Part shown: positions 1-64,000 of the stretch, in pieces | Numbering within the stretch: position 1 is the first letter of the stretch | Layout of the letters: every line of letters begins with the position of its first letter | From: Syntrophorhabdaceae bacterium | GTDB taxonomy: Bacteria; Desulfobacterota; Syntrophorhabdia; Syntrophorhabdales; Syntrophorhabdaceae | Assembly (NCBI GenBank): GCA_963665295.1 | Contig: OY762209.1 | Span: forward strand, 1,664,001-1,728,000 | DNA length: 64,000 nucleotides | Reading direction: 5' to 3' | Position numbers and translations under genes: made by a program | The notes under the pieces: generated by a model | Seen by the model: the letters and a program-made list of their open reading frames with translations, nothing else | Databases searched by the model: none | Told to the model about the DNA's origin: nothing

Positions 1-1351
1 TTATTCCACGGTCCTCAACGCGGCGCGCCTCATGTTCAACCTCCCTGATGACGCGGACATGAGGGGACATATCTTTGTCTCCTCCGGCCTGGGCGGCATG
101 AGCGGGGCCCAGGGCAAGGCGGTGGAAATCGCGAACGGGGTGGCGATCATTGCCGAGGTGGACCCTTCAAGGATCGAGACGAGGCATTCCCAGGGTTGGA
201 TCGGCGAGGTGGTGGAAATGCCCGCCGAGGCATTCCGGATTGCAAAAGAGTACCAGACGGGAAAGAGTAAAGGGTCCATCGCCTTCTACGGCAACATAGT
301 GGACCTTCTCGAATACGCGGTGGAGAACCGTGTGGCCATCGACCTTCTCTCGGATCAGACCTCGTGCCACGCGGCCTACGACGGGGGATACTGCCCCCAG
401 GGGCTCACCTTCGACGAAAGGACGGACCTTCTGGGCAGGGACCATGACAGGTTCAAGGAAATGGTGGTCCGGTCCCTCAAGACCCACTATCGCCATATCA
501 AGACCCTTGTGGAGCGGGGCACGTATTTCTTCGACTATGGGAACAGCTTCCTCAAGGCCATATACGACGCGGGCGTCACGGAGATATGCAGGAACGGGAG
601 GGATGCGACGGACGGTTTCGTATTCCCCTCCTATGTGGAAGACATTATGGGACCCCTCCTTTTCGACCTCGGGTACGGGCCGTTCCGGTGGGTAGCCTTG
701 AGTGGGTCACCCGTTGACCTTGAGAAGACCGACAAAGCGGCCATGTCGTGCATTGACCCCGGCAGGAGATTCCAGGACCGGGACAACCACGCGTGGATAA
801 GGGATGCCGTCAAGAACAGGCTCGTGGTGGGCACCCAGGCGAGAATCCTCTACCAGGACGCGGAGGGGAGGATGAGGATAGCCCTCAAGTTCAACGAGAT
901 GGTGAGGAACGGCGAGATAGGGCCCGTCATGCTGGGTCGCGATCACCACGATACGGGGGGCACGGACTCTCCCTTCAGGGAAACGGCGAACATCAGGGAC
1001 GGGAGCAACATTATGGCGGATATGGCTACCCAGTGTTTCGCGGGCAACGCGGCGCGGGGCATGAGTCTCGTCGCCCTTCACAACGGGGGCGGCGTAGGCA
1101 TCGGCAAGGCGATCAACGGCGGGTTCGGCCTCGTCCTCGACGGGAGCGCGCGGGTGGACCGGGTAATCCGGGAAGCCATCCCCTGGGATGTGATGGGCGG
1201 TGTGGCGAGGAGGGCCTGGGCCCGCAACCCCGGGTCCATCGAGACGGCCATGGCGTATAACGAGGCCATGAAAGGGTCCGACCATATCACCCTTCCCTAC
1301 CTGGCGGACGAGGGGGCGCTCGCACGCCTCGTGGACAAGTTTATGCCGTGA
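1..1351 (+). CDS. hutU: Urocanate hydratase (long form), 5'-truncated by the window edge
   Basis: Frame is open from position 2 (YSTVLNAARLM...). Urocanase motifs SSGLGGMSGAQ, SDQTSCH, FDYGN, GRDHHD, DGSN, HNGGGVG. Sits upstream of ftcD/hutI. Confidence 0.95.
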   Translation, partial: YSTVLNAARLMFNLPDDADMRGHIFVSSGLGGMSGAQGKAVEIANGVAIIAEVDPSRIETRHSQGWIGEVVEMPAEAFRIAKEYQTGKSKGSIAFYGNIVDLLEYAVENRVAIDLLSDQTSCHAAYDGGYCPQGLTFDERTDLLGRDHDRFKEMVVRSLKTHYRHIKTLVERGTYFFDYGNSFLKAIYDAGVTEICRNGRDATDGFVFPSYVEDIMGPLLFDLGYGPFRWVALSGSPVDLEKTDKAAMSCIDPGRRFQDRDNHAWIRDAVKNRLVVGTQARILYQDAEGRMRIALKFNEMVRNGEIGPVMLGRDHHDTGGTDSPFRETANIRDGSNIMADMATQCFAGNAARGMSLVALHNGGGVGIGKAINGGFGLVLDGSARVDRVIREAIPWDVMGGVARRAWARNPGSIETAMAYNEAMKGSDHITLPYLADEGALARLVDKFMP

Positions 1352-1395
1352 TTACGGGGGGACGCGACGGCGCCCGAGGGAAAGCCAAATTTATA

Positions 1396-1423
1396 TTTAC
1401 CTATGTAGGGCGTAATGTATAGT
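1396..1423 (+). promoter_or_regulatory. Possible internal sigma70 promoter upstream of ftcD
   Basis: TTTACC-16 bp-TATAGT in an AT-rich intergenic patch. Confidence 0.3.
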
Positions 1424-1469
1424 AGAAACTGAAGCAGGATTTCCTTTGGTTGTGTAAGAGAGGCGGAGG

Positions 1470-2366
1470 ATGAAAAAGATCGTCGAATGTGTGCCCAATT
1501 TCAGTGAAGGCAGGGATGGAGAGAAGATAGAGCGCATACTCTCGTCTTTCCGGGGGAAGGATGGAGTGAGACTCCTCGACTTTCAGAGGGACGCGGACCA
1601 TAACAGGCTCGTGGTCACCGTGGTGGGGGAACCGGAAAGGGTGAGGGACGCGGTGGTGTCCGCAGTGGGCACGGCCATCGAGGTGATCGATATGCGCGGC
1701 CACAAGGGGCAGCACCCGAGAATGGGGGCAGTGGACGTGATCCCCTTTATCCCGGTGAAGGACGTGTCGGTAGAAGAGGCCGTTGCCCTTTCGAAAACAG
1801 TTGCGGCGGCGTTGTGGGAAAAATACCGGCTTCCCGTTTTCCTCTATGAGGCATCGGCCGTGCATGCGGACAGGAAGGACCTCGCGAACATCCGTAAAGG
1901 ACAATTCGAGGGGATGGCGGAAAAGCTGAGACTCCCCGAATGGGAGCCCGATTTCGGCGACAGGGTGCCCCACCCCACAGCGGGCGTGGTGGCGGTAGGA
2001 GCCAGGATGCCCCTCATCGCCTTCAACGTGAACCTCGACACGGACAACCTGGAGACGGCCAACGCCATTGCAAGGGCGGTGCGCCATATCAGCGGGGGGC
2101 TCAGGTACTGCAAGGCCATCGGGGTTGACCTGAAAGAGAGACGCATCACCCAGGTTTCCATGAACATGACGGATTTCACGAAGACGCCCCTTTACAGGGC
2201 CTTCGAACTGGTCCGCATCGAGGCGAAGCGGTACGGGGTCAACGTGGTGGGAAGCGAGATAGTGGGGCTCGTTCCCATGGCCGCCCTCATGGACACGGCG
2301 GCATACTACATGGGTATCGAGAATTTTACCGTGGAACAGGTGCTCGAAGCGCGGGTCGTGGAGTAA
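1470..2366 (+). CDS. ftcD: Glutamate formiminotransferase
   Basis: N-terminal IVECVPNFSEGR, DADHNR, HPRMGAVDVIPF and QVSMNMTD motifs. GGAGG RBS. Confidence 0.95.
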   Translation: MKKIVECVPNFSEGRDGEKIERILSSFRGKDGVRLLDFQRDADHNRLVVTVVGEPERVRDAVVSAVGTAIEVIDMRGHKGQHPRMGAVDVIPFIPVKDVSVEEAVALSKTVAAALWEKYRLPVFLYEASAVHADRKDLANIRKGQFEGMAEKLRLPEWEPDFGDRVPHPTAGVVAVGARMPLIAFNVNLDTDNLETANAIARAVRHISGGLRYCKAIGVDLKERRITQVSMNMTDFTKTPLYRAFELVRIEAKRYGVNVVGSEIVGLVPMAALMDTAAYYMGIENFTVEQVLEARVVE

Positions 2367-2368
2367 GG

Positions 2369-3637
2369 GTGGACGGGAATATAATCGTAAGAAACGCTTC
2401 GGAGCTTGTTACGGTAAGGGGCGAAGCGCCCAAAAAGGGGAGCGCCATGTCGGACCTCGGGATCATTCCTGACGGGGCGCTCGTCATAGAGAAGGGCGTC
2501 ATAGCGCGGGTAGGAGAGACCGACGAGGTGATGCGCGGCCTCGACACGGCAGCCTTCACTGTTATCGATGCCTCGGGAAAGGCGGTCCTTCCCGGGTTCA
2601 TAGACGCCCATACCCATTTCATCTTCGGCGGGTACAGGGCGGAGGAATTCTCCTGGCGTATCCGTGGTGAGAGCTACATGGAGATCATGAAGCGGGGCGG
2701 CGGCATCGTGAATTCGGTGCGGGCCACCAGGGACGCGACAAGAGAGGAACTCCTGCAGTCGGGAAGGGAAAGGCTCGACAGGATGCTCTCCTTCGGGGTC
2801 ACCACTGTTGAGGGTAAGAGCGGATACGGGCTCGATCATGATACGGAGCTTAAGCAGCTGGAAGTCATGAAGGAGCTTGATGCCCGGCACCCTGTCGATG
2901 TGGCGGTCACTTTCCTCGGCGCCCACGCGGTGCCCCCGGAATATGCAGGCAAGGGCGACGGGTTCATCGATTACCTGATAACCGGCGTGCTGCCCGACGT
3001 GGCGCGTCTCAAGCTCGCCGAATTTGCGGATGTCTTTTGCGAGCGGGGGGTCTTCTCCGTCTCGCAGTCGAGGAGATTTCTCGAAGCCGCGTCATCTTCG
3101 GGGTTGAAGCTGAAGATACACGCGGATGAGATGACTACCCTCGGGGGAGCGGAGCTGGCGGCGGATCTGAAGGCCGTGTCGGCGGACCACCTCCTCCACG
3201 CGTCCGACGCAGGGATAGAGGACTTAAGCCGGACGGGCGTAGTGGCCGTGCTTCTTCCTGCGACGGCGTTCAGCCTGAAAGAGCCCTACGCAAGGGGCCG
3301 GTTCATGATCGACAGGGGGTGCGCCGTTGCCCTCGCCACGGATTTCAACCCCGGAAGCTGTTTCTCCGAGTCCATCCCCCTCATATTTGCCCTTGCCACC
3401 CTTTACATGGGCATGACGCCCGAAGAGGCGGTCTCGGCCCTTACCGTGAACGGGGCGGCGGCTCTGGGACGGGCGGAGAAGATCGGCAGCCTCGAGGTCG
3501 GCAAGGCAGGGGACGCGGTGGTCCTCGAATTCCCCTCCTACCTGTACATTCCCTATCACATAGGAGTGAACAGCGTGGAAATGGTCATAAAAAACGGCAA
3601 CGTAGCAGTAGACAGAAAAAGGGCGGGTGAAAGATGA
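2369..3637 (+). CDS. hutI: Imidazolonepropionase
   Basis: Amidohydrolase motifs PGFIDAHTH, EGKSGYGLD, KIHADE, SADHL, ATDFNPGS. GTG start. Confidence 0.95.
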   Translation: MDGNIIVRNASELVTVRGEAPKKGSAMSDLGIIPDGALVIEKGVIARVGETDEVMRGLDTAAFTVIDASGKAVLPGFIDAHTHFIFGGYRAEEFSWRIRGESYMEIMKRGGGIVNSVRATRDATREELLQSGRERLDRMLSFGVTTVEGKSGYGLDHDTELKQLEVMKELDARHPVDVAVTFLGAHAVPPEYAGKGDGFIDYLITGVLPDVARLKLAEFADVFCERGVFSVSQSRRFLEAASSSGLKLKIHADEMTTLGGAELAADLKAVSADHLLHASDAGIEDLSRTGVVAVLLPATAFSLKEPYARGRFMIDRGCAVALATDFNPGSCFSESIPLIFALATLYMGMTPEEAVSALTVNGAAALGRAEKIGSLEVGKAGDAVVLEFPSYLYIPYHIGVNSVEMVIKNGNVAVDRKRAGER

Positions 3638-4272
3638 TGCTTACAGCGTTGACGGTACGCGATTTTCTGGAACAGGTTGCATCAGGGGAGCCCGTGCCCG
3701 GTGGAGGAAGCGTTGCGGCCCTTGCCGCGGCCCTTTCCGCAGGCCTTTCGGGCATGGTGGCACGCCTTACCCTCGGAAAAAAGGATGACCCGGCCCTGGA
3801 CGAAAGGATGTCCTCCCTCATGGGGACGGCCTCCCGGCTCATGACGCGCCTTGCGGGGGATATTGACTGGGACGCCGCGGCGTACAGTGCGGTCATGGAC
3901 GCATACGGAATGCCGAAGGGCACGGAAGAGGAAAAAGCGATCCGCGTGGAGACGATCCAGAAGGCCCTCGCAGAGGCGGCCCGGGTGCCCCTTTCCGTGG
4001 CGGAGGCGGGCTTTTACCTTCTCACCCTTGCCGAGGCCGTGGTGAGGGAAGGCAACCCGAACGCGGTGACGGACGGACTGACCGCGGCCCTCATGGCGCG
4101 TTCCGCCGTGCTCGCTGCCCTCTTCAACGTGAGGATAAACCTCTCATCCATCAAGGACAGGGAACTCGTGGCCCGGATGACGGCGAAGGCTGAAATCCTT
4201 GAAAGGAATACGGCGGAAAAGGAAAAGGAGATCATCGAACTCGGCCGGTCCATGATGGCAAGACCGGCGTAA
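3634..4272 (+). CDS. fchA: Formiminotetrahydrofolate cyclodeaminase
   Basis: PVPGGGSVAA, GNPNAVTD and NVRINL motifs of the FTCD C-terminal family. ATGA overlap with hutI. Confidence 0.9.
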   Translation: MMLTALTVRDFLEQVASGEPVPGGGSVAALAAALSAGLSGMVARLTLGKKDDPALDERMSSLMGTASRLMTRLAGDIDWDAAAYSAVMDAYGMPKGTEEEKAIRVETIQKALAEAARVPLSVAEAGFYLLTLAEAVVREGNPNAVTDGLTAALMARSAVLAALFNVRINLSSIKDRELVARMTAKAEILERNTAEKEKEIIELGRSMMARPA

Positions 4273-4281
4273 GGAGTATCC

Positions 4282-5148
4282 ATGCGTTTGTTCATCGAAC
4301 AGTTGTTGAACGGCATTGCCATGGGTTCCATTTATGCCCTTGTGACCCTCGGCCTTGCCCTTGTGTACGGGATTATGAGGATACTCCACGTGGCCCATGC
4401 GGCGGTATTCATGGTGGGGGCTTATGCGGGCCTTCTCATTTTTAATCTTACGGGGAGCCTTACCCTCGCGTTTCTCGGGTCCATGGCCATATGCGCGGTC
4501 ATCGGGGTGCTCATAGAGCGGTTCATCTACTTCCCCCTCATGAAATATCCTCCCTACGTGCCCCTTATCGGGAGCATCGCCGTCATGCTCTCCCTCGAAG
4601 AGGTAATGAGACTCATCGCCGGGCCCTATATCCTTACGTTCCCCGCGAAACTCCCCTTCCCCGACCTTAACATGGGCGGCATCACCGTATCGTCCACATT
4701 GCTCGCTGTCTACGCCATTACCGCGCTGGTGCTCCTCGTGCTCTGGTACATCACCACCCGCACGGAACTGGGCCTCGCCATGCGGGCCACCTCCCAGGAT
4801 ATCGCCATCTCCGGGACCATGGGCATCAACAGCCACAAGATCATATCCATTACCTTTGTCATAGGCTCCTCCATTGCCTCTATCGCGGGCATCCTCGTGG
4901 GCATCTACTATAACCAGGTATATCCGACCATGGGGACCGTTCCCGCGTACAAGACGCTGGCCCTCATCGTGGTGGGCGGCTTGGGGTCCGTGCCGGGGGC
5001 GGTGATTGCGTCGCTCCTTTTGGGCGTGTCGGAAACGCTCCTCATCGGTTATGCGAACATCCCCCTTCCCAGGGACGCCCTGGCCTTTATCGCCATGATA
5101 GGCGTCCTCATGTGGCGTTCCGAGGGACTCCTCGGCTCGTCGAGATAG
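4282..5148 (+). CDS. livH: Branched-chain amino acid-type ABC transporter permease (LivH family)
   Basis: QLLNGIAMGSIYAL, GLAMRA and VVGGLGS motifs. Hydrophobic throughout. Confidence 0.9.
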   Translation: MRLFIEQLLNGIAMGSIYALVTLGLALVYGIMRILHVAHAAVFMVGAYAGLLIFNLTGSLTLAFLGSMAICAVIGVLIERFIYFPLMKYPPYVPLIGSIAVMLSLEEVMRLIAGPYILTFPAKLPFPDLNMGGITVSSTLLAVYAITALVLLVLWYITTRTELGLAMRATSQDIAISGTMGINSHKIISITFVIGSSIASIAGILVGIYYNQVYPTMGTVPAYKTLALIVVGGLGSVPGAVIASLLLGVSETLLIGYANIPLPRDALAFIAMIGVLMWRSEGLLGSSR

Positions 5149-5157
5149 GGGGCGCCC

Positions 5158-6042
5158 ATGAGCTCTTATGCCATAACCATCGGAACCATCCTGGCCATAC
5201 AGGCAATCGCCGTGTGCGGCCTCAACGTGATTGTCGGATACGCGGGCCAGATCTCCCTCGGCCACGCGGCCTTTTTCGGGATAGGGGCATACAGCGCCGC
5301 CATACTCTCCACAAAGCTGGGGTTTTCCTTCTGGACCGCCCTGCCGCTCGTGATAGGGATCAGTGTGCTCATAGGTTTCCTCCTCGGCCTCCCCAGCATC
5401 AGGGTGAGGGAGGATTTCCTCGCCATCACCACCATCGGCATCAACTTCATCGTGGAAGCGGTGTTCCGTTATGTTCCCTTCTTCGGCGGCGCCCTGGGCA
5501 TCGGCGGCATCCCGCGGATCGTCTTCTTCGGCGTGAGGTTGAAGGGGTTGGCCTTTTTCTTTCTCTGCCTCGGTTTTCTCGCCGTGACCCTCCTCGTCTG
5601 CTGGTGGCTTACCAGGAGTTGGGCGAGCCTCGCGTGTTATGCGATCAGAGAGGAGGAGACGGCTGCCTCCGCCATGGGCATTTCTCCCGTCCGGTTCAAG
5701 CTCCTCTCCTTTGTCATAGGTACGGCCATGGCGGGGCTCGCGGGCGCTCTTTACGCCCACTACATGCAGTTCATCAGCGCCGGTGACTTCTCTTTTCCTG
5801 TTTCCGTCATGCTCTTGAGTATGCTCGTCCTCGGGGGGATGGGGACCATATGGGGCCCTGTGGCGGGCACCCTGATCCTCGGCGTGCTCCCGGAGCTTTT
5901 CCGGCCTCTCGTCGACTACAGGATATTCTTCTACACCGTGCTCCTTCTCCTGGTGATACGTTTCCAGCCGGGCGGGCTCTTAGGTGAGGAAAGCGCCATG
6001 CGCCGGGTCCTCGCGCCCATCTTGAGGGGAGGGAGAAAATGA
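5158..6042 (+). CDS. livM: Branched-chain amino acid-type ABC transporter permease (LivM family)
   Basis: GYAGQISLGHAAFFGIGAY, AIREEE and LGGMGT motifs. Confidence 0.9.
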   Translation: MSSYAITIGTILAIQAIAVCGLNVIVGYAGQISLGHAAFFGIGAYSAAILSTKLGFSFWTALPLVIGISVLIGFLLGLPSIRVREDFLAITTIGINFIVEAVFRYVPFFGGALGIGGIPRIVFFGVRLKGLAFFFLCLGFLAVTLLVCWWLTRSWASLACYAIREEETAASAMGISPVRFKLLSFVIGTAMAGLAGALYAHYMQFISAGDFSFPVSVMLLSMLVLGGMGTIWGPVAGTLILGVLPELFRPLVDYRIFFYTVLLLLVIRFQPGGLLGEESAMRRVLAPILRGGRK

Positions 6043-6806
6043 CGGAGCCTCTCCTTTCTCTAAAAGGTGTCTCCAAATATTTCGGGGGCCTGAAGGCCGT
6101 GGACGGGGTCGATTTCGATGTCATCCCCGGCGAGATCATGGGCATCCTGGGACCGAACGGCGCGGGCAAGACGGTGCTCTTCAATCTCATCTCCGGCGTA
6201 TACGAGCCGACGGCCGGGGAGATACGGCTTAAGGGCGTGAAGATCGGAGGCCTTCCTGCCCACGTGGTGGCCCGGGCAGGCATAGGGAGAACATTCCAGG
6301 TGGTGAAGCCCTTCGCATCGCTCACCGTCCTCCAGAATGTGCTCGTGGCCGAAGGGATTACCCGGTACGACCACCTCGCAAAGGTCTGGGCGCCCTGGGG
6401 CTCGAAGCCGGAGATAAGAGCGGCCATGGAAATCCTTGAAAAGGTGGGCCTCGCGGAGTTGGCCCACAGAAAGGCGGGCCTTTTGCCCCTCGGGAACCTG
6501 AGACGTCTCGAAATCGCCCGGGCCCTGGTGGTGGGCCGCACGCTCGTCCTCCTGGACGAGTCCTTTTCGGGCCTCAGGCATGAAGAAATCGGCAAACTCG
6601 AAGCCCTGATCCGCCGGATAAGAGACGAGGGACGCACCGTCATCTTGATCGAACATAATATGCGTGTTACCATGGGCCTTTGCGACCGCATCGTGGTCCT
6701 CGACCATGGGAGGAAGATCGCCGAAGGCCCTCCCCGGACGATCCAGGAGGACGAGACGGTGATTGAAGCATATCTCGGCAGGAAGGGGACAAAGTATGCT
6801 CCTTGA
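6039..6806 (+). CDS. livG: ABC ATPase (LivG family)
   Basis: FGGLKAV, Walker A GPNGAGKT, GRTFQ, IEHNM, C-terminal VIEAYLG. Confidence 0.9.
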   Translation: MTEPLLSLKGVSKYFGGLKAVDGVDFDVIPGEIMGILGPNGAGKTVLFNLISGVYEPTAGEIRLKGVKIGGLPAHVVARAGIGRTFQVVKPFASLTVLQNVLVAEGITRYDHLAKVWAPWGSKPEIRAAMEILEKVGLAELAHRKAGLLPLGNLRRLEIARALVVGRTLVLLDESFSGLRHEEIGKLEALIRRIRDEGRTVILIEHNMRVTMGLCDRIVVLDHGRKIAEGPPRTIQEDETVIEAYLGRKGTKYAP

Positions 6807-7506
6807 CGTACAAGACATCCACATTGCCTATGGCGACATCGAGGCCGTGTCCGGGGTGAGTTTCCATCTTGAAAAGGGAGAGCTCATCTCCGTTATCGGC
6901 GCGAACGGTGCGGGCAAGACCTCCATTCTGGGGAGTGTCATGGGCATTCTCCCTGTCAGGAAGGGATCGGTCTTCTTCAAGGGCCGGGATATTACGGGCC
7001 TGCCTTCCCACGAGCGGGCGAGGCTGGGCATACGGATGGTCCCTGAGCGTTCCCGCGTGTTCCCCCGCCTTACGGTGTACGAAAACCTTCTTACCGGCGT
7101 GTACGGGCTCCGGAAAAAGATGCCCGTGGCCGGACGCATACAATGGCTCTACGGGATTTTTCCTATTCTCGAGGAACGGCGGGACCAGCTTGCCCGGACC
7201 CTTTCGGGGGGCGAGCAGCAGCAGTTGTCCATAGCCCGTGCCCTCATATCCGACCCGGAGCTTCTTCTCGTGGACGAGGTATCCATGGGCTTAAGCCCCA
7301 TGCTCGTGGAGCAGGTCTTCGGGGTTCTCGAACAACTGAACCGCGAGCATGGACTCACCATCCTCCTCGTGGAGCAGAACGCCTTTGCGTCCCTCTCCAT
7401 TTCCGGGCGCGGGTACGTGCTGGAGACGGGGACGTGCGCCCTTTCGGGGAGTGCGGCGGAGCTTCTCGACAACCCTCAGGTGAAAGAGGTGTACCTCGGC
7501 AATTAA
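6796..7506 (+). CDS. livF: ABC ATPase (LivF family)
   Basis: Walker A GANGAGKT, LSGGEQQ, LLVEQNA. Start placed at ATG 6796, overlapping the livG end. Confidence 0.9.
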   Translation: MLLDVQDIHIAYGDIEAVSGVSFHLEKGELISVIGANGAGKTSILGSVMGILPVRKGSVFFKGRDITGLPSHERARLGIRMVPERSRVFPRLTVYENLLTGVYGLRKKMPVAGRIQWLYGIFPILEERRDQLARTLSGGEQQQLSIARALISDPELLLVDEVSMGLSPMLVEQVFGVLEQLNREHGLTILLVEQNAFASLSISGRGYVLETGTCALSGSAAELLDNPQVKEVYLGN

Positions 7507-7560
7507 GGCGGGGCGGAAATAGATGGAAGTCAACACAAATACTTACTGGAGGTGCTGCAC

Positions 7561-8718
7561 ATGAAGGGTCTCAAGGTAATTTGTCTTGTCCTTGCGGGAT
7601 GCTTTCTCCTTGCGGGAGTTTCGGCGGCGGCGGATACGATCAAGATCGGTCTTCTGGTTCCCCTGACCGGCGCGGCCGCGGCGGACGGCCTCTCCGCCCA
7701 GAATTCGGTGAAGCTCGCCGTGGAGCGGGTCAACGCCGAAGGAGGGCTGATGGGAAAGAAGGTGGAGCTTATCTCCTACGATGACCGGGGCGACGCGAAA
7801 GACGCGGTGGCCCTCGCGAGAAAGCTCATCGAACAGGACAAGGTGGCGGCTGTGGTGGGCGGTTCCTACAGCCAGCCGAGCAGGGCCGTGGCGCCCATTT
7901 TCCAGGAAGAGAAGATACCCTTTGTCGCCGCCTATGCGGTCCATCCCGATATTACCAAGGCAGGTAACTTCTGTTTCCGGAACGGCTTTTTGGGCCAGGT
8001 GGAAGGCAAATCTGCGGGCTACGTGGCCGTGAAGATGCTGAAGGCGAAGAGGATCGCCCTCCTTACGAGCGACAACGACTTCGGGCGCACCCTTGCCGAG
8101 GGATTCAAGTATTACATGGATAAATATGCGAAGGGCGCGGCCACGGTGGTCTCACAGCAGGTCTATCCCATGGCCGAAAAGGATTTCAAGGCCTACCTCT
8201 CCAAGATCAAACAGGAAAACCCCGACCTCATTCTCGCAAGCGGCTATTACTTTCAGACCGGTCCCATCGTGAAGCAGGCGAGAGAAATGGGCATTACCGC
8301 CCATATCCTGGGCGAAGAAGGGGCGGATTCCCCGAAATTCGTGGAGATCGCGGGAAAGCCCGCGGCTGAAGGTTTCGTGATCGTCACGAACCTCAACAGG
8401 GACGACAAGAGGCCGGAGGTCAAGAAGTTCCTCACCACCTATGAAACGAGGTTCAAGATCGAGCCCGACATGGTAGGCGCTTCCGCCTACGACGGCTTCA
8501 TGATCATCTGCGACGCCATCAAGCGGGCAAAGAGCGTGAAAGGCCCCGACATAAGGGCTGCCATAGCGTCGATCAAGAACTTCAATGGCTTGACCGGTGA
8601 AATCAAAAGATTCACCGCCGAAGGCGAGGTAGTAAAGGATGTGCAGGTCCAGATCGTAAAGAAAGGCCGTTTCCGCAACCTGGGAGTAGTAACCGAGCCG
8701 GAACTGATTACGCCTTAA
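7561..8718 (+). CDS. Liv-type ABC transporter periplasmic substrate-binding protein
   Basis: Signal peptide followed by IKIGLLVPLTG, VNAEGG...GKKVEL...YDD, DFKAYLSKIK and YDG. GGAGG RBS before ATG 7561. Confidence 0.9.
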   Translation: MKGLKVICLVLAGCFLLAGVSAAADTIKIGLLVPLTGAAAADGLSAQNSVKLAVERVNAEGGLMGKKVELISYDDRGDAKDAVALARKLIEQDKVAAVVGGSYSQPSRAVAPIFQEEKIPFVAAYAVHPDITKAGNFCFRNGFLGQVEGKSAGYVAVKMLKAKRIALLTSDNDFGRTLAEGFKYYMDKYAKGAATVVSQQVYPMAEKDFKAYLSKIKQENPDLILASGYYFQTGPIVKQAREMGITAHILGEEGADSPKFVEIAGKPAAEGFVIVTNLNRDDKRPEVKKFLTTYETRFKIEPDMVGASAYDGFMIICDAIKRAKSVKGPDIRAAIASIKNFNGLTGEIKRFTAEGEVVKDVQVQIVKKGRFRNLGVVTEPELITP

Positions 8719-8729
8719 GGGCAACTCTC

Positions 8730-8761
8730 TCTCGCCCTCTCCCACAAAGGAGAGGGCGAGA
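8730..8761. terminator. Hairpin between convergent genes (terminator or REP-like)
   Basis: 13-bp perfect stem TCTCGCCCTCTCC / GGAGAGGGCGAGA with a 6-nt loop. No clear U tract. Confidence 0.55.
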
Positions 8762-8795
8762 ACACAGCAAGACAAGGAGACTCCGGGCACACCTC

Positions 8796-9797
8796 TTACG
8801 GTTCCCGGCTGAGGACGGCGGTGAGGCATCGGGCGCTGCTGCCGTATTCTATGGTCGTGTGCAGGGGGACCGTGATTGCTTCCATGCCGCGCTTTCGGTA
8901 TTCCCGTGCGATCCGCTCATATTGCGCTGCCACGACAATGGTGTCGGGATCGATGGAGAGGTTGTTGGCTCCTGCCCGTTCTTCCGGAGCGACCAAGATC
9001 TTATCCCAGCTTTTGAGCGGTCCGGGGAGGTCATCGACGAGGGCCGCAGGGCAGTAGGTGAGGAGTCCCGGCCGGTTGAGGCTCAAGACCCAGTCGAGGT
9101 GGAAGCGTTCCGGGGCGAGGCGGATAAGGTGCACCTTGTAATCGCGTCCCAGGAATTGCCGCAGCCAGTCGAGGCCGCGCTCGTTCGAGGCGTTTCCCGA
9201 CATGCCCACGTACACGTTGAACCCGTCCGTCATGATATCCCCGTTCTCGATATAGAGATCGTCGTCCCTGTAATGGGGTGAAGGGGGAGGCGTGGCGACA
9301 TAGCGGACATCTGCGCCCTTGATCAGCTTTTCGAGGACCGGGCGGACCACCCATACCTGTTTGCGTCGGAAGGGATACCTGAAGGAATTGAGGAGGATCA
9401 CGTTGTGGCCGATGACCCTGAAGAAATCGGCGCCCCCGAAGAGCATGTCCCCTCTCTGGATATGGGCGAGAAAATCCTTCTCCTCGGGATAGCGGAGTGG
9501 CTTTGTCCGGTGCACTATAACCCCGTGGTCCTGAAGCACCTTTACGTGCCCTTCGATCTGTTCCCTGAGAAGCGCGAATTCCCCGGGAAAAACATCAATA
9601 GTCTTTTTTCCCGCGCACTCCTTGAGGGCCCGCACGTCCGCTTCACGGAGCCACTTCATGGCCGGGATATAGTCCATTTCGACCGTGTCATCCACAATGC
9701 CGACCACCGCTTCCTTCAGACGGCCCCATTCATTATAGACGCCTATGGTTCTCTTCTCCTTGCTCCCGGTGGCGCGCCCGCCGGACGTCTTGTCCAT
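8796..9797 (-). CDS. Amidinotransferase/deiminase (pentein) superfamily enzyme
   Basis: N-terminal VYNEWGRLKEAVVG. Catalytic-type motifs ENGD, FHLD and ARCLT. AGGAGG RBS before ATG 9797. Confidence 0.8.
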   Translation of the reverse strand: MDKTSGGRATGSKEKRTIGVYNEWGRLKEAVVGIVDDTVEMDYIPAMKWLREADVRALKECAGKKTIDVFPGEFALLREQIEGHVKVLQDHGVIVHRTKPLRYPEEKDFLAHIQRGDMLFGGADFFRVIGHNVILLNSFRYPFRRKQVWVVRPVLEKLIKGADVRYVATPPPSPHYRDDDLYIENGDIMTDGFNVYVGMSGNASNERGLDWLRQFLGRDYKVHLIRLAPERFHLDWVLSLNRPGLLTYCPAALVDDLPGPLKSWDKILVAPEERAGANNLSIDPDTIVVAAQYERIAREYRKRGMEAITVPLHTTIEYGSSARCLTAVLSREP

Positions 9798-9897
9798 GGT
9801 ATTATTCCTCCTGTAGTCATCCGGGAAAGGTGCAGTCGGTCGTCGTGACTCATTCCCGGAGACTGATCTTTGATGTCGCATGGAGTGTGTACCCTCT

Positions 9898-11442
9898 TTA
9901 TCCGTCCGCATTCGTGTCCAAAGCGCGACGAATGGCCCGGGCTAATTCCTGCCTGACGAGGGGTTTCATGACAAATTGGCTGATGCCTGCAAGCTTTGCC
10001 GTCTCCCGGGAAACCGTTTCACTGTGGCCGGTGCAAAGGATAATGGGGATGTCGTTTCTTATCTTAAGGATCTCTTTGGAGAGTTGCAGACCGGTCATTC
10101 CCGACATGGTCTGGTCGGTAATAACAAGATCGAATCGGGAAGGACCGGCGGAAAAGATATTCACCGCTTCTTTACTGTCCGTCACGGCAGTCACTGTATA
10201 GCCGAGCCTCTCAAGCACCGCCTCGCCCCACTCGACAAGCATCTGTTCATCATCTACGAAGAGGATCCTCTCCCTGCCTCCGCACGTTTGAACCCCGGAT
10301 ACGCGTTCTTCTTCGATCCCGGTCTTTATTTTGGGGAGAAGGACCCGGAAAGTGGAGCCGACGCCGGGCTCGCTTTCCACGGTAATGGTACCCTGGAGGT
10401 CCTTCACAATCCCATAAACGACTGCGAGGCCCATTCCCGTACCCTTGCCGACTTCCCGCGTGGTAAAGAAAGGCTCGAAGACCCGTTTCATCACATGGGG
10501 GCTCATGCCGACACCGGTATCCTTCACTGTGAGGTGGAGATACTCTCCCGGCAGCACCTCAACCCCTACTATGGGCGAGTCGGGCATGAAGTCTATATCG
10601 GCGAGGCCTATATCCAGGATTCCTCCCTTATCTTGCATGGCAAGGGAGGCGTTCGCGGCGAGATTCATGAGTATCTGCTGTATTTCCACCGCAGAGGCAA
10701 AGACCATGCCGGAGCTCGCCGTATTCGTAAACCTGATCTCAACCGTGGCAGGGATGGAAGCCCTCAGAAGCTGGATGGTCTCGTTCATGAGAGGGGTGAG
10801 GGAGAGAGGGGCCCTCTTGTAATTAGTCTTCCTGCTGAACGTGAGAATCTGTTTCACAAGTTCTCTTGCCCTCATTGCCGACTTGAGGACTTTCTGGAGG
10901 CTAATCACTATCTCCGGGCGGTCCGAAGCGTCTTCCACAGCCATCTCGGTGAAGCCGAGGATAGCAGCGAGGATATTGTTGAAGTCATGGGCGATGCCTC
11001 CGGCAAGGGTACCCATGGCCTCCATCTTCTGGGCCTGGCGGAGCTTTTCCTCGGTAATCCTTTGGGTGATTGCGTACCGGATGGAGCGTTCGAGAAGGGG
11101 ACCGTTAATCTGTCCCTTCACGAGGTAGTCCGACGCCCCCAGGCGCATGGCTTCCATGTCCGTTTCGTAATCTCCCTGTCCGGTTATGAAGATGACGGGA
11201 GATGCAAGACCCCTCTTCCTTATTTCTCCAAGGAGTTCCAGCCCGGTTCGCTCGCCCAGGTAATAGTCGAGGAGGTAGACGTCGTAACGGGTCTTTTCCA
11301 TGGCCTCCAGGGCCTTCTCGTAGCTCGAAGCCCACTCCAGCTCATATCTCGTGGAAGTCATCTTTGAGAGCATGCCTCTGACGAGTACATAATCATCCTC
11401 ATCGTCTTCGATGAGCAGGACCCATATCCTGGTCTTGTCCAT
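9898..11442 (-). CDS. Hybrid REC-histidine kinase-REC protein
   Basis: N-terminal receiver (LIEDDEDD, LLDY), H-box [12 protein letters not shown] boxes (NLAANA, DTGVGM, FFTT, GTGMGL), C-terminal receiver. Confidence 0.9.
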   Translation of the reverse strand: MDKTRIWVLLIEDDEDDYVLVRGMLSKMTSTRYELEWASSYEKALEAMEKTRYDVYLLDYYLGERTGLELLGEIRKRGLASPVIFITGQGDYETDMEAMRLGASDYLVKGQINGPLLERSIRYAITQRITEEKLRQAQKMEAMGTLAGGIAHDFNNILAAILGFTEMAVEDASDRPEIVISLQKVLKSAMRARELVKQILTFSRKTNYKRAPLSLTPLMNETIQLLRASIPATVEIRFTNTASSGMVFASAVEIQQILMNLAANASLAMQDKGGILDIGLADIDFMPDSPIVGVEVLPGEYLHLTVKDTGVGMSPHVMKRVFEPFFTTREVGKGTGMGLAVVYGIVKDLQGTITVESEPGVGSTFRVLLPKIKTGIEEERVSGVQTCGGRERILFVDDEQMLVEWGEAVLERLGYTVTAVTDSKEAVNIFSAGPSRFDLVITDQTMSGMTGLQLSKEILKIRNDIPIILCTGHSETVSRETAKLAGISQFVMKPLVRQELARAIRRALDTNADG

Positions 11443-11443
11443 G

Positions 11444-11926
11444 TCATACCCCTTTTGGAAAATCCACATTTCTTGCGTCAAGTGGAAGTTCCACGATTTC
11501 AAACCAGTATTTGCCCAGGGATTTCACCACTTCCACGAGGCCATCGAAGGTCACGGGTTTTGTGATATATGAATTGGCGCCCAGGTTATAACTTTTGAGC
11601 ACGTCTTCCTCGTTTTTGGACGTGGTTAACACTACAACGGGGATTTCACGGAGGGAAGGATCTTCCTTGATTTCTTTGAGTGCTTCGCGCCCGTCCTTCC
11701 TTGGCATGTTGAGGTCAAGAAGGATGAGCCCCGGACGCGGCGCCTGGTCGGGATCATCATATCTTCCCCGCCGATAAAGATAGTCCATGAGGTCCTCACC
11801 ATCGTTGACAAACCTGAGGTCGTTGCGCAGCCGCCCGGCCTTGAATGCCTTGGATACGAGCAGACAGTCGTCCGGGTCGTCGTCGGCCATGAGGATGGTG
11901 ATCGTTCTGCAAGCACTATCGTTCAT
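11444..11926 (-). CDS. Single-domain response regulator (Rcp1-like)
   Basis: MADDDPDD, LLDLNMP, VVLTTS, GANSYITKP. AGGAGG RBS before ATG 11926. Confidence 0.9.
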   Translation of the reverse strand: MNDSACRTITILMADDDPDDCLLVSKAFKAGRLRNDLRFVNDGEDLMDYLYRRGRYDDPDQAPRPGLILLDLNMPRKDGREALKEIKEDPSLREIPVVVLTTSKNEEDVLKSYNLGANSYITKPVTFDGLVEVVKSLGKYWFEIVELPLDARNVDFPKGV

Positions 11927-13812
11927 TCGGTTCCTCCTCTTGGTTGTTTCACGGGGAGGCTCACGATAAATGTCGTGCCCTTTCCCGGAGTGCTCTTCGC
12001 GGTGATGTCTCCGCCATGGCGGTCCACGATCTTCCGGCATATGGCAAGACCGATGCCCGTTCCCTCATGGACTCCGCGCCCGTGGAGCCGCTGGAAGAGC
12101 GTAAAGATGCGGTCGAGATATTTTTCGTCAAAGCCTATGCCGTTATCTTCCACGAATATTTTGAACTCACGGGCCTTTGACTGTCCCTCTATTTCGTCGG
12201 GGCCTGCCGGCAGCCCATAGACTTTGACCACCGGCCTTTCCTCTCCATGAAACTTGAGGGCATTCCCGATGAGGTTCTGAAAGAGCTGGACCATCTGGAC
12301 CGGATCGGCCTCAATCATAGGGAGGCCATCGATTTCGACCCGTCCGCCCGTGTCTCTTATGCTTGCCTCCAGGTTGCCTGTCGCTTCGTTGGCCGCGGCC
12401 GTAAGGTCGATATGGGAGAAGGGCCTTGCTTTCGTCGTCACCCGGGAGTAGTTGAGGAGGGCCTCGATGAGGGCCTGCATCCGGGTAGCCGCACCCTGCA
12501 TCCGGTCCAGGTAATCGGCCCCTTCGGCATCGAGGGCTGCGGCGCAGTCGGTTCTCAACTGGTCTCCAAAGGCCCGTATCTTTCTGAGAGGCTCCTGGAG
12601 GTCGTGGGATGCGACAAAAGCAAAATCCTGAAGCTCCCGGTTGCTCGCTTCAAGCTGGGCCGCATGCCTTCTTGTCTCGTCTTCAGCACGTTTTCGCTCG
12701 GTAATGTCTATGTTGATCTCCAGGACGTCCATGGGCCTGCCCGCCTCGCCCAGCCTGACCGCATGCCTGCTGAGAACGGTAAGGTTCGACCCATCCTTCC
12801 TCGTATGGACGAGTTCCCCGTCCCACCGGCCTTCGCGGGTCAGCGCCGCCATGTACTCGTCAATTGATAAGGGCCACCGTGTTTTAAGAAGGATGTGAAT
12901 CACGTTGCCCACGGCTTCCGCCTTGGTCCAGCCATAGGTTTCTTCCGCTCCGCGGCTCCAGAAGACAATCCTGCCATCGAGGTCTTTCACGATGATGGCC
13001 TCGTGGGATAGTTCAATCAAATCGGCCTGGCGTCGTACCGCTTCCTCGGACCGGGCGCGCGCAACCGCCTCCTGCCGCAATGTTGCGTAGGACGTCTTCA
13101 GCTCCTCTGCCATATGGTTGAGCGCCCGGGACAGCCGGCCCAGTTCATCGTCGGTCACGACAGGGACTACATAGTCAAGGTTACCCCCTCCGATGGCCCG
13201 GGTCCCTTCTTCCAGTTTCCCGAGAGCGACGGAAGTGCGCCTCATTATGGAAAGGGAGACAAGAAGGACGAGGACGGAAAAGAAACCTGCAAAACCGAGA
13301 GTGAAGAGGTTGGCTCTCTTTTGAGCGGTTGAGACCTCTTTCTCGGCCTCCTTTTCGAGCCGCTCGGCGTCGGACGCCATCTCGCGCACCCGCTCCAATA
13401 CCTGGGCGGTGAGGCGGTTTTCGAGTTCCGCCTTGTCTATGGTCTTTGTCGGCTCTTTCATCCATGAGTCCGAAAGTCGGGCAAGAAGCAGAGTGATACC
13501 CTGCTGATCCTGACGTAACCTGCTCAGGATGACTTCTTCTTCCGGTTTTTCCGATTTCGTCTGGGAAATAAGTCTGGTCAGGGACGTTTCAATCTGATTG
13601 AGTTGCATTTCCGGCCGTTCTTCGTGACGGAGCAGGAGATAATGGACGACAAGGCTGAGGTCCGATACGTTCCGTCGTATCCGGGCGGCCGCTTCACCTT
13701 TTAGCCGGACATGATTTACCTCGCGGCCCGTGTACGCATACATGGACGCAATGATAAGGAAGAGGCCGAGGGGGAGGACGGCACTGATCGTAAGCCTTGT
13801 CCTTATCTTCAA
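11923..13812 (-). CDS. Membrane sensor histidine kinase (TM-periplasmic-TM-HAMP-PAS-HisKA-HATPase)
   Basis: Two TM segments, HAMP (DELGRLSRALNHMA), PAS (WSRGAEETYGW...DITERK), H-box ASHDLQEPLR, NLIGNALKF, DNGIG, GTGIGL. TTG start. Confidence 0.9.
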   Translation of the reverse strand: MKIRTRLTISAVLPLGLFLIIASMYAYTGREVNHVRLKGEAAARIRRNVSDLSLVVHYLLLRHEERPEMQLNQIETSLTRLISQTKSEKPEEEVILSRLRQDQQGITLLLARLSDSWMKEPTKTIDKAELENRLTAQVLERVREMASDAERLEKEAEKEVSTAQKRANLFTLGFAGFFSVLVLLVSLSIMRRTSVALGKLEEGTRAIGGGNLDYVVPVVTDDELGRLSRALNHMAEELKTSYATLRQEAVARARSEEAVRRQADLIELSHEAIIVKDLDGRIVFWSRGAEETYGWTKAEAVGNVIHILLKTRWPLSIDEYMAALTREGRWDGELVHTRKDGSNLTVLSRHAVRLGEAGRPMDVLEINIDITERKRAEDETRRHAAQLEASNRELQDFAFVASHDLQEPLRKIRAFGDQLRTDCAAALDAEGADYLDRMQGAATRMQALIEALLNYSRVTTKARPFSHIDLTAAANEATGNLEASIRDTGGRVEIDGLPMIEADPVQMVQLFQNLIGNALKFHGEERPVVKVYGLPAGPDEIEGQSKAREFKIFVEDNGIGFDEKYLDRIFTLFQRLHGRGVHEGTGIGLAICRKIVDRHGGDITAKSTPGKGTTFIVSLPVKQPRGGTE

Positions 13813-14894
13813 AGCCTTGCACCGATTATGGTCAGAGTGTCGGGGCGGACCGATCTGAGTCCGTCCACATAAATGCTTTCCATAAAGTTGGGTACCATGG
13901 TATCCGGCACGGGTTTGTTCCCTTTGGCCCAGTTGGCCTGGTTTTCGAGGTTGATGAGAAGCGACTGATCAAGGGCCACCAGGAAATAGTAGCTCTTCCA
14001 TACGGCCTGAAGATCGGTCTTATCCATCCCCAGACGTGTTGCAGCAATCAGGATTGCCTTTTCAGGTTCCCTGCCGATGAAGGCTTCCGCTTTTACGAGG
14101 GCCCGCAGCATCTTTCTCACAGTCTCCGGCCTGTTTGCGACAAAATGAGGCGAGCCGACGAGGTTCCACGTCATCCGATAAAGCCCGGTGGCGTAGTAAA
14201 CCTCCACGACGGCACCCATGGCTTTCCTGATGTCCGCTATGTGCGGCTCCCAGGTTGAAACCGCATCGACACGGCCGCTCTGCAGCGCCTCTTTCATGCG
14301 CTCAGGATTCAGAGGAACAATCTTCGTGCTGCTCTTCGGTACGCCGTGAAAGAGGAGAAATATGGCGAGAAGGTAATCCCCGGTTGTGTGGGGCGTAACG
14401 CCTATCCTCTTTCCCTCGAGGTCCGGGGGGCTCGATATTCCTTTATCCTTTCTCGCCGCTATTGCGGTGATGGCCTCGGAAGTGGCAACGGTTGCCACGA
14501 TAGAGAGCTTGCGGCCCGTCACTATGGCCCGCATGATCGGGGTCTCGGCGCAGGTTGCCATATCGTGTTCTCCGTTCAACATGGAGTCGAGGGCTTCTTT
14601 GCCGGAGTTAAAATCGTGAAAGGTTACATCCAGGCCCTCGTCCTTGAAATAGCCTCGCTCCAGGGCGACCCAGAGAGGGGCCGATACGGGGATGTTGTTT
14701 ACGGCGATGGTCAGTTTTTCGAGTGGCGCTGTTCTTCGCGCAAAGAGTCCCCCCTCGCCGCGCCAGGAATAGACGATGATCGATAGTCCGAGAGGGATTG
14801 AGATGACTATGGCCCACAGCAGCCGTTTCCTTCTCTGTCTGCCCCGGTCCGGGGAGCCTGTAGTTTCGCCTTGAGGTTCGGTCAATTTACCCAT
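13809..14894 (-). CDS. SsuA/NMT1(THI5)-like substrate-binding protein, membrane-anchored
   Basis: N-terminal TM helix, VALERGYFKDEGLDV, DLEGKRIG, GRVDAVSTWEP. Confidence 0.8.
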   Translation of the reverse strand: MGKLTEPQGETTGSPDRGRQRRKRLLWAIVISIPLGLSIIVYSWRGEGGLFARRTAPLEKLTIAVNNIPVSAPLWVALERGYFKDEGLDVTFHDFNSGKEALDSMLNGEHDMATCAETPIMRAIVTGRKLSIVATVATSEAITAIAARKDKGISSPPDLEGKRIGVTPHTTGDYLLAIFLLFHGVPKSSTKIVPLNPERMKEALQSGRVDAVSTWEPHIADIRKAMGAVVEVYYATGLYRMTWNLVGSPHFVANRPETVRKMLRALVKAEAFIGREPEKAILIAATRLGMDKTDLQAVWKSYYFLVALDQSLLINLENQANWAKGNKPVPDTMVPNFMESIYVDGLRSVRPDTLTIIGARL

Positions 14895-15891
14895 GGATGA
14901 TTCCCACCGCCTGAGGCTTCACCTTCCCCAGTAGATGCCAATCGATGTATTCCAGATAATTCGGCATGCCTTTTCCTTCCGATCCCTTTCGCTTCATAAG
15001 CCACCTGGCCTCTTCCTCCATCAGGTGGAACAGACTCTGATCGAGCCGCACCTCATATATCTGCTGCGACCATATGAGGGAGGCATATTGATCGTCGAGG
15101 TTCAGCCTTCTTTTTACGATGGCCTGTGCCTCCGCACGATTGTCTGCAACAAACTTTTGAGCCTCCAGCAGCGAGGAGAGGAGTCGTTCCAGGGTAATTC
15201 CGGAAGATTGGAGAAACTCTTTACCGGTGAGAAGGAGGAAGAAATAGTTCTGTCGCTCCTGAAACGGCCATGAGATTGCATTGGATTCCAGGCGCTGACG
15301 GGCGTAAAACGTGTAGGGGCTGAAGGCGATAATAGCATCGACCGAACCGGCAGCCAGGGCTTCGACGGCCTCCACGGGCGTGAAATCCGCTATGGTGACG
15401 GATGAGACCGGAATACCGTAAAATGTGAGAAAAGAATCAAGGAAGAACTCAAGTGCCGTTCCGCGCACGGTGCCCATTCTCTTGCCTTTAAGGTCGGCGA
15501 CCGACTCGATCCCGCGGTCTTTCCGGGCAATGATCTCGCAGTCCTCAACCCTTGCGATCGATGCAATGGCTCTTAAGTCCGCACCGGCCATGTTTTTGTT
15601 TACCAGCAAGAACTCCGCCGCAGTCGCGACTTCCACTTCACCTGCGACGAGTCCCGCCGCCGCCAGCGCTCCTGCCTGATAGTCCTTGATAGACACGTCC
15701 AGCCCGTGCTTTGCAAAGAACCCTTTTTCCTGGGCTACGAAGGCGAGAAGGCTCATGGGCGTTTTTGCGACGCCAAATCTAAGCTTCAAAGGTGCGAGAC
15801 GGCCATGATGAAAGCGCGTTATCGCAACGGCGAGGACGACCAGACAGACAAGACCGGCCACCATAATAAGGATAAGCTGTTTTCGCTTCAT
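14887..15891 (-). CDS. SsuA/NMT1(THI5)-like substrate-binding protein, membrane-anchored
   Basis: N-terminal TM helix, VAQEKGFFAKHGLDV, DLKGKRMG, GSVDA. Paralog of the downstream gene. Start uncertain (15891 or 15918). Confidence 0.8.
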   Translation of the reverse strand: MKRKQLILIMVAGLVCLVVLAVAITRFHHGRLAPLKLRFGVAKTPMSLLAFVAQEKGFFAKHGLDVSIKDYQAGALAAAGLVAGEVEVATAAEFLLVNKNMAGADLRAIASIARVEDCEIIARKDRGIESVADLKGKRMGTVRGTALEFFLDSFLTFYGIPVSSVTIADFTPVEAVEALAAGSVDAIIAFSPYTFYARQRLESNAISWPFQERQNYFFLLLTGKEFLQSSGITLERLLSSLLEAQKFVADNRAEAQAIVKRRLNLDDQYASLIWSQQIYEVRLDQSLFHLMEEEARWLMKRKGSEGKGMPNYLEYIDWHLLGKVKPQAVGIIHG

Positions 15892-16188
15892 CAATTTCTC
15901 CAGAATTATTATATCCAATCAATAAGACAATGTAAATCGTGGCACACCGGCGGGCCGGGCCTCAACGGACAATGATCGACCATGATTGATTCCTAATCCG
16001 TATCAGGCCGACTCCCCGTTCGCCTATACATTGTCCTTTAAATCAAATCCCCTTTCAAGGGGAGAACAGGAACCGGGTAAGGGCGGAAACGGCCCATTTC
16101 CCAAAGAATAATACAGGCGATTGCTTTCATAAACGATTCAGGGGGAATTGGTTTGTCGCTATTTGTTGTTTTTACCGGGACACAGTCC

Positions 16189-16464
16189 CTAGCTTCGGTA
16201 ATCTTCGAGGCGTCGGTCCATTTCCCGGCGGTAGAGGGCTTCGAATTCGGGCGATTCATATTTGAGGCCCCGATTTGCCCGGAGGATTTCGGAAGCAACC
16301 TTATCCCTGTAATTGGCTTGGCCGGCCCGGTCGCCGGGATACATTTCCTCGGCGACATCATGAAGCCTTCTCCTGCTCTTAACCGCCCGCGCGATGGGAA
16401 TGGCCGCATACACGAGGAGGGTAAGGGCGGCGACTGTCGATAAGCTCCATATGAATATTTCCAT
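16189..16464 (-). CDS. Small hypothetical protein with an N-terminal TM helix
   Basis: GAGGAG RBS. Hydrophobic first 25 aa followed by a charged helical tail. Confidence 0.55.
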   Translation of the reverse strand: MEIFIWSLSTVAALTLLVYAAIPIARAVKSRRRLHDVAEEMYPGDRAGQANYRDKVASEILRANRGLKYESPEFEALYRREMDRRLEDYRS

Positions 16465-16743
16465 TTTGTCTCCTCAAAGACCAGCCGGGCAGTCTTCCGG
16501 GCGCCATCAACCTTGAATCGGAATACCTGAACCGTCTTTCGCCGCGCGGACTCTTCCTGCTTGATCCTTGTCATATATTACATCATATCGTCGTGTTATT
16601 AAAGACAAATCGGGCGAAGGGGCCGGAGACGGCGTTGCGGGAAGGTTTCCCCGCCGGCCCCTTCGGGAGTAGGAGGAGTTGTTTTTACTTGTAAATTAGT
16701 GCATATTTCAGTAAATAGAGAGAAAGAAACCAGGAGGGACCAG

Positions 16744-16845
16744 ATGGCGAAAACTCAGGAGATCAAGAAAGAGGCAAAGAAGAAACCACTGAAGACCCTG
16801 AAAGAAAAACGCCTTGAGAAGAAGGCAAAAAAAGAGGATAAATAG
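16744..16845 (+). CDS. 33-aa lysine-rich small protein (MAKTQEIKKEAKKKPLKTLKEKRLEKKAKKEDK)
   Basis: Read from the DNA (below the ORF-track cutoff). AGGAGG RBS upstream, AT-rich upstream region, hairpin downstream. Confidence 0.7.
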   Translation: MAKTQEIKKEAKKKPLKTLKEKRLEKKAKKEDK

Positions 16846-17164
16846 ACCTTTCGGGAATGACTCGATCACCTTCCGGACGGTTTTCACCGGCCGGGGAGAT
16901 CATTACAGAAAGTGCCTTTTGGGAACGTAGCCTTCGCTTCCGCCGTGTCTCCAAAGGGGATTCCTCCTTTTGTTCGCACTTATGCCGGTTGTCCTCCCAC
17001 CCTTTTCTATTTCAACGTATTTCAACCGAATAATCCGAGGACGCTCCGGTTGCCCCGTGAGGGCCCCACGTAGCGCCCGGGCCTATTTGCACGGCCTCTC
17101 TCCCGGGGTCGTACCCGGAAGAACAGGGCGAGTCCTTTTACGCAGCGGTTCATCCGGGCATTGA

Positions 17165-18172
17165 TCACAGATCCTTCCTGCGCTCCTTTGCCCCCTTCAT
17201 CCTCTCTATGGCTTTCTCCACGTATTCGCAGGGGAAGCCTTTGTCCCGCCGGAGGAAATCAAGGAGGCCGGCTTCGTCCATCGCGCCGTATTCAATGCGG
17301 TACCTGTCCGTGACAGGAGGGTGGAGGAAGAATTCGCGTACTTCCCTGTAATTTTCACTCACCCGGGGCTTTATGTGCGGGGGGAGCCGCTCGATATTTC
17401 CGTAACTCTTTATGAGGCTCACCGCGGATTTCGGGCCCATGCCCCTGATGCCGTGGTTAAAATCGTTGCCTATGAGAATGGCCGCGTCAATAAGCTGGGC
17501 AGGGGTGATGCGGTGAGTCGCGAGCATCGCGGAGAGGTCTATGACGAGGGCGGTAGGAGGACTTATTGGCCCATCATGGGACGAGACGTCCCTGGGTGAA
17601 CGGTAAACCAGCCTCACCATCCTCGGGCTGCCGAAAAGAAGAGTATCATAGTCTTTGCTCGCCACTGCCCAGGCATCTCCATTCTTTGCCATGAAGGCCG
17701 CCTGGGCCTCGCCTTCGCTCGGGGCCCGCACCCGGGGAATGCCGAGAAGATCCAGAAGACGTTCGGCGTCAGCCACCATGGACTGGGTGACACGGGCCGC
17801 CCTCAAGGCCTTGGAGAAGGCCACCTCCATGAGCCCCGCTTTCCTTGCCTCCTCATATTCCATGGCAAACCGTTCCTTGACGGCCCTGCGCCTTTCCAGT
17901 TCTTCCCTTTTGAGGGCAGGAGGTTCGCCGTCGAAAACGAAGACGAGCCTTATCCCGAAATCGGTGATAAGACGGGTGGACGCATCCACCAAGCCGCGCA
18001 GATGGGAAGTGACATTGCCTTCCGGGTCCGTCAAAAGGGATCCGTCGGGCTTGCGAAACATGGCCATCAGGTCATAGAGCATACCGTTGCCGTCAACGGC
18101 GAGGGTCTTTCCCTCCAGGTCGGCGAGGCGCACCGGCACCTTATTGACCAGTGGCGTGAGGAATAATCCCAT
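17165..18172 (-). CDS. fen: Flap endonuclease 1 of the archaeal/eukaryotic (XPG/FEN-1) type
   Basis: MGLFL..., LAVDG, R.PDG..L.D..G.VTSHL.GL, VFVFDGEPP.LK, APSEGEAQAA, SKDYDTLLFG, H3TH motif LIGNDFN.GIRGMGPKSA. Start at ATG 18172. Confidence 0.9.
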   Translation of the reverse strand: MGLFLTPLVNKVPVRLADLEGKTLAVDGNGMLYDLMAMFRKPDGSLLTDPEGNVTSHLRGLVDASTRLITDFGIRLVFVFDGEPPALKREELERRRAVKERFAMEYEEARKAGLMEVAFSKALRAARVTQSMVADAERLLDLLGIPRVRAPSEGEAQAAFMAKNGDAWAVASKDYDTLLFGSPRMVRLVYRSPRDVSSHDGPISPPTALVIDLSAMLATHRITPAQLIDAAILIGNDFNHGIRGMGPKSAVSLIKSYGNIERLPPHIKPRVSENYREVREFFLHPPVTDRYRIEYGAMDEAGLLDFLRRDKGFPCEYVEKAIERMKGAKERRKDL

Positions 18173-18316
18173 ATCCTTATCTCCTTCTCCTCCAAGCATA
18201 GTGACGGTGCGGCCTGTTGTCGAGAGAAGGTTCCCAGGCACGCCTGCCGCGTCTTTTTAAGGATAGGCGTAAGAACGAGTGCAGTCAAGGAAGTTTGCGG
18301 TTTTCCGGTCCGGCAC

Positions 18317-18357
18317 GAAAAAGGGCGGCCCTCGAACCCGGGAGGCCGCCCTTTTTC
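18317..18357. terminator. Bidirectional rho-independent terminator
   Basis: GAAAAAGGGCGGCC...GGCCGCCCTTTTTC: GC-rich stem with A/T tracts on both sides, downstream of the Cache gene. Confidence 0.8.
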
Positions 18358-18390
18358 TTCAATCCCGATCAGGGATTGATGGTTGGGTGA

Positions 18391-18849
18391 TTATTGGTAT
18401 ACGCCGCTAAGGACATAGAGGTCCGTCCCTTCAACCCGCTGAACCCAGGATTTCTTTGTCTGCACCTTGTTCGTCGCGGGGTTTGTCCAGTTGTAGCTCG
18501 CCCATCCGCTCCCTTTGGTCTTGGCCAGTTCGATCATCTCCCTTATGAAGAACTTGCCGTTTGCGTCTCTCACGTCATAGAAGCTCTTTCCCGCGAGTTT
18601 CGGCTGCATCGGGTTCGCGAGGTTTATCCCGTTGAAGTCCTGTATGACGACATAAAGATCGCCTTTTACAAACTGACCCTTGGGGTTGCCTATTTCCGCA
18701 ATTCCCTTTTCTTTCCCATGGGACTTCACGTATGCCGCGGCCTTTTCCGAAAGGACCTTGGCGTCATCGAGGGGCGCCGCCTGACCGATAAGAACCGTGC
18801 CGAAAACCAGCATTGCCGCGAATACAATACTCCTTACTACTGCTTTCAT
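18391..18849 (-). CDS. Secreted single Cache-domain protein (sCache_2-like)
   Basis: Signal peptide, GQFVKGDLYV, LANP..PKL.GK, DANGKFFIREM, GW..Y.W.NP...K..W. Confidence 0.85.
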   Translation of the reverse strand: MKAVVRSIVFAAMLVFGTVLIGQAAPLDDAKVLSEKAAAYVKSHGKEKGIAEIGNPKGQFVKGDLYVVIQDFNGINLANPMQPKLAGKSFYDVRDANGKFFIREMIELAKTKGSGWASYNWTNPATNKVQTKKSWVQRVEGTDLYVLSGVYQ

Positions 18850-18902
18850 GAGAACCCTCCTTCTGTGGTAACGAATGTGTAACCTTTAACAGGTCCGGAA
18901 TT

Positions 18903-18929
18903 TTATCGGCGAAAACCATCCGTACTTAA
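18903..18929 (-). promoter_or_regulatory. Sigma28 (FliA)-type promoter for the Cache gene
   Basis: Minus strand TTAAGTAC-N11-GCCGATAA versus consensus TAAAGTTT-N11-GCCGATAA. Confidence 0.65.
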
Positions 18930-19108
18930 GTCGCATCGCGATGGGATCGAGGTGAAGATACGGCTTGCATATTATGTTCCGTCGGATTAGAATCACTCAC
19001 ATATCGTTTTGAAAGGCGTCATTTTGCCGGGAGGATGGGCCGAGTGACGGACTCAGGGGAGGCAGCACGCGATAGATTGCCCGGTTCAAGCGGGAATGGA
19101 GGCGCCAC

Positions 19109-21799
19109 ATGACACACCGGTTTGTCCGCATTCTAATTCTGGTTCTTCTCATCATTCTGCTTTATACCGCATCCAAGACGGTCGGGGTCTACGTTGACTG
19201 GCTTTTCTTCAATGAGGTAGGTCTGAAGGAAGTCTTCGCCAGGGCGATTTCCGCCGAAATCGTTACGGGCCTCGGTTTCGGTCTTCTCTTTTTCGTCTTT
19301 GTCGGTGTGAATGTGCTCATTGCGTGCACGGGCAAGGTACCGCAGATCGACATCGTGCTCATGCAGCGCATGAGAATCGCCATTGACCCGAGCCGGTTCA
19401 TGCGGGTGCTCAGGCCCGTGGGCCTCGGGATAGCCCTCATCGGCGGAGTAATGGCCGCTCTGTGGAGCAGCGACCTCTGGGCCCAGGTCCTTTTGTTTCT
19501 CAACCACGTAGAGTCCGGCACGGTTGATCCCATATTCGGTCATGACATGGGATTCTACCTTTTCAGGCTTCCTTTCTGGGAATTCCTGAGCGGCTATGCG
19601 GGCTTCCTCCTTTTCTTCACCCTCCTCGTGGTGACGGCCCTCTACACGGCAAGGGGCGGGGTCATCCTTTTCGGCAGGACCATCTCTTTCGTAAGGCAGG
19701 CCAGGGTGCACCTCGCCTTGCTGGCGCTGCTCTTCTTCGTGAAGATGGCGTCCGGGTTCTATCTTGAAAGGTTCGAATCCCTTTACTCGACCCACAGCGT
19801 AATTACCGGGGCCGGCTATGCCGACGTGTACGGGAAGCTGGTGGTGTTGGGGGTTCTCATACCCCTCACAATCCTGGCGGGTATTCTCTTCGCCTATGGC
19901 CTTCTGAAGGATAAATGGAAGGCCGCCGTTTATCCGTGCGGCGCTCTCATCGTCCTCTATATCCTCGGGGCAGGCATCTACCCCGCCTTTCTCCAGAATT
20001 TCAAAGTCGCGCCCAGCGAACTGGCCCTCGAGGAGCCTTTCATCAAGCACCACATCGAGCTTACCCAGTATGGCTACAATCTGAAGAAGGTGCAGGTGGT
20101 GCCCTTCGATGTCTCCTTCAACCTTACGGCAAAGGATTTGAGAAATAACGACGCCACCCTCAAGAATATCAGATTGTGGGATGAAACGCCCCTCCTCAAG
20201 ACTTACAGCCAGCTCCAGCAGATCCGGACGTACTACCGGTTTCACGGCATCGATAACGACCGCTACACCATCGACGGGGAATACAGGCAGGTCCTGCTCT
20301 CGGCGAGGGAACTCTCTTACGACGATCTTCCGAGCAAGTCGTGGATCAATGAGAAGCTCGTATTCACCCACGGCAACGGCATTGTCATGGGATATGCGAG
20401 CAGGATTTCAAAGGAAGGCCTGCCCGAGTTCATCGTCAAGGACATCCCGCCCGTTTCCACCACGAACGTAAAGATCAAGACGCCGGAGATCTATTATGGG
20501 GAATTGACCAATGACTATGTAGTGGTAAATACGAGGGTTCCCGAATTCAGCTACCCCACTGCCGAGGGAAATATCTACACCTCTTACAGCGGAAAGGGGG
20601 GAGTGCGCCTCGATTCCCTCTTCAAGAAGGGGCTCTTCGCTGCCTATTTCCGGACGGCCAAGATACCTCTCACAAATGAAATCAGGAACGAAAGCAGGAT
20701 ACTCTACAACAGGAATGTGGTGGAAAGGGTCAAGAGGATCGCTCCCTTCCTGCTCTATGACTCCGATCCCTACATTGTCGCCTCAGATGACGGCAAACTC
20801 TACTGGGTTATCGACGCCTATACCGTATCCAACCGCCTTCCTTATTCCAAACCCCTGAAGAACAGGGTAAATTACATGAGGAATGCCGTGAAGGTAACGG
20901 TGGACGCATACGACGGAAAGGTCAATTTCTACCTCAGCGATCCCGAGGACACCATTGCGCGGGTATACAACACAATCTTCCCGACCCTGTTCAAGCCCCT
21001 CAAGGAAATGCCTGAAGGACTCAGGGCGCATGTGCGGTATCCGCGGGACCTGTTCAAGGTCCAAACATCCCTTTACGCAGTCTACCATATGAACGACCCG
21101 AAGGTGTTTTACAACAAGGAAGACCTCTGGGAAATACCGGTTCGTGGGGACAAGGCCATGGAGCCCTACTACCTGATCATGAAGCTGCCCGAACAGAAGC
21201 GGGAGGAGTACGTGCTCCTCATGCCCTATACACCGGCCAAAAGAGACAACCTCGCGGCCTGGTTCGCCGTGAGGTGCGATGAGCCCAACTACGGAGGACT
21301 TATCGTATATACGTTTCCGAGGGACAGGCTCGTGTTCGGTCCCCGTCAGGTCGACGCGAGGATCGACCAGGATTCCTATATCTCCCAGCAACTCACGCTC
21401 TGGGGTCAGCGAGGTTCCCAGGTAATCAGGGGAAGCCTCCAGATCATCCCTATCGAGAAGTCCCTTCTCTACGTCCAACCCCTGTACCTCGCGGCGGAGG
21501 ACAAGGGAGGATTGCCGGAACTCCGAAGGGTGGTCGCGGCTTACGAGAACAACGTGGTCATGGAGGAGAACCTTGAACAATGCCTTGCCTCCCTCTTCGG
21601 CGGCCGCAGGGCGGTGACAGAGAAGCCCGATGGGCGCGCGCCCGCGACTATTGTGAAGGCTTCTGTCCAGGATCTCGCAAAAGAGGCCGGCCGGATCTTT
21701 GAGAAGGCCAAGGCCATGCAGAGACAGGGAGATTGGGCGGGTTACGGGGAACAACTCAAGAAACTGGAGCAAACGTTGAAGCAGATGTCAGGGCAGTAA
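19109..21799 (+). CDS. UPF0182 family membrane protein
   Basis: YVDWLFF, DPIFGHDMGFYLFRLP, NIRLWD, QLQQIRTYY.F..ID.DRY, FTHGNG, NYMRN.VK..VDAYDG, LLYVQPLY. Confidence 0.92.
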   Translation: MTHRFVRILILVLLIILLYTASKTVGVYVDWLFFNEVGLKEVFARAISAEIVTGLGFGLLFFVFVGVNVLIACTGKVPQIDIVLMQRMRIAIDPSRFMRVLRPVGLGIALIGGVMAALWSSDLWAQVLLFLNHVESGTVDPIFGHDMGFYLFRLPFWEFLSGYAGFLLFFTLLVVTALYTARGGVILFGRTISFVRQARVHLALLALLFFVKMASGFYLERFESLYSTHSVITGAGYADVYGKLVVLGVLIPLTILAGILFAYGLLKDKWKAAVYPCGALIVLYILGAGIYPAFLQNFKVAPSELALEEPFIKHHIELTQYGYNLKKVQVVPFDVSFNLTAKDLRNNDATLKNIRLWDETPLLKTYSQLQQIRTYYRFHGIDNDRYTIDGEYRQVLLSARELSYDDLPSKSWINEKLVFTHGNGIVMGYASRISKEGLPEFIVKDIPPVSTTNVKIKTPEIYYGELTNDYVVVNTRVPEFSYPTAEGNIYTSYSGKGGVRLDSLFKKGLFAAYFRTAKIPLTNEIRNESRILYNRNVVERVKRIAPFLLYDSDPYIVASDDGKLYWVIDAYTVSNRLPYSKPLKNRVNYMRNAVKVTVDAYDGKVNFYLSDPEDTIARVYNTIFPTLFKPLKEMPEGLRAHVRYPRDLFKVQTSLYAVYHMNDPKVFYNKEDLWEIPVRGDKAMEPYYLIMKLPEQKREEYVLLMPYTPAKRDNLAAWFAVRCDEPNYGGLIVYTFPRDRLVFGPRQVDARIDQDSYISQQLTLWGQRGSQVIRGSLQIIPIEKSLLYVQPLYLAAEDKGGLPELRRVVAAYENNVVMEENLEQCLASLFGGRRAVTEKPDGRAPATIVKASVQDLAKEAGRIFEKAKAMQRQGDWAGYGEQLKKLEQTLKQMSGQ

Positions 21800-21810
21800 G
21801 GGGAGGGCTT

Positions 21811-22833
21811 TTACTCCCACGTACAGATGGTGTTCCTTCCGAGGTCTTTGGCCTTGTAAAGCATCTGGTCTGCCCTTTCCACGATCTCGTGGGCGTTTAT
21901 GATATGCCCCGCGTCCATGGTGGCAAGACCTGCACTTACGGTAACTTTCCGCCGGTCTCCGGCCATGAAAAAGACACGGGACTCGCAATGCCGTTTTATC
22001 CTTTCCGCCAGTGTCAGGGAATCCTTGGGACCGGCCCCGATGATGAGGACCGTAAACTCGTCGCCCCCATAACGGCACGGGATGTCCACGCCTTTACGGA
22101 TGACACTCCCCAGGATGTCTGCAACTCCCTTAAGCACCGTGTCCCCGTGGGGATGACCATAGACGTCGTTGATTTCCTTGAAGTTGTCGATATCCGCGAG
22201 AAGAACGGACAGGGCGCCGCCTGACCTCCTGAGCCTCGCGATCTCCTCGCTCAGGCGTATCTCGAAGAAGGACCTCACGAAGAGCCCGGTGAGACCGTCT
22301 ATCGTGGCGAGTTTGTAAAGCTGCGAGTTTCTTAAAGATACGGCGATGACCGTGGCAAAGGATATGAACAACTGTATTTCGAATACGGACCAGTCCCGTT
22401 CCGGGTTGCTCTCTATGGTTACGGCCCCCATGATTTCATTCGAGGGGCCCGCCAAGGGCAGCAAGAGACACGTCAGGTCCGGAGCAGGGGAATTGTAGAC
22501 GGGAAACGGGATTGCCGAGGCTGTAGTCACGGCGGCAGGGAAAACGCCGTATTGCTTTTCATTGATCACCTTCTCGAAGGGGGTGTTCAAATAGGACGTC
22601 TTTATCTTTACGGGACAGTAAAGCCTGTCCGCGAAAGCACCCTCCATGCGGAGCATCCCCTTTTCCTCAGCAAGGGTATATAAGGCGACCTTCCGGTGGT
22701 CGGCGAAGACCGACAGGGCCTCAAGAGACCGTTCAAAGATAAGGTCCTCCTCGGACTCGATGACGGTAAGTCTCGTGGCATAATTGAAAAGCATCAGGAT
22801 ATCGCGCGCGGACAAGGGCTTTTCCTCAGACAT
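21811..22833 (-). CDS. GAF-like + GGDEF diguanylate cyclase
   Basis: ATIDGLTGL, DIDNFKEINDVYGH..GD, RYGGDEF with an upstream RKGVD segment, ADQMLYKAK..GRN. Confidence 0.9.
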   Translation of the reverse strand: MSEEKPLSARDILMLFNYATRLTVIESEEDLIFERSLEALSVFADHRKVALYTLAEEKGMLRMEGAFADRLYCPVKIKTSYLNTPFEKVINEKQYGVFPAAVTTASAIPFPVYNSPAPDLTCLLLPLAGPSNEIMGAVTIESNPERDWSVFEIQLFISFATVIAVSLRNSQLYKLATIDGLTGLFVRSFFEIRLSEEIARLRRSGGALSVLLADIDNFKEINDVYGHPHGDTVLKGVADILGSVIRKGVDIPCRYGGDEFTVLIIGAGPKDSLTLAERIKRHCESRVFFMAGDRRKVTVSAGLATMDAGHIINAHEIVERADQMLYKAKDLGRNTICTWE

Positions 22834-22979
22834 GATAGGGCATCTTTCCAGGTTCCGGCCCCGGCTGCGGCCTCCTCCGGTGTAACATGCAGTAGTTTAA
22901 TATAAATCATAATCAATACTCAATGCTATTTTTCCCGCGCCCGACGCTTGTTGCAGGTGCGCCGAACCCCCGTTTGAAT

Positions 22980-23591
22980 TCAGCCGGTAGGCCCCTTTTT
23001 CTTCCTGAGGCAGTGAATGACGACGATGCACAGGGTCGCGAAGAGGGCCGCAAAGAGGGCATATTTTGCTCCCACGAAAACATGGCGCAGACCCCCGATG
23101 TTGTGCCCGAACCCGTAGGAAAGACCACCCCAGAACCCTACCCATATACCCGCGCCGATGATATTGAAGCACTGGAACCGCAGGTGAGGCATGCGGGTGA
23201 GGCCTGCCACGATGCCGTTCAACTGGCGAAAGACATCAAAGAATCGCGCGGTTACCACAATCACGGGGCCATACCGCAGGAAGAACTTTTCCGTCCTCTT
23301 CAGACTTTCCTCCGTGACGAACACATATTTGCCGTAACGGAGGACGAGGGGTCGTCCTCCGTAATAGCCGAGGCCGTAGCCGATGGTGTTTCCGATCAGG
23401 GCCGCGCTGAAGGCGACGATCAGGATGGCGGCGAAGGACATATCGCCGCGGGACGCGACGACTGACGCGGCGATGAGGGCGCTCTCGCCGGGGGCGGGTA
23501 TGCCGAACCCTTCGGGCAGGATGGCCGCGGCAACGGCCCAATACCCGTAATGATCTATCAGGGGCATGAAGGTGGTGACAAACCTGTTCAC
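22980..23591 (-). CDS. DedA family membrane protein
   Basis: YGYWAV...PEGFGIPAPGE, GNTIGYGLG..GG, FF.RYG...V..ARF, F..FN..GA..W. Start uncertain. Confidence 0.9.
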   Translation of the reverse strand: MNRFVTTFMPLIDHYGYWAVAAAILPEGFGIPAPGESALIAASVVASRGDMSFAAILIVAFSAALIGNTIGYGLGYYGGRPLVLRYGKYVFVTEESLKRTEKFFLRYGPVIVVTARFFDVFRQLNGIVAGLTRMPHLRFQCFNIIGAGIWVGFWGGLSYGFGHNIGGLRHVFVGAKYALFAALFATLCIVVIHCLRKKKGPTG

Positions 23592-23753
23592 GGGACTCTC
23601 CGTTTCACTCTATATCGGCATTCGACAGAACATCCCGCAGGGGCGGGACGTGAGAGCCGCCTTTCCGCAAGGGGGGCTCTTGGAAGCACGGACAGCCGTC
23701 AGGGAGGGACGGGGAGGACAACCGTCACACCCTTTGTCGGGGGAATGGAGGGT

Positions 23754-23924
23754 CTATCTCGTGGGGCCGCACCCGGGCCGGGGCGTGCCGCCCGTCCATG
23801 TCGCCCGTTCGAGCTTCTCTATGTCGTCGCTCTCGCACTCAGGGCAATCAGGAGGTTCTTCCTCTCCGGGGATCGCCGAAAACTCAAATCCACACTTTCT
23901 GCATATATACTTTTCCTCGTCCAT
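23754..23924 (-). CDS. 56-aa zinc-ribbon protein (FmdB-like)
   Basis: Read from the DNA: MDEEKYICRKCGFEFSAIPGEEEPPDCPECESDDIEKLERATWTGGTPRPGCGPTR. Two CxxC pairs. GAGGT RBS. Confidence 0.75.
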   Translation of the reverse strand: MDEEKYICRKCGFEFSAIPGEEEPPDCPECESDDIEKLERATWTGGTPRPGCGPTR

Positions 23925-24221
23925 GGTGTCACCTCTCTTCGGCAGTATTTATCTGTTTTGTAAGTACTGCCGCCGCCGTTGTCAACCACGGGAGGCGAGA
24001 CGATGGGGAGTGACCCTATCGATAATGCACAGATGTTAGCGCACTATCGCAAGGAATTCAAGAATTTCGGCAGGGGAGGGACCATTGCGTCAACTGTGCC
24101 TCCCCATGGGGAAGCCCTTTTTTTGGGGCTCCAGGGAGATGTCACGGGAGTTCATCATTTTTTGATTGAATTTCACCGGCCTTTGTGAGTAAAAGAGTCA
24201 ATAAGGACAAAAGCGAATTCA

Positions 24222-25820
24222 ATGAAAACAGAGGAAGAGTTCCTCAAAGAACCGGCCGGCATGACACGGCTTGCCGAAGAGACCCGGGAGAACCTGTCGG
24301 GTTGTGAAGCGGCCCCGCACGCCGCCGGGAAGAGGGAGGCGCAGTACGGGGAGATCGTCGAGCTCGCAAACAGCATAATCCTTCGTTTTGATCCCTCGGG
24401 AAACATCATCTTTCTCAACCGGTTCGGCCTCGATTTCTTCGGATATACCCGTGAGGAGATCGTTGGAAAGAAAATTATAGGCACTATCACACCGCCGGTG
24501 GAATCTTCCGGCCGCGATCTCGCCGATCTGATGAAATCGATTTCCGAGGACCCCCTGAAGTATCGGGTCAACGAGAACGAAAACATGCGGAAGGACGGAA
24601 GCCGGCCGTGGGTGCTCTGGACGAACAAGGCCATTGTCGATGAATCAGGCCGGATCACCGAGGTGCTGTGCATAGGCAACGACATAACGGACAAGAAAGA
24701 AGCGGAAAAGCTGCTCAAGTCCGTACGGGATGAACTCGAAACGAAGGTCAGGGAGCGGACGAGTGACCTTGAAGAGGCCTTGGAGAACCTCCGCTATGAG
24801 GTGGTGGAGCGGAAGATAGGTGAGTTGGAGCTAAGGGAGAGCGAAACAAAATACCGTAGCATTGTGGAACAGGCGGTTGAGGGCATATTCCAGACCACGG
24901 GGGAAGGGGAGTGCATAATGGCGAACGCCGCCCTTGCCGAGATGCTCGGATATGCCACGCCTGAAGAATTCATTTCCACGGTGACCGACGTGGAGAACGG
25001 GCTTTATGTGAACCGTGAGGACTACGGTGATTTCGTGCGCCTTCTCGATGCAAAGGGATACGTGAAGGAATTCGATACCCGGTACCGGAGGAAGGACGGG
25101 AGTACGGTCTGGGTTTCCATGAATGTCCGCGCTGTTCACGACGAGAGGGGCAGTTTCGTCTACTACGAGGGGACGATCGAAGACATTTCCGCGAGGAAGG
25201 CGAGCGAGGAACAGCTTAAGGAAAGTTTCGCAAGACTCCAGCGCATGATGGACGGGACCATCGAGGCTCTTTCCATGGCCATAGAGGTGAGAGACCCATA
25301 TACAGCGGGCCACCAGGTGAGAGTGGCCCGGCTCGCCGAAGCAATAGCGCGGCAGATGAATTTTACCGAGGACCATATCAAGGCAATCAGGATTGCGGGG
25401 ACCCTTCACGATATAGGAAAGATTTACGTGCCTGCCGAGATCCTCGCGAGACCTGGAAAGATAACCAACCATGAATACGCCGTGTTGAGAGACCACGCGG
25501 AGGCGGGGTACGACATCTTAAAAGGCATAGAATTCGACCACCCCATCGCGGAAATAGTGTTGCAGCACCATGAGCGGATGAACGGTACCGGCTATCCCCG
25601 CGGTCTCAAGGGCGACATGATCAACATGGAGGCGAGGATCCTGGCGGTGGCGGATGTGGTGGAATCCATGGCCTCCCACAGGCCTTACAGGCCTTCCCTG
25701 GGCCAGGAAAAAGCCCTCGAAGAAATACGGGCAAACAGGGGCGTGCTTTACGACGAAAACGTAGTCGATGCGTGTCTCAAACTGTTCGATGAACCGGGTT
25801 TTTCCTTCGATGACAGGTGA
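24222..25820 (+). CDS. PAS-PAS-HD-GYP cyclic-dinucleotide phosphodiesterase
   Basis: Two PAS/PAC units (DITDKK, DISARK), RDPYTAGHQ.RV, HDIGK, HHERMNGTGYP, LAVADV. Confidence 0.9.
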   Translation: MKTEEEFLKEPAGMTRLAEETRENLSGCEAAPHAAGKREAQYGEIVELANSIILRFDPSGNIIFLNRFGLDFFGYTREEIVGKKIIGTITPPVESSGRDLADLMKSISEDPLKYRVNENENMRKDGSRPWVLWTNKAIVDESGRITEVLCIGNDITDKKEAEKLLKSVRDELETKVRERTSDLEEALENLRYEVVERKIGELELRESETKYRSIVEQAVEGIFQTTGEGECIMANAALAEMLGYATPEEFISTVTDVENGLYVNREDYGDFVRLLDAKGYVKEFDTRYRRKDGSTVWVSMNVRAVHDERGSFVYYEGTIEDISARKASEEQLKESFARLQRMMDGTIEALSMAIEVRDPYTAGHQVRVARLAEAIARQMNFTEDHIKAIRIAGTLHDIGKIYVPAEILARPGKITNHEYAVLRDHAEAGYDILKGIEFDHPIAEIVLQHHERMNGTGYPRGLKGDMINMEARILAVADVVESMASHRPYRPSLGQEKALEEIRANRGVLYDENVVDACLKLFDEPGFSFDDR

Positions 25821-25850
25821 CCCGGCGATCCTGTTCCAGGGCCGACGTCC

Positions 25851-26585
25851 TTATCTTTCCAGCTCCCTTGCAAACCAGATCACTTTCCCATTTACCTTTA
25901 CCCTGTCCGTAGGGACCTGGAAGGCCTCGTATTTTGCGTTGTCGCTGATGATCTTCACCGCGTCGGCCATTACCTGGACCCGCTTTATCATGATGATATC
26001 ATCGAGGGCCAGCGCGTAAATACCACCCTGCGGATCGATATAGTCCCGGTTGCGGTCGATGAGGACCAGGTCTCCGGCAACGAGAGAGGGCTCCATACTG
26101 TCGCCGTCCACCTTTACGAGGGCCATCTTGTCGGGGTCCCCCTTCCTCCTGATCCAATCCTTCCTGAAAGCGACCCGGACATCCACCGCGTTGTCGGGAA
26201 TCCTGCCTCTGCCCGCGCTGATCCTGCCTATCACCTGGGAGATATAGACAAATTCCTTGTCGAGGGTATATCCGGGCCGTCTTTCCCCTACTCTGTGGGT
26301 TCTTCCATCATATGGCACGCTATCGCCGGTCTCTTTGCCGGGCTCACCGCCTCGAGCGAAAACCGGTCCCCTGCCCGATATGAGGTAGTCCAGGGTAATG
26401 CCGTCACGTTCACAAATTGCAAACACTATCTCGTAGGGGATTGTCCCCCGTGTGCGCCAGTTTGAAATGATGGCGGGTCTCACCTCGAGGTACCGCGCTA
26501 AACCGGCGTCATTCTTCAACTCTTTGAGGGCGATAATACGGTCCAGTATCTGATTCGACGTCGGCATGATAAAAGGTTTCAGCAT
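25851..26585 (-). CDS. Phage CI-like repressor (HTH + S24 autopeptidase)
   Basis: N-terminal HTH (LARYLEV....ISNWRTRGTIP), Ala-Gly cleavage site ISAGRG, catalytic Ser (GDSMEP) and Lys (IKRV). Confidence 0.88.
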   Translation of the reverse strand: MLKPFIMPTSNQILDRIIALKELKNDAGLARYLEVRPAIISNWRTRGTIPYEIVFAICERDGITLDYLISGRGPVFARGGEPGKETGDSVPYDGRTHRVGERRPGYTLDKEFVYISQVIGRISAGRGRIPDNAVDVRVAFRKDWIRRKGDPDKMALVKVDGDSMEPSLVAGDLVLIDRNRDYIDPQGGIYALALDDIIMIKRVQVMADAVKIISDNAKYEAFQVPTDRVKVNGKVIWFARELER

Positions 26586-26600
26586 GGCGCACTTTTCCTA

Positions 26601-26631
26601 TTGACAACTATTGTCAAAATGATGATATACT
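26601..26631 (+). promoter_or_regulatory. Palindromic operator overlapping a rightward promoter
   Basis: TTGACAA-CTA-TTGTCAA (26601-26617), whose left arm is a consensus -35, followed by an extended -10 TGaTATACT (26623-26631). Lies 15 bp upstream of the repressor start. Confidence 0.55.
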
Positions 26632-27072
26632 ATGTCCGTGAACACGATGCCGCAAGAGAACGAAGGAATGGCTGTCACGGTAACCGGTTCCGGCATATCC
26701 CGACTCGTGATTCCTTCGAAGGCTTTGCCAGGCGGAGGAGAGACGGCATGGGTCATAAGACCTTTCCTTTCCATAAATAGATCTGTAGTAAGTTTAGAAG
26801 GTCTTGTGAAAAATTGCAATGTGAAAATATGTTATTCTTGTGTGACGCTGACGATTAGTGACAACCCCGTCTTGATGCCCACCTTATTCCCCGTTTCGTT
26901 CCCCGTTTCACCTCCCCCTGCACGGCCTGCCGCACTACGCGCGAGGCCCGGGACACTTGCCCGGCCCGCCTTCTGCGGCAGGAGCCGTCCATCATGGGAG
27001 GCGGGTTCGGCAAAAAGCTTTGTGCCGCAGAAGGGAACAGGCGGAGCGCCGACGGGTCAATAGGAGGAGACC

Positions 27073-27573
27073 GTGGCAAGAAGGATTACCGTAAGTGAGT
27101 ACCACAACTGGAACGACGTGGACGGGGGGCTGAGACGTATGGGCGAGATCGACATGGAGATCACAAGGCTCGAAGGGGACCTTACCCTGAGGGTCAACAG
27201 GCTCAGGGCCGACTACGACAGGAGGGCGGAGGGACTGAAGACTGCGAGAAGGACGATCGAAGCCAATATTGAGTCTTTCGCGGAGGAAAGAAAGGGGGAA
27301 TTTGCGAAGATAAGATCGAAGGAACTGACTTTCGGGGTGGTGGCATACCGGGTCGTGCACAGGGTGGTCATCAAATCGAAGAAGGCCACTGTGGCGGCCC
27401 TGGAGACACTCGGGCTGAGTGCATATCTCCGGGTTGCGAAAGAGCCGGACAAGGAGGCCATGAAAGCCCTGGATGCGGGAACACTTGCAAAGGCGGGCGC
27501 CTCCTTGAAAACGGCCGATCAACTCACCATAGAGCCCAACATGGAACGGATTACCGACAAGACATCGGCATAG
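27073..27573 (+). CDS. gam: Mu Gam-like host-nuclease inhibitor / DNA end-binding protein
   Basis: W.DVD..LR.MGEID, long coiled coil, RSKELTFG.V.YR, L....LR...EPDKEA, G......D...IEP. AGGAGG RBS with GTG start. Confidence 0.85.
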   Translation: MARRITVSEYHNWNDVDGGLRRMGEIDMEITRLEGDLTLRVNRLRADYDRRAEGLKTARRTIEANIESFAEERKGEFAKIRSKELTFGVVAYRVVHRVVIKSKKATVAALETLGLSAYLRVAKEPDKEAMKALDAGTLAKAGASLKTADQLTIEPNMERITDKTSA

Positions 27574-27582
27574 GGAGGCGCT

Positions 27583-27690
27583 ATGTTCCCCCCGAGACAG
27601 GGCCTTTCGGCCCGTGGCGGCGGCACAGGTGGACCTTGCAGGGAGCTTTGGATGGACAAACGAGAAATAAGGAGGCGACACAGAGTATGA
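27583..27690 (+). CDS. Possible 35-aa ORF (relic) between gam and mor
   Basis: GGAGG RBS. Its stop overlaps the mor start (ATGA). No recognisable motif. Confidence 0.3.
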   Translation: MFPPRQGLSARGGGTGGPCRELWMDKREIRRRHRV

Positions 27691-28001
27691 AGAAATGGAT
27701 TACAAAGATTATGGATCAGGTCACCGTGGAGGACCTCCCGGAGAGTTACCGCGACGTGGCCATGGTTGTGGGGGTGGAAAACGCCATAAAGCTGTCCGAT
27801 GCGCTGGGCGGCCTCGCCTATTACTTCCAGCAACTTGACAAAGTGCTCCTCAAAAAGAGGGATGAGATGATCAGGAACGAATTTACCGGGGCGAACCACA
27901 AACCCCTGGCAAAGGAATACGGACTCAGCGAGGTGTGGATAAGGGAAATAGTGCAAAGATCCCGCCTTACGCGGAGGACCGCAATCAGTGGACAGGGGTA
28001 A
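27687..28001 (+). CDS. Mor/C family transcription activator
   Basis: DLPE.Y..VA..VG.ENA.KL....GG...Y, RDEMIRNEFTG.N...LA.EYGLSE.WIREIV. AAGGAGG RBS. Confidence 0.85.
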   Translation: MKKWITKIMDQVTVEDLPESYRDVAMVVGVENAIKLSDALGGLAYYFQQLDKVLLKKRDEMIRNEFTGANHKPLAKEYGLSEVWIREIVQRSRLTRRTAISGQG

Positions 28002-28025
28002 GTCGGCCCACCGCCGGCGCGCTGC

Positions 28026-28541
28026 CTATCCCGCGAGTTTTTTCACTGCCTCCAGGGCTTTGTCATAATCGGGAGGGTTTGTCATTTCGGGGACAATCTC
28101 CATGTACCCTATGACATCCGCCTTGTCGATTACGAAAACAGAACGGGCAAGGAGGCGCAGTTCCTTGACCAGTACGCCATAAGCGTTTCCGAAAGCGGCG
28201 TCGCGGTGGTCCGAAAGGGTCCATATCCTGTCGATGCCGGCGTTCGTACAGAACCTCGCGATGGCGAACGGCAGGTCCATGCTTACATTCAAGACGGCTA
28301 CGCCGCTCCCCAGCGACTGAGCTTCCTGGTTGAAGCGTCTCGCCTGGAGGTCGCATACGGGCGTATCCAATGAGGGGGTCACGCTGATTATCTTGATCTT
28401 GCCCGCAAAATCGGACAGAGTGACCTCTTTCAATTCCTTGTCAAGTACGGTGAACGCGGGCGCCCGGTCTCCCGTTTTCACTTCGTTTCCTATGAGGGTC
28501 AAGGGGTTGCCTGCAAAAGTCACGACGTTTCTTCTTTCCAT
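28026..28541 (-). CDS. tpx: Thiol peroxidase (atypical 2-Cys peroxiredoxin)
   Basis: VTFAGNPLTL, PSLDTPVCD.Q.RRFN, SMDLPFA..RFC, LLARSVFV. Confidence 0.95.
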   Translation of the reverse strand: MERRNVVTFAGNPLTLIGNEVKTGDRAPAFTVLDKELKEVTLSDFAGKIKIISVTPSLDTPVCDLQARRFNQEAQSLGSGVAVLNVSMDLPFAIARFCTNAGIDRIWTLSDHRDAAFGNAYGVLVKELRLLARSVFVIDKADVIGYMEIVPEMTNPPDYDKALEAVKKLAG

Positions 28542-28809
28542 AACCTGTCTCCTTTAATGTGATGGTTCATCTCTTATGATTATCACCCGCAGCGCCGTTG
28601 TCAATCGCACTCCTTTTCATCCAACATTGTAACTCATATTTCAAAAGAAAAAGAAGGACTTATTCGGTTCATGGGGATATAATAGTAACAAGCCCTTATC
28701 CGTCGGCGATGGACGCCGCATTTTCGGAGATCCCGCGGACAAAGGCGCCGCGAACCGGCCGGGACTTCAACGGATCGGGGGAAGACTTGCATTGGGAGGA
28801 GGTATCGTC

Positions 28810-29292
28810 GTGAAAAGACAAGGTCATATTTTGGCACTCTGCCTCGTTTCATTCGTATTGTGTCTTTCCCCCCGGGTTACCCACGGGTTCAAACAGTCGG
28901 ATGTGGATAAGATTTCAAACACCAAGGAATGCCAGTGGTGCGATCTGCGCGGCGCGAACCTCTCGGGCTCGGACCTTTCGGACGCATCCCTTTCAGGAGC
29001 CAACCTTTCTGAAGCGAGACTCAAGGGCGCGAACCTGACAGGCGCAAATCTTTCAACAGCGTATCTGCGAAATGCCGACCTTTCGGGCGCGAACCTCACC
29101 GGCGCCTTTCTGGATAAAGCCAATTTAAACGGCGCGAACCTCACCGGCGCGAACCTCACCGGCGCGAAATTGTCCAAGGCCACGTGGACGGACGGGGAAA
29201 AGTGCGATGAGGGATCGACGGGAGAATGCAAGCAGAGTCGTGTCATCCGGCCCAAAGACGAGACCCCGCCTCTTTTCCCTGCCGATTTCTAA
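28810..29292 (+). CDS. Secreted pentapeptide-repeat protein
   Basis: Signal peptide, C..CDL cap, run of A(N/D)L(S/T)G repeats, ATWTDG..C...S.G.C tail. GGAGG RBS with GTG start. Confidence 0.88.
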
Positions 29293-29557
29293 GACCCTTC
29301 GTACGTTATGGACGGACAGGTCCCGTCGCAGCAGGCGGCCTTGGGGATCATCATTCGGGCCGTCCGGCTTTGTTTTACAAAGAGTGGTTCGACAGTCTTG
29401 TTCGCATGGCACGCCCATTTCGACTCTTTTGTCGCCCCTTCCCGGCAAGACCGATAAATTGACCGTCATATCAATATCCTGGCCGCCATCACCTTTGGTA
29501 CGTTTCTTGCTTTTATTTAGTTGCGAGGATATGAACCCCGCAAGGCAAGGAGGCGGC

Positions 29558-29965
29558 ATGAAAAGGGTAATGATGGTCCTTATGATTGTGATTATGGGCA
29601 TATGTTTGTTAAGTCCATCACTATATGCAAGGGGGGGCGGCGGCCACGGAGGCGGCGGAGGCGGCCACAGTGGAGGACATGGCGGTGGAAGCGGCTACAG
29701 CGGCGGTCATGGCGGAGGTGGCGGTCATGGCGGCCAGGGTTATCACGGAGGCGGTGGAGGTTACGGGAACCACGGTTATTACGGCGGAAACAGAGGTTAT
29801 TACGGAGGACGCTCAGGCTACTACGGCGGAGGTTACTACCGTCCCTATTACGGGGGAAGGTACTACGGCTATGGTTACACAGGTATCTGGGTCCCCGGAT
29901 ACTGGTCGGAAATCTGCGACGCCTGGGGATGCAGGGTGGTCTGGGTTCCCGGTTATTACCGGTAA
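29558..29965 (+). CDS. Secreted glycine-rich low-complexity protein
   Basis: AAGGAGG RBS, signal peptide, G/H-rich then G/Y-rich tracts, C-terminal WVPGYW...WVPGYY. Confidence 0.75.
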   Translation: MKRVMMVLMIVIMGICLLSPSLYARGGGGHGGGGGGHSGGHGGGSGYSGGHGGGGGHGGQGYHGGGGGYGNHGYYGGNRGYYGGRSGYYGGGYYRPYYGGRYYGYGYTGIWVPGYWSEICDAWGCRVVWVPGYYR

Positions 29966-30013
29966 CCGGTAGGGAAGAAACGGCCCACACCCGGTTCAAA
30001 GCCGGGCATCCTC

Positions 30014-30044
30014 CCGGGGAATACTGCCGGGGAATACTGCCGGG
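30014..30044. repeat. 13-bp tandem duplication
   Basis: CCGGGGAATACTG x2 followed by CCGGG. Confidence 0.8.
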
Positions 30045-30118
30045 TGCGACGGAAATTACATCTGAATTCCATTGTTGATTATCCCATGATTACCACCCTT
30101 TGACATCGGTACTGCCCC

Positions 30119-30159
30119 GTAATAGTCAATATATTGAATATCCTCATATTGACTATTAC
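30119..30159. promoter_or_regulatory. Perfect 14-bp inverted repeat upstream of the AAA+ operon
   Basis: GTAATAGTCAATAT-N13-ATATTGACTATTAC, containing the palindrome TCAATATATTGA (30126-30137). TTGACA at 30100-30105 nearby. The repeat is certain; the regulatory role is inferred. Confidence 0.6.
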
Positions 30160-30237
30160 CGCGTACCGTGGGATATTACATACAGGGGGTAGAAGAATAT
30201 AATTGTTGCCCTTTGAACATAGGAGAGGATTAAGATC

Positions 30238-32163
30238 ATGTCAAAAACAACGGAGTTCTTGACGGAAGAAGTAGCGCTATATCTTGTGAACCGGTTGAAA
30301 CCGGAGAAAGATATCCGGCCCGGAGACGGCCGGTTGAAGCCGAAGGGCCGGTCCAAGGGGAGCAGCGCGGCCCCGGCGGGAGATGAAAAAAAGAAAAGCG
30401 CACAGGGAAATTCCTGGTCCGGCGCTGCCGGGAGGGCGGCGCAGTCGCCTGCCGAGGCCCAGGAGACGGGATTGCGGGTTGCCGAACTCGGGGATCTGGT
30501 AATGGAAAAGGAGGATATCCTCAAACAGATCGCGTCGGATCGGGCTATTCTCGAAGGAACGGAAGGTTCGGTGACTCAGGACGAGGTTATCCGGCATCTC
30601 GACGACGTAGGTTCCACGGACGGTTCGGAACTGAGGGCGCTGGCGCGTAACATAAAGCCCGTGCAGGGCCTTGAAAGTTCCCTGGAAGAGGCGGCCCGCC
30701 GGCTGAAACAGGTGAGGGCGAGGATCAGCGAGCTGGCCGGCAACGAGGAGACGGCAAGGACGTATCAGGCGAGGCTTGAAAAGAAGATCGCCACAATCCG
30801 GTCGGCCAGGACAGTAGGGCACCTCGAAAGGGTGATGGAACAGAGTGAACTTGCCCGGATGGAGATGCTTGCCCGGCGGAACGGTGAAAATATGGCGCTC
30901 ACCGCGGCCGACACCGAGACCATCAGGAAGTTCGACCTTATCCTGGAGAAGGCCCGGGAGAAGATCACCCATCTAATGAGCAATGACGAGATCTACTACG
31001 AGGCAAAACGACGGGTCCTCCTTGAATACAGGCGACAGCTTTTGAACGACGGGTTCGTCGAGACGCCGGGAGTGAAGAACGAGGTGATGAAGATTATAAG
31101 CCACCTCCAACTGGGTATTCCCGTGCTGCTGCGCGGTCACCTGGGCGCGGGCAAAACGGAGGTCGCCCTCCACGTCTCCCGCAAATATTTCGGCCACGAA
31201 CCGGAGTTTATCTCCGGGTCCGAAGAGGCGACGAAATACGACATCTACGGAAGAACCCAGATAGGGGTCCGGCCGGAAGACGACAAGATGCGGGAGTTCA
31301 AGAGCAGGATGGATGAATACCTGCGGATGAACCCCGAAGCGGGGAAGAAGGAAATAAAAGAAATCGAGAGGCAGTACTACCAGACGATCGTGGTAAGGGG
31401 CCTCACCACAAGCTTCTTCCAGTACGGACCGCTGGTGAGGGCGATGAAGGAGGGGAGGCCCTTGCTGATCGACGAGATGGACGGTATACCCCATTCCATC
31501 ATCATGCGTCTCAACCATGTCCTCACCAGGCGTCCGGGAGACAGGATCAAGGTGCAGGAAAACGGGGGAGAGGAAATAACCGTAAAGAAGGGGTTCTGCG
31601 TCCTGGCCACGGGGAATATCAAATCATTCCGCTATAAGCGCGAAGAACTGGACGCGGCGTTCCTGTCCCGGTGGTGGTCGAACGACATCACCTATCCGCC
31701 CCAGAACGAGACCTATGAGATTCTCGTTGCTTCCCTCCTGGACAAAAGGGGCAACCTTCAGGTCGGCAACGTTACCGATCTCGACGAACTGAAGAGGCTG
31801 ACCCATGCGTCGTCCGAGATTCAAAAGATTTTTTCGGGAGAACACCTCGACTATTTCGGCGAGGGAGCGGATGCGGTACGCCAGGTCCCTGCGAGCCTCA
31901 AGAAGTCGGTCCTTTCCCTGAGGCACCTGTGGAATGTGATAAGGCCATGGAAGGCGCACAACTTCGACCGGCCCCTTGAAACCTATATCTTGAACGAATT
32001 TATCAAACCGTCGGTAGCGGAGGACCAGATTTATCTGGTCCAACTCTTCTGCCGATTCCGGTTCTATAAGACATGGAAGGCGGACGCCTTTGGCATCCCG
32101 GGATTGACTGAAGCGAAACTGCTGGCCTTCCAGGGGAAAAGCGCGAGCCTGCCCGCGGAGTGA
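30238..32163 (+). CDS. MoxR/CbbQ/midasin-type AAA+ ATPase with a long N-terminal coiled-coil region
   Basis: Walker A GHLGAGKT, GPLVRAMKEG, Walker B LLIDEMD, sensor-1 LATGN, Arg finger AFLSRW, sensor-2-like SLRHL. AGGAG RBS. Confidence 0.88.
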   Translation: MSKTTEFLTEEVALYLVNRLKPEKDIRPGDGRLKPKGRSKGSSAAPAGDEKKKSAQGNSWSGAAGRAAQSPAEAQETGLRVAELGDLVMEKEDILKQIASDRAILEGTEGSVTQDEVIRHLDDVGSTDGSELRALARNIKPVQGLESSLEEAARRLKQVRARISELAGNEETARTYQARLEKKIATIRSARTVGHLERVMEQSELARMEMLARRNGENMALTAADTETIRKFDLILEKAREKITHLMSNDEIYYEAKRRVLLEYRRQLLNDGFVETPGVKNEVMKIISHLQLGIPVLLRGHLGAGKTEVALHVSRKYFGHEPEFISGSEEATKYDIYGRTQIGVRPEDDKMREFKSRMDEYLRMNPEAGKKEIKEIERQYYQTIVVRGLTTSFFQYGPLVRAMKEGRPLLIDEMDGIPHSIIMRLNHVLTRRPGDRIKVQENGGEEITVKKGFCVLATGNIKSFRYKREELDAAFLSRWWSNDITYPPQNETYEILVASLLDKRGNLQVGNVTDLDELKRLTHASSEIQKIFSGEHLDYFGEGADAVRQVPASLKKSVLSLRHLWNVIRPWKAHNFDRPLETYILNEFIKPSVAEDQIYLVQLFCRFRFYKTWKADAFGIPGLTEAKLLAFQGKSASLPAE

Positions 32164-32167
32164 CGCC

Positions 32168-33712
32168 ATGTCGGAACCGCTCAGGCGCAAACCCGCAGGG
32201 ATAGAATCGAAGCAGGTGGTCGAGAACGTATACGGCCGACCGAACAGCGCCAGGGGGCGCAACACCATCGAAGCCTTCCTGAAGAAGAGGGTCGGGAAGC
32301 CCGCTCCTGTAGTCAAACCCCGTTTTGTCGAGGACGAGAACACCTACCGCATTGACCTCAGTCCCTATCAGGCGGTTAACAAACCGAGGGATATCAATGG
32401 TCTCGTCGCCTTCCGGGCCGTAAAGGGCACTACCGAGTGCGTGGTGAACCAAAAGGGTGAAATAATAGGACGGGAGTATGATTTCGTGAGCGACCCCGTC
32501 TCTGTAAACGGCAGGATATTCTTCCAGGCCGGCCTGGGAAAAAAACAGTTCGTCATTAACGAAAAAGGGAAGAGGATCGGGGGGAGCTACGACATGACGG
32601 GCATTCCCCGCGAAGTGAAGGGTCGCCTTGTTTTCAGGGCCGGGCAGGGGAGCAGGGAGTTCATGGTCAACGAAAAGGGAGAAAAGGTGGGGGGTGAGTA
32701 TGATTTTGTGGGAGACCCCCAGGACATGGGCGGACAACTCTTCTTCCGGGCGGGGCGGACCGGCAGGCAATTTGTCGTCAACGAAAAGGGAGAGAAGACG
32801 GCGGGAGAGTATGACTTTGTGGGAGACCCCCGGTATATAGGCGGGCAGATCGTCTTCCAGGCAGGCGAGGGCGGCAGGCAGTTCATCGTCAACGAAAAGG
32901 GAGAGAGGATAGGCGGGGACTATGAATTCGTGAGCACCCCCAGGGGTGTCCGGGGCCGGGTCGTATACTGGGCGAGAGAAGGGGTGAAATATTTCATCGT
33001 CAACGAAAAGGGAGAGAAGGTGGGGGGCGAGTATGATTTTGTGGGAGACCCCCAGGATATAGAGGGGCAGATCGTCTTCCGGGCCAAGGAAAGGATGAAA
33101 TGGTTCGTCATGACGGAAAAGGGGGAGAGGATCGGAGAAACGTACGACACTTTGCGCGACCCCGTGAGCATCGGAGGCCGCATTGCCTTCTGGGCGTTCC
33201 AGGGGAGCGAGTACGTAGCGATAAACGATCGGGACGATTCCCTCGCAGGGGAGTACATCGCGGCAGGTCAACGCCGTGACACGGAAAAAAGGATCGATTT
33301 CTGGACATTTCAAGTCGGTCAGTATTCCGTGGTCAACGAGAAGGGGGAAGCGGTGGGAGGAAAGTATGATTCCGTGGGAGACCCCCAGGATATTGACGGC
33401 CGGGTCGCGTTCAAAGCCGTTCGCGGCGATAGGGAGTTCGTAGTCAACGAAAAGGGAGAAAAGGTTGGGGGCGAATACGAGTATGTGAGCGTGCCCCAGA
33501 ATATCCACGGCCGCATCGCCTTCTGGGCAAGGGAGGGAACAGGGTTCTTTATCGTCGGCGAGGGAGGCCTCCGCGACGGTCGTCTCTTCGATGAGGTCTA
33601 CTTTCTCAAGCCCCTGCGGGGCGGCGCGGCGTACGTGATCGCGCGCAAAGACAACTGCTATGTGAAAGAGATTGTCGAGGCCTCTTTCTTTCTTAAGCAA
33701 GGAGAAATATGA
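32168..33712 (+). CDS. 37-aa tandem-repeat protein (predicted beta-propeller or beta-repeat)
   Basis: Ten complete repeats plus degenerate flanking units, consensus VNEKGEKVGGEYDFVGDPQDIGGRIVF.A..G...FV. No signal peptide. Confidence 0.85.
   Translation: MSEPLRRKPAGIESKQVVENVYGRPNSARGRNTIEAFLKKRVGKPAPVVKPRFVEDENTYRIDLSPYQAVNKPRDINGLVAFRAVKGTTECVVNQKGEIIGREYDFVSDPVSVNGRIFFQAGLGKKQFVINEKGKRIGGSYDMTGIPREVKGRLVFRAGQGSREFMVNEKGEKVGGEYDFVGDPQDMGGQLFFRAGRTGRQFVVNEKGEKTAGEYDFVGDPRYIGGQIVFQAGEGGRQFIVNEKGERIGGDYEFVSTPRGVRGRVVYWAREGVKYFIVNEKGEKVGGEYDFVGDPQDIEGQIVFRAKERMKWFVMTEKGERIGETYDTLRDPVSIGGRIAFWAFQGSEYVAINDRDDSLAGEYIAAGQRRDTEKRIDFWTFQVGQYSVVNEKGEAVGGKYDSVGDPQDIDGRVAFKAVRGDREFVVNEKGEKVGGEYEYVSVPQNIHGRIAFWAREGTGFFIVGEGGLRDGRLFDEVYFLKPLRGGAAYVIARKDNCYVKEIVEASFFLKQGEI
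32444..33553 (+). repeat. Intragenic 111-bp tandem repeats
   Basis: GTCAACGAAAAGGGAGA recurs at 32666, 32777, 32888 and 32999 (period 111). The units at 32666 and 32999 match at 57 of 59 nt. Confidence 0.9.
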
Positions 33713-35625
33713 ACCCCCGCAATCATGAAGGGAACCTGAAGACTGAGACCACACCGGCCGATGACAGGGGCGCGAAGAGGGCCGCCCGGTTTTTTGCCGA
33801 GCATCTGCGGGCTATCGCCGATTACGCGGGTCAGGCCGGGTTGACCTTCGAGCCGGGTGACAGCTGGACTTTTGACATGGAGAGACGTCGTGGGACCTTT
33901 GACCCATTGTTCTTCACCAAAAGGGGCTTCGGGGAAGCCGAAAGCATGTGGGCCGCCTGTCACGAGATAGAGCATTTCCTCGATTGGCTGAGGGACCCCG
34001 AAGGATATGCCGATCTCTATGGGAGAACGGAGAAGGAAAGACGGCTCGACCTCCTCTACCATTACATGAACGATATACTGGTCAACCGGGAAGAGGACAG
34101 GAGATTTCCCGCCCACATCGAGACAAGGGAATATCTTTACGAGGACAAACTCTTTCCCCGGATCGACTATTCCGGCGCACCCCGCCATCTCCAGTTCATC
34201 ACCGCCATTCTCAGGGAATCGATGCTTCCCCGTGAACCGGTCATGGTTTCGCCCGAAGTGAGGAACGCCATAAGGACGCTCAGGGATATAGACGGAGAGG
34301 GAACGAACCTCATCGACCTCGTGACCGATCCTACCGCGAGACCACGGGAGCGCTTCGGCCTGATCCGGGATTATATCGAACCCGTGTATGAAAAGTTCTT
34401 TCAGGAAGATGTGAAAGAGAGAAGGAACCGTCAAAAGGAAAGACCGGACAGGGAGAGCGAATCCACGAAGGAAGAGACCCCCGAAGGCGGATCGAGAGGA
34501 ACGGATAAAGGGTACATCCAGAACGACGCATCGAAGAACAGGAACAGGAAGACCAAAAGGGGCAAGGACAAACCCCATGACGACGAAGACTACTTCTCCC
34601 TTGAATATGATGAATCGAAGGAGAAGCTCCCCCAGGTTTTCTCCCCTCGCGAGGCCAGGGAGCAGATCGAGAAGGAGATGAAGCGCCGCAGGGAAGAAGA
34701 CCGGTCCGCCGAAGAGGTCGCGAAGGAACAGTTCAGGTCCGAGTACGGTGTTTCCGCCGAGGAAGTGGAAGACTACAGCGAAGAATACAAGAAGATAGGA
34801 CCCCATATCGAACCCCTGAGACACGTGTTCGAGCGCATCATCTCCACCAGGAAGGGAGTGAAACGCCGACTCAAGGAAAGGACCGATGAAGGGGTAATCA
34901 TCGATCCCTCGCTGATCGCCCAGGCTTATATCGACGCTCAAAGCGGCATCCTCAATTCGCGCACCCAGTTGAAGATCATGAGACAGGAATTTGATGAGAA
35001 CAAACCCAAGGATTTCGAATTTACCCTGGTCTGCGACCTCTCGGGTTCCATGAATGAGAACTGGCCGGGAGGCAAAAGCCATGAGCAGAAGTCTTCCGTA
35101 GTCCTCATCATCGAGGCCCTTGACGAATTTGAAAAGAAGCTCAAGGAGGAGAGGCTCGAACAGCTTGTCGACCTCCATGTGCTCACCGAGGTGCGAGGGT
35201 TCCATTCCGAGGACGAAGAGCTTAAACCCCTGAGCGACTCCATCGATTTCTCTACAAGGGTGGGCATTTCCCGGAGGCTGGATAGCTGCATCGGCGGCCG
35301 GACGGCGGACTACAAATCCCTGGTAAAAGTGGCGGCCACCATAGGCCATGAGACGAAGACACGGATCAAGGAGCGGGACCTGAAAAAGGTGCTCATCCTG
35401 ATTACCGATGGCGGGAGCGACGACGTTTCACTCACGCGGGAGGCCAAAAACAGGCTCGCGGCAACGGGGGTCATCGCCAAGGCAATCCAGATCGGTCAAC
35501 CGAGCAACCAGGATATAAAGAAATTCAGGCACGTGTGGCAACGGGACGGTTCTCCGTGCCGGGATGTCACTCAACTGGTAAGGACCATCGAAAAACTGCT
35601 GGAAGATTTCCTGAAGGACCTTTAG
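33709..35625 (+). CDS. vWA (MIDAS) domain protein with an N-terminal HExxH domain (CobT/NorD/CbbO-like architecture)
   Basis: CHEIEH...NDILVN in the N-terminal part, a charged linker, then MIDAS DLSGS...GRTAD...LILITDG. ATGA overlap with the upstream gene. AAGGAG RBS. Confidence 0.85.
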   Translation: MNPRNHEGNLKTETTPADDRGAKRAARFFAEHLRAIADYAGQAGLTFEPGDSWTFDMERRRGTFDPLFFTKRGFGEAESMWAACHEIEHFLDWLRDPEGYADLYGRTEKERRLDLLYHYMNDILVNREEDRRFPAHIETREYLYEDKLFPRIDYSGAPRHLQFITAILRESMLPREPVMVSPEVRNAIRTLRDIDGEGTNLIDLVTDPTARPRERFGLIRDYIEPVYEKFFQEDVKERRNRQKERPDRESESTKEETPEGGSRGTDKGYIQNDASKNRNRKTKRGKDKPHDDEDYFSLEYDESKEKLPQVFSPREAREQIEKEMKRRREEDRSAEEVAKEQFRSEYGVSAEEVEDYSEEYKKIGPHIEPLRHVFERIISTRKGVKRRLKERTDEGVIIDPSLIAQAYIDAQSGILNSRTQLKIMRQEFDENKPKDFEFTLVCDLSGSMNENWPGGKSHEQKSSVVLIIEALDEFEKKLKEERLEQLVDLHVLTEVRGFHSEDEELKPLSDSIDFSTRVGISRRLDSCIGGRTADYKSLVKVAATIGHETKTRIKERDLKKVLILITDGGSDDVSLTREAKNRLAATGVIAKAIQIGQPSNQDIKKFRHVWQRDGSPCRDVTQLVRTIEKLLEDFLKDL

Positions 35626-35710
35626 AGGGCGTCCCTTCTCCAACAACATCTTTTCATGAGATGCCGAGGGGATTCGCAATGCAGGCTGCGACCCCGTATT
35701 CGCTCCCGGC

Positions 35711-35737
35711 TAAAGTACTTGCGCCGGATGGCGATAA
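35711..35737 (+). promoter_or_regulatory. Sigma28 (FliA)-type promoter for the HD-GYP gene
   Basis: TAAAGTAC-N11-GGCGATAA. Confidence 0.6.
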
Positions 35738-35888
35738 TGCCTTAGGGTGGACAGGTCCGGATTCCGCCGGACGGGAAGGTCCTGCCGCCTTGAGGAATAC
35801 GGATGATAACCGTGGACCGGTGGAAAAAGAAGGCAGGGTTGCGGGAATACCCGTCCGACCCGGCATTCAATATAAAGGAGTACCCTTG

Positions 35889-36956
35889 ATGGACGATGAC
35901 AAGTATATGACCATCCCTCCCGGGGCAATCATACCGGGGAGCCTGCCGAAGTTTAAAATTTACGTTCGTTCCCCGAAAGGGCAACATATTCTCTGGGCCA
36001 GGGACGGTAATGAGGTCACGCCGGAGCAATTCCGGAAGCTCTCCGAGAGCGGGCCAAAAGAGGTTTACATAGCCCTCGAGGAAGAGGTGAAATACGAGCA
36101 GTACCTGGAGAACCACCTGGGAACCATCCTGGAGAACAAGTTCCCGTCGGACGAGCAGAAGGCGGCTATCTTCAGCAAGGTTTCAACCAATGTAGTGAAG
36201 GGCGCCTTCGAAAAATCCTTCGGGCTCGGGTCTATGAGTGCGGACGCGCTGCATCGCACGGAATCGATGGTCAAGAACGCACTCCTGTTCATCACGGAGT
36301 CCAACTCCCTGCAAGCCCTTGCAAAGATGATCGGCCATGACTACCAGACGTACGAGCATGCCACAAAGGTCCTCTGGTTTACCGTGGCGTTTCTCAGGGA
36401 AACCCCGTACCTCCTTGAACGGATCGATCAGGATTATCAGACCTTCGATGAAGAGCGGAGGATGGAAATGTTGAGGCAGTGCGGCGTCGGCGCCCTGCTC
36501 CACGACATCGGAAAGGCCTTTGTTTCACAGCAGATACTCAACAAGAACGAGCCCCTCACCGACGTGGAATGGGAGGTCATGAAGCGCCATCCCCTAAACG
36601 GCCTCGCCATGCTCCTCGATACGGATATTCCCAATTTTGTCAAAAAGGCCGTATTGCACCATCATGAGGATTTTTGCGGCAGCGGCTATCCCCTGGGCCT
36701 CGAAGGGGAGAATATCGGTGTTCTCGCGAGGGTGCTCAGGATTGTGGATGTCTTTGACGCCATGACTTCCCGGCGCCCTTACAAAGACCCCATACCTCCC
36801 GGAAAGGCGATACAGATCATGGTCGGGGTCCCGCCGGACAGGAAAGGGGACGATCCCTCTTCGCCTGACGATCGCGACCGGGGCATGAGGCGGTGTTTCG
36901 ACGAGGAGCTTCTCCGAAAATTCATAGTATTTCTCGGAAGCGTGAGATTGACCTAA
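35889..36956 (+). CDS. HD-GYP domain protein
   Basis: HDYQTYEHA, LLHDIGK, HP..G, HHHE...GSGYP, IVDVFDAMTSRRPY. AAGGAG RBS before ATG 35889. Confidence 0.88.
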   Translation: MDDDKYMTIPPGAIIPGSLPKFKIYVRSPKGQHILWARDGNEVTPEQFRKLSESGPKEVYIALEEEVKYEQYLENHLGTILENKFPSDEQKAAIFSKVSTNVVKGAFEKSFGLGSMSADALHRTESMVKNALLFITESNSLQALAKMIGHDYQTYEHATKVLWFTVAFLRETPYLLERIDQDYQTFDEERRMEMLRQCGVGALLHDIGKAFVSQQILNKNEPLTDVEWEVMKRHPLNGLAMLLDTDIPNFVKKAVLHHHEDFCGSGYPLGLEGENIGVLARVLRIVDVFDAMTSRRPYKDPIPPGKAIQIMVGVPPDRKGDDPSSPDDRDRGMRRCFDEELLRKFIVFLGSVRLT

Positions 36957-38329
36957 CGATGGGCCGGTGCCTTGGGTTCCTGGCGGCCGGATGGAGCGGA
37001 TCCTCCCGGAAGGGGCTTCTTTTCCTTGAGGACCTGGAATGTCTCCACCACAGTCCCGTCCGGTCTCAAAACGGTCACGGTCAACGTGTTTCCCGCAATC
37101 TCAAAGCGGGCAAGGTGATAGGTTTTTTCGGCCCGCACCACAAACCGGGCGGAATCGGCGTTGCAGGGCGCGGGATCGGAAAGGGGCGCGCCTCCTCCAC
37201 CCAGGGTAAGGTAGGTGATGCCATAGGCCCCGTTGTCTCTCAGTACATGGGAGTAATAATTTCCGTGCCCCTGTATCACCAGGCGGACGTCTGATTCGGT
37301 CGATTCGATTATGGGGGTGAGCGCGTTTTGCAGGACTTTGGACTGAAAAGCGCAGTCCCAGACGGGGGTGTGGATCATCACGACCTTCCACGGTTTCTTC
37401 GATGCCTTGAGGTCCTGCTTCAGCCAGTCCATCTGCCTCGCATCGGGCAGTTGATCGCCCGGCGCGCCGGGATATGACCATGTATCCACCACCGCGACAT
37501 GGAGGGGGCCGTAGCTGAAAGAGTAATAATAACGATTGCTGAGCTTGTATGTGGCAAAAGGGAGATATTTTCTGAAATACTGTCCTATGTGTTGTTCGAG
37601 GAGGTACTCTTCGCCGAAGGACGCACTGAGGCCCTCGCTTTCCCCGAGCGCCCCCAAGAGAGGGAAATCCCGAAGGCAATTGTTGACGTAAGGGACTTTC
37701 GGGCCGAACAATTCCACGTCCCAGAAGTACTCGGTCAGGCCATAGCTCACATAATCCCCTGAATGGAGGATTATGGTCTGGCGGTGGTCCGGATCGGCAA
37801 GTTTGTCCTCCATGAGCCTTTGCATCAGGCGGTTGTGTGTGTCCGCGCCGTTTCTGCTCCCCCCGTAGCCATAGAATGTAAGGGATGTGGCGGAAGGGTC
37901 GGGGGCCGAAAGAAAGGACCCGGTGAACTGCTCGCCGTCCGCTGTTACGCGCCAGTAATATCTTTGGTCGGGGGAGAGGCCGCCGATCGTGTAGTCGAAC
38001 TGGTGCCCGTCCACGCCCATGCCGCGTTCAATGACAGGGACGGGAGGATGTCCGTAGGAGGGCGAAGGGCCCCACTCGACAGTCGTCTTCCGGGGTGTGC
38101 GCGAAGTCTGCCAGAAAAGGGTCATATTTGTATGCTTGTTGTTGTAGGAAAGATACGGCCCTTTTCTCATGATGGGGGCTGCCTTTGCCGGAGCAGCCGC
38201 TGTCTCGGAGGTCGGCTGCCCATCCTGGCCGGCCGGCTGAGCGTAGGATATCGGCGGGATGAGGCACAGGGCAAGGGCGCAGGCGAGGACGATAAGTCGT
38301 CCCGCGGCCCGGAGATGCTCCCCGTTCAT
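36953..38329 (-). CDS. Secreted purple-acid-phosphatase-like metallophosphoesterase fold protein with degenerate metal motifs
   Basis: Signal peptide, FN3-like N-domain (KGPYL...WQT...GLSPDQRYYWRV), HSGDYV, YYSFSYG, Q.DWL..DL, VMIHTP, LGGGGAPL. Confidence 0.8.
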   Translation of the reverse strand: MNGEHLRAAGRLIVLACALALCLIPPISYAQPAGQDGQPTSETAAAPAKAAPIMRKGPYLSYNNKHTNMTLFWQTSRTPRKTTVEWGPSPSYGHPPVPVIERGMGVDGHQFDYTIGGLSPDQRYYWRVTADGEQFTGSFLSAPDPSATSLTFYGYGGSRNGADTHNRLMQRLMEDKLADPDHRQTIILHSGDYVSYGLTEYFWDVELFGPKVPYVNNCLRDFPLLGALGESEGLSASFGEEYLLEQHIGQYFRKYLPFATYKLSNRYYYSFSYGPLHVAVVDTWSYPGAPGDQLPDARQMDWLKQDLKASKKPWKVVMIHTPVWDCAFQSKVLQNALTPIIESTESDVRLVIQGHGNYYSHVLRDNGAYGITYLTLGGGGAPLSDPAPCNADSARFVVRAEKTYHLARFEIAGNTLTVTVLRPDGTVVETFQVLKEKKPLPGGSAPSGRQEPKAPAHR

Positions 38330-38462
38330 GGGGATACCTTTCTTTGACGCACCCCGGTTCCGAACCTGCCGGAGGGGATCACTTCCGCCGCAACCCGCCC
38401 TGAACCCCGACTTGCTTCGGACGCTTCCGCCCTGTCCCTTCCCATTTCCCCTGTTTCCGCGC

Positions 38463-40223
38463 TTACAGGAAGTACGCGTTCAGGACGTACTGCTGCAGCA
38501 TCCTGTGGGTGTTGAAGAAGGAGCCGTTGAGTGCGATCACGTGGCGCATGACGTCGATAAAGCGGGACCTGTTGTTGTAATACATGGGAATGATCACATC
38601 CTCCAGCTTGGCGTATAGGGACATGGCATCCTCGGTCCGGTCATCTTTTGCGGGGTCCTGCCCCCGCTCACCTATGGACCATCCCGTCACCCCCTCGATG
38701 TGCCCTTCTATCCACCAGCCGTCGAGGATACTCAAAGACGGAACGCCGTTCAGGACAGCCTTCATCCCGCTCGTGCCCGATGCCTCAAGGGGAGGCTGGG
38801 GCGTGTTCAACCACACATCCACCCCCGAGGTAATGAGTCTGCCGAGAGAAAAATCGTAGTTCTCGAGATACACGATCTTTATGCTGTCACGGAGCGATTC
38901 CTTGATTCGGAAAATGTGCTGTATGATCTCCTTTCCCCCCTGATCGTTGGGATGGGCCTTTCCCGCGTAAATGATCTGGATGGGACCAACGTCCCTACAG
39001 ATACTTTTCAGCCTCTCCGTATCCGTGAAGATAAGATCGCCTCTCTTGTAGGGCGCGGCGCGGCGCGCGAAGCCCAGGGTCAGCATATCAGGGTCCATCC
39101 CTTCGTTGGTCGCCCTGTTTACATATTGGAGGAGCCGTCTTTTTGCCGCCATATGGGCCTGCCATAACTCTTCCCTGGGGATGTTGAGCGAAGAGCGGAG
39201 GGAGAAATTATCCTGTCTCCATCCAGGTATGTACTGGTCGAAAAGGTCCTGAAAAGGCCTCGATGTCCAGGTGGCGGCATGGACGCCGTTGGTGATGGCG
39301 TCGATATGGTAACCGGCGAACATGAGGCTCGACACCTCTCCGTGCTTCTTTGCGACGCCGTTCACATAATGGCTCAGGTTCAAGGCGAGATAGGTCATGT
39401 TAAGGGTGAGGTCGCCCGGTGTAATATTGTAGAGGTCGGGAAGTTTCTGACCCGAGGAAAGGATACGGCTGAACACATCCACGCAAAGGACATCCTTGAA
39501 GTCGATGAAATTTTCGTGATGCCCGAGGATCTGATTCACCAAGGCTATAGGAAATTGATCGTGCCCCGCGGGCACGGGCGTATGGGTAGTGAAGATGCAT
39601 TTTTCCCTCACCGCCTCTATATCGTCGTGATTTACGGACTCCCTGCCCGCCTTTTGCGCCTCTTCTTCGAGAAGGGCAAGGGTGAGGAGGCTCGCATGAC
39701 CTTCGTTCATATGGTACCGTTGGATACTGTTGTAGCCCAGGGCTTCGAGCATTCTCACCCCGCCTATGCCGAGGATGGCCTCCTGGCTGAGCCGGTACTT
39801 CGGGTCGCCTCCATAGAGGTAATCGGTGAGCGATCGGACCCACTCAGGGTTTTCCGGGATATTCGTGTCGAGGAAGTATACGGGGACGACATGGCCGGTC
39901 ACGCCCTTGACCTCGTATTTCCATGCCCGTATCTTAATAGGCTGGCCTTCAAGCATCCCTGACGCCCTCTCGTCCATTTCGGACAGTAAATCCCCGACAA
40001 CCCACTCAACCGGCTGCTCCTGTTGCCATCCGCTCGCATCTATCTTTTGATAGAAATATCCTTTGCGGTAAAGGAGACTGATTGCTACCATGGGAAGTCC
40101 GAGGTCCGCCGCAGACCGTATCGTATCGCCTGCAAGGATGCCGAGACCGCCGCTGTAAGTCGGTATTTCCGGATCAACAGCAATCTCCATGGAAAAATAC
40201 GCTATCTTCCTCTCATCTACCAT
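38463..40223 (-). CDS. glgP: Alpha-glucan (glycogen/starch) phosphorylase, short type
   Basis: [41 protein letters not shown]...YKR, AGKAHP, PLP site EASGTSGMK. Confidence 0.95.
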
Positions 40224-40331
40224 ATTTTGAACCCCTCCCCTGTTTTTTTGTCCCCTTGGTGCATCTCCTCCATTTTAAACTCTTTACACGGAATTTGAAA
40301 GATTTTGTACACCCCGCCGATCACTTTTCTT

Positions 40332-42914
40332 TCACCCCTCCATGGGTCCGGGCCTGTCGAGAATCCGGCGCACTTTGTGGAGGAGTTCGTGGGGAGACAG
40401 GGGTTTCGGGATGAAGTCAAATTGGCCTTCCTCGACACCCTTGTCAAGTACAACGTCCGTCGTATATCCGCTCATGAAGAGGGTCGGCACACCGGGCCGC
40501 AGCTTCTGTATGTCGTCGTAAGCCTCCCTCCCGTTCTTCTTCGGCATGACGGAATCCATAACTACGAGGGAAATGCCTTCGCTCTCCTCGAACTTTCTCA
40601 CCGCGTCGTGGCCGTCCACAGCAACAACCACTTCGTAGCCGTACTGGGCGAGGATGTCGGTGAGGAGGACGCGCACGTGCTCGTTGTCCTCGGCCACGAG
40701 TATCTTCTCCTTTCCTCTTGTGAGGAAAGAAGGGGAGATACGTTTCTTTTCGGCCGCGGTCTTCACTGCGGGAAAGTAGATATGGAAAACGCATCCCCGG
40801 CCTATCCCGGTATGCACGGTGATATACCCGCCATGTTGCTTGACGATCCCATAGACGGTGGAGAGGCCGAGTCCCGTACCCTTGCCCACGTCTTTGGTGG
40901 TGAAAAAGGGGTCGAAGATCTTTTCCTTTGTCTCCTCATCCATGCCGATTCCCGTATCGGCGACAGTGATGAGTGCGTATTGTCCCGTTTCTCCGAACCC
41001 GTGAACGAGCATGAATTCCCTGTCCAGTTCCACCTTCTTTGTGGTGATCGTGATGGTGCCGCCCCCAGGCATGGCGTCCCGCGCGTTGCCCACGAGGTTG
41101 AAAAGTATCTGGTCGATCTGCGTGGAGTCGGCCATGACTACCATATCTTCGTCGCCGAGGTGGGTTACGAGAGTGATATCCTCGGTGAGGAGCCTCGTGA
41201 GAAGGTTCCGCGTGTCACGGACAACAGTGTTCACATCCTGGGGATTCAACGTGATGGGCTGCCTCCTGCTGAAGGCGAGAAGGCTTTGGGTGAGGCTCGC
41301 CGCCTTATGGGACGCGGAGAGTATCTGGTCCGCATAGAGCTTAAGGGGGTTGCCTTCCCCCAGCTTCATCTGAAGAAGGGTCCCGTATCCCGTGAGGGCG
41401 GTAAGGATGTTGTTAAAATCGTGGGCGATGCCGCCTGCAAGGGTTCCTATGGCCTCCATCTTCTGGGACTGGCGGAGCTGGGATTCGAGGGTCACTTCTT
41501 TGGTGATATCGATGAGAGTGCCGAAAGCGGCGGGCCGTCCGTTGTAAGTGAAATAGCCCCCGAGGAACTTTACCGTAATGACCTTGCCATCTTTCCTGAC
41601 GGCCTTGATCTCATGTTCATTATCTATGGTTTCACCCTCCAGCTGCCTTCTCAGGTTGAGCCGCATCCTCTCCAGTTCATCGGGATGGACGAGGTTCAGA
41701 GGGCTCAAGGTGTCGACAATCTCCTCGTAGGAGTATCCGAAAAGGGTGCAGAACCGTGTGTTGACGAAGCGGAACAGGTCGTCCTGTACGACGTAGGATG
41801 CGACGAGAGAGCTTTCCACTACGCTCCGGTACTTCATCTCCGATTCATGAAGGGCGATTTCGGCCAATTTCCGCTTGGTAATGTCTTCCACGCTTCCCTC
41901 GAAATATGCGATCTCCCCGTTTTCGTCCCGGACCGTGTGGGCATTTATGGAGACCCACACAGTCGCCCCGTCCCTGCGGTGGAACTGTGTCTCGAAGCCT
42001 TCCATGCATCCTTGTTCTTCAAGGGCCTTCCGCATCTGCGCCCGGTTTTCCGGTTCGACCCAGAACCGTCTTCCCTCGTCGTGGTAATCGCTTTCGATCA
42101 GTTCGCGCGGAGACTCGTAGCCCCCCATGCGGGCCATGGAAGGGTTGACGCTCTTTATCGTCCCCGACGGGGTGACCTGAAAGATGCCTTCCTTTGCGTG
42201 CTCGAAGATGGCGCGGTACTGCGCCTCGCTCCTCCTCAGCTCGTTTTCCGCCGCGGTCCTCATGGATATTTCCGAATGAAGCCGCTCATTCATATCCTTC
42301 ATATCCTGAAGAGACCGGGCCATTCTCAGGTGCATACTGTTCACCGCGAGAATGAGGGGGATGACATACATGAGAAAAGAGGCGATTTGCACGACCCACA
42401 CCGTGGGCGTCGAAATGTATGCGGCCACGTCGGGCCTGGTGGCGATCACGCCTGTACATATGCCGGCGCCGATGAGGGACGCGGTGAGGGCGCCGATACC
42501 CACCGCTATTATCCCTGCCTTTATGCCGAGAAAGACCCCCGCAAAGGTGCAGAGCACGGTCAGGCTCAGCATGCCTTTGCTCGCGAGCCCCATCATAACA
42601 AGGGAATGGACGACGGTCACCGAAACAAGTCCCGCCATGGCGAAAAACATCCAGAGGGCAGGCAGGCGCCTGCGGAGCAGCAGTATGGCTATGGCGACGA
42701 GATAGAGACCTATGTGGAGCACAAGCACAGGATACCAGCCGTAGTGACGCGAACCTATGAGGGAAGCGACGAGGGCGATGCCCCCGAATACCATGCCCAC
42801 GGGATACATGATGTCAAAGAAACGGGTCAGCGCTATGCGCAGTTCCTCGCGAAGATTATGAAACACGGCAGGGTTATCCGATCTGCATGCAGGTCTGTCT
42901 GTGTCCGGCCTCAT
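40332..42914 (-). CDS. Membrane-bound hybrid histidine kinase (multi-TM, 2 PAS, HisKA, HATPase, REC)
   Basis: Hydrophobic N-terminus, two PAS domains, [31 protein letters not shown]-terminal receiver. Confidence 0.9.
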
Positions 42915-42969
42915 GACTGCCCCCCCTCATGACGAAGAAACTCCTTGCACTCTATGGTTCAATATATGG

Positions 42970-42996
42970 TAATCGGCAGGACTGCGAAAATCCTGA
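42970..42996 (-). promoter_or_regulatory. Possible sigma28-type promoter for the hybrid kinase
   Basis: Minus strand TCAGGATT-N11-GCCGATTA. Confidence 0.45.
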
Positions 42997-43077
42997 AGCC
43001 TTTGCGTGCAGGTTTGTCGGACAAACAGTCGGGGAATGACGCCGCAGGGCATCACCCGCCCACCTGTTTGTCCGGGG

Positions 43078-43101
43078 TTCACCGCATATTTTTGCGGTGA
43101 A
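43078..43101 (-). terminator. Hairpin just downstream of the GGGtGRT gene
   Basis: TTCACCGCA-TATTTT-TGCGGTGAA, 9-bp stem. Weak U tract. Confidence 0.5.
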
Positions 43102-43117
43102 TTTCATCCTGGGCAGA

Positions 43118-44113
43118 TTAACCTGCCTGTTCCACTGCCACTGCCACTGCCACCGTGGCGCCTACCATGGGGTTGTTTCCCATACCGAGAAATCCCATCA
43201 TCTCCACGTGCGCGGGTACGGAGGACGAACCGGCGAACTGGGCGTCGCTGTGCATCCGTCCCATGGTGTCCGTCATGCCGTATGAGGCGGGGCCGGAACC
43301 CATGTTGTCGGGATGGAGCGTCCTCCCTGTGCCGCCGCCGGAGGCTACGGAAAAATACCGTTTCTTCGCCTCATTGCATTCCTTCTTGTAAGTGCCCGCC
43401 ACGGGATGCTGGAACCGTGTGGGGTTGGTCGAGTTGCCTGTGATGGAGACGTCAACATTTTCATTATGCATGATGGCGACGCCTTCCCTCACGTCGTCCG
43501 CCCCATAGCAGTTTACCGCGGCCTTCTCACCCTTTGAATAGGCCTTGCGTTCCACGATCTCGAGTTGCCCGGAGTAATAATCGAATTTTGTCCTCACATA
43601 GGTGAACCCGTTTATCCTCGCGATGATCTGGGCCGCATCCTTCCCGAGGCCGTTCAGAATAACCTTCAGGGGTTCTTTCCGCACCTTGTTTGCCGACTTG
43701 GCAATGCCTATGGCGCCTTCGGCGGCGGCGAAAGACTCGTGACCCGCGAGAAAGGCGAAACATTTCGTATCCTCCCTGAGGAGCATGGCAGCGAGGTTGC
43801 CGTGACCCAGCCCCACTTTCCGGTCGTCCGCGACGGAGCCGGGTATGCAGAAGGACTGCAACCCCTCACCTATGGCCTCGGCGGCATCGGCCGCCTTGGT
43901 ACAGCCTTTTTTTATGGCGAGGGCCGCGCCCACCACGTAGGCCCACCCCGCGTTCTCGAAGGAAATGGGCTGAATCTCCTTGGCGATCGTGTATGGGTCT
44001 ATCCCTTTGCCGTCGCACAACTGTTTTGCTTCCTCCAGGGAGGCGATGCCGTATTTATTCAATGTTTTGGTGATCTGCTCTATCCTTCTATCGTAATTTT
44101 CGAACAATGCCAT
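43118..44113 (-). CDS. GGGtGRT family protein
   Basis: Literal SGGGTGRTLHPDN motif, AGHESFAAAEGA, TGNSTNPTRFQHP. Confidence 0.92.
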   Translation of the reverse strand: MALFENYDRRIEQITKTLNKYGIASLEEAKQLCDGKGIDPYTIAKEIQPISFENAGWAYVVGAALAIKKGCTKAADAAEAIGEGLQSFCIPGSVADDRKVGLGHGNLAAMLLREDTKCFAFLAGHESFAAAEGAIGIAKSANKVRKEPLKVILNGLGKDAAQIIARINGFTYVRTKFDYYSGQLEIVERKAYSKGEKAAVNCYGADDVREGVAIMHNENVDVSITGNSTNPTRFQHPVAGTYKKECNEAKKRYFSVASGGGTGRTLHPDNMGSGPASYGMTDTMGRMHSDAQFAGSSSVPAHVEMMGFLGMGNNPMVGATVAVAVAVEQAG

Positions 44114-44125
44114 ATCCTGCCCTCC

Positions 44126-44818
44126 TCATTCATGTCTTGGATCGATTAATCGCTTCGCTTCGGCAACGCGGCCGTATGCGCCGGACGCCTTCTTGAGCGC
44201 CTCATTGGCATCCATGCCTTTTGCGATCATGTCCATCATCCTGCCCAGACTCACGAATTCGTAGCCGATTATTTCATTGTCCTCGTCGAGGGCGATCTTT
44301 GTCACGTAGCCTTCGGCCATTTCCAGGTACCTCGGGCCTTTGGCCACAGTGCCGTACATGGTGCCTATCTGGCTGCGGAGTCCCTTGCCCAGGTCTTCGA
44401 GGCCTGCCCCTATGGGAAGGCCACCCTCAGAGAAGGCGGACTGACTTCTTCCGTAGGTGATCTGGAGAAAAAGTTCCCTCATGGCCGTGTTGATGGCATC
44501 GCACACCAGGTCTGTATTCAAAGCTTCGAGGATTGTTTTGCCCGGCAATATCTCGGCGGACATGGCGGCCGAGTGGGTCATGCCCGAACAGCCGATAGTT
44601 TCGACCAGGGCCTCCTGGATGACGCCGTCCTTCACGTTCAGGGTCAGCTTGCAGCCGCCCTGCTGCGGGGCGCACCAGCCTATGCCGTGGGTGAAGCCGG
44701 ATATGTCTTTCACCTCTTTTACCTTGGTCCACTTCCCTTCCTGCGGTATTGCCGCCGGGCCGTGATCCGCACCTTTTGTTACAGAACACATATTCTGTAC
44801 CTCATGTGAGTAAATCAT
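44126..44818 (-). CDS. NifU/IscU-like scaffold protein (GGGtGRT partner)
   Basis: GWCAPQQG.CKL.LNVK.G.I.EALVETIGCSGMTHS...LVCDAIN. Directly upstream of GGGtGRT. Confidence 0.85.
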   Translation of the reverse strand: MIYSHEVQNMCSVTKGADHGPAAIPQEGKWTKVKEVKDISGFTHGIGWCAPQQGGCKLTLNVKDGVIQEALVETIGCSGMTHSAAMSAEILPGKTILEALNTDLVCDAINTAMRELFLQITYGRSQSAFSEGGLPIGAGLEDLGKGLRSQIGTMYGTVAKGPRYLEMAEGYVTKIALDEDNEIIGYEFVSLGRMMDMIAKGMDANEALKKASGAYGRVAEAKRLIDPRHE

Positions 44819-45091
44819 ACGTCTCTATCTCCCTCCTGTTGATATAATTTCCCGTGATCCGTGTTTCCCGGACAGGCCTGTCCCATCATGCCATGAAACC
44901 GCCCAGTGTAATATAATAATGGGAAATAAGCATCAATTTAAAGAAAAAACGTAAAGGAATGTGGAAAACCCCGGTCCGGGCGGCCCTGATCGTTTTTGGG
45001 GGCGGGTGATCACTCATTCAGACTTCCATTGACAAACCCGGTGCACTGTAATAAGAGAAGGTATGAGGCGCACTGATGATGGGCAGGGCCC

Positions 45092-45898
45092 ATGACGGAT
45101 GTCGGAGTCTATTCATATTTCGGTTATAGCCTTCCCTTCGACGAACGGCTGGAAACCATAAGGCAGGCCGGTTTCAGGATCACTTCCATCGGCCTCGGCG
45201 AAGAAGAAGAGCTTGTGCGGGCCGGCCGTGAGGACGAAATGCCCGGCCGGGCGCGGTCAAAGGGACTCTTCGTCGAATACGCCCATGCTCCGGACGACCT
45301 CTGCAACAAGCTCTGGTCCGACTGCGGGGAGGAGAGGCGGGAGACAAGGAGGAAATACGTCTCCTATGTCAATTTCTGCGAAAAACATTCCATACCGACC
45401 CTCGTGGTCCATGTAAGCAGGAGCAAGGGCGACCAGCCTGCGCCGCCGGGTGTTGAGGGGCTGCAGGTCCTTGAGTATCTGGTGAAACATGGCGAAGGCT
45501 CGAATGTGAGGATTGCCGTAGAGAACACGCAGAAGCCGGAGTACCTCGATTACCTCTTTTCCCGGATCAGTTCCCCCTGTTTCGGGCTATGCTACGACAC
45601 TTCCCATGACTTCCTCTACAGCCCCCAGCCTGGCCTCCTCCTCGAACGATGGGGTCACCTGCTCCTTGCCACCCACATTTCGGACAATGACGGTCTGGCC
45701 GACAGGCACTGGCTTCCAAAAGAGGGCGTGGTCGATTGGAACAAAGTGAAGGCCTGCTTCCCTCTCAAAACGTATGCAGGTTCGTTGAACCTGGAAATCT
45801 TTCCGAAAGCCCCTGAAAGCGAAAGCCCCCTCGGTTTTCTGAAAAGGGCTCATGAGAGGATTACGTGGGTAGAGGACATGTTGCGTGCCGGGCGGTGA
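45092..45898 (+). CDS. Sugar phosphate isomerase/epimerase (AP endonuclease 2) TIM-barrel protein
   Basis: LVVH, IAVEN, CYDTSH, HISDN...DRH..P.EG..DW, LEI motifs. Confidence 0.85.
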   Translation: MTDVGVYSYFGYSLPFDERLETIRQAGFRITSIGLGEEEELVRAGREDEMPGRARSKGLFVEYAHAPDDLCNKLWSDCGEERRETRRKYVSYVNFCEKHSIPTLVVHVSRSKGDQPAPPGVEGLQVLEYLVKHGEGSNVRIAVENTQKPEYLDYLFSRISSPCFGLCYDTSHDFLYSPQPGLLLERWGHLLLATHISDNDGLADRHWLPKEGVVDWNKVKACFPLKTYAGSLNLEIFPKAPESESPLGFLKRAHERITWVEDMLRAGR

Positions 45899-45954
45899 CC
45901 CGGTTTCCTCATGAAGGGGAATTTACCCCCACCCTTTGAGTACCCCTGGCTGCA

Positions 45955-47334
45955 TCAGCTCCAAATTTTCCCTGGATTCATGATATTGTGGGGATCGATC
46001 AGGTTTTTGATCTTCTTCATGAAATGTATCGCCACGGGATCAACGTATTTCGTGAAGAACTTTGCCTTTTCAAGACCTATCCCATGCTCCCCCGAGATCA
46101 CGCCGCCGAGGCCAAGGGCGGTTTCAAAGATTTCATCCATTGCCCGGATGGCCCGACTGTAGTGCCCGGTGTCGGTGATGTCGGTGAGGATGGCAGGATG
46201 CAGATTGCCATCCCCCGCATGGCCCAGGACGACGATCTGCAAATTGTGCCGTCGTGCGAGTTCTTTGCATTTTTCCGCCAGTTCCGGTATCCTGCCCCTC
46301 GGGACCGTAACGTCTTCCGCCAGGACCGTTTTGGCGGCTCCGAACACGGCGGCGAAGCCTGCTTTTCTGCCCATCCAGTATCTGTCGGCTTCATGGGCGT
46401 CTTTTGCCACTCTTACTTCCCGGGCACCATATGCGGCGGCTATTTCGGCGATCTTGCCGGTTTCCTGCCGGACCGCTTCGCGTTGGCCGTCGGTCTCCAC
46501 GAGAAGCACCGCGTCCGCATCCCGGGGCAGTCCTATTTGCATCATATCTTCGAATTTGTTTATGACCCAATTGTCGATAAACTCGATCTTTGCCGGAACG
46601 ACCCCGTTTTCAAGGATTCTGAAAACCGCTTCCCCGGCCGCCTTCGAATCGTTGAATACCCCCACGATTGTGTTTTTTGCAGGGGGAACCCTCATAATTT
46701 TCAATTCTGCTTGTGTAATCACACCGAGGGTTCCCTCGGAACCGATAAACAGGTGAAGCAGGTCATAACCGACTACGTTGTTCAGCGTTTTGCCTCCCAA
46801 ATGAACGGTTTCGCCTGTGGGGAGCACCACCTCGATGCCGAGGACGTATTGTTTGGTCACTCCGTATTTCAGGCAGGCCGGCCCTCCGGCATTTTCGGCG
46901 ATCATGCCTCCGAGGGTTGCGCTAAGCATGCTTTGAGGATCGGGCGGGAAGAAGAGCCCCTCCTTTGCGAGGGCCAGATTCAGATGCTGCAGGACTACTC
47001 CCGGTTCAACGCCGACGGTCATGCCCTCCGTGTCGATGTTCAGGATTCTGTTCATCCCGGCGACACACAGGACGATGCCGCCCTGAATGGGAACGGGACC
47101 CCCGCTAAGGCAGGTGCCTGCGCCGCGAGGCGTAACCGGAATCCTTGCTGCGCCGGCGATCTTCATCACCGACGCCACCTGCCGGACCGTCGTCGGGAAG
47201 AGGACCACGTCCGGTTCTTTCACCCAACTTGTCGTACCATCGTAGGAGTAGGCTTTCAAGGCCTCTCCGGAAAGAAGAATATTTTCCTTACCGACTGTTT
47301 CCGTAAGTTTCTTCAGTGTATCTTTTCCAATCAT
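45955..47334 (-). CDS. FAD-linked oxidoreductase, GlcD/D-lactate dehydrogenase family
   Basis: PRGAGT.LSGG, FFPPDP, NAGG...LKYGVT, GSEGTLG, GHAGDGNLHP, GEHGIG, NPGK. AGGAGG RBS before ATG 47334. Confidence 0.9.
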   Translation of the reverse strand: MIGKDTLKKLTETVGKENILLSGEALKAYSYDGTTSWVKEPDVVLFPTTVRQVASVMKIAGAARIPVTPRGAGTCLSGGPVPIQGGIVLCVAGMNRILNIDTEGMTVGVEPGVVLQHLNLALAKEGLFFPPDPQSMLSATLGGMIAENAGGPACLKYGVTKQYVLGIEVVLPTGETVHLGGKTLNNVVGYDLLHLFIGSEGTLGVITQAELKIMRVPPAKNTIVGVFNDSKAAGEAVFRILENGVVPAKIEFIDNWVINKFEDMMQIGLPRDADAVLLVETDGQREAVRQETGKIAEIAAAYGAREVRVAKDAHEADRYWMGRKAGFAAVFGAAKTVLAEDVTVPRGRIPELAEKCKELARRHNLQIVVLGHAGDGNLHPAILTDITDTGHYSRAIRAMDEIFETALGLGGVISGEHGIGLEKAKFFTKYVDPVAIHFMKKIKNLIDPHNIMNPGKIWS

Positions 47335-47447
47335 CCGAGGCCTCCTGCTCTTAAAGGGTGTCTGAAGTCCTTGATGAAGTATAGAAAAGGAACGAATTGC
47401 ATGACAATCACCCGAATGGGTGATATGAGGCAAGAAAAGAGGGGATA

Positions 47448-48239
47448 CTACTGGATCTTATAGGTTATCGGCAGCGTAACTACTACCCGGTGCGGCATTT
47501 TCTTGCGCATTACCGTGTTTTCCACCCCCTCTTTTGCGTTTTCGTCGAGGACGCTGAAACCGGAACCGCTCACTACCCTGACTTCCCTGGTAGCGCCGTT
47601 TTCAAGGACAACGAAGGAAAGGACCACCTTCCCCTCCAGGCCCATCCTTCTCGCCCGTTCCGGGTATCTGATGTTTTTCATTACCGTGTCGCGGATATAG
47701 TAATAATCGCTTCCCCCTTGAATCGCTTCCCCTTGACCATTGCCCGGCCCCCCGTTGCCCTTTCCGGAGCCCCCGGAGCGCGGACTGCCTCCTGTTCCTG
47801 TCCCTTCCGAACGTCCGGAGCCATGACCATCTTCGCGCCCCTCGCCGCCGGCAGACCCATAGGGCGGTATCGATGCCGCCGAATCCGCCTGGGGGGACGG
47901 GACTTGGTCCATGACAGGAACAACGGATTGCCTTCTTCCGGGATCGGGTGAAGCCGCCTGTCCGGAAGGGGCGGGGCTGCGGCTTGGAGAAGGCGCGTTT
48001 CTCTTCCCGCCCGGTCTCCCGCCCTCTTTTTGCCCTGGACCCTCCTTTACACTTCCCGGTCCCGTAACAAGCGTGAGGTCCGCCACGACGATTTCCGCAC
48101 CTTTGCGCGGCTCCGAGACCAGAACGGCGAAGATCAGTACGATGGAAAGATGAAGAATTACGGACACGGCCAAAGCGAAGTGAAGGTCCTTCATCCGTCC
48201 CGGGAGCGTATTCCGCCGCTTAGGGCGAAGACTTGCCAT
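47448..48239 (-). CDS. tonB: TonB energy transducer
   Basis: SVILH TM anchor, P/G-rich linker, YPERARRMGLEGKV..SF.V, SG..VLD..A. Start uncertain (48194-48290). Confidence 0.85.
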   Translation of the reverse strand: MASLRPKRRNTLPGRMKDLHFALAVSVILHLSIVLIFAVLVSEPRKGAEIVVADLTLVTGPGSVKEGPGQKEGGRPGGKRNAPSPSRSPAPSGQAASPDPGRRQSVVPVMDQVPSPQADSAASIPPYGSAGGEGREDGHGSGRSEGTGTGGSPRSGGSGKGNGGPGNGQGEAIQGGSDYYYIRDTVMKNIRYPERARRMGLEGKVVLSFVVLENGATREVRVVSGSGFSVLDENAKEGVENTVMRKKMPHRVVVTLPITYKIQ

Positions 48240-48442
48240 CCCGTCGCCTGCGACGGGGCAGCTTATCATGTCTGTTGCCGAGTTTCGCATGTTCCTCAAA
48301 AATGTAACACTATCATATCCGGAGTCCTTCCACCTCCGTCCTAATCTATTACAAAAACGATTCCTTGTCAAAGAAGCTGTTGCCGCAGGCAATGGGCTCC
48401 TGCGGTTATGTTCCCTGCCGGGATTCATCACGACGAAAAGAT

Positions 48443-48489
48443 TTGACATGGATATCCATGAATGCTACGATTCATGTGATAGTAGCATT
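48443..48489 (+). promoter_or_regulatory. nikR sigma70 promoter overlapped by a NikR-type operator
   Basis: TTGACA (48443-48448)-17 bp-TACGAT with an extended TG. Perfect inverted repeat AATGCTAC-N13-GTAGCATT (48461-48489). Confidence 0.75.
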
Positions 48490-48499
48490 AAGGAGGGGT

Positions 48500-48916
48500 A
48501 TGTCGGAGCTTGTGCGATTCGGAGTTTCCTTAAGCAGAGAGTTGCTCGAAAAGTTCGACAGCCTCATCAGGGAGAGAAACTACACCAACCGGTCCGAGGC
48601 CTTCCGGGATCTCATACGCCAGGAACTGATAAAGAAACAGTGGCAGGAGGGAGAGGACATCGCAGGGGCCATTACCCTCATCTACGATCACCACAGGAAA
48701 GACCTTCTCAGCAAGATAACCGACATACAGCACAACTTTCAGACAACGATCATCTGCACTCAGCATATACACCTGGACCATGATAATTGCCTGGAAATAC
48801 TGGCGGTAAAGGGTAGCCCCGTCGAAGTCAAGAAGCTGGCCAATACCTTGACCTCAATCAAGGGGGTGAAACATGGAACCTTGAGCATGTCGGGCACCGG
48901 CGAGGCAATCGACTGA
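48500..48916 (+). CDS. nikR: Nickel-responsive regulator
   Basis: RHH motif RFGVSL...NRSEAFRDLIR, YDHH, HIHLDHDNCLE Ni site. AAGGAGG RBS. Confidence 0.95.
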   Translation: MSELVRFGVSLSRELLEKFDSLIRERNYTNRSEAFRDLIRQELIKKQWQEGEDIAGAITLIYDHHRKDLLSKITDIQHNFQTTIICTQHIHLDHDNCLEILAVKGSPVEVKKLANTLTSIKGVKHGTLSMSGTGEAID

Positions 48917-48919
48917 CCC

Positions 48920-49083
48920 GTGCTCTTTTTTTCTCCATGGTGGCACGATATATATAGTAGTAGCACCAAGTGGTTTTGTAGCTGGAGAATAGGACGGGCA
49001 GTAAAAAGAGAATCGAAGATAAATAAGGCTATTGGATGCCGGAGCAAAAATATGTAGTGGCACGATTAGTTATTTCGTTATAT
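48920..49083 (+). promoter_or_regulatory. Candidate NikR boxes upstream of the TonB receptor
   Basis: GTGCTCT-N13-GTGGCAC-N13-GTAGCAC (48920-48966) overlapping TATAGT, and GTGGCAC-N13-GTTATAT (49057-49083). Confidence 0.5.
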
Positions 49084-49311
49084 GTGACCATCACGGAATC
49101 AGGTAGGTCGCATCGCGCCATAGAGGAACGGCGGGAAGCGGCCCGTGTTGCAGCCACAGGGTGAAAAGATACAAGTATCGGAGGAACAGGGTCGACCTTG
49201 GCGGGAGAACCCCTGCCCCCCCGATGAGAGAAAGCGATGTGTGCCACCGCCTGCCCTTTGTCTACCATTATAGCAGAGGAGGTGGTGAAGGAAAAGGAGG
49301 AGAAGGGTTTT

Positions 49312-51411
49312 ATGGGGAATATTGTCAAAATCATGATATGTCTTCTTGCCTTCGTCTTTGCCGTAAGCATACCGGCGCCGGCGCAAGAGCCGAAGAAAGG
49401 GCATGGGGAGGGGAAGATCAAAGAGGAAAAGGCTGCATTGGAAGAGATTACCGTGACGGCTCAGCCGCACGATAACCCGGCCGTTCCAATCGATACTCAG
49501 TACGGCACCCAGTACAATGTGGTGACGGAGGACCAGATCAAGGAGCAGAATTCATACGATCTCCCGTCCGCCTTGCGCGATGTGCCGGGTGTCATGTCTC
49601 AGAGCAGGAACATGATAGGAAGCCAGACGAGCCACAGCATTTACATCCGGGGCAGGGGCGCAAGCCACCCCGGTTCCGATCTTGTCATCGAGTTCGACGG
49701 CGCGCCCCGTTATGGCGCATTGTTCGGCCAGGCGCTCGCCGACGGCATTCCCGTAACCGCCATCGGGGGGATAGAGATTTTCAAGAGTCCCCAGCCCGCT
49801 CAGTTCGGAAGCGGTTACGCCCTTATCAATATCCTGCCTAAATACCTGACTAAAGAAGGGCGGGAGGCGGTGCTCAACTCCAGCGCAGGGAGTTATCACA
49901 CGTACAACGAGAGTTTTTCCACCGGCATCAGGAAGGGGCCTTTCGACATCTACGCCGCCCAGAGCTGGTTGCAGACGCAGGGGGATCGCGCCAATTCAGG
50001 CACCTGGCAGCAAAGCTATTACGCCAATACCGGTTACCGGCTTACGAACGAGTGGAATGTGAGGATACTGGCAAACTATGTAAAAGGCAGCACCGACGCT
50101 CCCATGCCGAACAAGATACCCAGCGCGACAAACGGGGTGAGCTGGCCTATGGCGGAAAGCTTCGACACGGAGACCTTTTTCGGCACCTTCACGGTGAACC
50201 ATAAATACGAGCACGCGACGGGCTACCTCAAGGCCTATGTGAACCGCACGGACTTTGACCTCCTGCAGGAATTAACGGGCAGCGGCCAGCGTTACGCAGG
50301 GGGCACCGGGGGTTTGAGGTCCCGTCAGGAGATCAGGCTTCAGGGATTCCGGGGCAGGGAGACACTCAACCTCTGGAAGAACGGGGAACTTCGGTTCGGG
50401 GCGGATTTCGATATGACCGATGTGGAGAACACAGAATCGACGTACAATGGAAACGCCGCGCCGGGGATCAACGGGGGCTTATGCAAAAGAGAGTGGAATT
50501 TCCCCAATACCAGGCTCTTCTCCCCCTATGCGGCCATAAGTCAGGCATTCGGCCGACCGGAGGGTTTCCACATCACCCCCTCCGCGGGGGGGCGCTATTA
50601 TGACCATAACGAGTTCAGGAGCAAGTCCGCGGGACAGGCAGGTGTGGTTGCGGGCTACGCCAATACCGATCTTCGCCTCAATTATTCCCGTGGCGTGAAC
50701 TACCCGACCCCCATAGCGCTCATGAATTTCGTGAACAGCGCTTCGCCTGTACCCAATCCCAGCCAATACTGGAAGGATCTGAAGCCTGAAGTCGTGGACC
50801 ATTATGAAGCGGGCCTGACCCATGCCTGGTCCACGACGGCTACCGCCTCCGCCACGGCCTTTTATGACAAAGGGAAGGACCGTTTCCAGGCCTATATGTT
50901 CGGACCCGTCCCCGTTCAGTTCAATGACCCCATCGGCGACTACGAGATCCGGGGGTTGGAGCTTGCGGGAACCGCAAAGCCCGCAAAGAACCTTGAGTTC
51001 TTTGCCGGAACCACCTGGATGCAGGCAAAAGCCACCGGCAGCAACGGGATTGAACGTGATCATATGCCTTATACTCCCGGCTTTCAATTACAGGCCGGCG
51101 CCAAATGGGCATTCCTTCGGAGCTTCCGGCTCTTCGCGGACATGCAGCATCTTGCCAATCTGTACCAGGGCACCGCGTCCCGGGCGGGCACCCTCAATAT
51201 CAGTAATCCGGGCTCTATCAACAAGCTGGACGACATCACCCTGTTCAATGCCCGTTTAAGCTATCATTTCGACTATAAACCGTGGCACTTCAGTGATTCG
51301 GAAGTCTTTTTGGCGGTAAACAACATCTTCAACCAGAGCTATGAATACGCCAAGGGCTACCCCATGCCGGGGACCACGATATTTGCGGGATTCATCGTGA
51401 AAGTGCAATGA
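49312..51411 (+). CDS. TonB-dependent receptor (probably Ni or a Ni-chelate)
   Basis: Signal peptide, TonB box EEITVTA, plug (LRDVPGV, IYIRG), VNNIFN..YE...GYPMPG barrel end. NikR context. Confidence 0.88.
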   Translation: MGNIVKIMICLLAFVFAVSIPAPAQEPKKGHGEGKIKEEKAALEEITVTAQPHDNPAVPIDTQYGTQYNVVTEDQIKEQNSYDLPSALRDVPGVMSQSRNMIGSQTSHSIYIRGRGASHPGSDLVIEFDGAPRYGALFGQALADGIPVTAIGGIEIFKSPQPAQFGSGYALINILPKYLTKEGREAVLNSSAGSYHTYNESFSTGIRKGPFDIYAAQSWLQTQGDRANSGTWQQSYYANTGYRLTNEWNVRILANYVKGSTDAPMPNKIPSATNGVSWPMAESFDTETFFGTFTVNHKYEHATGYLKAYVNRTDFDLLQELTGSGQRYAGGTGGLRSRQEIRLQGFRGRETLNLWKNGELRFGADFDMTDVENTESTYNGNAAPGINGGLCKREWNFPNTRLFSPYAAISQAFGRPEGFHITPSAGGRYYDHNEFRSKSAGQAGVVAGYANTDLRLNYSRGVNYPTPIALMNFVNSASPVPNPSQYWKDLKPEVVDHYEAGLTHAWSTTATASATAFYDKGKDRFQAYMFGPVPVQFNDPIGDYEIRGLELAGTAKPAKNLEFFAGTTWMQAKATGSNGIERDHMPYTPGFQLQAGAKWAFLRSFRLFADMQHLANLYQGTASRAGTLNISNPGSINKLDDITLFNARLSYHFDYKPWHFSDSEVFLAVNNIFNQSYEYAKGYPMPGTTIFAGFIVKVQ

Positions 51412-52283
51412 GGTCATTCTCTATGAGAAAAGGTGCATTATTTCTTGTTGTGGCGGCAATAGGGCTCCTATGTTTCTTTGGCGGCTGTTCCGATAAATCG
51501 AAAGACGAGGGCGCAACGGGTCCGCGTATTATCATGGCATCGGACACAATCCTGTCAGGCATGATCGCCTCTCTCCTGCCTTCCCATCGTTACCGCGTGG
51601 AAGCCATCCTCCCGCCCGGACAGTGCCCCGGCCACTATGATGTAAAGCTCACGGATATCGCGAAAATGAAGCAGGCTGTCCTCGTCGTCTCATTCAGGGA
51701 CATGCCCTTCATGGGCAAGGCCGTGGCGGACGGCGGAGCGCAGCTTCTTCTGGACACGGGCGGGCGTAACTGGATGGCCCCGGATTCCTATGTGTATGGG
51801 GTGGGCATCCTCGCCGATGAGCTTACGAAAGTATTCCCCGAAGACAAGGCCGCAATAATGACCGGGAAAGAAAGAACGGTCCGCGAGGTGAAAGCCGAGG
51901 CGGAGCGCCTCACTGAAAGGATCAGGCAGCGGGGACTAATAGGAAGGTCTGGTATCGCCTCCTTCATGCAGAAGGAAACGCTTGAGTGGATGGGCATCCG
52001 TGTGGTGGGGGAATACGGCAGACAGGAAGCGATGTCCACAAGGGAGGTTGTACGCCTTTGCGAAATAGGGAAAAATCACCATGCGGTCATGGTAGTAGAC
52101 AACCTCCAATCCGGCCCGGACACGGGGAAGGGAATTGCCGAGACATTGAAGGTGCCCCATGTCGTGCTGACGAATTTTCCATCGGAAAAAGGCTATCTCC
52201 CCACCCTCGAAGAGAACGTGGATGCCGTGCTGAAGAGCGTCGCGAAGATGACGCTGAATCCACTGCCCAGGGACCGGCCATGA
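51408..52283 (+). CDS. Metal ABC transporter substrate-binding lipoprotein (ZnuA/TroA-like)
   Basis: Lipobox FGGC, PPGQCPGHYD, NWMAP. ATGA overlap with the receptor. Confidence 0.8.
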   Translation: MRSFSMRKGALFLVVAAIGLLCFFGGCSDKSKDEGATGPRIIMASDTILSGMIASLLPSHRYRVEAILPPGQCPGHYDVKLTDIAKMKQAVLVVSFRDMPFMGKAVADGGAQLLLDTGGRNWMAPDSYVYGVGILADELTKVFPEDKAAIMTGKERTVREVKAEAERLTERIRQRGLIGRSGIASFMQKETLEWMGIRVVGEYGRQEAMSTREVVRLCEIGKNHHAVMVVDNLQSGPDTGKGIAETLKVPHVVLTNFPSEKGYLPTLEENVDAVLKSVAKMTLNPLPRDRP

Positions 52284-53056
52284 GCGGGTACGTGATAGAA
52301 CTCAACGGCGTAACGGTCCGAAAAGGAAAAGGTTTGCTCCTGGACACCTTCAGCCTCGCCGTGTCGCAGGGCGAGTTCGTCGGGGTAATAGGACCCAATG
52401 GCGCAGGGAAGACTACCCTTCTCAATGTGATTGCCGGTCTTGAGAGGTTCGAGGGAACGGTCAATCTTTTCGGACGCCGCGAAACGTGGACTCGCTCCCG
52501 TAAAACGCGGCTCCGCGTCGGCTATGTCCCACAATCATTCCAGATTGATCCGGCCTTCCCGATGCGGGTGACTGAGGCGGTAATGACCGGTGCGACCGGC
52601 CGGATAGGACTCTTTCGCTCTCCCGGCAGGAGGGAGAGGGAAAGAGCTGCACGCCTGATGGAAACGATGCGTGTGGCCCATCTCGCGGACAGACCGCTCG
52701 GCCGGCTTTCCGGCGGTGAATTGCAGAAAGTCTCTCTGGCTCGGGCCATCCTTCAGAAGCCGGATATCCTTCTCATGGACGAGCCGACGGCAGGCCTGGA
52801 TATCGCCATCCAGAGGGAAGTCTTGAACCTCATAAATGAAATTCATGAGCGTGAATCCTTGACCTTGCTTTTTGTCACCCACGATTTCACAATGCTCCCC
52901 ACTGCGATGCGGCGCGCCGTACTCGTGAAACACGGGAAGACCGTTTTCGACGGTGACACAAGCGAGGCATTGTCGGGCGAGACGCTAAGCAGGCTCTTTC
53001 AGTACCCCCTTGAGACTTTTGAGCGAAAAGGGAGGAGGTTTGTTTCCTATGGTTGA
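52280..53056 (+). CDS. Metal ABC transporter ATPase
   Basis: GPNGAGKTT, GYVPQ, LSGGE, MDEPT, VTHD. Confidence 0.9.
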   Translation: MSGYVIELNGVTVRKGKGLLLDTFSLAVSQGEFVGVIGPNGAGKTTLLNVIAGLERFEGTVNLFGRRETWTRSRKTRLRVGYVPQSFQIDPAFPMRVTEAVMTGATGRIGLFRSPGRRERERAARLMETMRVAHLADRPLGRLSGGELQKVSLARAILQKPDILLMDEPTAGLDIAIQREVLNLINEIHERESLTLLFVTHDFTMLPTAMRRAVLVKHGKTVFDGDTSEALSGETLSRLFQYPLETFERKGRRFVSYG

Positions 53057-53921
53057 ACATCTGGCGGACGCGTTTGCGTATCCTCCCATCCAGCGCGCCG
53101 CTCTTGCCTGCGTACTCTGCGGAGTGAGTTGCTCCGTGCTCTCCGTGTTTATCGTTCTCATGAAGATGCCCCTCATAGGGGTCGCCATGTCCCACGCCGC
53201 CCTCGCGGGCGCCGTGCTGGGCATGCTCATTGGTGTCAACCCGTTCCTCAGCGGGTTTGCCTTGTGCCTTGCGGTGGCGGGACTGATAGGCCCCCTTTCG
53301 GACCGTACGGATATGGCGCCGGAGAACGTGCTCGGAATCATATTCTCCTTTCTCATGGGGCTTGCCTTCCTCGGAATGGGAGTCCTCACGAGGACAAAGG
53401 CCGGGGCCTTGAACCTCATGTGGGGAAGCCTGCTCAGCCTCACCGGAGCGGACATCATGGTGCTCACTGCCGTCGCATCGGTTCTCGTACTTTTTGTAGT
53501 AATGTTCTTCAAGGAGATCCGTTCCGTGATGTTCAACAGGCGGCTTGCCGGGGCAAGCGGCGTCCGTGAGCGGTTTATCTATTATGCCCTTCTCTTTCTC
53601 ACCGGGGCCGTGGTCTCTTCCAACCTCGCGACGGTCGGCGGTCTTCTTATCTTCGCGCTGCTCGTGCAGCCGGGGGCCACAGCGCTCCAATTGACGTATA
53701 ACCTGAATCACTTCTTCTTCATTTCCGTGGCTTCAGGGACCGGGGCCTGTGTCTCCGGTCTCATAGTATCGTATATCTTTGATCTTCCGTCCGGCGCGTC
53801 GGTTGTTCTCATGGCGACAGCCATCTTTACGGTCTCTTACATCTTTTCGCCCAAACGCCGTGCGGCAAGAATCACGAAAAGGAGCACATCTTATGAAAAT
53901 GACACCCGACGAAATCTATAG
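53049..53921 (+). CDS. Metal ABC transporter permease (ABC-3/ZnuB family)
   Basis: MSHAALAG, NLMWGSLL, VGGLL...LLV.PGATA, DLPSGAS. Confidence 0.9.
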   Translation: MVEHLADAFAYPPIQRAALACVLCGVSCSVLSVFIVLMKMPLIGVAMSHAALAGAVLGMLIGVNPFLSGFALCLAVAGLIGPLSDRTDMAPENVLGIIFSFLMGLAFLGMGVLTRTKAGALNLMWGSLLSLTGADIMVLTAVASVLVLFVVMFFKEIRSVMFNRRLAGASGVRERFIYYALLFLTGAVVSSNLATVGGLLIFALLVQPGATALQLTYNLNHFFFISVASGTGACVSGLIVSYIFDLPSGASVVLMATAIFTVSYIFSPKRRAARITKRSTSYENDTRRNL

Positions 53922-54531
53922 GACGCGTAAGAGGTTCTTCAACGACCACGCCGAAAGCTGGCGCGATATGTGGTACAAAGACCCGGCTACCGGGCGTCAC
54001 GATAAACATGTGAAGGATTTTGAGCGGCTCTTTTCGCTCCTGCCTCTCAAGCCGGGAGACCACGTACTGGACGTGGGGTGTGGAACGGGGGTACTGGTCA
54101 CACCAATTCTTGACCGCATCTCCGTAACCGGCATGCTCTACGAACTTGACTTCGCGGATAAGATGATAGAGGCCAATCGGCACCTCCATGGTGAAGACAA
54201 CATTCGATTCATCGTTTCGGACGCGGAAGACGCGCCGCTCGATGACGTCTCTTGCGATGTGGTTATCTGCTTCTCTTGCTTTCCACACTTTCAGGACAAG
54301 GGAAAGGCCTTGACGAACCTTTCGCGCATCCTCAAACCGGGCGGGGTTTTTGCCGTGGCGCATTTCGACTCGTCGGTAGGTATAAACAAACACCACGGAT
54401 CATGCCATGCCGTCATGCACGACCATCTACCCGACGAGACTGCCATGCGCTCTTTGCTGCACGCAGCGGGCCTGGCCATTGATCTGTTTATCGATGAACC
54501 TGGTTTCTATTGCATTCTTGCAGGGAAATAG
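53893..54531 (+). CDS. Class I SAM-dependent methyltransferase
   Basis: VLDVGCGTG, CFPHF, LKPGG. His-rich segment KHHGSCHAVMHDH. Confidence 0.88.
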   Translation: MKMTPDEIYRTRKRFFNDHAESWRDMWYKDPATGRHDKHVKDFERLFSLLPLKPGDHVLDVGCGTGVLVTPILDRISVTGMLYELDFADKMIEANRHLHGEDNIRFIVSDAEDAPLDDVSCDVVICFSCFPHFQDKGKALTNLSRILKPGGVFAVAHFDSSVGINKHHGSCHAVMHDHLPDETAMRSLLHAAGLAIDLFIDEPGFYCILAGK

Positions 54532-54775
54532 TCCGCGAAGGATGCCGCAACGACAGAGATAGTCTCAGGATATCAGCTCGGTAAATAGCCGGTCGCGGCG
54601 TGAAAATCGAGTTTGGCAAAAAACTCACCACGTATACCTTCAAAAAGCGTAGACTATACATTGCCGTATTTGGTTGCCGGTGCAGTAAGATGTGAAGGCC
54701 GGATAATGACGGCCGCCCGTATTATGTTCAGTAAAGCGCAGTTGAAGCAAAAAAAGAATGGGGAGATAAGAACAT

Positions 54776-54991
54776 ATGGATGAAGAATTGAGAAAATTAG
54801 ATGTATTTCTGGATTACCTGATTCAGCATAACAGAGACCATGCGGAGGAGATTACTGTTCTGGCACAAAAGGCAAAGAACCTTGGAGAGGCCGTGGTGTA
54901 CGACGACCTGGCAAGGGGGATTGAACATATGAAGCGGTTGAACGAAAGTCTGGAACATGCCCTCGTCGTATTGAGGGAAAAAGGGAGGTAG
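54776..54991 (+). CDS. Small helical His-containing protein (probable metal-binding)
   Basis: GGAG RBS, YLIQHNRDHAEE motif. Immediately upstream of cooT. Confidence 0.7.
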   Translation: MDEELRKLDVFLDYLIQHNRDHAEEITVLAQKAKNLGEAVVYDDLARGIEHMKRLNESLEHALVVLREKGR

Positions 54992-54994
54992 AAT

Positions 54995-55180
54995 ATGTGC
55001 TTGGCAAAGGCATATCTAAAGAAGGACGATGGGAATGAGATCCTCTTAAAGGACATAGCTTATTTGGAGATATCGGAGAAAACTATCACTCTCACCACCC
55101 TTTTGCGGGAGACAGAAACGATAGAGGCAAGCATAAAAAGTATAAATTTTGTCCGGGGAAGCATCCTCCTTGAAAAATAG
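54995..55180 (+). CDS. cooT: CooT family nickel-binding protein
   Basis: N-terminal MCL.KAY, all-beta 61-aa protein ending I.L. GGAGG RBS. Confidence 0.8.
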   Translation: MCLAKAYLKKDDGNEILLKDIAYLEISEKTITLTTLLRETETIEASIKSINFVRGSILLEK

Positions 55181-55309
55181 GGCGGTGTAAATCGGTGAGC
55201 CCCATTACGGCGCAGGATCAAGCTCTTCTTTCGAAAAAATACCTTGCGCCTATGGCATTCCCACAAAAACCTGTTGCAAATCGGAAGAGCTTTATGTCAA
55301 ACTCAAACA

Positions 55310-55470
55310 ATAAACGCGTAGCCGGTCTTCAAGGGAAGGAAGTGAGAATCTTCCGCTGTCCCGCAACTGTGAAGGTCAAGGCGGCACGCATGGGTCATTG
55401 ACCCGGCCACTACCCTCAAACGGGTGGGAAGGCGCGACAAGCCGCGATACCTAAGCCAGGATACCTTGGA
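55310..55470 (+). ncRNA. Cobalamin riboswitch
   Basis: GGT...AAGGGAA...GAAT...CTGTCCCGCAACTGT, GCCACT...GGGAAGGC and B12 box AAGCCAGGATACCT, upstream of a Btu-type operon. Boundaries approximate. Confidence 0.9.
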
Positions 55471-55605
55471 TCGGTCTAAATCCACACGCAATTCCTTACG
55501 AGGCATAAGGAGGGGCACATGAGAACCGATCCACCCTAAATCCTTCATTTCACGTCAACAAACCAATTCGAAATTCTATCCGTGTTGTCATGAAAAGGAG
55601 GAGCC

Positions 55606-57606
55606 ATGCGCATTTTCGCTACAGCGGCCATTTGTCTTTGTCTATCGGCCTACACCTTTCTACCCTCACATGCAGGAGAGACGCCCTATAAGCTCGATGA
55701 TATCGTGGTGACGGCATCGAGGACGCCGTCCCATATCATAGAGGCCCCCGCGAATATCTCGATTATCACCAAAGAAGACATCGAGGAGATGGGGGCGACC
55801 ACCATCATCGATATATTCAAGCGAGAGCCCGGTGTCTTTACGTCCAATCTCTTAGGCAACCCCAAGGGCGCCCAGATAGACATACGGGGCTACGGGGAGA
55901 CAGCCCCTCAGAACGTCCTTTTCCTTGTGGACGGGAGGCGTATCAACAGTGTCGAAATGTCCGGACCCGACCTCGCGCAGGTCCCCATCGAGATGATAGA
56001 GCGGGTGGAGATTTACAGGGGACCCGCCACAGCCCTTTACGGAGACAATGCCGTGGCAGGGGCGGTGAATATCATCACAAAGAGGGGAGAGGGCAAGCCC
56101 ACGGTCAAGGCGGGCATGATGGCAGGAAGTTACGCCACCTACTCGTCTACTCTGAGCACGTCGGGAAGAGCGGAGAAACTCAGCTACTACACCCTCGGGT
56201 CGTCCTATGACACGAACGGATACCGGCAGAACAACAACCTTCAGATGAAGGACCTCTTCGGCGGCTTCACCTTCGACGCCTTCCGGAGCCTCTCCTTCTC
56301 CCTTAAGGCGGGCTACCACAAGGACCGTTACGGCATGCCGGGGTCGTTGTCCACCGCTGATCTTTGGAGCGGCAAATATGACCGTCAGAACTCCAAGACC
56401 CCTTTCGACTACGCCTTTACGGAGGACAGCTTTACCGATATGGGAACGGATATAAAGCTTCCCCATGAGATCACGGTCTCACTCTATGGCTCCTACAGGA
56501 ACCGCCACGCCGGGTATCGCTACGACGCATCCTCTTACGATGGTAGAAACACGCTTGAGACCTATGGGCTCACTCCCAAGTTGACCGTGGCGACCCCTGT
56601 CTTTGGACTCAGAAACACCCTTGTCGCCGGTTTCGACTATTATAACTCTCCCGCTACCATGGGGAGTTTCAGCCCCTCTTACTTTATCAGCTCCACTACG
56701 AGGATCAGAAAGACGGACGGGGCCTTCTACGTCAATGACGATTTCTCTCTCCTCAAGGACCTGACCCTGGGCTTTGGCTACAGGTTCCAGAAAACATCAT
56801 ATGACATAGACTATTTCGACGATTACGGCTTCATCAAACCCGTGAACGACACGACCCATGAACAAAAGGACGCCTACCGGGCTCACGTAAACTACCTCCT
56901 CGGCAAGGACGGAAACCTTTTCCTCACGTGGGCGAAAGGCTTCAGGATGCCAACCACCGATGAACTTTTCAGCCCCTATTCATCACCGCCCATAAACCAG
57001 AACCTCGTTCCCCAGGTGACCAAGGAGGTGGACGCAGGCATCCGTTATAACATCACGAACCGGATCGGGGGGAGCCTCACCTGTTTCCAGGCGAGGACGG
57101 ATAATGAAATCTATTACAACCCTTACACCTATACGAACGGCAACTACGACAAGACAAAAAGAGAAGGCGTGGAGGCGGCGGTATACCTGACCCTCACGAA
57201 GGATCTGAGCCTCGACCTCCTCTATTCATACACGGACGCGAGGTTTGACGGAGGAGCCTTTGACGGGAACCGCATACCCCTTGTCCCGAGGGACAAGTTT
57301 TCATCCAAGCTTACGTACACGTGGAGCGGTTTTACCGCCAACGCCATTCTGACCTATGTGGGTCCCCGGTACCTCATAAGCGATCAGCAGAACCAGCTTC
57401 CCATGCTTCCGGGGGTCACTCTGCTCGACCTTACCGCGAAGTATGTCTTCAAAGGCGTACAGGTATACTTCGGTACAAAGAACGTGACGGGAAAGCAGTA
57501 CAGCGAATATGGAGTGGCGAGCTACAGTTATACCGGCAAAGCCACAGCCAATTTCTATCCGTCCGCTGAGAGGCAGTTCGTGGGTGGGGTATCGTATGCG
57601 TTTTAG
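55606..57606 (+). CDS. btuB: TonB-dependent cobalamin receptor
   Basis: Signal peptide, DDIVVTASR, IDIRG, IERVEIYRGP..ALYG..A..G.VNIITK, terminal Phe. Downstream of the B12 riboswitch. Confidence 0.88.
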   Translation: MRIFATAAICLCLSAYTFLPSHAGETPYKLDDIVVTASRTPSHIIEAPANISIITKEDIEEMGATTIIDIFKREPGVFTSNLLGNPKGAQIDIRGYGETAPQNVLFLVDGRRINSVEMSGPDLAQVPIEMIERVEIYRGPATALYGDNAVAGAVNIITKRGEGKPTVKAGMMAGSYATYSSTLSTSGRAEKLSYYTLGSSYDTNGYRQNNNLQMKDLFGGFTFDAFRSLSFSLKAGYHKDRYGMPGSLSTADLWSGKYDRQNSKTPFDYAFTEDSFTDMGTDIKLPHEITVSLYGSYRNRHAGYRYDASSYDGRNTLETYGLTPKLTVATPVFGLRNTLVAGFDYYNSPATMGSFSPSYFISSTTRIRKTDGAFYVNDDFSLLKDLTLGFGYRFQKTSYDIDYFDDYGFIKPVNDTTHEQKDAYRAHVNYLLGKDGNLFLTWAKGFRMPTTDELFSPYSSPPINQNLVPQVTKEVDAGIRYNITNRIGGSLTCFQARTDNEIYYNPYTYTNGNYDKTKREGVEAAVYLTLTKDLSLDLLYSYTDARFDGGAFDGNRIPLVPRDKFSSKLTYTWSGFTANAILTYVGPRYLISDQQNQLPMLPGVTLLDLTAKYVFKGVQVYFGTKNVTGKQYSEYGVASYSYTGKATANFYPSAERQFVGGVSYAF

Positions 57607-57631
57607 AAGAAGGGGGCACGGGGCCGCGAAG

Positions 57632-58564
57632 ATGAAAGCCGTCGTCAGTGAAGAGTCGTGCCGTAAAGGCGGGAATGGTAAAAACGGAGTCAGCGCCCGG
57701 CTCCGGCGCGTACCGGGCGCGCTTCTCTGCCTCTTCGCGTGCCTCATGGCGGTGGCAGTCCACTGCGCCGCTGCCGCGAGGGCCGTTCCCCAAAGAATAG
57801 TCTCGTGCGGCCCGGCAATTACGGAGAAACTCTATCTCCTCGGCGTGGAGAAAAACATCGCAGGGGTCACCGTTTATTGTCAGAGACCCTATGAAGCACG
57901 GGAGAAACCCAAGGTCGGGAGCGTGACCCAAATAAACGTAGAAAAGGTGGCAGCCTTGAGGCCCGACCTCGTACTTGCCACCTCCCTCACCGACCCCTGT
58001 TCCGTCAGGAGACTAAAGAGCCTGAGGTTAAGGGTGGTCGTCTTCAAGGAGCCCAAGTCCTTTGAGGAGATGAATGAGCAGTTCGTGGAAATGGGCAGGC
58101 TCACGGGAAAGGAGCACGTTGCCCTGGAGATTGTCCGGGCAAGCCGGAAGCAGGTAGGGCATATCAGGGCAGGAGTCAAAAAGCTCACGAGACCGAGGGT
58201 TTTCATTCAGGTAGGGGCAAATCCCCTCTTTACCGCCTCGAAAGAGTCTCTTTTTAACGACTTCCTCGAATTCTCCGGCGGCATCAACGTCGCTCAAGAT
58301 TCCAAGGGAGGATTCTATAGCAGGGAGCAGGTACTCACCGGTAACCCCGATATCATCCTCATAGTTGCAATGGAAGGCCCCGTAGCGGATAGAGAGAAAA
58401 CGAGATGGCAGAGATTTGACACGGTAAAGGCGGTGAGGGATCGCGCGGTGTACGTGATGGACCCTTATAAGATGTGCAGTCCTACTCCGGTTAGCTTTGT
58501 GGAAGCCCTGGAGACCGTGGCAAATCTTCTTCATCCGGGACGCGGGAAAGGGGGCGAACAGTGA
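57632..58564 (+). CDS. btuF: Cobalamin ABC transporter substrate-binding protein
   Basis: PQRIVS..PAITE.LY.LG, VT.YC..P, NVEK..ALRPDLV. Start uncertain. Confidence 0.82.
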   Translation: MKAVVSEESCRKGGNGKNGVSARLRRVPGALLCLFACLMAVAVHCAAAARAVPQRIVSCGPAITEKLYLLGVEKNIAGVTVYCQRPYEAREKPKVGSVTQINVEKVAALRPDLVLATSLTDPCSVRRLKSLRLRVVVFKEPKSFEEMNEQFVEMGRLTGKEHVALEIVRASRKQVGHIRAGVKKLTRPRVFIQVGANPLFTASKESLFNDFLEFSGGINVAQDSKGGFYSREQVLTGNPDIILIVAMEGPVADREKTRWQRFDTVKAVRDRAVYVMDPYKMCSPTPVSFVEALETVANLLHPGRGKGGEQ

Positions 58565-59577
58565 CAAGAAAGCGCACTCGGCATATCGCTGTAATCCTGA
58601 TTCTCTTCCTTATGCTTATCGGGGTATCTCTTCTCTCTCTGTCCACGGGGGCCGCACCCATTTCTCCGGGACAGATCGTCCCTTTGCTTGTGAACGGCCA
58701 GGGGAGTCCGGCCTACAGCATACTCGTCGATATCCGCCTGCCCCGCTTGGTCCTCGGGTTCGCGGTAGGCGGGGCACTGAGCCTCGCCGGAGTGATCCTT
58801 CAGGGTATGTTTCGTAACAGTCTGGTTGAGCCCTATACTTTAGGCATATCGGGCGGAGCGGCCTCAGGGGTCTCGGTGACGACCGTCCTGGGGCTCGGTC
58901 ATGTTCTCGGCCTCTATGCTCTTCCCATCTCAGGGTTCGCGGGCGGCCTCCTGGTGATCCTGTTCCTGTACTCGGCGGGCACCAGGAGGGGAACCCTCAA
59001 GGCCCCGAGCCTCCTCCTCACCGGGGTCATGGTAAACTTCATCTCTTCTTCTTTTGTCCTTCTTATTATGTCGGTCTCCAGGGCCGAAGACCTCCATGAT
59101 ATTCTCTTTTGGATCATGGGTTCCCTCGGGGAGACGGACCGGATCCTCGTGATCCTTGCTTTATGTGCCGCCCTTTCGGGATTGGCGGTCTCCTGTTTCT
59201 TCTCGGTGAGCCTCAATGCTTTGGCTTTGGGCGAGGAGGAGGCGCTCCATCTGGGCATCAACGTGGAAAGGACAAAACGGGCGGTCCTTGTTGTCGCGTC
59301 TCTCCTCACCGGAGTCTCGGTCTCTATCTCCGGGGCTATCGGGTTTGTAGGGCTCGTCGTGCCCCATTTTGTTCGCATGTGCGTGGGCGTGGACCACCGG
59401 ATCGTGATGACCGGTTCCTTCCTGTCAGGGGCGGTCTTCCTGATCCTTTGCGATACGGTGGCGAGGACCGTAGCCCTGCCCATGGAGTTGCCGGTGGGCG
59501 CAATAACGGGGATCCTCGGCGGCCTTCTCTTCATTTATGCGCTCGCAAAAAACGAATTGTCCATAGGGAGGCAATAG
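58561..59577 (+). CDS. btuC: FecCD/BtuC family permease
   Basis: IRLPR, QGMFRN.L.EP..LGISGGA, GEEEA..LG, G.IGFVGL.VPH. Confidence 0.88.
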   Translation: MTRKRTRHIAVILILFLMLIGVSLLSLSTGAAPISPGQIVPLLVNGQGSPAYSILVDIRLPRLVLGFAVGGALSLAGVILQGMFRNSLVEPYTLGISGGAASGVSVTTVLGLGHVLGLYALPISGFAGGLLVILFLYSAGTRRGTLKAPSLLLTGVMVNFISSSFVLLIMSVSRAEDLHDILFWIMGSLGETDRILVILALCAALSGLAVSCFFSVSLNALALGEEEALHLGINVERTKRAVLVVASLLTGVSVSISGAIGFVGLVVPHFVRMCVGVDHRIVMTGSFLSGAVFLILCDTVARTVALPMELPVGAITGILGGLLFIYALAKNELSIGRQ

Positions 59578-60380
59578 TGCTTGAGATACGCAACGTTACG
59601 TGTGGTTATGGAAAAGAACCGGTCCTTCGGGATCTGAGTGTGAAGGTAGGGGCGGGAGAATTCGTCGCAATTCTGGGACCGAACGGCTCCGGAAAGACAA
59701 CGCTCATGAGGGCTCTCTCCAGGGTGATAAGGCCCGTCAAGGGTCTTATTCTCTTCAATGGTCGGGATATGGGAGAAATGAGCTTCGGGGCGTTTGCGCG
59801 GAAGATTGCGGTGGTAAGCAACCTCCGGGATGCGGATCTCCCCATGTCGGTTGAAGAGTTGGTGCTTCTGGGGAGAATACCCCACCGGGCAGGGCCGGCG
59901 TTGTGGGAGACAGAGGAAGACCTCCGGCATGTTCATCACGCCATGACCCTTACCGGCACCTCAGGGTTCAAAAGACGGCGGGTCGATACCCTGAGCAGCG
60001 GAGAGAGGCAGATGGTTTCCATCGCCCGGGCCCTGGCCCAGGAACCGAGCCTTCTTCTGCTCGATGAACCGACAAGTCATCTCGACATAGCCCATCAGGG
60101 CAAGGTAATGGACCTCGTCAGGAGACTCAATCGGGAAGGGGCGCTTACCGTGGTCACCGTCCTTCACGATCTCAACCTGGCAAGCCAATACTGCGACAGG
60201 CTCCTTCTTTTGAAAGGAGGCTCCATGGTAAAGGACGGCCCTCCGGGAAAAGTGTTGACCGATGAGATTATACGGCACGTTTATGGAATCCCGGCAAAAG
60301 TCGTTGATAGTCCATCGCCAGAGAGGCCCTATGTTCTGCTTGTCCCGGAAACCCGCGATGCGGGTCTTTATAGACGGTGA
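59577..60380 (+). CDS. btuD: Cobalamin/Fe-siderophore ABC ATPase
   Basis: GPNGSGKTT, LSSGERQ, LLDEPTSHLD, LHDLNLA. GTG start overlapping the btuC stop. Confidence 0.88.
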   Translation: MLEIRNVTCGYGKEPVLRDLSVKVGAGEFVAILGPNGSGKTTLMRALSRVIRPVKGLILFNGRDMGEMSFGAFARKIAVVSNLRDADLPMSVEELVLLGRIPHRAGPALWETEEDLRHVHHAMTLTGTSGFKRRRVDTLSSGERQMVSIARALAQEPSLLLLDEPTSHLDIAHQGKVMDLVRRLNREGALTVVTVLHDLNLASQYCDRLLLLKGGSMVKDGPPGKVLTDEIIRHVYGIPAKVVDSPSPERPYVLLVPETRDAGLYRR

Positions 60381-60498
60381 GTTTCAACGCTTCCTCTTCG
60401 TCAATGGTGATGCCCACCTTTTCCTGATCGGCAAGGAGACTTCTTCCCGGCTTTGGATAAGGCGGCGGTCTTTCTCTTTGCGGGTCAGGTGACCCCCA

Positions 60499-61023
60499 TC
60501 ACCACTCGATGCCTTTCCGGGCCTTTACACCGGAGTTGTAAGGGTGTTTTACTTCACACATCTCGGTGACGAGGTCCGCCGTTTCCATGAGGCGCTTCGG
60601 GGCGTCCCGGCCCGTGACGAGCACGTTCAGGTTCCCGGGCCTGTTGCGGAGGACTTCCAGAGCCTCATCTTCGCTTAGCATGCCGTAGTTGATGACGTAG
60701 GTGAATTCATCGAGGATCACGAGGTGGTGGCGTCCCGCGGCAATGATCGATTTCGCGAGGTTCCATCCGTCCCGGGCCGCCTGGCGGTCCTTGTCAAGGT
60801 CGTCCGATTTCCAGGTAAAACCGTGGCCCGTAACGTGGACCTCGAGGAGATCTTTAAACCGTTCGGCGCTTATCAATTCCCCGTATTTCCAACTGCCCTT
60901 GATGAACTGTATCACGCACACTTTCAGGCCGTGGCCCATTGCGCGGAATGCGAGGCCCAGGGCCGCGGTGGTCTTGCCCTTGCCGTTGCCCGTATGCACC
61001 ATCAATAATCCTTTGTTTGCCAT
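60499..61023 (-). CDS. cobO: Cob(I)yrinic acid a,c-diamide adenosyltransferase
   Basis: TGNGKGKTTAA.G, QFIKG, ILDE, TGR.AP, ADLVTEM..VKHP...G..A.KGIE. Confidence 0.95.
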   Translation of the reverse strand: MANKGLLMVHTGNGKGKTTAALGLAFRAMGHGLKVCVIQFIKGSWKYGELISAERFKDLLEVHVTGHGFTWKSDDLDKDRQAARDGWNLAKSIIAAGRHHLVILDEFTYVINYGMLSEDEALEVLRNRPGNLNVLVTGRDAPKRLMETADLVTEMCEVKHPYNSGVKARKGIEW

Positions 61024-61052
61024 TGTTTTTGTCCTCTCCCGTTATATTTCCG

Positions 61053-62519
61053 CTACTTTTCCTTTACGCCGTTGATCCCCGCGATGCGCCCGAAGACGAT
61101 GCAATCGGGAATGGCGTTTCCCCCGAGTCTGTTTGACCCGTGGACGCCGCCCGCCACTTCGCCCGCCGCGTAGAGCCTCGGTATGGGCCTGCCCTGGATA
61201 TCGATCACCCGGGCGTTCCGGTCGATCCTCAAGCCCCCCATGCAGTGATGGATGGCGGGCCACTGGGCGATCGCATAAAAGGGTCCTTCCGTGAGGAGGA
61301 CCATGGCGCCTGTCATGGGCTTATTAAACCACGGGTCTTTGCCTTCCGCGACGCAGGTGTTGTGTTTTACCATGGAATCGTGAAGGGCCTCCGTGGGCAT
61401 GCCGAGCCTGAGGGCAATCCCGGTGATGGTCTCTGTCATTGTCACTCGTCCCCTTGCCACCCCGCTTCGCACCTCCCGGGGGGACACGGCGAGTTTGTCG
61501 AATATCGCGTCGTTGAGGACCGCGTATGTCGGTCTTCCCTCTGACATGACCTGGGCGTTCGAGACCGCGTCGCGGCGGTCCAGTTCATTTACGAACCTCT
61601 CGCCCCGGCCGTTTACGTAGAAGAGTCCGTAACCCGTGCCCGAGTAAGCATGGAGGGCGAAGGAGTCGATGGCGCCCGTTTCCGGCTCCGCGCAGGGGAA
61701 GAGCTGGACGAATTCCATGTGGAGCACGTCCGCGCCTATGGCCCTCGCGTACCGGATGATCTCACCCGTGGCGCCCCGGTGGTTCGTGCAGCCGTAACCT
61801 GCCGTGAGGCTCGGGTTGAAGTCCATCCGCATCTTCACGTCCTGTGCGAACCCTCCGGACGCGAGGATGAGGGCCCGCCCGATCCTGATGTTCTTCTTCT
61901 GCCCGCCTGTGGCCACCTCTACCCCGAGGACAGGCCCCCCGCAGCCCTTGCGATGGATGCGGGTGACTTCCTTGCCCAGGCGGATCTCCGCGCCGCGGCT
62001 CAGGGCAAGCTTCCTGAGGGGGTCGGTGAAACCTCTGCCCGATGACCGGGATTCGAGGTGGCTCCGGTGGGCCGAATGGCCTCCTATGCGCGGGAGTGTC
62101 TCCCGAAGGCTCGCCCCGGCGTCGATGAGCCAGTTAAGACCGTCGGGCGCTCCTTTCACCATCACCTCCGCCAAAGCGGGGATGCTGTAATAGTCCCCGC
62201 CCTTCAAGGTGTCCGCAAGGTGTAACTGCCACCCGTCATCACCGAGGCCGAGTTTCTGCCTGAGATGGAGCTTGCTGTCGGAGGCGCAGTAGCCACCGCC
62301 GGATATGAGGGAGTTGCCTCCGTATCTCCGCATTTTTTCGAGGACCACTACCCCGGCGCCCGCCCCTGCTGCCTCGGCAGCTGCGGCGAGACCGGCAAAA
62401 CCCGAGCCCACCACGACTATATCGACCTCTTCATCCCACAGTTCCGGGATTTTGCCTGTGGTGTCGCCTTCCTTTGTTCGTCTTGGGACCTGCCTCTTCA
62501 TACGCTCCTTTTCCGGCAA
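61053..62519 (-). CDS. Flavocytochrome-c-family flavoprotein (fumarate/urocanate reductase superfamily), no heme domain or export signal
   Basis: VVGSGFAGLAAA, GGNSLISGG, GGHS..R, LASGGF, RFVNELDRRD, HHCMGG, LYAAGE..GG.HG.NRLGGNA. Start uncertain (62501 or 62519). Confidence 0.88.
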   Translation of the reverse strand: MPEKERMKRQVPRRTKEGDTTGKIPELWDEEVDIVVVGSGFAGLAAAAEAAGAGAGVVVLEKMRRYGGNSLISGGGYCASDSKLHLRQKLGLGDDGWQLHLADTLKGGDYYSIPALAEVMVKGAPDGLNWLIDAGASLRETLPRIGGHSAHRSHLESRSSGRGFTDPLRKLALSRGAEIRLGKEVTRIHRKGCGGPVLGVEVATGGQKKNIRIGRALILASGGFAQDVKMRMDFNPSLTAGYGCTNHRGATGEIIRYARAIGADVLHMEFVQLFPCAEPETGAIDSFALHAYSGTGYGLFYVNGRGERFVNELDRRDAVSNAQVMSEGRPTYAVLNDAIFDKLAVSPREVRSGVARGRVTMTETITGIALRLGMPTEALHDSMVKHNTCVAEGKDPWFNKPMTGAMVLLTEGPFYAIAQWPAIHHCMGGLRIDRNARVIDIQGRPIPRLYAAGEVAGGVHGSNRLGGNAIPDCIVFGRIAGINGVKEK

Positions 62520-62565
62520 CGGCCGCTCCCTCCGGGCGGCCTCACCGTATCATAATATCACCATA

Positions 62566-63933
62566 TTACTCCAGGAGGAGTAAAGGGATCAGTCTCCTTA
62601 TATCGTCCATCCTTTCGAGGTGGTCCACGGAGGTGATGATGTTTTCGACCTTGTCCTCGGGAAAGGGTTTCGTCGCGAATGCGACGCAGTCCCGGAACCT
62701 CCGCCCCTGCTCTTCGTCGGTGAGGGGCCTTTCCGGGAAGCCGGGGGCAAAATCTATCTTCCTCACATACTCCTTTCCCCCCTTCGTGAGGACCCGCATA
62801 TCAAGGGGTGTATGGCCCCTGAGTTCCATGATGGGGTCGGAAATCACCTCGACCTTTTCAGAGAGTTTCAGGACCTCGGGGTTCCTTATGGCGGACTCCT
62901 CGAAATGGGCGAGTTTCGACCCCTTCCTCACGAGGGCGTTGGCCACGCAGTAGCGGATGCTGAACTGGGCATTTACCTTGGGGTTGCTGCCCACCTCGAA
63001 AGGATGGCCTACGAGCTTGTATGTGTAGGGCGGCACAATAACCTCTACACGTTCCACGTCGGAGGCCCTGAACCCTTCCTCTCTCATGAGGTCCAGGATT
63101 AGGTCCGTGCTTCCCTGGGTGAGCCCGCAACTCGGATATTTTTTGAACACCAGTTTGGTAACCTCGTGGGATGCGCCGAGGCCCGTGAGTACCCTCTCCG
63201 GGGAGAGGCGGTCCCTGCCGAAGAGATGAAAATAACCGTATACCCCTTCGAGGAAATTTGCAGGGCCCGTGATGCCGAGCCCCGCGAGGCGGGCGCAGGT
63301 GACGCCGCTTTCCGCGACCCAGCCCTCGATCACCCTCACCGCGAGAGACCCGTCCACATTCGCCTGAAAGCTGCCTCCGCACCTGTTGAAGGCAAGGGCC
63401 AGGGCATTCCAGGTCTCCTTTTCGGAAAGGTGAAGCATCCTTGAGGCTGCGGCTGTTGCCGCGAAGACAACGCAGACGCCCGTGGGATCGAACCCGTCAT
63501 ACTCGGTTTCCCCCAGGTTAAGCCTCACCGCGATTTCAGTGCCCGCGGCAACGGCGGCAAGGAAGTCCCTGCCCCTCGCCCCTCCCGCCAACTCGGCCGC
63601 GGCCAGGGCAGCCGGGACCGTGGCCGAACCGATGTGGGCCCCCGGGGCAAGGGCGTCGCAGAAGTCCAGGGCGCGGCCCATGACGCCGTTCACAAAGGCG
63701 GCCTGGGGGGCCGGAACCTTGCCCCCATGGACGAGGATAGATGCCTCTTCCCTGCCTCCCACCTCTTTCGCCAATCTCATCACCGTTTCGCAACCCTCGG
63801 CGAAAGCCCCGGCGATCGTGGTGCCGAGGACGGCGAGGACCTGGTTTTTGATCACCTTCAGGACCGCCGACGGTAGATCGTCGAAGGCGGAGCGGCACAC
63901 ATACTCCACAACCTTCCGTTCCGTTTCCATCAT
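62566..63933 (-). CDS. MmgE/PrpD family protein
   Basis: AAFVNG..GRALDFCD, AH.G..VPAALA, G.TGP..FLEG..G, KKYPSC, AQFS..YC.A.AL, G.PE.PLT. Confidence 0.9.
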   Translation of the reverse strand: MMETERKVVEYVCRSAFDDLPSAVLKVIKNQVLAVLGTTIAGAFAEGCETVMRLAKEVGGREEASILVHGGKVPAPQAAFVNGVMGRALDFCDALAPGAHIGSATVPAALAAAELAGGARGRDFLAAVAAGTEIAVRLNLGETEYDGFDPTGVCVVFAATAAASRMLHLSEKETWNALALAFNRCGGSFQANVDGSLAVRVIEGWVAESGVTCARLAGLGITGPANFLEGVYGYFHLFGRDRLSPERVLTGLGASHEVTKLVFKKYPSCGLTQGSTDLILDLMREEGFRASDVERVEVIVPPYTYKLVGHPFEVGSNPKVNAQFSIRYCVANALVRKGSKLAHFEESAIRNPEVLKLSEKVEVISDPIMELRGHTPLDMRVLTKGGKEYVRKIDFAPGFPERPLTDEEQGRRFRDCVAFATKPFPEDKVENIITSVDHLERMDDIRRLIPLLLLE

Positions 63934-64000
63934 CTGCCCCCTGCGGTGTTCACGGATTTTCTCTTCATACCATCCTCCTTGAGTACTTATCGGCATGCGG

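Follow-up and report, generated by a model that had tools for sequence, protein, structure and literature searches.

A MoxR/midasin-class ATPase, a vWA adaptor, and a propeller-like third component in Syntrophorhabdaceae: a candidate target-capture machine related to Patescibacteria systems

In Patescibacteria (CPR), midasin-like AAA ATPases fused to a C-type lectin tip have been described as retroelement targets (PMC10907252, citing Paul et al. 2017), and a UVR4/Midasin class of such targets appears in the account of PMC5758913. Among Patescibacteria retroelement targets, such AAA-lectin proteins are reportedly the most frequent; no function has been assigned to them, and their carriers are difficult to cultivate. 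Kaur et al. 2020 (PMC7159879) described MoxR-vWA ternary conflict systems of VMAP, iSTAND, FtsH, and beta-propeller types; according to section 22 of that work, the beta-propeller subsystem requires a propeller located C-terminal of its vWA domain and a membrane-spanning TPR protein as third gene, and in many cases has a GxxxTAKS P-loop. Phage pairs of MoxR and a metallopeptidase-vWA protein are also known, as are CobS-CobT, NorQ-NorD, and CbbQ-CbbO (PMC7824862; PMC13036017). Finally, in the Esr pathway of oral Actinomycetota, MoxR, vWA, and propeller components sense Patescibacteria epibionts (bioRxiv 10.64898/2026.09.08.750141). Our literature searches combining Patescibacteria, retroelement, AAA, and von Willebrand found nothing, with the caveat that the partner gene may already be in Paul et al. 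2017; none was found joining Syntrophorhabd* with MoxR, and other searches turned up only the known systems compared here.

The locus lies in a window of 64,000 nt (the whole stretch analyzed, to which all positions refer) from Syntrophorhabdaceae bacterium (GCA_963665295.1, contig OY762209.1, 1,664,001-1,728,000, forward strand). It consists of three genes on the + strand, which encode a short-form MoxR/midasin-class AAA+ ATPase (ORF 1, 30238-32163, 641 aa), a third component with a leader and beta-propeller-like repeats (ORF 2, 32168-33712, 514 aa), and a CobT-like vWA adaptor (ORF 3, 33709-35625, 638 aa). A sequence-only reading of the window had described the genes as co-oriented and coupled, cytoplasmic, and equipped with their own AT-rich upstream region, and each of these points held. 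ORF 1 and ORF 2 are separated by a 4-bp gap, and ORF 2 and ORF 3 overlap in ATGA. The upstream region (30100-30237, +) is 39% GC versus 55% for the genome and contains a sigma-70-like site (30175-30203, consensus match 10/12, with 5 such sites found versus 0.8 expected) and a purine-rich ribosome-binding site. Neither a hydrophobic signal nor a membrane segment is present in the three proteins, judged by hydropathy (19-residue maximum 1.08). Contigs of two studies, possibly including the source of the same DNA, match the whole window without differences. A compositionally foreign trio or a recent transfer was ruled out by host-like GC (55-57%) and GC3 (0.70-0.73), values shared by four of five other tested window genes. 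Mu-like genes lie 2 kb upstream, but they are missing next to the trio in genomes G023, G015, and G036, so a link between them and the trio was likewise ruled out.

The catalytic motifs of the ATPase are complete, as first read: Walker A GHLGAGKT (aa 300-307, 31135-31158, +), Walker B LLIDE (aa 409-413), N460, R468, and R478, with K306, E413, N460, R468, and R478 invariant in 85/85 aligned relatives. The protein carries the motif set of the MoxR/dynein-midasin clade (Walker A/B, sensor 1, arginine finger, and AAA_5 profile; Pfam AAA_5 E 2.9e-14). By sequence, its closest solved structure in the PDB is midasin (E 7e-17), NorQ reaching only 0.011, and it matches the CobS-like PHROG 249 at E 2e-21. 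No match to a curated CobS/NorQ/CbbQ model was found. The N-terminal extension of ∼270 aa and the helical insert between Walker A and B are also real. The former resembles coiled-coil regions of JetC/LmuB/PbeC only weakly (PADLOC, E 0.0025-0.04); the latter (about aa 344-390, 31267-31407, +), by position and motif a likely helix-2 insert, is missing from 11/85 relatives and is dispensable. Tail analysis places the window ATPase among short forms; it ends after the lid, without the C-terminal motif helix of long-form relatives.

The vWA partner comprises an HExxH...D region, a charged linker, a finger-bearing vWA/MIDAS domain, and a hydrophobic C-terminus. The MIDAS (D443, S445, S447, T532, and D567; 35035-35409, +) and the putative zinc site (HEIEH, aa 85-89, to D122; 33961-34074, +) are both intact, in agreement with the first reading, and each MIDAS residue is kept in 107-108 of 109 homologues. 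The protein has the DxSxS..T..D pattern and the extended, finger-bearing vWA domain of MIDAS adaptors of the CobT/NorD/midasin type. The best structural matches of the modeled (AF2) domain are the Rea1/MDN1 MIDAS domains (Z 23.7/23.2; 221 residues at rmsd 3.0 for the match at Z 23.7, extra elements included). The full-length protein matches phage CobT-like/vWA proteins at E 5e-13, and its atlas neighbors at 0.95-0.96 are unnamed or CobT (15%). No match to the vWA protein was found in phage records, and no relative was found among viral contigs with ATPase or vWA alignments. HExxH and D122 are conserved, and no zincin appeared in fold searches, which were dominated by the vWA domain.

The third component contains ten exact-period 37-aa units (aa 93-462, 32444-33553, +), confirming the repeats noted earlier; an HMM finds 11, of which unit 8 is degenerate, and 8-12 in orthologues. 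Each repeat is four-stranded and related to PD40/TolB-type blades. Ahead of the repeats is a two-helix leader (about aa 12-45, 32201-32302, +), common to Patescibacteria third genes, which we propose as a docking handle. An AF2 model (pLDDT 86, pTM 0.75) was used for a structural search in which the top matches were all propellers (best Z 12). The protein is predicted to consist of a ∼40-aa leader and 10-11 propeller blades, an arrangement that is new here. The best atlas match of the repeat protein (0.79) is a lead only, and a plasmid search gave no matches to it and only three partial AAA matches.

Outside the recipient clade, to which the window copy belongs, named relatives are Patescibacteria in 12/12 cases, the labels being source names. 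DPANN, named with Patescibacteria in the first reading, is absent among the named hits. The ATPase and its partner are homologous over their full length to Moranbacteria/Portnoybacteria-named clusters (about 50-55% identity). A genome-collection scan with the single ATPase found three loci, all recipient-type. The best tree nests the recipient clade in Patescibacteria, with AU tests (p 0.40 and 0.21) not rejecting the alternative. The suggested transfer from an episymbiont lineage is upheld as to the Patescibacteria link, with the direction into the recipients favored but not statistically proven; the event is old because codon use is host-like and a site is shared in two families. Patescibacteria third genes have the same leader with lectin-type variable tips. 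The tip at locus L055 is the target of a diversity-generating retroelement, with 22/24 template-to-target differences at A and adjacent Avd and RT genes, and retroelements adjoin the ATPase-vWA pair in L055, L063, L065, and L068. This combination of a shared leader with lectin-type tips, one of them retroelement-hit, is new here. In the window and the loci of four relatives, the retroelement and template-variable pair is absent; a search of the window genome found no Avd, no lectin-tip match, and two RT matches, one a group II intron RT. Recipients have a single third gene per genome, with a propeller slightly more divergent than the ATPase (identity 50-68% versus 61-71%, six loci). The zinc motif is broken in 18/57 recipient copies versus 1/48 outside the recipients, with about six losses, which suggests that any proteolysis at this putative site is optional there.

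When 1236 ORFs were searched with a profile built from 23 leaders of recipients only, the Patescibacteria-type third genes scored E 1.6e-10 to 3.5e-7 and the next row 0.06. A motif after the lid is present in cis in 82/140 distant ATPases (shuffled mean 2, max 7), and HHalign relates the leader to it with 91.6% (E 8.4e-7). These alignments indicate that the first helix of the leader is the motif which long-form ATPases hold in cis, a relation that is new here. A second cis motif, profiled from 15 long ATPases, recurs in L062, where the gene that follows the short ATPase matches it at residues 5-23 (E 4.6e-8), an independent case of the cis/trans helix. It should be noted that both patterns were composed after inspecting the sequences, that the helix is short, and that HHalign between the two motif types gave 2% and no mutual alignment. 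Since long-form loci also carry third-gene arrays with other leaders, more than one docking mode must exist. A weak leader search among longer proteins gave nine matches, and modeling ATPase residues 268-636 together with the leader gave a score of 0.00 in a run whose controls failed to fold, which counts neither for nor against docking. Taken together, the leader, propeller, lectin-tip, and cis motif findings suggest that the third gene is probably a detached binding module of the ATPase; of the two roles first offered, client or recognition module, the latter is favored.

Our current hypothesis, held with about as much confidence as doubt, is that the trio works in the cytoplasm as a machine of the midasin/CobS-CobT/NorQ-NorD type that captures and remodels targets, that it was acquired a single time in the distant past from a conflict-type system of Patescibacteria, and that its specificity is now fixed. 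As in its family, the ATPase would assemble a ring, and the vWA partner would use its finger and C-terminus to sit in this ring, like NorD in NorQ (PMC13036017). The third protein may plug its homologous leader helix into the ATPase C-terminal domain, taking the long-form cis role in trans, and up to six propellers could be displayed. A propeller would recognize a target protein, the MIDAS would grip an acidic residue, and ATP turnover would pull or twist the target; the putative zinc site, decayed in many recipients and there dispensable, might cleave the target or one of the components. Most likely, the target is a protein that is foreign or present only on occasion, which would make the trio an accessory surveillance/conflict module. 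Besides the leader, lectin-tip, L055, cis motif, and L062 evidence, this hypothesis is supported by the invariant catalytic and MIDAS residues. Against it stand the post hoc motif patterns with their limits given above, the third-gene arrays with other leaders, the unrejected non-nested tree, and the lack of an arms-race look in recipients, which have one third gene, no retroelement, mild propeller divergence, no defense-family match, and no defense island.

The distribution of the trio bears on the same question. Some part of it is present in 20/96 host-class genomes, with all three genes together in 18 of the 20, as expected of a conserved unit; in both other carriers, the locus lies at a contig end. 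The vWA gene was found in 0/146 other genomes of the phylum. This joint occurrence, the patchy spread, broken copies among carriers (e.g., G093), movement of the trio as a block to new sites, and the presence of candidate client operons in genomes lacking the trio count in favor of the target-capture hypothesis. The defense-island setting first raised was not borne out, as there is no defense island and PADLOC (2023 library) found no anti-phage component, only weak coiled-coil matches. Instead, 12/20 carriers, from both families, have the trio immediately after an FAD-oxidase/CCG operon of the same orientation, and a CoxM/S/L/G-like operon often comes next. CoxD/CoxE-type pairs serve in maturation or recycling of a host complex. 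It is possible, if doubtful, that a domesticated machine of the same origin likewise matures or recycles a host complex, e.g., an FAD/Fe-S oxidoreductase or molybdenum hydroxylase at the ancestral site. FAD oxidase is found in 19/20 carriers versus 36/76 non-carriers (kin not being independent), and the loss of retroelement and zinc site with a single conserved propeller would fit. However, the trio is missing in 36/55 FAD-oxidase genomes and most of 85 molybdenum-hydroxylase genomes, and in the window genome both operons, with ∼2 kb between them, lie 1.8 Mb away from the trio; this genome also has a separate MoxR/CoxE-type vWA pair. No recognizable client was found, as first read: Rubisco is absent, no client is linked, and GvpN, CobN, and CcoN were ruled out, the CobN-like gene lying in a TonB-receptor cluster and the CcoN-like protein being the only heme-copper subunit.

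A further reading, which we consider improbable, makes the repeat protein the client, its leader binding the MIDAS by a conserved acidic residue and the motor releasing, refolding, or cleaving it. UBL domains of Rsa4/Ytm1 bind midasin, to whose MIDAS this vWA domain is closest, and acidic positions are conserved in the leader. In section 8 of PMC7159879, Kaur et al. put forward a restructuring of the third component by the pair. However, the best conserved leader element has its homologue within the ATPase itself, and the window leader has E-N where the usual residues are D-D. A decaying passenger without a current role would fit the absence from 76/96 genomes, the pseudogenes, and the zinc motif losses, but is very improbable given intact frames, invariant ATPase and MIDAS residues over two families, and ameliorated codon use.

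Extending the target-capture hypothesis, we tentatively suggest, as a speculation that may well fail, a family-wide plug-in design in which the C-terminal helix of a midasin-like motor was cut off in Patescibacteria to head separate genes, giving exchangeable lectin, helical-repeat, or propeller heads; a Syntrophorhabdales ancestor would have acquired such a machine from an epibiont, equipped it with a propeller head, and retained it, inducible, as a weapon or sensor directed at epibionts or phage. If so, the locus would offer a bacterial model of midasin in minimal, split form. The retroelement-free copy in a free-living lineage would be a version of fixed specificity from which the target could be isolated. 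The cis/trans helix supplies a concrete rule, open to testing, for the way in which MoxR-vWA machines take up their third components, relevant to all ternary systems. The proposed transfer and the cis/trans helix are new here. Multi-gene gain from an episymbiont by a free-living lineage runs in the less usual direction and may hint at a host relation in the past.

Compared with known systems, the trio resembles the ternary systems of Kaur et al. in its MoxR-class ATPase, vWA protein, variable third part, retroelement link, and propeller theme. It nevertheless fits none of the features of their beta-propeller subsystem, as the vWA domain ends the protein, no membrane segment is present, and the P-loop is GHLGAGKT; no Pfam/NCBIfam match to VMAP, iSTAND, or FtsH parts, or to an effector fused to the vWA protein, was found in the trio or seven neighbors. 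Among solved structures, midasin/Rea1 (MDN1) is the best match to the AAA module as well as to the MIDAS domain, but the window system has one AAA module per chain, its vWA on a separate chain, no ribosome link seen, and an added zinc-motif domain and third gene. CobT/NorD-type partners share the N-domain, charged linker, finger, and vWA, in line with the phage CobT-like and PHROG 249 matches, whereas a long N-terminal extension and a third gene are added relative to CobS/NorQ/CbbQ. The Esr pathway includes a filamentous sensor that is secreted, a kinase, and FHA and Esx parts; the window has none of these, and its system is cytoplasmic and itself Patescibacteria-related. The accounts of CPR targets in PMC10907252 and PMC5758913, as far as they were available to us, do not mention an HExxH-vWA partner or a detachable helix. 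The ATPase family of those AAA-lectin targets is also that of the window (735 clusters at E<=1e-30), but the window differs in having no retroelement, a free-living, syntrophic host, and a variable module that is a separate gene and a propeller instead of a lectin. Where the binding part of the nearest relatives, in ultra-small Patescibacteria, is often hypermutated, that of the window is probably a separate, propeller-shaped protein.

Re-examination of the sequence returned the three open reading frames, their spacing, their motifs and the AT-rich upstream region as the sequence-only reading had described them, and the trio is a real module. Of 96 class genomes surveyed, 19 contain the ATPase, 19 the vWA protein and 19 the repeat protein (scored as present at E<1e-30); at least one of the genes occurs in 20 and the full set in 18, which upholds the expectation that they are conserved together. 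The two incomplete carriers lie at contig ends (G079 stops 69 bases past the ATPase and the contig of G013 begins within the repeat gene), and the order ATPase, repeat protein, vWA protein holds in every carrier whose contig shows it. Searching 150 sampled genomes of the phylum with the vWA alignment gave no match in the 146 outside the order. The trio directly follows an FAD-oxidase/CCG operon in 12 of the 20 carriers, with both host families represented, and occupies other sites in the window's genome and in carriers G001, G010, G070, G090 and G036. The two families form separate branches of the vWA tree (8 rows, 99; 4 rows, 100). Given the patchy carriers, the shared FAD-oxidase site, the other sites and the separate family branches, the distribution is consistent with a single old gain, numerous losses and several relocations as a block. 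All three genes are broken in G093, frameshifts are present in the trio of G036, and one Spirochaetes-named protein falls within the recipient clade of Syntrophorhabdales-side carriers.

The genome of the window is a single contig (5.5 Mb, 54.7% GC); the GC and GC3 of the trio are host-like and the nearest named homologues of its proteins come from Syntrophorhabdus and kin. Directly upstream of the module, at about 29558-29965, is a small ORF rich in glycine whose N-terminus is hydrophobic; no counterpart was seen next to the trio in G001. A Mu-like regulatory remnant (25851-28001) encodes a cI/S24 repressor and Gam-like and Mor-like genes, with no transposase or structural genes seen nearby; its repressor and Gam-like gene recur at the same site in G001. 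Elsewhere in this syntroph are a gas-vesicle cluster with GvpN (E 1.9e-98; L086, G000:C1:4293273-4302670), with weaker matches suggesting the GvpN ATPase in genomes G003, G011, G022 and G029 as well, and a cbb3-type oxidase subunit I-like gene with neighbours (L090, G000:C1:4621403-4625325), the lineage being considered strictly anaerobic.

The model of the third protein (32168-33712; pLDDT 86, pTM 0.75) shows helices at 14-22 and 28-39, a linker and then four-stranded repeats. Its top structural matches are all distant propellers, with a best Z of 12.2; sortilin aligned over 369 residues at rmsd 4.7. The 18 orthologues carry 8-12 blades per protein, with variation clustered at a few blade positions. 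The blades are similar to a PD40/TolB-like secreted protein encoded by this genome (E 2e-13, HHalign 90%). A profile of the 23 recipient leaders only, that is, of the two-helix head, recovered the neighbouring genes of this ATPase-vWA pair at Patescibacteria-type loci (E 1.6e-10 to 3.5e-7). The C-terminal parts of those genes differ from each other; they include a helical repeat and several sequence variants of tips that we take to be lectin-type from their C-terminal pattern, for which no Pfam match was found. A retroelement targets such a tip at locus L055, and another is present at L063/L068, where 13 of 13 differences are at A. The gene behind a long-form ATPase at L070:2148-3701 encodes WG-like beta repeats together with a helical head, which shows that Patescibacteria-type loci, too, have beta-repeat binders. 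The first 20 residues of a CCA/poly(A)-polymerase-HD gene (L056:396-2108) are nearly the same as those of the adjoining vWA gene, and a similar M-x-x-F-E segment opens many Patescibacteria proteins in the loci examined.

The leader has a counterpart within the ATPase family. Scanned against 150 distant ATPases, it matched best 30-50 residues past the lid. The helix pattern, written after sequence inspection and describing a short helix, matched the tails of 82 among 140 full-core ATPase representatives, 7 of the initial 147 having been excluded as incomplete; shuffling gave a mean of 2.0 and a maximum of 7. The tail profile ranked long-form ATPases first and third-gene leaders next, both above unrelated ORFs, and leader and cis motif matched with a profile-profile probability of 91.6%. 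Recipient-clade ATPases and their nearest relatives all end before the motif helix. A second long-form group carries a different motif in the same place, and the profile of that motif matches the opening 23 residues of the gene that follows the short ATPase in L062 (E 4.6e-8). The two kinds of motif do not align with each other. Short and cis states require 4 changes on a 252-row tree. The simplest reading of these sequences is that the third gene may be the variable tail of the ATPase, split off by gene fission and held by the formerly covalent helix. Long-form loci also hold third-gene arrays with other leaders; at L069:4089-11043, L067:6363-12567, L074:3-19683 and L063:614-4333 tandem paralogues that share such leaders surround the long-form ATPase, which implies a second mode of docking.

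The nearest solved relatives of the ATPase (30238-32163) are midasin AAA modules (E 7e-17), followed by NorQ (0.011). The model of the vWA partner (33709-35625; AF2, pLDDT 82, pTM 0.57) places HEIEH on a helix of the N-terminal domain; after it come a charged, disordered linker (247-286), long helices, a hairpin finger (382-429) and finally the vWA domain. Against 48,161 chains its best structural match was the Rea1 MIDAS (Z 23.7, 221 aligned, rmsd 3.0), then the MDN1 MIDAS (23.2), other vWA domains (18.4) and NorD (17.7); full-length matches were phage CobT-like proteins. In NorQD, a finger inserts into the pore and a hydrophobic C-terminus contacts a ring loop (PMC13036017). Since the last residue of the partner is a conserved hydrophobic one, it would by analogy seat as NorD does, with its finger in the pore and its C-terminus on the ring loop. 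The MIDAS is retained in 107-108 of 109 homologues. The putative zinc motif HExxH...D has decayed among recipients: with 4 fragments set aside and D-to-N scored as broken, it is intact in 47/48 sequences outside the recipient clade versus 39/57 scorable ones inside, with 7 changes on the tree, and it is intact in the window copy.

A profile of 32 ATPases searched against 1.8 billion representatives gave 735 clusters at E<=1e-30, most of them without a name. Look-up of 30 clusters yielded an organism name for 7, in every case Patescibacteria. With the named homologues added, the named sequences that fall outside the recipient clade number 12, and all 12 are from Patescibacteria (Moranbacteria, Portnoybacteria, Pacebacteria, Levybacteria, Parcubacteria and unassigned). 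Both trees (46 and 42 rows selected) show a shallow recipient clade with support 100, grouped with Moranbacteria/Portnoybacteria-named rows (96) within wider Patescibacteria diversity. The proposed Patescibacteria link stands on these names and nested best trees; as to direction, trees holding the non-recipient rows together were not rejected by AU tests with distant outgroups (p 0.40) and a second time (p 0.21), and the direction of transfer therefore rests on distribution, depth and the best trees. Two side observations concern relatives: in the single chain of P0278 (928 aa) an ATPase of this family follows a reverse transcriptase domain (RVT_1 67-268, AAA_5 603-726), and the bacterial-looking loci L080, L081 and L082 hold ORFs of 3900-4600 aa with several midasin-like AAA modules, possibly bacterial giant midasin-like proteins.

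In function, the trio would form a ring, dock its third protein, capture a target and remodel it. Hypermutated or arrayed binders, as in the relatives' loci, belong to conflict-system biology (PMC7159879 sections 8, 22, 25; PMC10907252). The recipient pattern is calmer than that of the relatives, with a single stable propeller, no retroelement and a metabolic neighbourhood. We consider it an even chance that the trio is an accessory surveillance or conflict module of fixed specificity. That it is instead a domesticated maturation factor is rather doubtful: FAD oxidase stands without the trio in 36 of the 55 genomes that have it and molybdenum hydroxylase is found in 85/96, so the neighbouring operons do not depend on it. 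The sequence-only reading had cast the repeat protein as client or recognition module; the match of its leader helix to the ATPase cis motif speaks for recognition, which leaves its role as the MIDAS client improbable. Least of all do we expect a mere passenger, a very unlikely reading.

Our literature searches, with Paul et al. 2017 and its supplements outside their scope, turned up neither the Syntrophorhabdales module nor a detachable helix. Compared with published systems (also PMC7824862 and bioRxiv 10.64898/2026.09.08.750141), the trio would work much as NorQD, CobST and midasin do. It is organised like the ternary systems, yet departs from all four published types in their defining features, and it belongs to the midasin-like family of Patescibacteria, known retroelement targets (PMC10907252, PMC5758913).
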